From NCBI GenBank assembly GCA_018610125.1, contig JAHEOI010000383.1, positions 1 through 35,308 on the forward strand: a stretch of 35,308 bases of DNA. The letters run 5' to 3'. This stretch comes from Verrucomicrobiota bacterium. GTDB lineage: Bacteria; Verrucomicrobiota; Verrucomicrobiia; Limisphaerales; JAHEOI01. The translations under genes and the position numbers were made by a program. Below, in pieces: positions 1 to 35,308 of this stretch (within the stretch, counting starts at the first letter, position 1; each line of letters begins with the position of its first letter). Below the pieces are notes generated by a model that saw only the letters and a program-made list of their open reading frames with translations, was not told where the DNA came from and made no database searches.

Positions 1-603
1 GCTCGGGCAGTGCACTGTCACGAAGGGGTATTCCTTCCGAGAGCTCTGGTCGTGCATCCAACGCGCCAGAACGCTCTTGCCGGTTCCACTTTCGCCGAGC
101 AATAGAATTGTGGCCGGCGTCACCGCCGCCTTTTTTCCCAGCTCAAAAAGACGCCTTACCTTCGGTTCGTTCGTCTCAAACGTCACGGTCGACCCTTCGC
201 CATTGTCCAATCGCGATTCCAGCGCCATGACACGCCCCTCTAATCGCCTCACATGGTCGATTTTGTCGAGGACCTGGCGTATTTGATCGGGCGTAAAGGG
301 TTTCGAAAGGTAATCAAAGGCCCCTGCCTTGATCGCCTTGACCGCCGTCTCAATCGATGCGAATGCCGTAAAGACCACCACGTGAAGGCCGGACTCGATC
401 CGAAGGAGCTTCGGCAACAGCTCCAAGCCATCCATTTCGCGAAGTCTCAGGTCCAACAAGGCGGCATCATACGACCCCTTTTGAAGCTTTTCGAGCGCAG
501 TCTGCCCGTCTTGAGCTGTCTCACACGAATGTCCAATGCCTACGATCGCGGTCGCGGTGCTTTTGCAAATGTTTGCATCATCATCGATCACAATCACATT
601 CAT
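1..603 (-). CDS. Sigma54-dependent response regulator (NtrC/AlgB family), 5' part; runs off the window edge
   Basis: Translated manually (absent from the ORF track): MNVIVIDDDANIC...ALLDLRLREMDGLELL...FTAFASIETAVKAIKAGAFDYLSKPF is a receiver domain; ILLLGESGTGKSVLARWMH...PFVTVHCPS is the start of a sigma54 AAA+ domain with Walker A. Confidence 0.95.
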   Translation of the reverse strand, partial: MNVIVIDDDANICKSTATAIVGIGHSCETAQDGQTALEKLQKGSYDAALLDLRLREMDGLELLPKLLRIESGLHVVVFTAFASIETAVKAIKAGAFDYLSKPFTPDQIRQVLDKIDHVRRLEGRVMALESRLDNGEGSTVTFETNEPKVRRLFELGKKAAVTPATILLLGESGTGKSVLARWMHDQSSRKEYPFVTVHCPS

Positions 604-791
604 ACGCCATAACCGAGCCTACGACCCATTCGACCGGAAATCAAAACCGCGGTCTGGGCGGTATCCCTCGCTTGCGATAACTGGAGAAAAGTAGGGACAC
701 AGAAGACTGTCAGCCCATGAGGGAAGGACCGCTTACCCTTTAGGCCTTTTCCCCTCTTGACTCCCCATGAAGCCGTGGTGAAGAGAGAAGT

Positions 792-869
792 GGGAACGCC
801 GAGGACGGCGTCCCTATCAAGGAGGGAATCGTTTCGTTTTCCACATGGGGACGTCGTTCCCGAGGCCCC
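792..869. repeat. REP-like palindrome (792-819) with a degenerate inverted copy (843-869)
   Basis: GGGAACGCCG-AGGA-CGGCGTCCC-TATCA forms a hairpin. 24 bp (796-819) are identical to 26276-26299. 843-869 matches the reverse complement at about two thirds of positions. Confidence 0.7.
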
Positions 870-1277
870 GTTCTTTAACGATAAAGCCGGAGCCCAATAC
901 ACTGAAATCGCCCCAAACGCGTATTGACTTAAGGTCTCTCCATACCCTGAACGGTAGTAGCGCCTGCGCTCTGCCGGGAACCACCCCCACGCAGCGCGAT
1001 CCCTAAACGCTCAGGAAACGATCCGGGCTCGCTTCAGTACAGGTCGCACCCGCCACCGGAGCGAACGCTGGATTACATCCCGGTGGACCATGAGACGGCA
1101 ATCGTTCACAAGGCCCCCCGGGATCACAGGCAAGCCTTCGGCGTGATGCTCGGTTCAGCACACCAAGCTCCCGCGACCCAACCTTACTCCTATGCGCCTC
1201 ACCTGGCGCCCGAAAGCCCGCCGACCCTCTTGCTCGATCACGCGGGCCGGCTATTGCCTCAATCGGCCTGAGGTTGG

Positions 1278-1712
1278 CTACTGGCTAATTTCAACCAGCT
1301 CCACGTCAAAGAGGAGGTTCTTGCCGGCGAGCGGATGATTGGCATCCACTGTGATATTTTCCTCACCCACGTCGGTAATCACGAGTCGCATCTGCTGCCC
1401 TCCGTCTGTCTGGGCTTGCAAAACTTTGCCTTCTTCGGGCTGCACATCCGAAGGGAGCTGGCTCTTCGGCACCTGTTGGATGAGATTGTCATCCCGCTCA
1501 CCGAAGGCTTCTTCAGAGGAGAGCCGCACCTGTTTCTGTTCCCCTTGTTTCAGTTCCTGAACCGCGTTTTCGAGTCCCGGAATAATCTGGCCTTCACCAA
1601 TCGTAAACTCGATGGGGTCTCGATCGTACGACGAATCAAAGACGCTGCCATCCTCTTCGAGAGTGCCTTTATAATGCACTTTCACCTTGTTGCCTTCTTG
1701 TGGTGTTTCCAT
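1278..1712 (-). CDS. slyD: FKBP-type peptidyl-prolyl cis-trans isomerase (SlyD-like, no His-rich tail)
   Basis: VKVHYKGTLEEDGSVFDSS, FTIGEGQIIPGLENAV, VDANHPLAGKNLLFDVEL motifs. ATG at 1712 is preferred over 1760. Confidence 0.9.
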   Translation of the reverse strand: METPQEGNKVKVHYKGTLEEDGSVFDSSYDRDPIEFTIGEGQIIPGLENAVQELKQGEQKQVRLSSEEAFGERDDNLIQQVPKSQLPSDVQPEEGKVLQAQTDGGQQMRLVITDVGEENITVDANHPLAGKNLLFDVELVEISQ

Positions 1713-1992
1713 TAGATCTGTCTTATTTGGTTTGGTCTTCGGGATCTTGATCGCGCTCATTTCCGCACTGGCGCAGTCAGCTGCTACCTTATCAATCCAT
1801 GCGGTCTTGCCCGATCCCGTCCATCGTGCGTCGCCCGGCAGCTCAAATCGAAACCGTGGCGGGCGCCCCTGGCACTATCCCGACTTACCGTTATTTCAAT
1901 CACCCTAAGAGCAAGCAAGGGATACATCAAGCAGCCATTTGGATCCGTCGTTTCTGCCACGCACGAAGCGTTGCCGAGACACGTGAGACGGA

Positions 1993-4521
1993 TCAGCCGG
2001 GTAATCTATCATACCGCGCGGCGTACCGTTTGAGCAATGCCGACGCAACTTCCTGCCAGATGTGGACCTTTTCAAATGAGTCCAATACCAGCTCCTTTTG
2101 CGGAATCAGCAGGCGATACCACGACGAATCATGCAGTAGCTCCCAAATTGCTTCCTTAGAGATCGTCAAGTGATACCAAGCCCGCTCCACCTTGAAGCGA
2201 TGCAGCTCAAAATAGAGTGCGTCCAGATCAAGCAGGCAGACATGCTTGGCGGTCAGGTGCCCTTCGTTCCGGCCTTTTTCGACGTTACCGCTCCGGATAT
2301 CTTGAGACCTTATGGCCTGAATCTCGGGGTACCAGTTGAGCACCACAGGGCTTTCGATCAGGTGTTGGGTTGGCTCGTCGTGCTCCGCACTCGGCTTTCG
2401 AAGGGTCAGGATCATCCCCCGCTTCATGGAAGCAGTGCCCGGTCTTGTGCTCACGGGCTTGCTCGTTTTGACCGAGCGTGCGGCATGATGTCCGAGGAAC
2501 GATACGCCTTCGTCTTCGAGGAAGTCGCGGAACCGCGCCATGTAATCGGCTTTGATGCCGAAGATATTAAGAGTCTCAAGCTCACGCATTTCCTCGGGAG
2601 GCTCGACTTCCTCCGGCAATTGCACCTTGCTGCTCCGCTTCAGGCACCGGTCGTACCCTTTCAACCGCACACCTCGACCAAAGAGCTGAATGATTTGAGA
2701 TCCCTCTCCGCTTCCGACGTTCATCAGCCCCATCGTGCTGACCCGCCAACTATCCCAGCCCTCGGTAAACTTCTTGGAGCCGATAAGGAGGTTGACCGTC
2801 GAGCTTGACTTGTTGATATCCCGAAAGAGAGATCCCGAGAAAGCCCGTTCGGTGACGACCAGCTCTTCCCGTTCGTCGCACAATTTGCAGAGCTGGGTGT
2901 CATTCCCCACGTTGATAACGCCAAACGGCTGACTGTCGCTTCCAAGCTTTAACGCGATTTCCCCTGGTGCCCCCTTTAGATTTTCCAAATGCAACAAGCC
3001 GCCGGCCGGGTTGTTGAACAAGGATGCAAGGATGGCATCGAATACCTGCTCCGCTGAGAGGTGGCAGTCATTCAGGTAACCGAATCGACCGGCAAAGATG
3101 TCCCGCCCATCTGCGTCACGCACTCCGTCATTCAGCACCCGAGCAATCCGTGCGACACTACCTTGCCGATCGCCAATGAATCGCGCCAGGAAAAGCAAAA
3201 TTTGCAGGATGTCGCTTGCCTCCTTCTTGCCCAGTCCGGCAGTCACACCCCCTCCGACAAAGACCCACAAAGGCTTCTCAAGATGGAACGGCCTCAATCG
3301 CTCTTTGTGCTTACGAAAGAGCCGTTGCTGCTGGTAAAAGGCAAGCAGACAACCGACAAGATACAATTCACGATCGTTTTCCGACGTGGCCTTGCCCGAC
3401 GTTGCCTCGGTGAGGTCGAGGTTCAGAATCTGAAAATCCTTGCCATAGCCATCGCTGTAAAAGAAGCGGTAGGAGTAGTCGAAAAGGACAGACCGAGCAT
3501 AATGATTGCTCATTCCCCTATCCCCTTTCACTGCCTGCCCGAACGTCGCCGAGTATTCAAACGAGAAGCCGTTCTCACACAACGCGTTTCGAAAGCGCAT
3601 CCATGCCCCCTCCTTGCCCCGAGTGGCACCTCGGTGTCCCTCATCAACAAGAACGAGATTATTTCCCTCAAAGGCATTCACGGCGATCGTCTTCTCACCC
3701 ATCTCGCTGCCGAGCTTGTGAATATCGATGATCTCAATCTCTTGCCATTCGCGGTGATGCCGCCCGTCCTTCCGGAACAGCCCGGCCCGCATTCCCGCTA
3801 CATCAAAGGCCTCAAGGTGCTGCCGACTCAGTCCCTCATTCGGCGTCAACAAGAGAATCCGGTTCAAGGGAGCGTGATTGCCATGCTTCTCTGAGTAGTG
3901 CCGATACTGGAGAATATTCATCTGCATGACGAGGGTCTTGCCCGAGCCGGTCGCCATCCAGTAAGCAAGCTTATTAAGCTGATGTCGTGCGTCGGCTTCC
4001 TCATTCATCGGAGGGACTCGATCCGAAGCCGGATGCGTGGCATTGTACGCCTCGATTTGCCGATTAAGGCTCTTCACCAAGGCATCGGGATCACGGAAAT
4101 AATGATCGAGGAAGACCTCGGTAAACAACAATGTCAGGTATTGAAAGTACTTCCACGTAATCGACTCTTCTCCCTTCACCAATCGAGCCTCGTTTAGCTG
4201 CCGTGTGTGCCGGACAATATTTCGGTCATACGCCAACAGGACTTCAGGTGGCAGCGTCTCACTGTTTTCCATTCGATCAGCGAGGGCGTAATAAAAATGG
4301 TGCACATTATTCTCATCCAGACCTTCGATTGCATCCGTGTCGATGCCGAATTTTTCCTTGAAAGCCCCCAGCAATGGCATTCGTCCTCTCGGATCGTCGA
4401 CATAGCCGTCGCTTGATTGGAGACCAAACAGTGTAAACAGCCACTGGTTGAGCGCCAGTTTGCGCGCGAAAGGCACCTGTTGCCGGTCATCACCCCGTCG
4501 TTTGGTCTCTCGCTTGGTCAT
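1993..4521 (-). CDS. res: Type III restriction-modification Res subunit (SF2 helicase/ATPase), apparently lacking the C-terminal nuclease domain
   Basis: Motifs WMATGSGKT (I), LVDEGHRG (II), YSATF (III), KKFTEGWD (V) and QLFGRGVR (VI); directly downstream of mod. No PD-(D/E)xK motif is seen before the stop. Confidence 0.9.
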   Translation of the reverse strand: MTKRETKRRGDDRQQVPFARKLALNQWLFTLFGLQSSDGYVDDPRGRMPLLGAFKEKFGIDTDAIEGLDENNVHHFYYALADRMENSETLPPEVLLAYDRNIVRHTRQLNEARLVKGEESITWKYFQYLTLLFTEVFLDHYFRDPDALVKSLNRQIEAYNATHPASDRVPPMNEEADARHQLNKLAYWMATGSGKTLVMQMNILQYRHYSEKHGNHAPLNRILLLTPNEGLSRQHLEAFDVAGMRAGLFRKDGRHHREWQEIEIIDIHKLGSEMGEKTIAVNAFEGNNLVLVDEGHRGATRGKEGAWMRFRNALCENGFSFEYSATFGQAVKGDRGMSNHYARSVLFDYSYRFFYSDGYGKDFQILNLDLTEATSGKATSENDRELYLVGCLLAFYQQQRLFRKHKERLRPFHLEKPLWVFVGGGVTAGLGKKEASDILQILLFLARFIGDRQGSVARIARVLNDGVRDADGRDIFAGRFGYLNDCHLSAEQVFDAILASLFNNPAGGLLHLENLKGAPGEIALKLGSDSQPFGVINVGNDTQLCKLCDEREELVVTERAFSGSLFRDINKSSSTVNLLIGSKKFTEGWDSWRVSTMGLMNVGSGEGSQIIQLFGRGVRLKGYDRCLKRSSKVQLPEEVEPPEEMRELETLNIFGIKADYMARFRDFLEDEGVSFLGHHAARSVKTSKPVSTRPGTASMKRGMILTLRKPSAEHDEPTQHLIESPVVLNWYPEIQAIRSQDIRSGNVEKGRNEGHLTAKHVCLLDLDALYFELHRFKVERAWYHLTISKEAIWELLHDSSWYRLLIPQKELVLDSFEKVHIWQEVASALLKRYAARYDRLPG

Positions 4522-4571
4522 CCTTTCCCTTCCTTAAGCCTGACACTCCTCAAAGTGATACGGTAATCCAA

Positions 4572-7500
4572 TCACCCCTCAAACATGAGTCGATGGAAGT
4601 CCTCCTCGATTAACCGAGCTTTCCAGGTGTCATCCGCGGCTCGCACGACTTCCAGATTGTGATCGCCGTTGACGTAAATCAGGTCCAAGTCGTGGTCGCG
4701 TCCGACCAAGCCCCTCCTTTTGAGCCACTCATTAAGAACCAAGTTGTCCTGTTCGGCTCCTTCCCGAGGACCGAGCTCGATCGCCTTCGGCATTTTTCTC
4801 CAGATCACCAGTGCTCGCTTACCGTCAGGCAGCGTCCCCCTGACCGTCCGGAACCACCATAAGTCTCGGAGGTCGCCTGTCGGGTCCGGCTCCAAGGGTC
4901 CCTGAAGCCCGAGGTGCCCTTCTGGCGATCGCTCAAGGGCCACTGTAACAGTTTGCGGCGCCGCGATGTGCTCCACTCGCAGCCCGATAAGATAGTTGAA
5001 CGTCTCCAGCAGATCGATTTGGGTCTCTCGGCTCGCCCCACTGCCGGCCGGCTTCACTTTGAGCTTGTAATTCGTGGGGTCCAAGAAGGCGTCGATGTTC
5101 AGCAAGGAATTACTGCCTCGCGTCTCAACATCAAGGAAGTAACGAAGCAGGTATTGCTCCTTGAGTCCGCCGTCCCCTTGGGCCTCGGTTGACGCCAGGG
5201 CGTTCCGCCGTGCCTCGGTCCGGTTTAATTCCAAGTTATTGAGTGTGTCCTCGTACGACTCGAGGCGGAGGTATTTCACGACTTGAGAAAGGCCATCCTC
5301 GCTCTTTGGACGCCCCTCTCTCCAGTCACTCGAGTAAGCCGCCTTTACTACGCGCGGTTTCGTCACCGTATCGAAGTAATCCCCCATTTCCACGAGCAGA
5401 TACCCTCGGCTCCCGCCGTCTTGCCTGTTCAGACTGATCACGGCGTGTGCGGTCGTTCCCGAGCCCGCAAAGTAATCAAAGATCATGTCGGCGCTGTTCG
5501 ATACGGCAAACACGCAGTCCCTCACCGTATAGAGGGATTTCGGGAAATCAAACCGCCCTTTTTCAAAGCCCATATTCGTCAAAACCTTGGTACCATAATC
5601 GCCTGCGTTGTACCGGGACCCGTACCATACGGTCTTGAACTGGGTATCCGCCTTGGCCTTCATAATCCGGAGGTGACCGGATCGCGCCTTGTCTACCTTC
5701 AAGTGACGTTTGATTTTGGCCACCGTCTCGCGGGCATACCGCCATTTTCGCTCGACACCGTCCGCATCGACCGGATACACCGCGACGGTTCCATCGTTCA
5801 TTTGCACGTTCGGCCGGGCGGGATGGAAATCGTCATCGCACACATCGCCGAATCCGACAATCTTGTGGTCCTTCACATAAATCGGATAGAAGCAATTCCT
5901 CCCATCGTGGCGCAGCGACTCACCACCCCAATTTCGAAGGTTCGCGTATTCCCATTCCGTTTCGGGGAGCTCTGCCCGATTCAACTCGGCCAATTCCGGT
6001 GAGAGAACAAACACGGCAAAATCGTTTGTGTAGGAGAAATAACGCCCTTGCACTCCTTTACGATTGTGCTCGATTGCCACTGTTGTGATCGAACAATCAG
6101 GAAACATCTCCATACAGATTCGCTCAAGTCCGTTGCGCTCGTTCTCGTCGATCGCAATGACACATGAGCCATCTTCGGTCGACAACGAACGGGCAGCCTC
6201 GAGGCGATCGTGCATCAACGAAAGCCAAGAAGAATGCTTATAATTATTTTTGTATGCGATCTCGCTTGATAGCGAATTGTAAGGCGGGTCAATGTAGGTA
6301 CATTTGACGCCCTTCTCATAGCGTCGCTGCAATAATCGGATCGCTTGATAATTCTCCCCCTGCACCAGGAGTCCGTTTGTTTGATCTTCCAGCCCATGTA
6401 GGTTCTCAAGAATGCGCGCAGCCATCTCTTTTGGGAAAAGTGCCGTGTCGAGAGGGAGATAGGGATGCGCCCGCAAGAAATCCGTTGTCAACGGCTCCGA
6501 ATACCCGAACTTGGCCTTGAGGTTATCAATTTTAAACAGTCGAGCCCATTCCCTTCGCTGAGCATCATTTTGGGCAATCTCCGGATAAAACGCCTCAGGG
6601 ATGCGGTCGAGGGTAATGCAGTAATGGGCTTCAACGACAAACTTTTTCTTGAGCCAAAGCTTCTTTTGAAATTCTTCGAGCTGAGCGAGGAATTCGATAA
6701 TCTTATGGGCGATCTTTCGAATCACTTTAATTTTCGACAAACACTGCTCCAGTCGCGAGCCCGCTCCCGACTCCAGATCGTCCAGGTGCATGACCTCGTT
6801 TTTCACATAGAAATCGAGCTCCCGCCGAAGAAACCCGCCAAGATCCTTATGGATGAAATAATCAAAACTGTTTCTAGCGACAAATCGTTCCAGATGAGCC
6901 TTTAAGCGGCTGTAGCCGACCCGCTGACCGTTCGTATTGATTTCGGGCTTGGCCAACTCCGCCATCCATGGACGCAGAGACTCCGCCTCGACTGCCAATA
7001 GCTGATTAACCATCCGCTCGGTCAACTCCTTCTGTTTCGGCGGCTTCGGGCGCTTTTGACGCTTTTCTTGGCTCTTTCGCTCGTCCTCCGGCCAATCGCC
7101 CATTCTCGCCGGACGATCCTCAAATCGGATGACAAGCTCCCCCACCTCCTCAACGATCGAAGGTTCGCTCGCAAGCACCAGTACCCGATCGCCGTCGGCG
7201 GCCTTAACATTGTCGTGTTCCTCTTCCACCGCCCCCACCAAACGAAACCGCACTCGCATCGGATTTTCGTGGCTTTCGTCGTCTTGATGAGGCTTAAGTT
7301 TGAAGACGTAGTCGCTGAGAGACCGCCCGCTTTTGATATAGTATTGGTCACGATTGGCCCAGTGGAGCTTGACTTCTTCGCCCTCGTACGGAATCGCGTA
7401 GACGCCCGGCTTGTAGACGCGGTTGGGCAGAAAATCGCCATCTTGATAATAGCGACGGAAAAAGCGATAGAGGTGATCATAGACCTCATTCTCAAGCTGG

Positions 7501-7721
7501 GCGATATCCGTGCCTTTTTCGAAGGTGTCGGTGTCCTCCTTGGACGGACATTGTTCTTTGAAGGCCTCGCGGACCTGTGGCAGCAGCTCGTTATCCAGGA
7601 AATGGGTGATCTCGCCGGCCTTGACATGCATGATCCGATAGAGACCGAAATCCAGCTCGGGCCGGTCGAGCTGAAACAGCTCCTTCAGGAGAAGTATGAG
7701 CTGGTCGTGTTTCCGGCTCAT
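4572..7721 (-). CDS. mod: Type III restriction-modification DNA methyltransferase (Mod)
   Basis: YIDPPYN catalytic motif precedes DYFAGSGTTAHAV SAM motif (beta class); N-terminal LDFGLYRI, YYIKS and DYFIHKDLGGFLRRELDFY motifs; C-terminal LESYEDTLNNL. Confidence 0.95.
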   Translation of the reverse strand: MSRKHDQLILLLKELFQLDRPELDFGLYRIMHVKAGEITHFLDNELLPQVREAFKEQCPSKEDTDTFEKGTDIAQLENEVYDHLYRFFRRYYQDGDFLPNRVYKPGVYAIPYEGEEVKLHWANRDQYYIKSGRSLSDYVFKLKPHQDDESHENPMRVRFRLVGAVEEEHDNVKAADGDRVLVLASEPSIVEEVGELVIRFEDRPARMGDWPEDERKSQEKRQKRPKPPKQKELTERMVNQLLAVEAESLRPWMAELAKPEINTNGQRVGYSRLKAHLERFVARNSFDYFIHKDLGGFLRRELDFYVKNEVMHLDDLESGAGSRLEQCLSKIKVIRKIAHKIIEFLAQLEEFQKKLWLKKKFVVEAHYCITLDRIPEAFYPEIAQNDAQRREWARLFKIDNLKAKFGYSEPLTTDFLRAHPYLPLDTALFPKEMAARILENLHGLEDQTNGLLVQGENYQAIRLLQRRYEKGVKCTYIDPPYNSLSSEIAYKNNYKHSSWLSLMHDRLEAARSLSTEDGSCVIAIDENERNGLERICMEMFPDCSITTVAIEHNRKGVQGRYFSYTNDFAVFVLSPELAELNRAELPETEWEYANLRNWGGESLRHDGRNCFYPIYVKDHKIVGFGDVCDDDFHPARPNVQMNDGTVAVYPVDADGVERKWRYARETVAKIKRHLKVDKARSGHLRIMKAKADTQFKTVWYGSRYNAGDYGTKVLTNMGFEKGRFDFPKSLYTVRDCVFAVSNSADMIFDYFAGSGTTAHAVISLNRQDGGSRGYLLVEMGDYFDTVTKPRVVKAAYSSDWREGRPKSEDGLSQVVKYLRLESYEDTLNNLELNRTEARRNALASTEAQGDGGLKEQYLLRYFLDVETRGSNSLLNIDAFLDPTNYKLKVKPAGSGASRETQIDLLETFNYLIGLRVEHIAAPQTVTVALERSPEGHLGLQGPLEPDPTGDLRDLWWFRTVRGTLPDGKRALVIWRKMPKAIELGPREGAEQDNLVLNEWLKRRGLVGRDHDLDLIYVNGDHNLEVVRAADDTWKARLIEEDFHRLMFEG

Positions 7722-7744
7722 TGTGACTCTCCCTTAAGAAAATA

Positions 7745-8503
7745 CTATCGGCGTTTACCTCTCCGGTTTAACTCCACGCGCAGGAGCTGCGTCGTCCAGC
7801 GACGTCCTGTGCGAGTCCGGAATCCCTCTTCATTGAGCACACTAACGATGTCCTGGAAGGGAACCCCGCCCTCACGCTCCCGCTCGGCTTTGACCATAGC
7901 TTGCTCGAATTGCTCCTTGAAGCGATCCTTAACACTGACATGCACTCCGCTATTCTTGTGGTCCTTCCCTTCACGTTTTGCGGCCGCGCGCGCCTCTTTT
8001 TCCTTCCGTTTTTCTTCCTTCTCGCGAGACTGTGCTTTCAAAGCCTCTTGCGCCCGTTGTTTCCTCACTTCAGCGTCCTGATTCTTAATTTCCCGCAGCT
8101 TCTCCTCCAACCACAAATACACCTGATAATAGGGCGGTCCCTCAGACGAGCTTGCGGCAATTTTTTGATCGATCGATGCAAAGTCAATGTGATATTCGCT
8201 ACTGTATACATACCGAGTCATTGATTTCGTTCCATGCCGGATGGCGGATGGGCCGCTATTCGAGAGGGTGCTCAGCACCTCGGTGCAGAACGGCATCAGC
8301 CATGCACGAGCCTGCTCCTCCGTGAGACCGGCATACTTGGACCACCAGGCCAGCAGCCCGGTAAGCTGAATGCGCGGCGGATGCGCCTTCTGAAGTCGGT
8401 CCGGCTCAGGCCCCTGTAGGATCAGCTTTTTCAACCAATATGGAACCTCCGTCTGGGTCCCGCTCAGGGCCTCTTGCAGTATTGTCAGATGTTTCTGTCT
8501 CAT
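7745..8503 (-). CDS. Hypothetical DNA-binding protein: helical N-terminal domain, charged coiled coil, C-terminal recombinase-type helix motif
   Basis: 252-aa ORF fills the gap between the permease (11 bp) and mod (23 bp). The C-terminal IVSVLNEEGFRTRTGRRWTTQLL matches the I-x3-LN-x2-G-x2-T-x2-G-x2-W pattern of the serine-recombinase DNA-binding domain. No catalytic YxRvS motif. Confidence 0.75.
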   Translation of the reverse strand: MRQKHLTILQEALSGTQTEVPYWLKKLILQGPEPDRLQKAHPPRIQLTGLLAWWSKYAGLTEEQARAWLMPFCTEVLSTLSNSGPSAIRHGTKSMTRYVYSSEYHIDFASIDQKIAASSSEGPPYYQVYLWLEEKLREIKNQDAEVRKQRAQEALKAQSREKEEKRKEKEARAAAKREGKDHKNSGVHVSVKDRFKEQFEQAMVKAEREREGGVPFQDIVSVLNEEGFRTRTGRRWTTQLLRVELNRRGKRR

Positions 8504-8514
8504 TGGTTTCTTAT

Positions 8515-10044
8515 TTACTTATTTTCCAAAAACGAATTAAGCCCCATACGCTCGACTTGGAGGCCTTTCGGGATAAGGAGGCGATCCAAGATGACAAACA
8601 ATCCTTGGATAAGAATTGCCAACAGCGCCGCCGGGACCGCCCCTTGCAGAATGGTCCCGGGAGCGTTAAGATTCAAGCCGCTGATGATCGGCTGTCCCAA
8701 GCCCCCCGCACCGATAAGCGCCGCCAAGGTCGCTGTCCCGACATTAATGACGGCGCTTGTCTTCACGCCGGCAAGTATGGTTGCCGAGGCCATCGGGAGC
8801 TCGACCTTTAAGAGCCTAGTGCGCCAATCCAATCCCAAAGCAATGGCCGATTCGCGGATGGATCTCGGCAGGCTCTGCAGGCCGGACGCCGTATTGCGGA
8901 CAATCGGAAGCAAGCTGTAGAGAAAGAGCGCCAGAATCGCCGTCAACGGGCTGATCCCCAAGAACGGGATCGATACCAGGATTGCCAGCAACGCCAACGA
9001 AGGGATTGTCTGCACCACGCCGGCGGCGCCCAACACGCCATTGCCGAGCCACCCCGGATAGCTTGCAATGATTCCCAACGGGATCCCGACAACGACGGCG
9101 GCGGCCATTGAAATCCCTACCAGATAGAGATGCTCAAGCGTCCGGCTCGGTATCGGGCGAACCCAGTCGAGCCGACCCTCAGCGTAAGAGGCATGGCTCG
9201 ATTCCCGGCCAAAAAAGGCCATTGCGGCTTCGGTGTAATCATCTGTCCGCTCCGCTTTCGCGTTGAGACGGGTCATCATTGTGCTGTCGATCCGGCCCCC
9301 AAGCCCATTAATCGCCCGCTTAACCCGTGAGGCAAGATTGGTTCGATACAGGAAGACAGCTTGGTACGCCGGAAAGAAGTTTCGGTCGTCCTCGAGCACC
9401 GTCAGGTTATAATCGGCAATCTTGGCATCGGTGGAATAGGCATCTTTGACATCGATCGTTCCATCTCGAAGGGCTGTGTAACCGAGCGCATGATCAACGG
9501 TACGCACATCGGTCATGGTGAGATTGTAACGGTTCGTCAACGGATGCCATCCATCATTCCGATTCATGAATTCATGGGTTAAGCCGACTGTCAGTTCGGG
9601 ATGCTCCCGAAGATCGCTGATCGCCTCGATATCGAGACGCCTCGCGTGCTCACGCCGCATCACGAGAGCATAGGTGTTATTGAATCCCAGCGCCTCGCTC
9701 ACCCCGATTCCCTGCGACACCAGCGCTTGACGGATCGCTTCGATCCCCGAAATCGAGCTTTCCTTCAGGATCTGTTCTCGAATAGTCCCGGTGTACTCCG
9801 GATAGAGTGCGATTTGACCGTTCTTCAATGCGCGCCAGAGCACAATGGTACCGCCCATGCCCTGATGATGGACCACGTCAACGGTTTGTCGCTCCAACAG
9901 TATTCGGGCAATCTCACCGAGGACATACGATTCCGTAAACTTCTTGGAGCCAATGTGGACCTCCCGGGCGGCAGACCTGCCATCCGCGGCGCCCATCAGG
10001 AGTCCCATGCCGGCCAAAAGCAACGAAACAGGATAGCGTCTCAT
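8515..10044 (-). CDS. Glycine betaine/Opu-family ABC transporter, substrate-binding domain fused to permease
   Basis: Signal peptide, IGSKKFTESYVLGE, LYPEYTGT, GFNNTYAL, LEDDRNFFPAY (OpuAC-like); then QTIPSLALL, LLPIVRNT, ESAIALG (EAA loop), GAGGLG. ATG at 10044 overlaps the ATPase stop (ATGA). Confidence 0.92.
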   Translation of the reverse strand: MRRYPVSLLLAGMGLLMGAADGRSAAREVHIGSKKFTESYVLGEIARILLERQTVDVVHHQGMGGTIVLWRALKNGQIALYPEYTGTIREQILKESSISGIEAIRQALVSQGIGVSEALGFNNTYALVMRREHARRLDIEAISDLREHPELTVGLTHEFMNRNDGWHPLTNRYNLTMTDVRTVDHALGYTALRDGTIDVKDAYSTDAKIADYNLTVLEDDRNFFPAYQAVFLYRTNLASRVKRAINGLGGRIDSTMMTRLNAKAERTDDYTEAAMAFFGRESSHASYAEGRLDWVRPIPSRTLEHLYLVGISMAAAVVVGIPLGIIASYPGWLGNGVLGAAGVVQTIPSLALLAILVSIPFLGISPLTAILALFLYSLLPIVRNTASGLQSLPRSIRESAIALGLDWRTRLLKVELPMASATILAGVKTSAVINVGTATLAALIGAGGLGQPIISGLNLNAPGTILQGAVPAALLAILIQGLFVILDRLLIPKGLQVERMGLNSFLENK

Positions 10045-10775
10045 AAAAATGACAATGTTCGCTGCGCCGCCAGAAAGTCCGAGACAAACGGCTCGGCCGG
10101 CGACTCCCAAAGCGCTTGGAACGTCCCGACTTGAACTACTCGCCCCGACTCGAGCAACACGATCCGATCGCCGAAATACGCCGCCTCTGCCATATCATGC
10201 GTGACCAGCACAACCGTTCGCTGCAGCCGTTGAAAGATCGCCCGCAGCTCTTGCTGCAAATTCGCCCGCACTATTGGATCGAGGGCTGCCAATGGCTCGT
10301 CCAGCAAAAGGAGCTCCGGGTCCAAGATCAGCGCGCGCATCAAGCTGACCCGCTGGCGTTGTCCCCCGGAGAGCTGAACCGGATATCGTGCCAGCGCCCC
10401 TTCGGGAAATTTGGTCAATTCACAAAGCCAAGCAAGCCGGGCTTGATTTGTCTCTTCGGAGTAGCCCAAATACCGTGCCATCAACAAAACATTGTCGCGG
10501 ACCGTCATGTGTGGGAAGAGTCCCCCATCCTGGACAACATAGCCAATGCGACGTCGAATCTCAATGGCGTTGCCCTGATTCACATCCCGGTCTGCGACGC
10601 GAACGCGACCGCGCGTCGGAGAAATCAGAAAAAGGAGAAGCCTTAGCAATGTCGATTTGCCGCATCCACTCGGCCCGATCAGTGCGATCGTCCTTCCTTG
10701 CGGCAGGCTCAACGTAACCTCATTCAGCGCGACGTGCTCGCCAAAAGAGACCGTAACCTTTTCAAATGTCACCAT
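10041..10775 (-). CDS. Osmoprotectant-type ABC transporter ATP-binding protein
   Basis: GPSGCGKST, RRRIGYVVQDGGLFPH, LSGGQRQR, LLLDEP and VTHD motifs. Start MVTFEKV at 10775 overlaps the egtD end. Confidence 0.95.
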   Translation of the reverse strand: MVTFEKVTVSFGEHVALNEVTLSLPQGRTIALIGPSGCGKSTLLRLLLFLISPTRGRVRVADRDVNQGNAIEIRRRIGYVVQDGGLFPHMTVRDNVLLMARYLGYSEETNQARLAWLCELTKFPEGALARYPVQLSGGQRQRVSLMRALILDPELLLLDEPLAALDPIVRANLQQELRAIFQRLQRTVVLVTHDMAEAAYFGDRIVLLESGRVVQVGTFQALWESPAEPFVSDFLAAQRTLSFL

Positions 10776-11760
10776 GCGTTTCGCTGAGAAGGTACTGCAC
10801 ACTGAAATAGCGCTGCTCATCCATCCAGACCTTTTCAAGGCGATAACCCGACCGGTGGATTAACGATTGAAATCCGCCCAATGTGTATTTGTAAGAATGC
10901 TCCACCGTAACCGGCTCGTTCGGCTCAAAGTTGACCGTAACACCCGCAAGGGTAATTGTTTGCCGACACGTGCTCACGAGCTGGTTCTCGACACGCCCGG
11001 CTTCCGCATTGTAAAACGCCCGGTGACGGAAGGCGTCGAGGTCAAACCCCGCTTGCAGTTCACGATTGGCGCGAGCGAGGATATTCTTGATAAAGCGAGC
11101 AGTGATCCCACGGGGATCGTTGTAAGCAGATTCCATCACAGAGCGCTCTTTTTGAAGATCCATGCCCAACAGAAAGGCATCCCCAGGATTACTTATTACG
11201 GCAAAACGTTTCAGGAAGGAAACGACCTCGCCCGGCTCAAAATTGCCGATCGTCGAGCCCGGAAAGAAGAAGACCGTTCGCTGAAACGCTCGCGTCGGCG
11301 TTGGAAGCTTAAGGGGCTTATGATAATCGGCGCAGACCGGCAACACCTCCGTTCGCGGATGACGTCGGCGGATGTCATGGGCCACCTCGATAAGCTGCTG
11401 CTTCGAAATATCGATCGGTATATAGGCAACGCAATCCTCCAATGCGCTCAAGAGCAGCTCGGTCTTGGCGCTGCTGCCGCTCCCCAGGTCGACCAGCACC
11501 GCATTCGGTCCGATCGCGCTCACAATTTCATTCAGGCAGCCTTTAAGGATCGATGTCTCCACCCGTGTCGGGTAATACTCTTCAAGCCCACAGATTTGCT
11601 CAAAGAGATCGGCTCCGACATCGTCGTAGAGGTACTTGCAAGGGACCCACTTCGGCAAATTTTGGAGCCCTGTCAAAAGGTCGCGCTGGAAATCGCTCGG
11701 GGTCGGCTCCACATCGTGAAGCACCACCTTCTCTTCGTGCGTCTCGCTGCCATGCTCCAT
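10762..11760 (-). CDS. egtD: L-histidine N-alpha-methyltransferase (hercynine-forming)
   Basis: PCKYLYDDVGADLFEQICGLEEYYPTRVE, DLGSGSSAKT, FFPGSTIGNF, AYNDPRGITARF, EHSYKYT. Start is uncertain (11760 vs 11883). Confidence 0.92.
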   Translation of the reverse strand: MEHGSETHEEKVVLHDVEPTPSDFQRDLLTGLQNLPKWVPCKYLYDDVGADLFEQICGLEEYYPTRVETSILKGCLNEIVSAIGPNAVLVDLGSGSSAKTELLLSALEDCVAYIPIDISKQQLIEVAHDIRRRHPRTEVLPVCADYHKPLKLPTPTRAFQRTVFFFPGSTIGNFEPGEVVSFLKRFAVISNPGDAFLLGMDLQKERSVMESAYNDPRGITARFIKNILARANRELQAGFDLDAFRHRAFYNAEAGRVENQLVSTCRQTITLAGVTVNFEPNEPVTVEHSYKYTLGGFQSLIHRSGYRLEKVWMDEQRYFSVQYLLSETHGDI

Positions 11761-12202
11761 ATCATGCTCTGTCCCACAATGCCGGTCCGATATCGGCCGG
11801 ACCGGATTCCTCACCTTATTCTCAAATGCGCCCTCAAGCAGTGCCTGTATCGCGCCTTCATCAACTTTGGCAAGCTTAAACACCTCTCCATCACGTCACA
11901 AGCACAAAGCCTGCCCGGCGCGGTCACAAGCCCTATTTTTTGAGCGCGCCACTTGACATATTCCGCCAAACAGAAAAAAAAGAGAGACCGAGTCATGATA
12001 ACCGGTCCGGATGTTATGTTTGGCAAACAGCCTATAGGGACACTCCGACACTTTTTTGGGCGGCGGGAAGCTGTAATTCAGCCGCTCCCCTCAATGGCGG
12101 GAGTGGAACAACCCGAGGGATGGGACACACGCCCAAATCGGCGCAAGCGAATTTGGTTGAGAAGAACGGTCTATTGGAGGGCGATCTTGGAGGGCGATCA
12201 GC

Positions 12203-12432
12203 GTGTTATCAATCACGCTCGCGTTATCGATCACGCTCTTGGGGGCCGGCCTATCACCCGCTGTCAACTTGGCACGCGCTCAGGAATCTCCAATCCACAG
12301 CGGGATGGCTCGCGTTCATCCGACCGTCGCCAAGCACGGTATGGTGGCCACGCAGGAGGCCACCGCCACACATGGACATTACTACGGGTCTAGCGACCCG
12401 CGCCGAACCGGCGGACTGACACTCGGTATTGA
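12203..12432 (+). pseudogene. ggt: Gamma-glutamyltranspeptidase remnant: N-terminus joined to C-terminus by a large internal deletion
   Basis: Signal peptide plus HPTVAKHGMVATQEATAT (GGT N-terminal GMVA motif) runs straight into GHYYGSSDPRRTGGLTLG (GGT C-terminal GASDPR motif). Junction near 12370. Confidence 0.8.
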
Positions 12433-12442
12433 AGCATGGCTT

Positions 12443-12550
12443 ATGGAAGCGAGCGCTTTCCCAATCACGACATGGGTTTGGTTGCTGGCGCCAATGGCGC
12501 TGGTGCTGGCACTCTCCATCATCACCTTCTTCATGGAAGATCGAGACTGA
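12443..12550 (+). CDS. Small single-TM membrane peptide upstream of putP
   Basis: 35 aa, MEASAFPITTWVWLLAPMALVLALSIITFFMEDRD; one hydrophobic helix; stop lies 6 bp before putP. Confidence 0.55.
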   Translation: MEASAFPITTWVWLLAPMALVLALSIITFFMEDRD

Positions 12551-12556
12551 ACGATT

Positions 12557-14041
12557 ATGCCGCTTCCGGAACTGATCACCTTTGCTCTCTACCTCATCGG
12601 GATGCTGATCGTCGGGATCATTTTCTATCGGATGACCGGCAACCTTTCCGATTATATCCTTGGAGGACGAAAGCTTGGAGGGGCTGTCAGCGCACTCAGC
12701 GCGGGGGCGTCCGACATGAGCGGATGGCTGTTGCTCGGGTTGCCGGGGGCCGTCTATGTCAGTGGGATCAATCAATCCTGGATCGCTATCGGCCTGGTCT
12801 CGGGGGCCTACCTCAATTGGCAATTCGTGGCCAAGCGGCTTCGCCGCTACACCCAGCTCGCCAGTGACTCCCTGACGCTTCCGGATTATCTCGAAAACCG
12901 TTTCCAAGATCGTTCCCGGTTATTGCGTATCATTTCCGCGCTCGTCATTCTGGTGTTTTTTACCGTCTACACCGCGTCCGGACTGGTTGCCGGGGCACGC
13001 CTCTTCGAGAGCACCTTTGACATCGATTACCGCATTGCCCTCGGCGTCGGCCTGCTCGTCATCGTCTCTTACACCTTCCTTGGCGGCTTCCTGGCCGTGA
13101 GCTGGACCGATTTTGTGCAAGGGACGTTGATGTTCTTCGCATTGGTCATTGCCCCGATCGTTGCCATTCAAGAGCTTGGAGGCTGGAATGCCGTGGTACG
13201 AGAGGCTTCGAACATCAAGGGCGGCTCGATCGATATCTTCCACGACACGGGAAGAGTGGGAATCATTTCATTGATGGCATGGGGCCTGGGCTATTTCGGC
13301 CAACCTCACATCCTTGCGCGCTTTATGGCGATTCGCTCGCCTCGTCTCGTTCCACAGGCCCGGCTCATTGCCATGGTCTGGATGGTCTTAAGCATCCTGG
13401 GGGCCATTTTCGTCGGCTTCATCGGGATCGCCTTCTTTCATGACTCCCCGATCGATGACTCCGAGACCGTCTTTATCCGGCTCACACAGGCTCTCTTTAA
13501 CCCATGGATCTCAGGCATCCTTTTGGCCGCTATCCTTTCAGCCATCATGAGCACAGTCGATTCCCAGCTTCTGGTTTGCTCCAGCGCCATCACCGAGGAC
13601 TTTTATAAGTCCTTCCTGCGTCGATCGGCCGACGAGAAGGAGCTCGTTTGGATCGGAAGGGCTTCGGTGATCGTGATTGCCGTGATCGCACTGGGCATCG
13701 CCGCCGACCCGGAAAGTAAGGTGCTCGACCTGGTGGCGAACGCATGGGCCGGCTTCGGGGCATCATTCGGGCCCGTGATTCTCCTTTCCCTATTCTGGAA
13801 AGGGATGACACGTAGCGGCGCCCTTGCCGGAATGGTGGTTGGCGCCGTAACCGTCGTCGTGTGGATCCAGCTCGAGGGCGGTCTCTTTGAAATCTATGAG
13901 ATCCTCCCGGGATTCCTCCTAAGCAGCCTTGCCATCATTCTCCTAAGCCTCCTTGAGGGCGGTCCGAATGCCACAATCCGCCAAGAATTCGAATGGATAA
14001 CCAAAAGAGGCTCGGCAAGCGATCCAATCCCACCGGCATAA
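12557..14041 (+). CDS. putP: Sodium/proline symporter
   Basis: SDYILGGRKLG, ALSAGASDMSGWLLLGLPG, GGFLAVSWTDFVQG, AWGLGYFGQPHILARFMA, AWAGFGASFGP. Confidence 0.95.
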   Translation: MPLPELITFALYLIGMLIVGIIFYRMTGNLSDYILGGRKLGGAVSALSAGASDMSGWLLLGLPGAVYVSGINQSWIAIGLVSGAYLNWQFVAKRLRRYTQLASDSLTLPDYLENRFQDRSRLLRIISALVILVFFTVYTASGLVAGARLFESTFDIDYRIALGVGLLVIVSYTFLGGFLAVSWTDFVQGTLMFFALVIAPIVAIQELGGWNAVVREASNIKGGSIDIFHDTGRVGIISLMAWGLGYFGQPHILARFMAIRSPRLVPQARLIAMVWMVLSILGAIFVGFIGIAFFHDSPIDDSETVFIRLTQALFNPWISGILLAAILSAIMSTVDSQLLVCSSAITEDFYKSFLRRSADEKELVWIGRASVIVIAVIALGIAADPESKVLDLVANAWAGFGASFGPVILLSLFWKGMTRSGALAGMVVGAVTVVVWIQLEGGLFEIYEILPGFLLSSLAIILLSLLEGGPNATIRQEFEWITKRGSASDPIPPA

Positions 14042-14120
14042 TGGGCTTCTCTCTACCAAGTTTCGGGGATCGATCTATGAGGCAGCCAAACCGAACGGGC
14101 AATTCTCAAGATGAGATAAA

Positions 14121-14193
14121 TGGGTTTGGATAACGGACGCCAAGGAGGTGGGGGTGGGGAACCCCGCTGAAAAACGTACCGTTACCCAAACCA
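14121..14193 (-). ncRNA. Candidate structured small RNA / long stem-loop
   Basis: Arms 14123-14139 and 14175-14192 pair with one bulge and one mismatch; the mismatch is G-U only on the minus strand. The loop reads CCCCACCCCCACCUCCUU on the minus strand. Confidence 0.35.
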
Positions 14194-14272
14194 CTATAAT
14201 CTTTACCACCTTTCTCCTGTGTTGTCCAGTCTCATTTAAGAAAAAATTTTCGATTTTTGCCGCCGTTTCGCT

Positions 14273-14330
14273 GCCTTTCAACGCCGCCTTTCAACGCCGC
14301 CTTTCAACGCCGCCTTTCAACGCCGCCTTT
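14273..14330. repeat. Tandem repeat (GCCTTTCAACGCC) x4.5
   Basis: Four perfect 13-bp units plus GCCTTT, just downstream of the sulfatase stop. Confidence 0.95.
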
Positions 14331-14340
14331 GGACCCGCTC

Positions 14341-15795
14341 TCAGTGGGATAATCGGAGCGGTACCGGTTGAGAAACGGTTCCAACCGCTCGTTGATTTTC
14401 GCCGCGATCATCCGCTTCTCCGAGCTCCTTGCGGCCCTTCTTTGCCAACCTCCGTAAGCGTTTGACGATACCCGGGTGGCGAGAGGCGATGTTTTCCGTT
14501 TCGGCGACATCCTTTTTCAGGTCAAAGAGCTTTAAGGGGTGATGGCCCTTTGGTAGGTGCAATTTCCATCTGCCTGAACGCACTGCCTGAAGCTGATCAA
14601 CATGGTAATAATAAAACACGTCATGTGGGGATTCGGCATCCGCGGCACCGGTTAGAATCGGGCGGATATCCTGCCCATCGATAATGCGGTCCTGCGGAGG
14701 GGCAGCACCGGCAAGCCGAGCCAATGTGGGCATGAGATCCATGGAGGTCACCAATGCATCGGAAGATTCGCCCGCTGGAATGTTGCCTGGCCACCGGACA
14801 ACACAAGGGACTCGCATCCCGCCTTCCATCGTGGTGTACCCCCAACCTCCCAAAGGTTGATTCCTCCCTTGAGGCGGCTGCCGTTTCGGCGCTCCGTTAT
14901 CCGAGGTCCACAAAATCACGGTTTCTTGTTCCAGCTCCAAAGCTTTCAGAGCGGCCATTATCTGGCCGGTTGACCAATCGATCTCCTCGACGGCATCGCC
15001 ATAGGCGCCGTTCTCCGAATGACCTTTGAAGGCTTTGCTGGCAAATGGATGGCTGGTGCTGCCCGGCATCGAATGCGCCAGATAGAGGAGGAACGGGCGG
15101 TCCTCATGGTTTCGGATGAACCGAATCGCCTCCGAGGTGTAGCGTTTCGTCAGGGTGCTTCGATTCGCCGGGGCTTCAATGACCTTTTCATTTCGCATCA
15201 ACGGCAACGGCGGCCAATTTTTTCCCTCACGCTGGGTCATATCGTCGCTGTAAGGGATACCGTAATAATAATCAAATCCTTGTCGGGTCGGCAGGAAAAC
15301 CGGTTGGTCTCCCAAATGCCACTTACCGATGCAGGCAGTGGCATAACCCTCTTCTTTTAGCACCTCGGCGACCGTGACTTCGTCGGGATGCAAGCCAAAC
15401 CGCGAGACCGGCCTCAAGACCGCTCCATCCGTTTCCTGCATTCCAACCCGACGCGCATAACAACCGGTCATCAAGCTTGCCCGAGACGGCGTGCAGACAC
15501 CGGCAGTCATGTAAAAGCTCGTCAGCTTCATCCCCTCACGCGCCAGGCGATCCACATTCGGTGTGTGATGAAGTTTTGACCCGAAACAGCCGATGTCACC
15601 ATACCCCAGGTTATCGCAGAGAATCAGGATGAAATTCGGCGGCCTATCTTCTTGCGAAGCCTCGGCAGCTTGCCCCAAAAGCGAAAACAAAAGCAAGCCC
15701 CCTAGAAAAAGCCGAGACCGCTTCGCTCCGCACAAGATGCTTCCCGTTACCCGGCACAAACCGGACGATTGCCTTGGTTTCATTATCTTTTCCAT
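14341..15795 (-). CDS. Sulfatase (formylglycine-dependent, arylsulfatase-like), secreted
   Basis: PPNFILILCDNLGYGD, CTPSRASLMTG, GKWHLG, WTSDNG, EGGMRVP; hydrophobic signal segment. Confidence 0.95.
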   Translation of the reverse strand: MEKIMKPRQSSGLCRVTGSILCGAKRSRLFLGGLLLFSLLGQAAEASQEDRPPNFILILCDNLGYGDIGCFGSKLHHTPNVDRLAREGMKLTSFYMTAGVCTPSRASLMTGCYARRVGMQETDGAVLRPVSRFGLHPDEVTVAEVLKEEGYATACIGKWHLGDQPVFLPTRQGFDYYYGIPYSDDMTQREGKNWPPLPLMRNEKVIEAPANRSTLTKRYTSEAIRFIRNHEDRPFLLYLAHSMPGSTSHPFASKAFKGHSENGAYGDAVEEIDWSTGQIMAALKALELEQETVILWTSDNGAPKRQPPQGRNQPLGGWGYTTMEGGMRVPCVVRWPGNIPAGESSDALVTSMDLMPTLARLAGAAPPQDRIIDGQDIRPILTGAADAESPHDVFYYYHVDQLQAVRSGRWKLHLPKGHHPLKLFDLKKDVAETENIASRHPGIVKRLRRLAKKGRKELGEADDRGENQRAVGTVSQPVPLRLSH

Positions 15796-15881
15796 TGGGG
15801 CTAGACTCCTTTAATATCCATGACCGATTGGCAGCTTCATCGCGTTCGCATTCCCCTGACATTCATCAAACGTGGCCGATT

Positions 15882-16799
15882 TTAGCACTTTGAACAACGT
15901 TTAAGCCTCTTCCTTATGGCTCTCCCCAACCAAGAAAAATCTGTTTGATATAGCCGGCGCCATCGTGCTTTCGGTTGCGCCATCCGGTCAAGACGCCTGT
16001 GCAGCCGCTTGGCCAGAGTTGTTAAGCGATCGATCTCGAGATAGGCCATTAAAAACCGTAGGCGGTCCGTTTGGCTTACCCCTCGAAAGTGTCGATTGAG
16101 GCAATCGAGATCGCGGAGCACTGCTTGCCACCGAAACCAACATCGGCGCATGGACTCGAGGTCGATCAGGCACACGCCAACCTTATCTTCACCGACACTC
16201 CCGGATGAGTCGCTCGCCAATGGACCGCCAATGAACAGGTGCTTGGGATAGAGACTGCTATGGCAAAGGCGATGTCGGTGCATTGCGGCCACGTTGCTTG
16301 CGACTTGACGAACAATGCTTGCCCGGGTCGCCGGCGGAGGCCAACCGAAGCGGCGCCATCGGCGCAAAAGGTCTTCAATCGACACGAAATCCGTGAGTCC
16401 TTTGGTCATCATGACAGCACGCACATTGCCTCCTCCCCGACGCTTGGCGAAATAAACCGGTTCGATCGTCGACAGGCCACGCTCTTGACAATGGCGTATG
16501 TTCCGCCATTCCTTTTCGACCGTTGGAATGCCCGTCCATGGGTGACGTACCGTACGCCACAAAGAGTTCTTCTGAAGCTTGACGAAAACCTCAACGGAGC
16601 CGTCGGTCGGCAGCTTTAGCGTACAGCGGACGACACCGCTCCATCCGCTTCTCCAAGAATCCGGCGGTTCATACCATTCACCGGCAAGCCTCCAGACATT
16701 CTCGAAGTCGTGAATCCCATTGTGCCGGAGAATCTCGTGCCACCCCGACGCGATAAAATCAGCCATGGTCGATTTCGGTGCCGGATCGGCCAAGCTCAA
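15882..16799 (-). CDS. Lipopolysaccharide kinase, InaA/Kdo family (WarB-like)
   Basis: GEWYEPP..RSGWSGV, VFVKLQ..LWRTVRHPW.G.PTVEKEWRNI, HSSLYPKHLF, LIDLESMR, RDLDCLNRH, TDRLRFLMAY. Alternative start at 16766. Confidence 0.85.
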   Translation of the reverse strand: MSLADPAPKSTMADFIASGWHEILRHNGIHDFENVWRLAGEWYEPPDSWRSGWSGVVRCTLKLPTDGSVEVFVKLQKNSLWRTVRHPWTGIPTVEKEWRNIRHCQERGLSTIEPVYFAKRRGGGNVRAVMMTKGLTDFVSIEDLLRRWRRFGWPPPATRASIVRQVASNVAAMHRHRLCHSSLYPKHLFIGGPLASDSSGSVGEDKVGVCLIDLESMRRCWFRWQAVLRDLDCLNRHFRGVSQTDRLRFLMAYLEIDRLTTLAKRLHRRLDRMAQPKARWRRLYQTDFSWLGRAIRKRLKRCSKC

Positions 16800-17405
16800 T
16801 CAGGTCCGATCTTTCCGGGCGATGACAACCGCCTTCGGTTGAAACGGCCAAGCGGCATAGCAGACCCGCGACACCCTTAACCCGGATTGCACGGCTGCCT
16901 TGTTGACGTCGGAGATCGGGAGGCTGCGGCGACGGGACCCGCGGCGCCTGTTAAACGGTGTCTCAATCCAGGCGGTAAACACGACCCCGTTGCGACCGAC
17001 TCGCCCAAAGCTGCTCAACAGACGTGCTCGTCGGTCCCCGTCCTGCAAATGGTGAAACAAGCGGTGACAGATGACCCAGTCAAACTGGTTTTCCGCGAAT
17101 GGGAGATGAAACACGTCACCCTGGCATACCATCCCGGAGGGCGCATTGGCGTTGTGCACCCGAAGCATCGACTCCGAGCTATCCAACGAGACCACCGCCG
17201 GAAATTTCTCCGTTAAGATGGAATGGATTCGACCCGTCCCGCATGGGGCGTCCAAGACCCGCTCGGCGCTGACGCCATTTAAAGCCCGCCGAAGCGCCAA
17301 CAACTCCAACCCGTGGCTTAGCCATCGGTCCGGTCGCTTTGCTTTCGTATGCCGGTCATATCGAACTGCCTGCTCGAAACCGTCGTAACGTTCATCCTTA
17401 ACCAA
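16800..17405 (-). CDS. Class I SAM-dependent methyltransferase (WarA-like)
   Basis: VLDAPCGTGR, LDSSESML, GDVFHLPFAENQFD, CHRLFHH; abuts the kinase gene. Confidence 0.88.
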   Translation of the reverse strand: MVKDERYDGFEQAVRYDRHTKAKRPDRWLSHGLELLALRRALNGVSAERVLDAPCGTGRIHSILTEKFPAVVSLDSSESMLRVHNANAPSGMVCQGDVFHLPFAENQFDWVICHRLFHHLQDGDRRARLLSSFGRVGRNGVVFTAWIETPFNRRRGSRRRSLPISDVNKAAVQSGLRVSRVCYAAWPFQPKAVVIARKDRT

Positions 17406-17473
17406 TTATTCTGTCCCTTTCCAATCGATCCATTCCCCCCACCTTCAATTGGACCCCATTAATCACGGTCTGT

Positions 17474-17488
17474 TCAACGTTTGTGCCA
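17474..17488 (-). promoter_or_regulatory. Possible sigma54 -24/-12 promoter (imperfect)
   Basis: Minus strand TGGCACAAACGTTGA about 70 bp upstream of the methyltransferase; the -12 element is GA instead of GC. Confidence 0.35.
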
Positions 17489-17776
17489 TTGAACAAGCTC
17501 AACGATGCGGTCGAAAGCGCGTACGCGGCCCTGAATGTCAAACTGTTCAGGCAAAGTAGGGTCTGTTGTCGCTGACAACCGCCGTTTTGTCTCAAAAAGA
17601 CCCTTCGAGCAAGATCGGCAGCGACTCTTATCGCTTGACGCCTATGGCTTGTGTCATCAAGACTCGTCTTCATGCAACCTTGTCACGATCGCCAACGGCG
17701 TCTTGGGCCTGTTGAGCATGTCGAGGTTGAGGGCAATGGGAAACCGAATCGATAATTTTCCAGGGACCAAGCGATT

Positions 17777-20323
17777 ATGGACGAAATCACACGACGGCAA
17801 TTTATAAAGAATTCCGGGGTTCTTGCAGCCGGTGTGGCTGTGGGCAGTAGTTCCAACAGCCTTCTGGCAGAAACGGCTTCGGACGCCCCGAGCTTTGCGA
17901 GTGACTGGCAGCGACAGCCGGACCGCGTTTGGCTGGGGAGGGATTACTGGGCCAACCCACTGCGCGACTGGCGGCTCACAAAGGGCCGAATCGAACCTGT
18001 CAAGGCTGCCAGGGATCGCAATGTGCAGCTCCTGACACGACAGCTCGGTCAAAAGAAGGGGCGGCTGCAAATGAGCGTCACTGTAGGACGGGTCGGAGGC
18101 AAGCTCGCCTCGGGAAATGGAACAGCAGGGTTCTCCGTCGGTGTGCAAGGACCTCTTGAGGATTATCGCAGCGCCCTCATACGGGGACGTGGTCTTAGTG
18201 CCGGTTTGATATCCGACGGACGGTTGTTCATCGGGCAACAAACGTCGAAACGGCTAACGCTGGCAGGCTCAGTGACACTGCGCCTCGATGCCGAGCCATC
18301 CAAAAGCGGTTATCGACTGCGACTGACAGGCCACGACCCTGAAACCGGCAAAGTGCTCGGAGCCGTTGTCCACGATTCGGTGTCATCCGACACATTGGTC
18401 GGCAACCTTGCGTTGGTCTCGAACTTTGGCAAGCAATCGTTTCAGGGGTGGGGCCAAAAGGCGCCGCAAGGGACCGGCCGCTTTTGGTTTGCCGATTGGC
18501 AGGTAACCGGCGACAAGGTGGAAGCGCACGAAGAACGAGCGTTCGGCCCGATCCTGTTCAGTCAGTACACCCTTACGGGCGGTGTCATGAAGATGACCGC
18601 TCAGATGCCGCCGCTTGGCGAGCAGGACGAGAAAACAGTCCGACTCCAAGTAAAGCATGACGGGAAGTGGGCCACCATTGCGGAAGAGCAAATCGACCCG
18701 GATGCCCGTACAGCCACGTTCCGCGTTCCCGACTGGAGCTCCGAGGAGAGCACGCCCTACCGCTTGGCTTATGCAATCCGACACACCGACGGCACCGCTA
18801 AAGAGCACCAATGGACCGGGACAATCCGGCGCGAGCCGACTGAGAAGCGGGAGCTGGTGGTGGCGGACATCTCCTGCAACCATCACGACGCATTTCCGAA
18901 CTCGCAGTATGTCGCGAACATGGCCAAGGCCGACCCGGACGTGCTTACTTTTGTAGGCGACCAGTTTTACGAAGGGAGCGGCGGATATGGGATTGTGCGC
19001 GGGCCACTAAGCACGGCACTGCTCGATTACCTCCACCACTGGAATCTGCATGGGCTGACGTGGCGGGATCTGATGCGCGATCGACCGACCGTGACCATAC
19101 CGGACGATCACGATGTGTATCAAGGCAATGTGTGGGGTGAGTCCGGAGCGGCCAACGAGAAGGCGTTTCAGCGCGGCGGCTACCGCATGCAGCCCCGCTG
19201 GGTCAATACGGTGCATCGAACTCAAACCGCGCACCTGCCCGATCCTTACGACCCGACGCCCATCAAGCGGAACATCGGCGTCTACCACACTTCGATGACC
19301 TATGGTGGCGTCAGTTTTGCGATCCTTGCCGACCGAATGTTTAAAACCGGACCGGAAGGCGTTGTGCCGCCGACCGAGACGCGATCGGACTGGGTCACAA
19401 GCCCGGATTACGACGTGGAAAAGGCGGACGTGCCCGAGGCCGAATTGCTGGGCGAGCGCCAGTTGCGGTTTCTCCGCGAATGGGCCACGGATTGGCGCCA
19501 CGCGGAAATGAAGGCCGTTCTTTCCCAAACCATCTTCACCGCGATGGCGACCCACCACGGCGGACGAGACCATTACCTCGTGGCTGATTTCGACTCGAAC
19601 GCATGGCCTCAAACACCACGCAACAACGCTTTGCGCGAAATCCGCAAATGCTTTGCCGTGCACCTTGCCGGAGATCAGCACCTGCCGGCTGTGGTGCATT
19701 ACGGCATCGATGACCATCGCGATGCCGGAGTGGCGTTCGCAGGGCCTGCCGTCAACGTGGGCTACTTGCGGTGGTTTCACCCGAAATCACCGGGCAAGAA
19801 TCGCTCCTCGGATTCGCCACGGAACACCGGCGATTTCACCGACGGCTTTGGCCATCCGATGACCGTGCTTGCGGTCCATAACCCGGTGGACAATCCGGGC
19901 GGTCCGCCATTGGAGCGAATGCGGCGGAAGGCATCCGGGATCGGCTTGGCGCGTTTCGACAAATCGGCGCGCCGCGTTACGCTCGAATGCTGGCCTTACT
20001 TGGCGGACCCGACGAGGGATGAGCAATGCGAGGGCTGGCCGGTAGAGGTCGATATGCTCGACAACTATGGGCGGTCCCGTAACGCGATGTTGCCAACGCT
20101 CTCCATTCGAGGCGTCAAGCAGCCGGTCATTGACGTCCTAACGGAAGGGAACGAGCTGTTATACACGTTGCGGGCCCCGGGGGCCACCTATCAGCCGCCA
20201 GTATTCGAGGCAGGTCGGTACACCGTACGGGTGCGTGATCCGGAAAAAGGGATTGAACGGGAAATTTCCCCTCTCACGGCCAAAGCGCAACAATCGGAGC
20301 AAATCGAGGTGGACCTACGGTGA
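17777..20323 (+). CDS. Tat-exported PhoD-like (alkaline phosphatase D family) metallophosphoesterase
   Basis: TRRQFIK twin-arginine signal; ISCN, FVGDQFYE, IPDDHDVYQGNVWG, DFDSNAWP and LAGDQH metal-binding motifs. Confidence 0.88.
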   Translation: MDEITRRQFIKNSGVLAAGVAVGSSSNSLLAETASDAPSFASDWQRQPDRVWLGRDYWANPLRDWRLTKGRIEPVKAARDRNVQLLTRQLGQKKGRLQMSVTVGRVGGKLASGNGTAGFSVGVQGPLEDYRSALIRGRGLSAGLISDGRLFIGQQTSKRLTLAGSVTLRLDAEPSKSGYRLRLTGHDPETGKVLGAVVHDSVSSDTLVGNLALVSNFGKQSFQGWGQKAPQGTGRFWFADWQVTGDKVEAHEERAFGPILFSQYTLTGGVMKMTAQMPPLGEQDEKTVRLQVKHDGKWATIAEEQIDPDARTATFRVPDWSSEESTPYRLAYAIRHTDGTAKEHQWTGTIRREPTEKRELVVADISCNHHDAFPNSQYVANMAKADPDVLTFVGDQFYEGSGGYGIVRGPLSTALLDYLHHWNLHGLTWRDLMRDRPTVTIPDDHDVYQGNVWGESGAANEKAFQRGGYRMQPRWVNTVHRTQTAHLPDPYDPTPIKRNIGVYHTSMTYGGVSFAILADRMFKTGPEGVVPPTETRSDWVTSPDYDVEKADVPEAELLGERQLRFLREWATDWRHAEMKAVLSQTIFTAMATHHGGRDHYLVADFDSNAWPQTPRNNALREIRKCFAVHLAGDQHLPAVVHYGIDDHRDAGVAFAGPAVNVGYLRWFHPKSPGKNRSSDSPRNTGDFTDGFGHPMTVLAVHNPVDNPGGPPLERMRRKASGIGLARFDKSARRVTLECWPYLADPTRDEQCEGWPVEVDMLDNYGRSRNAMLPTLSIRGVKQPVIDVLTEGNELLYTLRAPGATYQPPVFEAGRYTVRVRDPEKGIEREISPLTAKAQQSEQIEVDLR

Positions 20324-20412
20324 CTTTATGACACGGTCTCTCGGGCTGCGATGCAACCAACCGGCTGACCGTGGCCCGGGAGCCGCTCTGGAAGCTATCT
20401 CACGCCGACTTT

Positions 20413-21117
20413 ATGAAGACGATTGGCATGCTCGGCGGAATGAGCCCGGAATCGACCCGGATTTACTATGAGCGTATCAACCGGAGGGTTCGCAAGGAGC
20501 TGGGTGACGATCACTCGGCGAAAATTATCCTATACAGCTTCGACTTTGCTCCTATCAAGCGCCTCGCCCATGATGGGGAGTGGGAGAAGCTCGCTACCGA
20601 ATTAATCAGGGCCGCCCAAAGTGTTGAGAAAGCCGGTGCCGATTTCCTGCTCCTTTGCACGAACACGGTGCACAAGGTAGCGGACGAAGTTCAGCAGGCG
20701 TTAAACCTGCCGATATTGCACATTGTCGATGTCACCGCCGCAGCCGCAAAGCATCATGGCTGCTCGTGTCTTGGGCTTTTGGGAACCAAGTTTACAATGG
20801 AAGGAGACTTCTATTCCGAGCGCCTTCGATCGAAGCACGGCATTGAGACGATTCTTCCCGGAGAGAGCGACCGGGAATGGCTGCATCACGTCATCTATGA
20901 CGAACTGTGCCGCGGTGAGATTTCTCCTGAATCCCAGCGGCAATGCTCCAAGATACTTGGAGAGCTCAAGCGCCGTGGAGCAGACGGACTGATTCTGGGC
21001 TGCACCGAGCTCTCGCTGCTGCGAGACGCTCTTGAGCTCCCACTCCCCATCTTTGACACGACCGAGCTTCACTCGGAGGCCGCGGCCGATTTCGCAATGG
21101 AGAGACCGCGTCGTTGA
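20413..21117 (+). CDS. Aspartate/glutamate racemase family protein (YgeA/RacX-like)
   Basis: MKTIGMLGGMSPEST, LLCTNTVH, GLLGTKFTME, ILGCTEL, FDTTELH. Confidence 0.93.
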   Translation: MKTIGMLGGMSPESTRIYYERINRRVRKELGDDHSAKIILYSFDFAPIKRLAHDGEWEKLATELIRAAQSVEKAGADFLLLCTNTVHKVADEVQQALNLPILHIVDVTAAAAKHHGCSCLGLLGTKFTMEGDFYSERLRSKHGIETILPGESDREWLHHVIYDELCRGEISPESQRQCSKILGELKRRGADGLILGCTELSLLRDALELPLPIFDTTELHSEAAADFAMERPRR

Positions 21118-21154
21118 AACAACCTTAAGACTGAGCTCACACTGAGAGGCTACC

Positions 21155-21266
21155 TTCCTACTTTCCTACCTTCCTACTTTCCTACTTTCCTACTTTCCTA
21201 CTTTCCTACCTTCCTACTTTCCTACCTTCCTACCTTCCTACTTTCCTACCTTCCTACCTTCCTACT
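21155..21266. repeat. 8-bp microsatellite (TTCCTACY) x14
   Basis: 14 consecutive units differ only at the last base (order T,C,T,T,T,T,C,T,C,C,T,C,C,T). The last unit contains the stop codon of the 813-aa gene. Confidence 0.97.
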
Positions 21267-23703
21267 TCTCGACGACGCGGATACGAATGAATTGAGAATC
21301 GAGCTCGTCGATCGCGTTCCTTAAGCCTGCTGTGACTTCCTCAACCCCATTAGCGGAGGAGCGATTAATTTCCTCGGTAATCTCCTGCTCTTCGACTTGT
21401 CGCCAATGGATAAGGTCATCCGAGACCTCAATCCGGTATTCCACATGGTCCATTGCCTCGACCGGGCGCTTGAAGCGTAAGCCGAAATGGAGGCCGTTAT
21501 CCTTGCGTTGCAGATCGGCGTGCGCTTGCCCGCGGTCCTTGGGATCGATCGGGCTTGAGCTCATGGCCCATTCAACGAAATCGGGCGCGCCATCCCCATC
21601 AGCGTCACCCGGCTGCTTCGGCATAGGAGCTTCTCCCGACGGGCCTTCGTCCCTCTTTAACCATTTCTCCAGCCATCGTCCGAAAGGGTGACCGCGATTT
21701 ATCAGGAACATGGACCGGTCCACGGGCGTACCATTAATTCTTAAAACGAAGATGTGGTTTCCGGGGCGCAAGCCATGGAACTGAAACGTTCGGCTAAACA
21801 CCGGCTTTGGCAGCGGCGGGCTGTCTGGATTCTCCTCAAGGGCCATCCTGTCCACGAACAGATCCAAGTAGATTTTCCGTCCTTTGCGTTTTGACTCACC
21901 CCAATGATTCAGGGTCACGTCCCGACCGGTCTCGCTAAAATCGGCAGATGCGTGGATCTCAACCGTCTGCTCACCGACATTGGCCTTCATCTCCGTCAAG
22001 ACGTCGCTCCAAACACCTTGGCCATCGTCGTTATCCTCGTCATCCGGCCCTTTCCCCGGGGGAAGCTCCCCTTCGTCAGGACCCAGCATGAAACGTGTCT
22101 TGGCAAATGCAACCCCGTTCATTTGAAAAACGACCTCATAAGGACCGGCGTCAACCATCGCCGATCCCGAGCCCCCTGAGCCCTCGAGGTTTGGGGTATC
22201 GTCAAATGGGCTCTCCAGCAGCAGATAGCGATGCGTCTGGACCGTCGGCTCATCCGGCTCGCGGATGAATTGCACCGGGTTCGCCTTGGCGTTCAAAAGA
22301 AATCGATTTCCATCCCGGGTCGGCTCTCCCCAATCAATGATGGAATGATAAGGAAAGTCGAAAAAGGTCGCTCGCACATTGGCGAAGACCGCCTTCTCGG
22401 TTTGCTCGATCTTAATGGAAGCTTTTGCTGGAAACGGACGCTCATCTTTGCCCTCCGGAAAACGGAAGGCTTTTTTGGCGTAAGGAAAGCCATTGATGCG
22501 GTAGACGATTTGGTATTCCCCGGGCTCGGGAACCTCCAGATTATAGTTGAGGTTATAAGTCTCCGACTCGCCGCGCTTTTCCGGGATATGAAATTCCCCT
22601 TTGACCTCGCCATTGATCACAAAGGTTTTTCCCTCCAGGCGTGGCTTCCCTTGATCGCTAATATGATAGAAAGGTTCGAGGAACCGGAGGTGCGCGCGCA
22701 AGGAAACCGGACTCTCCTGCAAATCGCCCAAGATCAATTTCACCTCGGCGGGCACAGGACGGCCCTTGCCAATTTTCAAACGCTTTGAAGCCAAGTCTGT
22801 CTCGTTATCACGCACGACGAACCGGTAGTCGCCTTCTGGCAAATCGGACAGCTCGTAACGATGCGAGATTGGAGTGACCACCGGATTGACAATCTGGCCT
22901 TCCTCCGGGCCCTTGAATTCCACGTCCACCCACACCCGCTTTCCATCGCGCTGAACCTGCCCCCAATCAGTGACCTGGTAGCCAGAATTGCGAAATACGA
23001 GGGTCACTTCCGCCACCGTTCCTTCAGACGTGGCATGGATTTGAATCCGAGTTTTTAGCGGCGCGTTTGGGGGAGCTTCCCCAGTTTCCCCGATTCGATT
23101 GTGAAATGCCCCCAACAATGCCGGAGGGAGGGATTTGTCATCGTCGCGTCGAACTTGCTCAGGCTGCAGCAATACCGCGTATCGTCCGACGTTGGCTTTG
23201 GTCCATCCTTCCTCCGGGACAGGAATAGAATAAATGGCCTTCCAACCGTTCCGCTCCCGGGGCAACCTCTCGGAAGTCTCACCCAAGCGAGGCGGTACCA
23301 TTGGGGCTCCATGAGGTCCGTTTGAATCAAGTCTGCGGCCGTCAGGTTCCGCGCTTTTCGGGTCGCGAAGAGGCCTCTTCATTCGCCTTTCCTCGACTGT
23401 TTCCAAATACCCGATTTGGTTGTAGCCGCGCCGACTGACAATCCAGATATCCCCATCACCCAGGGATTCACGATCCACATCGCCACCATAAAACACGGTC
23501 ACTGTGTGGTCTTGGCTGCTTTCCGAATGGATGTCGGAAGCTTCCATTCGCGGAACGGATAAATCGATCACCTCGATTGGAACAGGCCCAGGCTCGGGGG
23601 AAACCCGGGAAGGGGGCTGAGCCAGGGAAGGGGTAACCAACATCACTCCCAGAGCCAACAAGCCATAGGATCTAAGAAAGTAGGTCAGCAATTGCGTTTT
23701 CAT
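21262..23703 (-). CDS. Secreted protein with four ~100-aa beta-rich repeats and a verrucomicrobial-type C-terminal domain
   Basis: Signal peptide; repeats share F..(G/P)Y.(V/I).DWG...R.G and G.Y......NG; DADGDGAPDFVEWA Ca-binding-like motif; C-terminus YRIEVSDDLIHW...QFIRIRV. Confidence 0.8.
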   Translation of the reverse strand: MKTQLLTYFLRSYGLLALGVMLVTPSLAQPPSRVSPEPGPVPIEVIDLSVPRMEASDIHSESSQDHTVTVFYGGDVDRESLGDGDIWIVSRRGYNQIGYLETVEERRMKRPLRDPKSAEPDGRRLDSNGPHGAPMVPPRLGETSERLPRERNGWKAIYSIPVPEEGWTKANVGRYAVLLQPEQVRRDDDKSLPPALLGAFHNRIGETGEAPPNAPLKTRIQIHATSEGTVAEVTLVFRNSGYQVTDWGQVQRDGKRVWVDVEFKGPEEGQIVNPVVTPISHRYELSDLPEGDYRFVVRDNETDLASKRLKIGKGRPVPAEVKLILGDLQESPVSLRAHLRFLEPFYHISDQGKPRLEGKTFVINGEVKGEFHIPEKRGESETYNLNYNLEVPEPGEYQIVYRINGFPYAKKAFRFPEGKDERPFPAKASIKIEQTEKAVFANVRATFFDFPYHSIIDWGEPTRDGNRFLLNAKANPVQFIREPDEPTVQTHRYLLLESPFDDTPNLEGSGGSGSAMVDAGPYEVVFQMNGVAFAKTRFMLGPDEGELPPGKGPDDEDNDDGQGVWSDVLTEMKANVGEQTVEIHASADFSETGRDVTLNHWGESKRKGRKIYLDLFVDRMALEENPDSPPLPKPVFSRTFQFHGLRPGNHIFVLRINGTPVDRSMFLINRGHPFGRWLEKWLKRDEGPSGEAPMPKQPGDADGDGAPDFVEWAMSSSPIDPKDRGQAHADLQRKDNGLHFGLRFKRPVEAMDHVEYRIEVSDDLIHWRQVEEQEITEEINRSSANGVEEVTAGLRNAIDELDSQFIRIRVVEK

Positions 23704-23773
23704 AAGCAGCCATTAAGCCGTGTGCGTTCCCCAAGGGGATTTCCCTAAGCTTCCGCACATTACGGTTTGCAAA

Positions 23774-23788
23774 GCAATAAGTATGCCA
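23774..23788 (-). promoter_or_regulatory. Sigma54 -24/-12 promoter
   Basis: Minus strand TGGCATACTTATTGC (GG-N10-GC), about 70 bp upstream of the 813-aa gene start. Confidence 0.7.
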
Positions 23789-24038
23789 TTGGGCACACCT
23801 ATTCCTCTCCAGCGGACATCCCGGACGGCGCCGAGAATGCGTACTGGAGCAACTGGAAATGGATCGAGCGCCCTGGCTCGCAAGAACACAAGAGCGGGAA
23901 GCGCCTGCCACTTCCTCAGACTCACATTTTGGCGCGAATTTCAGTCGGTTTTAGGGTTTGCGCTTCGGGCCTGCGACGCACGCTAGCTTATCTTATGGAG
24001 TGCGCGTGACTTGTCACCGCCAAAATGTGAGGGCTGCC

Positions 24039-24896
24039 TTAAAACGGGTCGGTGAGCAGCTTCCGATGTGGTTGGTGATCATTGTTCCAGCGACGAAGCG
24101 CCTCAGGGGTTTTCTTGAAGAGCTCTTTTCGATGGATTGTCTCGGTGTGCCCGTCAGCGAAGACGATGTTGTACTGACCGTCGTGGCGCTTTTTGGTCGC
24201 TTCGATGATACCGCTGCTACCGGGCCAAAATGTCGATTGCACCCCGTTGCGTGAGTTAATATCGATCATTGCCATCCCGCTGTAGGTTTCCCCTTCTTCG
24301 GCGCCGTATAAGCCGTTCATGATCACCCCGTTGACCCAGATGAGATGGGCATCTCCCAGGGCAATCATGTCACTGGGAGCCTTGACCTCCGACTGCTTAA
24401 CATGGATTCCGTGCTTCGGGATGTTGGCAAGATCCGGACGGGGCGGCGTTTGAAACAATGTCTTGGAGTAGATCCCTCCCAGCCCGAGCCGGCTGCGAAG
24501 GAATTTCGTCCCGTTGGCGTTATAACCATAACTTCCCAAAGGGACCCCTTGCCTGTTTCCCGGGACCGTTGCCCCTTCATAATCGGGACACCGGTAGAGC
24601 CCGTTCGTCCAGTTGGCATCGGTGTAATCTTCGATGCGCGCCGGCCAGTATTGGAATGTCTCCTCGGAGTAAGGATCCCAGTTAAATACCGGATAATGAT
24701 GGTTATCGAGCGTGTAAGAGGTAAGACCGATCCCTACCTGACGGAGGTTGCTCTTGCACTTGGCTGTCTTGGCTGCTTGTTTGGCCTCACCCAACGCAGG
24801 AAGAAGCAGCGACGCCAAAATGGCAATAATGGCGATCACCACCAGCAGCTCGATAAGTGTGAATCCGGCGGTCTTCTCGTTTCGCTGCCTCCTCAT
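24039..24896 (-). CDS. Prepilin-type N-terminal cleavage/methylation protein with H-X9-DG motif (DUF1559-like)
   Basis: [51 protein letters not shown]. Confidence 0.93.
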
Positions 24897-24926
24897 AACT
24901 CGATTCCAACGGCCCTGGAGACGACC

Positions 24927-26105
24927 TTATTTCTCTTCTTTCTCTTCAATCACGCGATAAAACCGCATTTTCTGACTTTTGTTGAGCGTGTCCACGCTAA
25001 ACGTGCCCGTGGTGGTATCCAATTCGGTCCATGAATCCGGATCAGAGAGATCGGAAGTGTATTCCACTCGGAACCCATTGACGCCGGAAACGTCATTCCA
25101 CTTCAGCAGAGCCTCGTTTTTGCTAATGCTGATGCCGAGCTCCAAAGGCTTCTGTGCCGGTCCCTGGTCATCATTCTCGGGATGGTTTGACGCGAACGTC
25201 CGTGTAAAAAAGGCCGCCGAAGTGAAATCGTCCGCCGGCGGGGTTCCTTCTTTAGGCCGTGAGGTAATCTGCGCTGCAATTCCCAAATCGTCCGCCACCC
25301 AATAATAATTTCGTACGAACCGGCGAGCAATCGTCTGGAGCCCGCTCCCTGTAAGGTCGGTCTGAAACTCAAGTTCCAGAAGCTCATTGACCCTCAAGCA
25401 TTTGGCAAACCCGATTTCGGGGAGATCGATCCGGCCGTACGCATCGACCTCGGCTTCCGTCTTACGGATAACGACCATACGGGTCGGGCCCAGAGTGAAT
25501 CCGTCTTCCCCTTCGTTATTGCCGGAGAAATTGATCGAATACTGCGTCGTATCACTCCACGTGTCCCCGAAGTTCATCGGATCGGGAAACTCGACAATTG
25601 GGGGATCGAATTTCGTCGCGGAGGGAGGGATTGTAATCAGGCCACCGGCATCAAGCTGCGCGAAGAACCCATGATTGATTCGCCCGGTGCCAGGTTGTTG
25701 AGTTATAAAGAGCCATTGGGGCGGGACCTTCGAAACATCCTCCGCGGTCCCGCTCTCCGCGGTAATATCAGTCATACGCTCAACAAGCTCCGCCTTGGGG
25801 AATGATTCGCTGTGCTCCACTTCCTCCGGCTTCACATAATCGAACCGAAAGGCGCGGTCCTTGGGGAAATTCCTATCGTCCGGGCCATCCTTCTTGAAGT
25901 CCCAAAGTTGAGGGCCACCGCGCTCCCCCAACAAGCCGGAAACGGATACCGTCCCCTCCGCCAAGTCAGGAAAACCGTTGTTGGCGTACACTTTGTAAAA
26001 CAGCCCCGCCTCGTCGTACATATCCGACGAGCTGATCGTAACCTGGGATTGAGCCAACTGGGGGATCACTCCCAAGGCCAATAAAATACATAGCGAAATC
26101 CTCAT
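24927..26105 (-). CDS. Secreted hypothetical protein with verrucomicrobial-type C-terminal domain
   Basis: Signal peptide MRISLCILLALGVIPQLAQSQ; GGPQLWDF and VDAYGRIDLP motifs; C-terminus LKW...RVEYTSDL...W...RFYRV. Confidence 0.8.
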   Translation of the reverse strand: MRISLCILLALGVIPQLAQSQVTISSSDMYDEAGLFYKVYANNGFPDLAEGTVSVSGLLGERGGPQLWDFKKDGPDDRNFPKDRAFRFDYVKPEEVEHSESFPKAELVERMTDITAESGTAEDVSKVPPQWLFITQQPGTGRINHGFFAQLDAGGLITIPPSATKFDPPIVEFPDPMNFGDTWSDTTQYSINFSGNNEGEDGFTLGPTRMVVIRKTEAEVDAYGRIDLPEIGFAKCLRVNELLELEFQTDLTGSGLQTIARRFVRNYYWVADDLGIAAQITSRPKEGTPPADDFTSAAFFTRTFASNHPENDDQGPAQKPLELGISISKNEALLKWNDVSGVNGFRVEYTSDLSDPDSWTELDTTTGTFSVDTLNKSQKMRFYRVIEEKEEK

Positions 26106-26238
26106 ACCCAACCTATTTCGAGTTCTGTTTGGCTTACGATATTCCAACGCCGTCGCGCTCGGCAATTCTGGGGCCTTCCCTATCGGTACCACACCTCGGT
26201 GGTAACGCAATCCCCAATGCCATCTCGCCCCCTATAAA

Positions 26239-26253
26239 GCATATTCCGTGCCG
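26239..26253 (-). promoter_or_regulatory. Sigma54 -24/-12 promoter
   Basis: Minus strand CGGCACGGAATATGC (GG-N10-GC), about 135 bp upstream of the ATG at 26105. Confidence 0.6.
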
Positions 26254-26275
26254 GCTTGGGGCTGAGGGAAGTGAG

Positions 26276-26299
26276 ACGCCGAGGACGGCGTCCCTATCA
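26276..26299. repeat. Second copy of the REP-like palindrome
   Basis: ACGCCGAGGACGGCGTCCCTATCA is identical to 796-819; both copies have GAAGTG just upstream. Confidence 0.75.
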
Positions 26300-26341
26300 G
26301 GGAAGATCCTCTGGTCGTGGCGCTCGGTAAGTTCGTCTTTG

Positions 26342-26368
26342 CTTCGTGCCCTTCGCGTACTTCGCGGA
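26342..26368. repeat. Imperfect 9-bp tandem (CTTCGYGNN) x3
   Basis: CTTCGTGCC CTTCGCGTA CTTCGCGGA. Confidence 0.55.
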
Positions 26369-26423
26369 TAACAATCTCCTTCTTTCTTATTTCCACATTT
26401 TCAATATTCCGCTCGAGTTTCCG

Positions 26424-26453
26424 TTGACGCGATTCGAAGGTCTTTTTTAAGAT
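26424..26453 (+). promoter_or_regulatory. Putative sigma70 promoter for acs
   Basis: TTGACG-N18-TAAGAT, ending 38 bp before the acs ATG. Confidence 0.45.
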
Positions 26454-26491
26454 CCGGTTCCAGTTTCCTAAGATGTAACTCGAGTCATGTT

Positions 26492-28507
26492 ATGAAGAAA
26501 AAGACGACATCTTCCTCTAAGAGTGGTATTACCTCGGTGCTGCAGGAGGGACGGGTTTTCTCACCCCCGGAATCATTCGCCAAGGAGGCCCGGATCAAGA
26601 GCCTATCGAAGTACCGCAAGCTGTATCGCGAATCGATCAACGAGCCCGAGCGATTTTGGGACCGCGAAGCTCGGGAAGAGCTCGTCTGGTTCAAGGAATG
26701 GCGAAAGGTCCTCCAATGGAAGGCCCCCTATGCCAAGTGGTTTGTCGGTGGTCAGCTCAATGTCAGCTACAACTGCCTGGATCGGCATCTCGGCACGCCG
26801 ACAGCCAACAAGGCGGCGATTATTTGGGAAGGCGAGCCGGCCGAGCCCGGAAAACCGGGTGAAGAGCGAACGCTGACTTACCACCAACTGCACCGCCAGG
26901 TTTGTCAGTTTGCCAATGTGCTCAAGCGGAACGGGGTATCAAAAGGGGACCGTGTCATTATCTATCTCCCGATGGTTCCCGAGGCGGCAATTGCCATGCT
27001 CGCTTGCGCCCGCATCGGAGCCATCCACTCGGTCGTTTTCGGAGGATTTAGCGCGCAATCGGTGGCCGAACGGATCCATGATTGCCAAGCCAAGATGGTG
27101 ATCACGGCAGACGGTGGGTTTCGTCGAGGTGAGGTCGTCGCCCTGAAGGAAAAGGTCGACGAGGCCCTTGAGCTGGAGGACACAAACGGGACGACCTTGG
27201 CAGGGTCCGTCGAGAAAGTCATCGTCTTGCAGCGGACGGCCTCAGACGTTGAGATGCAATCCGGCCGAGATGTCTGGTGGCATGAAGAGCTCAGACAAGT
27301 CGACACGAGCTGCCCGGCTGAGAAGATGGATAGCGAAGCCCCACTTTATATCCTTTACACCAGCGGGTCTACTGGAAAGCCAAAAGGCATCCTCCACACC
27401 ACCGGTGGTTATCTGCTCGGAGTTAAGATGACAACCAAGTATGTCTTTGATATTCGGGATGACGACGTCTACTGGTGCACCGCCGATGTCGGGTGGGTCA
27501 CCGGACACAGCTACGTGGTTTACGGCCCGCTGGCCAATGGCGCCACCACCCTGATGTACGAGGGAGCCCCTAACTTCCCGGAACCGGACCGCTTTTGGCA
27601 GATCGTCGACAAATATTCCGTAACGATCATGTACACCGCCCCGACCGCAATTCGGGCATTCATGAAATGGGGCGATCAATGGCCGAAGCGTCATGATTTA
27701 AGCTCACTGCGACTCCTGGGGACTGTCGGTGAGCCGATCAATCCCGAGGCATGGATGTGGTATTATGAAGTGATCGGGGGGAAACGCTGCCCCATTGTCG
27801 ATACATGGTGGCAAACCGAGACAGGGGCAATCATGATCTCGCCATTACCGGGGACTACGCCGACAAAGCCGGGCTCGGCAACCTTGCCGTTCTTTGGGGT
27901 CGTGCCCGAAGTCGTCGACGAAGATGGGAAACCGGTCCCGAAAAATACCGGCGGCAAACTGATCATCAAGCAACCCTGGCCAAGCATGCTTCGCGGGATC
28001 TGGGGCGATCCGGAACGTTACAAACAGACGTACTGGAGTGAGGTCAAAGGATGTTATTTCACCGGTGACGGTTGCCGTCAGGATGAAGATGGCTATTTCT
28101 GGGTTGTCGGCCGAATCGATGATGTCTTGAATGTCTCCGGCCACCGGATCGGGACCGCCGAGGTGGAAAGCGCGCTCGTCAGTCACTCAAAGGTGGCCGA
28201 GGCAGCGGTGGTAGGACGACCGGACGAGGTCAAAGGCCAAGCCTTGGTCGCCTTTGTCACTGTCAAAGGGGGTGCCGACCCAACCCCCAAGCTCAGGGAG
28301 GAGCTCCGGAGTCACGTGGCCAAAGAGATCGGCCCGATGGCCAAACCCGACGATATCCGATTCGCCGAGGCACTCCCCAAGACCCGCTCCGGAAAGATCA
28401 TGCGGCGACTCCTCAAGGAGATCGCCTCCGGGGAGGAAGTCAAAGGAGACACGACGACCCTCGAGGACTTCACGGTCATTGCCAAGCTACAAGGCGAAGA
28501 AGACTGA
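26492..28507 (+). CDS. acs: Acetyl-CoA synthetase (acetate--CoA ligase)
   Basis: [71 protein letters not shown]. Confidence 0.97.
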
Positions 28508-28530
28508 GCCCTTGGCGGCTCCTTCACCTC

Positions 28531-28562
28531 ATTCGTCTCCCTTCGCAAGAGGGGAGACGAAT
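28531..28562. terminator. Strong hairpin between convergent genes (possible terminator)
   Basis: ATTCGTCTCCCTTC-GCAA-GAGGGGAGACGAAT: 14-bp stem with one G-U pair and a GNRA loop; no U-tract. Confidence 0.55.
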
Positions 28563-28692
28563 GCCTGGCGCAGACCAAAAACGATGTCTGCCACTGATGA
28601 CGTTCCATAATGCCGCGTCTTCGCGGGTCGTGGGAATGCCTCCCTCGGATAGAGCTGACCTCCGGGGGAGGGGAAAACCGATCAGACTCCAC

Positions 28693-29253
28693 TTAGCGTC
28701 GGAAAAGGACGATCAAGGCAACCCCAAACAAAGTGAGCGACAGAACCGAGTTTTCCGGGATCATTGAAGCCGGATAAACGAAAAAGCCTTCAAGGTTTCG
28801 CAGGAAAGTCGGACTCTCGGGAGCCCCGGCCTTTAACATGAGAGTATCCGACAACCCGGCCGCAATGTCGTTGCGCCCGCTCGCTACGACCGTTTCAAAT
28901 GTCTCACCGCCATTGACGTTCCACACCCGCACCTGAGCTCTTGCCTCCTGACCGGGAGCAATCCAGTCAACGGTGCGTGTCAGGTCTTCATCGACTCCCC
29001 AATAGCCGGCATTATCGCCAATCCCGAACGCGACCGGGTCACTGACTCGCTTAAATGGTTCCCGTGACTCGCCGGTCATCCCCAAATAGAGCTGCGCCAG
29101 ATATTGGGAACCGGCAAGCCGAGTCCCATCCAAGTGAAACACAGGGGCGTCGATTCCCTTGGAAGGCACACGGTTACTGAAATTAAACGTCCCTTGCCCG
29201 AACGCGGTCATCACCGCGAGCATCAAGCAGAGACTCAAGGATTTCGCCTTCAT
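28693..29253 (-). CDS. PEP-CTERM-like surface protein (variant IPEN motif)
   Basis: Signal peptide ending AFGQGTFNFSN; IDAPVF..DGT.L.G..Y.AQLY and QVRVW motifs; C-terminus IPENSVLSLTLFGVALIVLFRR. Confidence 0.8.
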   Translation of the reverse strand: MKAKSLSLCLMLAVMTAFGQGTFNFSNRVPSKGIDAPVFHLDGTRLAGSQYLAQLYLGMTGESREPFKRVSDPVAFGIGDNAGYWGVDEDLTRTVDWIAPGQEARAQVRVWNVNGGETFETVVASGRNDIAAGLSDTLMLKAGAPESPTFLRNLEGFFVYPASMIPENSVLSLTLFGVALIVLFRR

Positions 29254-29283
29254 AAATAACTCCAAGGCTTCTCCCGGTCGGGT

Positions 29284-32200
29284 TTATTCCACGGAAGCAT
29301 ATGCGGCCTGGCTCAGATTCCTAAATACACCACTGCCGGTCACCTCGTCACGAACCCCGCGTACCTGATAAAGTTTCGCGCCATCCGGAGCGGCTTCATC
29401 GGTGAATCCGGTCCCAGCCAGCGCTTCCTCGGTCAGCAGCTCGAATGGCCCCTCCAATCCATTGACTGAGCGATAGACAAAATAGCCAACCTGCGGAGAC
29501 GGCGGACCGTCCCAGCTAAGCGAAACGTCCCCACCCTCCGCCTCGGCGACCAGTCCTGTCGGAGGTGAATCCACATAGAGCCGCAATGTCGGATCGCCTA
29601 TCAAAGCGATATGGATGTTGTACCCGTTGCTCCAGTCGAATAAGACGAAATCTCGCGTATCCAAGCCATTAATGGTCTTGACGACACTTTTCCCTAGGCT
29701 ATCACCCCAGGCCATCGATTGCCACCGCTGTTTGAACCACCGTCCCCACAGCGCTGCCAAGCCTGAGCCGGTCGGGGCAAGGCTCGCTCGAAGCAAGTTA
29801 TCCTCGGTGTTCCATTCACCAAAAAACGAGCCGTCCAACACGTAGAAACCGGTATTCGGCGCCTTCGAAGGGTCCGCGAAGTCCGCTGTCGTGTGGGAAT
29901 GACTTTTGTTCCCCACCCCGATCGCGTCGTAAAAGCCGGCCCCAAATTGGAAGCCCCAGAGATAATTCCCCTGAGTCTTGAAATGGTTGACTTGACGTAT
30001 TCGCGTTGGCTCAAGCCCGAACCAGGCACTAACATTTTTGAGGGCATAGCTATAGAGCAAGCGATTGGGGTCAACTCCGAGCGATCCTCCGAAAAAACCA
30101 AGTGAGGCAACCTTATCTCGAAAACGAAGCTTGTGCTGCCGGTAGCGATGATTTTTATCAAGATACCGCTTGAGCAGGTCGATCTCAGAGATTAGGGCAA
30201 CCCCGTCCGGCGGCGTTTCAGTGAATGTCGGCAGATTGGCAAAATCGACTCGCCCGACAGCGACCTCGATGCTGGACGGGAAGCGTCGCTGATCAAAGAT
30301 CCCGTCGCTCGGCACGTTGGGCACGGGCGGAATGCCCCGGAGCCGGTCCTTTATCCCTTCATGCTCAAGAACGTCCGACCAGTGAATTCGAACGACTTTC
30401 ACCCCCTGCGATTCCGACACATCGATGCTCCCCAAGTCTTTGAGGAATTCGACCTTGAGGTAGCTCTCCCCATTGAGCGCTCTCTTCGTGACGGCTTCGA
30501 CGTTGACATTGCTCTCCGAGCCATCGATTGCCAGTCCCCGAAGCTCGAGAATGGAGATTTGGCGATCGGCACGAAAGGGCTGGACGTTGTCGACCTTAAT
30601 CCAACGGACATCGTTAGCAAGCACGTTGAAGTCCTCGGTTATTTGGGGGCCGGGCACGTGAAAATCTGAAGAGGTCTCGTAGAATGCGCCTGCCGGGTCA
30701 TTGTCTGTGACCGTTTCACGGGGCGGCATGACGGTATCGCCGTAATAAAAATCGACCGGCCATGGTCGATCATGGTGGCCATCGGGACGGAATTGCCCGG
30801 ACTGGGGGATCGGCACATGACCGATTAGGAATACGGCCCTCAAGCTCTCCGGATTCTTCTGATACTCGCTCTCGACGAGGGCTTTGATCTCACGGATTTT
30901 AGGGATATTGTTTTCCCAGTTTTGGTCGTCATGCCGAGGCACCTGATGTCGAGTTACCAGCCAGCCATCGCCGACGAGATCCCTTTTCAATCGGTCAAGC
31001 TCCGCACTCAGCTCGGGTGCCACGGTCTCGTCCACCAGCACCAATGCCCGCCCTCGTTCATGAATCACTTCCGGCTCCACTCTTGAAACAACGTACCGAT
31101 CAAACAGCTCATCCGTTGTCGATTTTTGCTCATCGAGATTCGCTTCTTCACGCCGAATTCGGAATTCATATCGAGTCGTCGGCTTGATAGCTGCCGGCGC
31201 ATTCGTATAGCTCCATTGGTGGTAGTTCCGAGCCAGCACGCTCCAATTTCGTTCGCCGACCGGGCGCCGTTCGATCAACACCGGGTCTCCGGGAATCCCT
31301 TTCCAATCGAGGCGAATTGTCTCCGGAGACGATTGGATCGAGGCGCTCAAGGTAAAATCATGAGAATACTTATCGATATCGCCCCCTGGGCGATAATTGA
31401 ACGTTTCCAGCTCCTCGAACGCCCCCTTGGCCGGTTTTGTGCCATCCCGAGCGCTTCCAATCGTCAGTCCGTCGCTCTCTCGAACCGACTTGGAAGGGAC
31501 CACTGTCATCCCATTACCCGCATTTGGGAGCCGCTCGTCATCGACTTCAATCGCCGTGAAAGTCGGCGTGTACGTCACAAGGATCTTATGCCATCGGTTC
31601 GCTTCCCAATCGATCGGGGCGACCACGTGCTTCTTCTCTTTCCCACCCGCCTGGGATACAAAACGGATCTCGTTTCCCGAGGCGTTGATGGAAACACCCC
31701 AGAAACCTTGAGAGGCGTCTTGGGCCGATTCTCCGACCGTCAACAATCGGGCAGTCTCTCCGGGCCCCTCACCCGAGCCCCAATTCGGTTTAAACCAAAA
31801 GCGAAAAGCGCCATTTCTTAGGTTGAAATTGGGGCTTCCATTCGGCTCGACATCTCGGTAACGAAGGATGGATTTCGGCTCGCTTGGCTTATGAGCCAAC
31901 GCAAGCCCTGCAAAACTTGGGACATTCGTCGTACCGACATTCTCTAAAGGCATCTGGCCCGTTTCGCCGACCATCGAGGCCTCATCAAACTTCCAATGGC
32001 CGAGACGAACGAACTCAACGCTGTCGGGATCCAAGGGATCGGTCCCGTCCTCGATCTCCTGTGCATCATTCCGTCCGTCGTAATCGCTGTCCTGTGCCTT
32101 GAGGTCGATTGTCGGAACGGTCACCAGGTCCACCGCCGCCTTCGCCAGTCGAGTGGAATCCGATTTCGTCAACGCACCGTCGCGATTTACATCCGCAAAC

Positions 32201-32412
32201 AGGGCTACTTCCGATGGCAACGGCGCCGTTCCCCGCAAGTGGTTGACCAGGAAAGCCACATCCTTAATCGTCAAGCGCCCGTCCTCATTAAGGTCCCCGG
32301 TCTGCTCAGGAAGCCCCCACGTCGGCGTCAGCTCACCCGCCCCAAGGATTATCACCAGGAAAAGGCAAAGGAGTGCCGAGAATGATGACGTTTTGGGCTG
32401 ACCGCTGTTCAT
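29284..32412 (-). CDS. Large secreted modular protein: dockerin-like, Ca-binding repeat, LamG-like, FN3, gingipain/C25-like core, FN3
   Basis: GDLNEDGRLTIKD...ADVNRDGALTKSD (paired dockerin loops); DSDYDGRNDAQEIEDGTDPLDPDS; GAFRFWFKPNW...WHKILVTY (LamG); AVFLIGHVP, DFYYGD, VAVGRV and LIGDPTLRL (C25-like); VSLSW..GYFVYRS (FN3). Confidence 0.8.
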   Translation of the reverse strand: MNSGQPKTSSFSALLCLFLVIILGAGELTPTWGLPEQTGDLNEDGRLTIKDVAFLVNHLRGTAPLPSEVALFADVNRDGALTKSDSTRLAKAAVDLVTVPTIDLKAQDSDYDGRNDAQEIEDGTDPLDPDSVEFVRLGHWKFDEASMVGETGQMPLENVGTTNVPSFAGLALAHKPSEPKSILRYRDVEPNGSPNFNLRNGAFRFWFKPNWGSGEGPGETARLLTVGESAQDASQGFWGVSINASGNEIRFVSQAGGKEKKHVVAPIDWEANRWHKILVTYTPTFTAIEVDDERLPNAGNGMTVVPSKSVRESDGLTIGSARDGTKPAKGAFEELETFNYRPGGDIDKYSHDFTLSASIQSSPETIRLDWKGIPGDPVLIERRPVGERNWSVLARNYHQWSYTNAPAAIKPTTRYEFRIRREEANLDEQKSTTDELFDRYVVSRVEPEVIHERGRALVLVDETVAPELSAELDRLKRDLVGDGWLVTRHQVPRHDDQNWENNIPKIREIKALVESEYQKNPESLRAVFLIGHVPIPQSGQFRPDGHHDRPWPVDFYYGDTVMPPRETVTDNDPAGAFYETSSDFHVPGPQITEDFNVLANDVRWIKVDNVQPFRADRQISILELRGLAIDGSESNVNVEAVTKRALNGESYLKVEFLKDLGSIDVSESQGVKVVRIHWSDVLEHEGIKDRLRGIPPVPNVPSDGIFDQRRFPSSIEVAVGRVDFANLPTFTETPPDGVALISEIDLLKRYLDKNHRYRQHKLRFRDKVASLGFFGGSLGVDPNRLLYSYALKNVSAWFGLEPTRIRQVNHFKTQGNYLWGFQFGAGFYDAIGVGNKSHSHTTADFADPSKAPNTGFYVLDGSFFGEWNTEDNLLRASLAPTGSGLAALWGRWFKQRWQSMAWGDSLGKSVVKTINGLDTRDFVLFDWSNGYNIHIALIGDPTLRLYVDSPPTGLVAEAEGGDVSLSWDGPPSPQVGYFVYRSVNGLEGPFELLTEEALAGTGFTDEAAPDGAKLYQVRGVRDEVTGSGVFRNLSQAAYASVE

Positions 32413-32421
32413 TGAGCCCGC

Positions 32422-33474
32422 CTACTCCATTTCACCGGGCTGGGGTACTGTGGATTGGGAATGGATTGCTTGGAGCTGCTTTTCCAGCTCACCAACCCGA
32501 CGAAGCAAATCCGGAAGCTGTTGTTGCGCGATAAGCTGACGCTTCATCTGATGGCTTGGTTGTGCCGGCGAGCCGAACCATTTCTCGCCGGAACCGATAT
32601 TGTGCATCACTCCCGATTGACCCGCAACCGTGCTGCGATCGCCCAGCTTGAGGTGCCCCGCGACCCCTGTCTGACCGGCCAAAGTGACATAATTCCCAAG
32701 TTGAGTGCTCCCCGCAATCCCGGCTTGGGCCACGACAATGCAATGCTCACCGATCTCAACGTTATGAGCAATCATCACCAGGTTGTCGATCTTGCTCCCC
32801 CGACCGATCACTGTCGGTCCCAACGCCCCTCGATCAATCGTTACATTGGCACCGATTTCCACATCCTCTCGGATATCGACGTACCCGATTTGAGGCACCT
32901 TTAAATGACGCCCCGCTTCCATGACGTAGCCAAAGCCATCCGAGCCAACCACGCTATTGGCATGGATTCGTGAGCGATTCCCGATCAGGGATTTCGAATA
33001 AACGATGACCCCTGGAAAGAGCTGCGCTTCATCGCCGATGGCAGACTCGGCACCGACATAGTTATTGCCATGCAGCACGGCATGCTGACCAAGCCGGACA
33101 TTTTCCTCGATCACGCAATTGGGACCGACATAGGCCGACCCGGAGACCGTGGCACTCGAAGCAACCTCGGCGGTCGGATGAATTCCGGGTGTCCGTTGCG
33201 GCTCGGGAAAGAAAAACGGCACCACCTTGGCAAAGGCCACACGCGGCTTGGAAACCCGAATCAGCGCCTTCGATCCCTTGACCTGCTCTTCATCGACAAG
33301 GATTGCCGAAGCAGCGCTCTGCTCGGCCAAACGAAAATAATGGCTATTCTCGGCGAACGTCAGATCGCCCGGCTGGGCGTTCTCGGCCGCTGTAAAGCCG
33401 GATAGCTCCATCTCCGGATTCCCGTCCACCCATCCACCGATCCGCTCCGCGATGTCACCTGCAGTTATTGGCAT
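32422..33474 (-). CDS. lpxD: UDP-3-O-(3-hydroxyacyl)glucosamine N-acyltransferase
   Basis: Hexapeptide repeats, [37 protein letters not shown]. Confidence 0.96.
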
Positions 33475-33531
33475 GATATTTCCCCTCACCGACCTTCCTT
33501 CCCCTAATTGCCTTAAGGCGATTTCCCTTAG

Positions 33532-33894
33532 TCAAATCCCTCGAGAATGCTCGATCTGATTCCCTTCGCCAAGGACAATGACACGGGGCTGCCATTTCTT
33601 GGCTTCGGCCGCCTCCAGCGTCACATAGCTCATAATGGTCAGACGATCCCCCTGCTTACCCAGATGCGCGGCGGCTCCGTTGAGGACAATATCTCCCGAC
33701 CCCCGTTTTCCCGGGATCGCATACGTCTCGAACCGGGCTCCGTTGGCCATGTTGCTACACAATACCCGCTCGTTCGGCAGAAGACCGACCTTTTCCATCA
33801 AGTCCTCGGCAACGGTCAGGCTACCTTCATATTCCAGATCGGCTTCCGTCACTTGCGCTCGATGGAGCTTCGATTTGAGTAAATGAACCTGCAT
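33532..33894 (-). CDS. panD: Aspartate 1-decarboxylase
   Basis: LKSKLHRAQVT, YEGSLT (Gly-Ser self-cleavage site), NGARFETYAI, LNGAAAH. Confidence 0.96.
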   Translation of the reverse strand: MQVHLLKSKLHRAQVTEADLEYEGSLTVAEDLMEKVGLLPNERVLCSNMANGARFETYAIPGKRGSGDIVLNGAAAHLGKQGDRLTIMSYVTLEAAEAKKWQPRVIVLGEGNQIEHSRGI

Positions 33895-33910
33895 ACAGTC
33901 AAGTCACACG

Positions 33911-33940
33911 TTGACTCCCTCACTCCACCTTCATTATAAA
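33911..33940 (+). promoter_or_regulatory. Putative sigma70 promoter
   Basis: TTGACT-N18-TATAAA in the divergent panD/oxidoreductase gap. Confidence 0.4.
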
Positions 33941-34121
33941 CAGCGAGACCGATCGGTTCAATCACGACTTGGAGATAAGAACGATACCGATAACGAACGA
34001 AAATGAGGCACGGGGAGCCGAAAGAGACGGTCATACGGATCGGTTCGAGGCGCTTATCCCGCTTCGTTGAGGCAGATCAGGTGACAGTTCCGACAATCAT
34101 AATACCAAATCAATCAAAGCA

Positions 34122-35195
34122 ATGAGCTCCCTCGGTGTAGCCCTTATAGGATGCGGCGGTGTCGCCCTGGCCAATCACGTGCCCGGATTGAAGCTTGCCC
34201 GCGATGCCGCATTGGTCGCCCTTTGCGACAGCAGCGAACAAGTGCTGGCGCAAGCAGCCGAAGCGACCGGGATCCGGACGACCCTCCAAGATTATCGGCA
34301 AATTATGGAGCTCCCGGAGGTGGACGCTGTGATCATCGCCACGCCGAATCGGTTCCACGCGCCAATGGCCAAGGCCGCTGCCTCGGCCGGCAAGCATGTG
34401 CTCTGTGAAAAGCCTTTGGCCATGGGCTACTCCGAAAGCCAAGCCATGCTCGATGCCGTCGACAAAGCCGGGATTTGCCACATGACGGCGTTCACTTATC
34501 GGTTTGTGCCGGCCATGCGATTCATGGCCCATCTGGTTGACAATGGTGAGATCGGCACCCCCTTTCACTTCCGGTCATCCCGGCTCCAAGACTGGAGCGA
34601 CCGCTATCTCGGATGGCGTCAATCTGCCGACCTTGCCGGCACCGGAGAGCTCGGGGACATGTTGTCACATCGGATCGACTTTGCCCATTTACTGTTCGGC
34701 CCGATCCAAGAAGTGGTCGCAGATCAACGGCAGTTCTTCCCCACACGCGAAGGAAACCCCTCCGACCTCGAGGATTGGGTAGGCCTGATGGCGCGATTCG
34801 CGAATGGAGCCACCGGCATGCTGGAAAGCAGCAAGGCCGCAAGCGGCCATGGCGAAGGCGGTTACAGCCAGGACTTTTGCGAGGTCACCGGCAGTCGTGC
34901 CAGCCTGATCTACAACCTCGAGCGTCCCAATGAAATCCAGATCGGCAAACAGGGAGAGAGGTTGAGCTCTGTCTCGGTCCCGCGAGACTTTTTGACACTC
35001 CCGGACAGCCCCCGAAACCCTGACGAGGGAGATCCCGTGGCCACATTCCGATACGATCAAGATATCGAATTCGTTCAAGCCATTCACGATCGCCGCCCCT
35101 GCCAACCCTCCTTTCATGACGGGGCTCGCGTGCAGGCCGTTATGGATGCAGCCCTCCAGTCAATCCATGAGCGAACTTGGACCTCGGTACCGTAG
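34122..35195 (+). CDS. Gfo/Idh/MocA family oxidoreductase
   Basis: VALIGCGGVA, VDAVIIATPNRFH, GKHVLCEKPLA, GELGDMLSHRID. Confidence 0.95.
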   Translation: MSSLGVALIGCGGVALANHVPGLKLARDAALVALCDSSEQVLAQAAEATGIRTTLQDYRQIMELPEVDAVIIATPNRFHAPMAKAAASAGKHVLCEKPLAMGYSESQAMLDAVDKAGICHMTAFTYRFVPAMRFMAHLVDNGEIGTPFHFRSSRLQDWSDRYLGWRQSADLAGTGELGDMLSHRIDFAHLLFGPIQEVVADQRQFFPTREGNPSDLEDWVGLMARFANGATGMLESSKAASGHGEGGYSQDFCEVTGSRASLIYNLERPNEIQIGKQGERLSSVSVPRDFLTLPDSPRNPDEGDPVATFRYDQDIEFVQAIHDRRPCQPSFHDGARVQAVMDAALQSIHERTWTSVP

Positions 35196-35308
35196 CGAGG
35201 CATTACCTTTAGAGCCAAGCGAGCCACTCCCCCACGGCTCCGACTTGACCAGGCTCGCAAGTTGACCTACCATTCGGTAAATAGCCGAATGGAACCCCAC
35301 GGACAACA

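Follow-up and report, generated by a model that had tools for sequence, protein, structure and literature searches.

The locus at positions 1993 to 7721 of the window (the whole analysed stretch of 35,308 nucleotides from a Verrucomicrobiota bacterium, contig JAHEOI010000383.1) is probably a disarmed restriction-modification (R-M) system that survives as a methylase and whose Res remnant is under relaxed constraint but not lost. A previous sequence-only reading of this DNA had suggested, as one of two options, a disarmed system kept as a methylase, and this is the reading that fits best. In nature, R-M systems frequently become disarmed, and the fate of their surviving parts is relevant to two questions: how methylases turn into regulators and how genes of defence find new uses.

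The mod gene (4572..7721, minus strand) encodes a full-length beta-class DNA methyltransferase of 1049 amino acids, and res (1993..4521, minus strand) encodes an 842-aa SF2 ATPase subunit without a nuclease domain. The two genes are adjacent and co-oriented, with a gap of 50 nt. Mod matched Pfam N6_N4_Mtase (PF01555, E 1e-21), PADLOC MTase_III (E 8e-195) and the solved Type III Mods 6k0w (6e-26), Mbo45V (7dsu, 1e-25) and EcoP15I Mod (4zcf_A, 2e-18), while Res matched Pfam ResIII (PF04851, E 2e-11) and PADLOC REase_III PDLC03654 (E 2e-172), so the earlier call of a Type III pair was borne out. The motifs that had been read were also located. In Mod, DPPY at residue 478 (6279-6290) precedes FAGSG at 751 (5457-5471). 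The helicase-like ATPase core of Res (2665..3948, minus strand) runs from motif I GSGKT (192) through DEGH (293) and SAT (324) to motif VI QLFGRGVR (612-619). A sequence search with the Res profile A1 against solved structures gave no match at E≤0.01. Neither gene contained a tandem repeat of more than two copies, a homopolymer of at least 7 nt or a 2-6-nt unit repeated at least four times. Sequence similarity places the pair with Eco86II and EcoR22I in the SNF2-associated Type III family and not with EcoP15I. Res residues 1-837 are 38% identical (E 0) to residues 1-870 of the 1126-aa Res of E. coli NCTC86, and Mod is 33% identical end to end to the NCTC86 Mod (E 2e-172).

Type III Res subunits bear a C-terminal PD-(D/E)xK endonuclease, and their cleavage is ATP-dependent, takes place about 25-27 bp from an asymmetric site and needs two inverted sites. 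Res in our locus stops at the boundary of this domain. Its C-terminus reads ...KRYAARYDRLPG* in the ORF translation, and its last residue with homology to the family is Y837 (codon 2011-2013; alignment A1), after which the deletion junction (1993..2010, minus strand) adds five unrelated codons (DRLPG) and a TGA stop. In nearly every locus, the tblastn match of the relative breaks off at query residue 837, and the REase_III match ends at position 874 of the 1154-position profile. A length of 1040-1125 aa is found in 107 of the best 120 homologues listed, and beyond the equivalent of Y837 homologues continue with ...YTFRKxEWELPHLEYRDL... and about 255 aa more. The sequence-only reading had expected such a continuation, with an FYPDF...DPKG motif, and this motif exists: 42 C-terminal domains of relatives yield the consensus GNFYPDFILW...FVDPKG, with P148, D149, D166, P167 and G169 invariant and K168 present in at least 90%.

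The missing part is the PD-(D/E)xK nuclease domain of about 255 aa. We modelled this domain with AlphaFold (pLDDT 87.1) and found that residues 100-254 of the model match the nuclease of Bax1 (Z 8.3), BstEII (8.0) and BsaWI (7.8), followed by I-Bth0305I, Bse634I and Cfr10I; named endonucleases make up 8 of the top 12 structural matches. The best Foldseek match, E 0.015, was again to BstEII, while a sequence search of the nuclease profile A2 against solved structures returned chance matches only (E≥0.17). The fold was therefore assigned from the VIA-align structural matches together with the conserved motif. In NCTC86 Res the D of FYPDF and the D of IDPKG are residues 1024 and 1043, and the equivalent aspartates lie within the deleted domain and are absent from our Res. 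The C-terminal 198 aa of Res showed no hidden nuclease fold; for this stretch none of 48,161 chains reached Z≥5 (best Z 4.1) and the best Foldseek E was 4.1. At 115 related loci, defined by a Res that reaches at least residue 825 with at least 780 nt after it, the domain is whole, adjacent and in frame in 110, damaged or displaced in 5 (about 4%; frameshifts and insertions were seen) and absent from none. Nuclease-less forms are therefore seemingly not spreading.

The truncation of res is real and not recent. The possibility of an assembly error near position 1990, raised by the earlier reading, was excluded by a contig of an independent study (X3, record 18, 1236 nt), which spans 1260-2486 at about 96.5% identity and bridges the same junction. 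Contigs from runs X1 and X3 both bridge it, and the coverage in runs X2 and X4 comprises parts of slyD and res outside the junction. Since the same junction is found in a strain that has diverged by about 3.5%, the idea of a recent truncation, which the reading had also entertained, is not supported. In this comparison with assembled contigs of one other run, res differs at about 88 of 2529 nt (3.5%; the 88 is derived from per-contig totals) and has no indel, while slyD has 12 in 432 (2.8%). The spacer, a yardstick of one short region, has 23 substitutions in 280 nt (8.2%) and 7 indel rows, and all 15 gap letters of the X3 contig fall within 1745-1861. The difference in divergence between res and the spacer is significant (Fisher test, p=5e-4).

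The spacer in question (1713..1992) separates the res stop from a gene for a slyD-like FKBP-type peptidyl-prolyl isomerase (1278..1760, minus strand; Pfam FKBP_C, E 4e-23), a chromosomal flank, and holds no nuclease remnant. The gap of about 280 bp given by the sequence-only reading is right if slyD starts at Met17 (ATG 1712-1710; 280 nt) and wrong for the first possible start at 1760 (232 nt); a 1-nt indel at 1745 in the related strain makes Met17 the more likely of the two. On the other side, 23 nt upstream of mod, lies a gene for a 252-aa protein (7745..8503, minus strand) with a C-terminal recombinase-like HTH (Pfam HTH_62, E 2e-6), which looks like a DNA-binding protein. Just three homologues of it were found. 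The gene occupies the position of the SNF2 gene of the relatives, which is immediately 5' of mod in 39 of the 50 relatives with at least 3 kb of upstream sequence. The window gave only chance matches to SNF2 (E≥0.97), and the SNF2 genes of the assembly are generic, 29-36% identical and on other contigs. Because the SNF2 gene is absent here, the locus may lack more than its nuclease. We considered the 252-aa protein as a relocated nuclease and ruled this out (hhalign probability 0.07%). No convincing flanking repeats, IS ends or att-like sites were found around 1761-8514, and promoter and terminator scans at the locus stayed at background level.

To judge the state of the two proteins we counted departures from conserved positions. 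In Res, 59 of the 385 columns with at least 95% conservation in 107 full-length homologues are changed (median of the others 5; sister P0007 11), and 27 of the 59 fall in residues 651-750. By the subfamily count, 16 of 180 conserved columns are changed in Res residues 201-600; in Mod the numbers are 1 of 28 for residues 401-800, 16 of 92 for 1-200 and 17 of 99 for 801-1049. Among 25 close systems, Mod (39/277) and Res (44/333) are both the worst of all members, exceeding the subfamily median 4- to 7-fold, and the terminal branch of Res is 0.496 compared with 0.111 for P0007. Within Res, residues 672-705 (2407..2508, minus strand) form a degenerate segment with an in-frame loss and many replacements, where residues 681-703 lack 17 residues and 4 invariant positions and the predicted structure has a pLDDT of 45-59. 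A compensated frameshift in residues 672-720 was ruled out since there is just one frame in which the homologue aligns. A Res-specific acceleration relative to Mod was likewise rejected, as the Res/Mod distance ratio is 0.890 and 17 of 48 systems are as high. Over the operon as a whole, constraint is clearly relaxed.

Plain decay, in which both genes became functionless after the nuclease was lost and have eroded without acquiring a stop so far, would account for these departures, for the long Res branch and the low-confidence segment, and it agrees with the absent SNF2 partner and with the broken copies at related loci. We nevertheless consider it unlikely. There is no stop or frameshift across the 1891 codons of mod and res (842 of them in res), and the chance of no stop, if the excess change were neutral, is about 0.04 at 88 substitutions and below 0.001 at 200. 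The changes on the Res branch hit 11.7% of the columns that are at least 95% conserved and 35-47% of the looser ones, which is about a three-fold avoidance, and the catalytic core of Mod is conserved and, to judge from its substitutions, under constraint. Between the two strains res has diverged as much as slyD and less than half as much as the spacer (3.5% versus 8.2%), a sign of purifying selection on the truncated gene since their split. Because of this slyD-like divergence and the lack of indels, the truncated Res may still function despite the relaxed constraint.

Whether Res was selected for such a function is a further matter. We put forward tentatively, as possible and no more, that the truncated Res is a selected, working ATPase partner in a non-cutting Mod module, through Res-dependent methylation or as a Ronin-like decoy or sensor; if true, a Type III system would here have given rise to a device for defence or epigenetic control that has no nuclease. 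The fuller version, in which the nuclease-less Mod-Res pair as a whole is a selected module that either needs Res for its methylation or senses phage anti-restriction proteins as a decoy and answers with cell death or a replication block, seems improbable to us, more so than plain decay. It draws on the intact ATPase motifs and the purifying-selection signs in res, on the rare 252-aa gene, found directly upstream of mod here and at none of 142 related loci, and on published precedents. According to Murray et al. (2021, PMC8259958), the Type III systems DthLIII and FnoB1III methylate solely when mod and res are co-expressed, and Silas et al. (bioRxiv 10.1101/2023.04.06.535777) describe a residual Ocr-triggered cell death, dependent on both subunits, in nuclease-dead EcoR22I as well as Ronin, a nuclease-less Type I derivative that acts as a decoy. 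However, the same sources report that the Mod of the closer relative Eco86II gives full methylation alone (PMC8259958) and that cell death by nuclease-dead EcoR22I is 100-fold lower (bioRxiv 10.1101/2023.04.06.535777). No effector gene was recognised at our locus: nothing marks the 252-aa HTH protein, the sole locus-specific neighbour, as a dedicated effector of the Ronin kind. Constraint is relaxed and not renewed, and none of the 115 related loci has the nuclease-less architecture. A nuclease supplied in trans, by a separate gene in an unassembled part of the genome or by another Type III enzyme, is very improbable. The assembly is 72.6% complete, and according to PMC6158743 a nuclease-dead EcoP1I or EcoP15I can cooperate with a second, active enzyme to produce a nick. 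On the other hand, the 253-aa nuclease domain found no match at E≤10 in a tblastn-type search of the 3.74 Mb assembly and the profile of the 42 domains only one chance-level match (E 0.26) on a different contig, in keeping with the earlier remark that no remnant was visible by slyD. The search of the assembly found a single PF01555 methylase and thus no second Type III system, and in the loci examined the domain is fused in 110 of 115 and never a separate gene elsewhere. Outside this genome, Res had no homologue in 40 genomes of the same order (none of them from the same family or genus). A metagenome scan with Res gave 62 relatives and among them no near-identical strain; the best reached 63% identity in a partial match, and a short fragment 78%.

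We return to the disarmed system that persists as a methylase. A deletion would have taken the last approximately 255 codons of res from a chromosomal SNF2-associated Type III cassette and fused codon 837 with unrelated DNA that supplied the five codons and the stop. Since the deleted PD-(D/E)xK domain holds the catalytic aspartates, the system is expected not to cut DNA and to have lost restriction. We infer that Mod, which is complete, is active and most likely still methylates an asymmetric site, and that the truncated Res, with all its ATPase motifs kept, is expressed and binds Mod, probably as its motor subunit. As the deletion is common to two strains about 3.5% apart and the remnant is in frame, the locus offers a simple test of whether the Type III motor has a role beyond cutting. 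If it has none, this is an ordinary decaying R-M cassette.

Among the closest described systems is Eco86II of E. coli NCTC86. We took the SNF2-Mod-Res cassette of NCTC86 to be Eco86II from the description in PMC8259958. There, Eco86II is a Type III R-M system whose mod gene is preceded on its 5' side by an additional SF2 ATPase gene; it makes m4C and cleaves about 25 bp 3' of GAGCC (Murray et al. 2021, PMC8259958). Because this characterised family member makes m4C, an m6A motif, which the sequence-only reading had proposed to look for, cannot be assumed for our Mod. Eco86II shares with our locus the order mod to res, the long Mod (about 1040 aa) and the N-terminal Res extension of about 170 aa, whereas the SNF2 gene and the last 255 or so residues of Res, the nuclease, are missing here.

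Loss of the Res endonuclease with retention of Mod is already documented. According to Fox et al. (2007, PMC1976455), H. influenzae 86-028NP and N. meningitidis modA11 have lost the endonuclease domain of Res at the C-terminus and kept mod, as our locus has. However, those systems are of the EcoP15I/HinfIII type, truncated by frameshift and equipped with phase-variable repeats in mod, while ours belongs to another Type III family and has a clean deletion and no repeat tract. Of the features of a phasevarion, an inactivated res with a kept mod is found here, and a switching repeat tract in mod is not. Ronin, a Type I derivative that has no HsdR, is likewise retained after loss of its nuclease, but Silas et al. 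describe a dedicated 61-aa effector and demonstrated cell death, and nothing comparable was seen here.

The engineered equivalent of our Res is EcoR22I res* of E. coli ECOR22, a member of the same family, so a nuclease-dead Res of the Eco86II/EcoR22I family has already been tested (bioRxiv 10.1101/2023.04.06.535777). In that study, the D1024A/D1043A mutant lost restriction of lambda-vir, and methylation persisted, as phage grown on the mutant was protected. EcoR22I has its SNF2 gene and lies in a P4-satellite hotspot, whereas our locus lies between chromosomal housekeeping genes. Moreover, the point mutations of res* leave the domain folded and in place, and our Res is without the whole domain. 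The locus is thus a natural whole-domain deletion in a family where the engineered nuclease-dead mutant, as described there, keeps methylation and some anti-restriction-triggered toxicity, and what looks distinctive about it is that the leftover motor gene res still appears to be maintained.

The Type III pair in the window consists of res (1993-4521, minus strand, 842 aa) and mod (4572-7721, minus strand, 1049 aa), both recognized by PADLOC (MTase_III, E 8e-195; REase_III, E 2e-172). The sequence-only reading described intact Mod motifs and a preserved helicase in Res, and we located DPPY and FAGSG at Mod residues 478 and 751, as well as GSGKT (192), DEGH (293), SAT (324) and QLFGRGVR (612) in Res. 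It also claimed that Res has no PD-(D/E)xK motif, which our alignment with full-length homologues confirmed. Res ends with ...KRYAARYDRLPG* and its match to the 1154-position REase_III profile stops at position 874. A homologue search with residues 400-842 gave E<=0.001 for 7999 of 8000 candidates, and 107 of the best 120 listed homologues were 1040-1125 aa long. These run beyond Y837 of Res with ...YTFRKxEWELPHLEYRDL... and about 255 residues, GNFHPDFI and FVDPKG among them, and the final five residues of Res, DRLPG, have no match in them. Another homologue, the 837-aa P0061 on a 638,791-bp contig, likewise ends at the helicase/nuclease boundary (...ERYYTFRKYE); this too may be a copy without the nuclease, or a split one.

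The C-terminal domain was followed by tblastn with four queries in 142 related loci on genome and metagenome contigs. We scored the 115 loci in which Res reaches at least residue 825 and at least 780 nt follow; six more were too short to judge. The full domain was adjacent and in frame in 110 of the 115, and partial, frameshifted or displaced in five (L013, L026, L061, L079, L141), while its complete absence was found in none. The damaged copies carry frameshifts or inserted DNA and still hold a domain remnant. Insertions of 1-1.6 kb break other family members (L026, 10466-12074; L071, 9563-11021; L012, 8420-9479), and the one in L026 sits precisely on the boundary between helicase and nuclease, where the window res is cut as well. 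In 42 aligned domains P148, D149, D166, P167 and G169 are invariant and K168 nearly so; the consensus is the FYPDF...DPKG motif that the sequence-only reading named for this subfamily. Residues 100-254 of the AlphaFold model of the domain (pLDDT 87.1, pTM 0.83) matched the Bax1 nuclease (Z 8.3, rmsd 3.1, 113 aligned), BstEII (Z 8.0) and BsaWI (Z 7.8), and the model's further matches were, in order, Cdn1, Can2, I-Bth0305I, Bse634I, Cfr10I, Vsr, MunI, McrC, SgrAI and NgoMIV. Single Z scores are middling and Foldseek by itself is weak (best E 0.015, BstEII). The part missing from Res is securely assigned as a nuclease domain because the matches are uniformly restriction-type nucleases and the motif is invariant.

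The missing domain could reflect an assembly error near 1990, a recent or strain-specific truncation, or a nuclease hidden or moved elsewhere. We compared contigs of four public sequencing runs over window positions 1000-4600. In run X1 a 2501-nt contig spans 1161-3661, across the junction; X1 is not independent, since it is probably the source sample. Run X3 belongs to another study and represents a related strain; one of its contigs (1236 nt, covering 1260-2486) reads through the junction at about 2010 and extends for hundreds of bases to either side of it, which rules out the assembly error. This contig has 62 substitutions and 15 gap letters (indels, among those listed, all at 1745-1861), and two further X3 contigs have no gaps (2466-4148, 50 substitutions; 4153-4598, 15 substitutions). 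The same truncation is present in a strain about 96.5% identical to the window. Since the two share the junction, the deletion is older than their split, which speaks against both a recent and a strain-specific truncation.

The sequence-only reading saw no nuclease remnant near slyD, and the 253-aa nuclease domain of the sister protein P0007 had no match at E<=10 in the whole assembly (3.74 Mb, 72.6% complete). A profile of the 42 domains gave a single match, at chance level (E 0.26, contig C139); with an incomplete genome (72.6%), this does not prove that the domain is absent elsewhere. The last 198 residues of Res, modelled with 41 homologous segments (pLDDT 79.1; 45-59 in residues 645-704, high in 705-842), have no nuclease fold: none of 48,161 chains reached a Z of at least 5, the best being helical and non-nuclease (Z 4.1), and the best Foldseek E was 4.1.

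A 252-aa protein (7745-8503, minus strand), encoded 23 nt upstream of mod, was rejected as a relocated nuclease, as it is unrelated to the domain. It has a C-terminal recombinase-like HTH (PF20552) and a middle rich in Lys and Glu. It had just three homologues among 5.8 billion proteins searched and was found in none of the 142 related loci, and its protein-atlas look-alikes were small hypotheticals tagged 'Recombinase' (score 0.92). Its gene occupies the place of a SNF2 gene, or of an HTH regulator and a SNF2 gene, in relatives. The fifth gene of the five-gene row (1278-10110) encodes an OpuAC-permease fusion (8515-10110, minus strand). Together with an ATPase it forms a glycine-betaine-type ABC transporter that adjoins a histidine-specific SAM methyltransferase (PF10017, EgtD-like) at 8515-11883 (minus strand), and this may be a hercynine/ergothioneine-related unit. 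The remainder of C383, the contig of this metagenome-assembled genome that the window covers entirely, carries housekeeping genes (sulfatase, DUF1559/N-methyl protein, acetyl-CoA synthetase, LpxD and others), and no integrase or transposase is in the window's gene content.

The longest ORF of the slyD-like FKBP-type isomerase (1278-1760, minus strand) begins at 1760, and X3 has indels at 1745-1766. A 1-nt indel at 1745 led us to place the start at Met17 (ATG 1712-1710), which is probably the true one. In X1, a separate contig matches slyD to 1758 and then diverges into unlike sequence; it could be a co-occurring relative that has different DNA upstream of slyD and may lack the cassette. With the Met17 start, slyD differs from X3 at 12 of 432 nt (2.8%), 11 of them third codon positions, and the 280-nt spacer by 23 substitutions (8.2%) and 7 indel rows. 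As 35 differences of the contig at 1260-2486 are listed up to position 1960, about 27 remain in 1961-2486, so that res has about 88 differences in 2529 nt (3.5%, derived from per-contig totals) and no indel. Res differed from the spacer (Fisher test, p=5e-4) and was similar to slyD (p=0.56). Assuming that third positions of res diverge as in slyD, change at its first and second codon positions together would be about 0.18 of that at third positions. This comparison, of one other strain and one spacer by the totals of assembled contigs instead of reads, suggests that the truncated res has been under purifying selection since the strain split.

Over the longer term, compared with 107 full-length homologues, Res (residues 1-836) departs at 59 of the 385 columns with conservation of 95% or more (median of the others 5; sister P0007 11), and 27 of these departures fall in residues 651-750. 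Its terminal branch has a length of 0.496, that of the sister 0.111. Residues 672-705 have lost 17 residues; a compensated frameshift was rejected here, as a single frame aligns with homologues and the loss is in frame. From 52 loci with both genes complete, 48 were kept after near-identical ones were dropped, and 25 formed a close set (Res p-distance to the window Res <0.46, a definition that leans on the window Res). In this set, Mod changed 39 of 277 conserved columns (others median 3.6%, maximum 8.6%) and Res 44 of 333 (1.8%, 6.9%). The Mod changes concentrate in residues 1-200 (16/92) and 801-1049 (17/99), with 1/28 in the methyltransferase core (401-800). The Res/Mod distance ratio is unremarkable across the wider family. 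The window branch changed 11.7% of highly conserved columns (sister 0.9%) and 35-47% of looser ones. A random substitution in res creates a stop in 3.6% of cases, and the probability that the frame stays open through 200 neutral substitutions is <0.001. Taken together, the strain-level and long-term results indicate relaxed but persisting selection on the operon, with the catalytic part of Mod preserved best.

By sequence, the pair belongs to the Eco86II/EcoR22I family of SNF2-associated Type III systems. Residues 1-837 of Res aligned with the E. coli NCTC86 helicase (38% identity, E 0), and Mod with the methylase of that strain end to end (33%, E 2e-172). The gene order is SNF2(963 aa)-methylase(1040 aa)-helicase(1126 aa) on the NCTC86 chromosome and HTH-SNF2-methylase(1046 aa)-helicase(1120 aa) on an E. 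coli plasmid. Many E. coli plasmids (records H48-H64) share, at 99.7% identity, a 298-nt stretch of this plasmid's res (query positions 1934-2231) under a feature annotated 'DUF1158 domain-containing protein'; it appears to be a fragment of this res that has spread widely. Of 50 related loci with 3 kb or more of upstream sequence, 39 have a SNF2 gene of about 960 aa (PF00176 and PF00271) directly 5' of mod and the other 11 lack it; the window gave chance matches only, and the source genome has only generic SNF2 genes elsewhere. Many relatives carry one or two extra genes between mod and res, e.g. a Fic/DOC protein (L003:6759-7964) or a GmrSD-type nuclease (L025:6124-7920), which look like interchangeable cargo carried within the cassette.

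In the account of Murray et al. 2021 (PMC8259958), the NCTC86 system Eco86II is a Type III enzyme that places m4C in GAGCC and cleaves about 25 bp 3' of this site. Its additional helicase-like gene 5' of mod, present in >500 genomes, is reported there as dispensable for methylation and the observed cutting, and DthLIII and FnoB1III as methylating only with res co-expressed. According to Silas et al. (bioRxiv 10.1101/2023.04.06.535777), mutation of D1024 and D1043 in EcoR22I Res abolished lambda-vir restriction, phage grown on the mutant was protected, so methylation was intact, and Ocr-triggered cell death fell 100-fold and was not abolished. In the NCTC86 homologue these residues are the D of FYPDF and the D of IDPKG; the domain deleted from the window Res is thus the family's experimentally defined catalytic domain.

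Type III restriction is reported to depend on the one nuclease domain that each Mod2Res1 complex contains (PMC4005696; PMC6158743), and without it the window complex cannot cut DNA. The earlier proposal of a disarmed system kept as a methylase is the reading that best fits the lost nuclease and the conserved Mod core; the most likely output would be strand-specific methylation by Mod, giving m4C or m6A. Truncated Res, if made, would still bind Mod and hydrolyse ATP. The assembly (72.6% complete) has only one PF01555 methylase, so no second Type III enzyme was seen for cooperation in trans. Neither mod nor res has repeat tracts, which sets the pair apart from classical phase-variable regulators.

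The window system differs from the NCTC86 cassette, presumably that of Eco86II, in lacking both the Res nuclease domain and the SNF2 gene 5' of mod, and from the EcoR22I mutant in that the whole domain is missing instead of D1024 and D1043 being changed by point mutations. Type III systems that lost the endonuclease domain from Res and retained mod are already known. Fox et al. 2007 (PMC1976455) report such a res truncation for H. influenzae 86-028NP and for 70% of the N. meningitidis strains that carry modA11, and a figure legend elsewhere (PMC4525171) speaks of 'an inactive restriction endonuclease' for the gene that lies downstream of modA in NTHi. Unlike those EcoP15I-type cases, the window pair is of the Eco86II/EcoR22I family, its res was cleanly deleted at the domain boundary with no remnant of the domain, and its mod is not phase-variable. 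Also particular to the window locus is a remaining res that shows signs of continued selection in two diverged strains.
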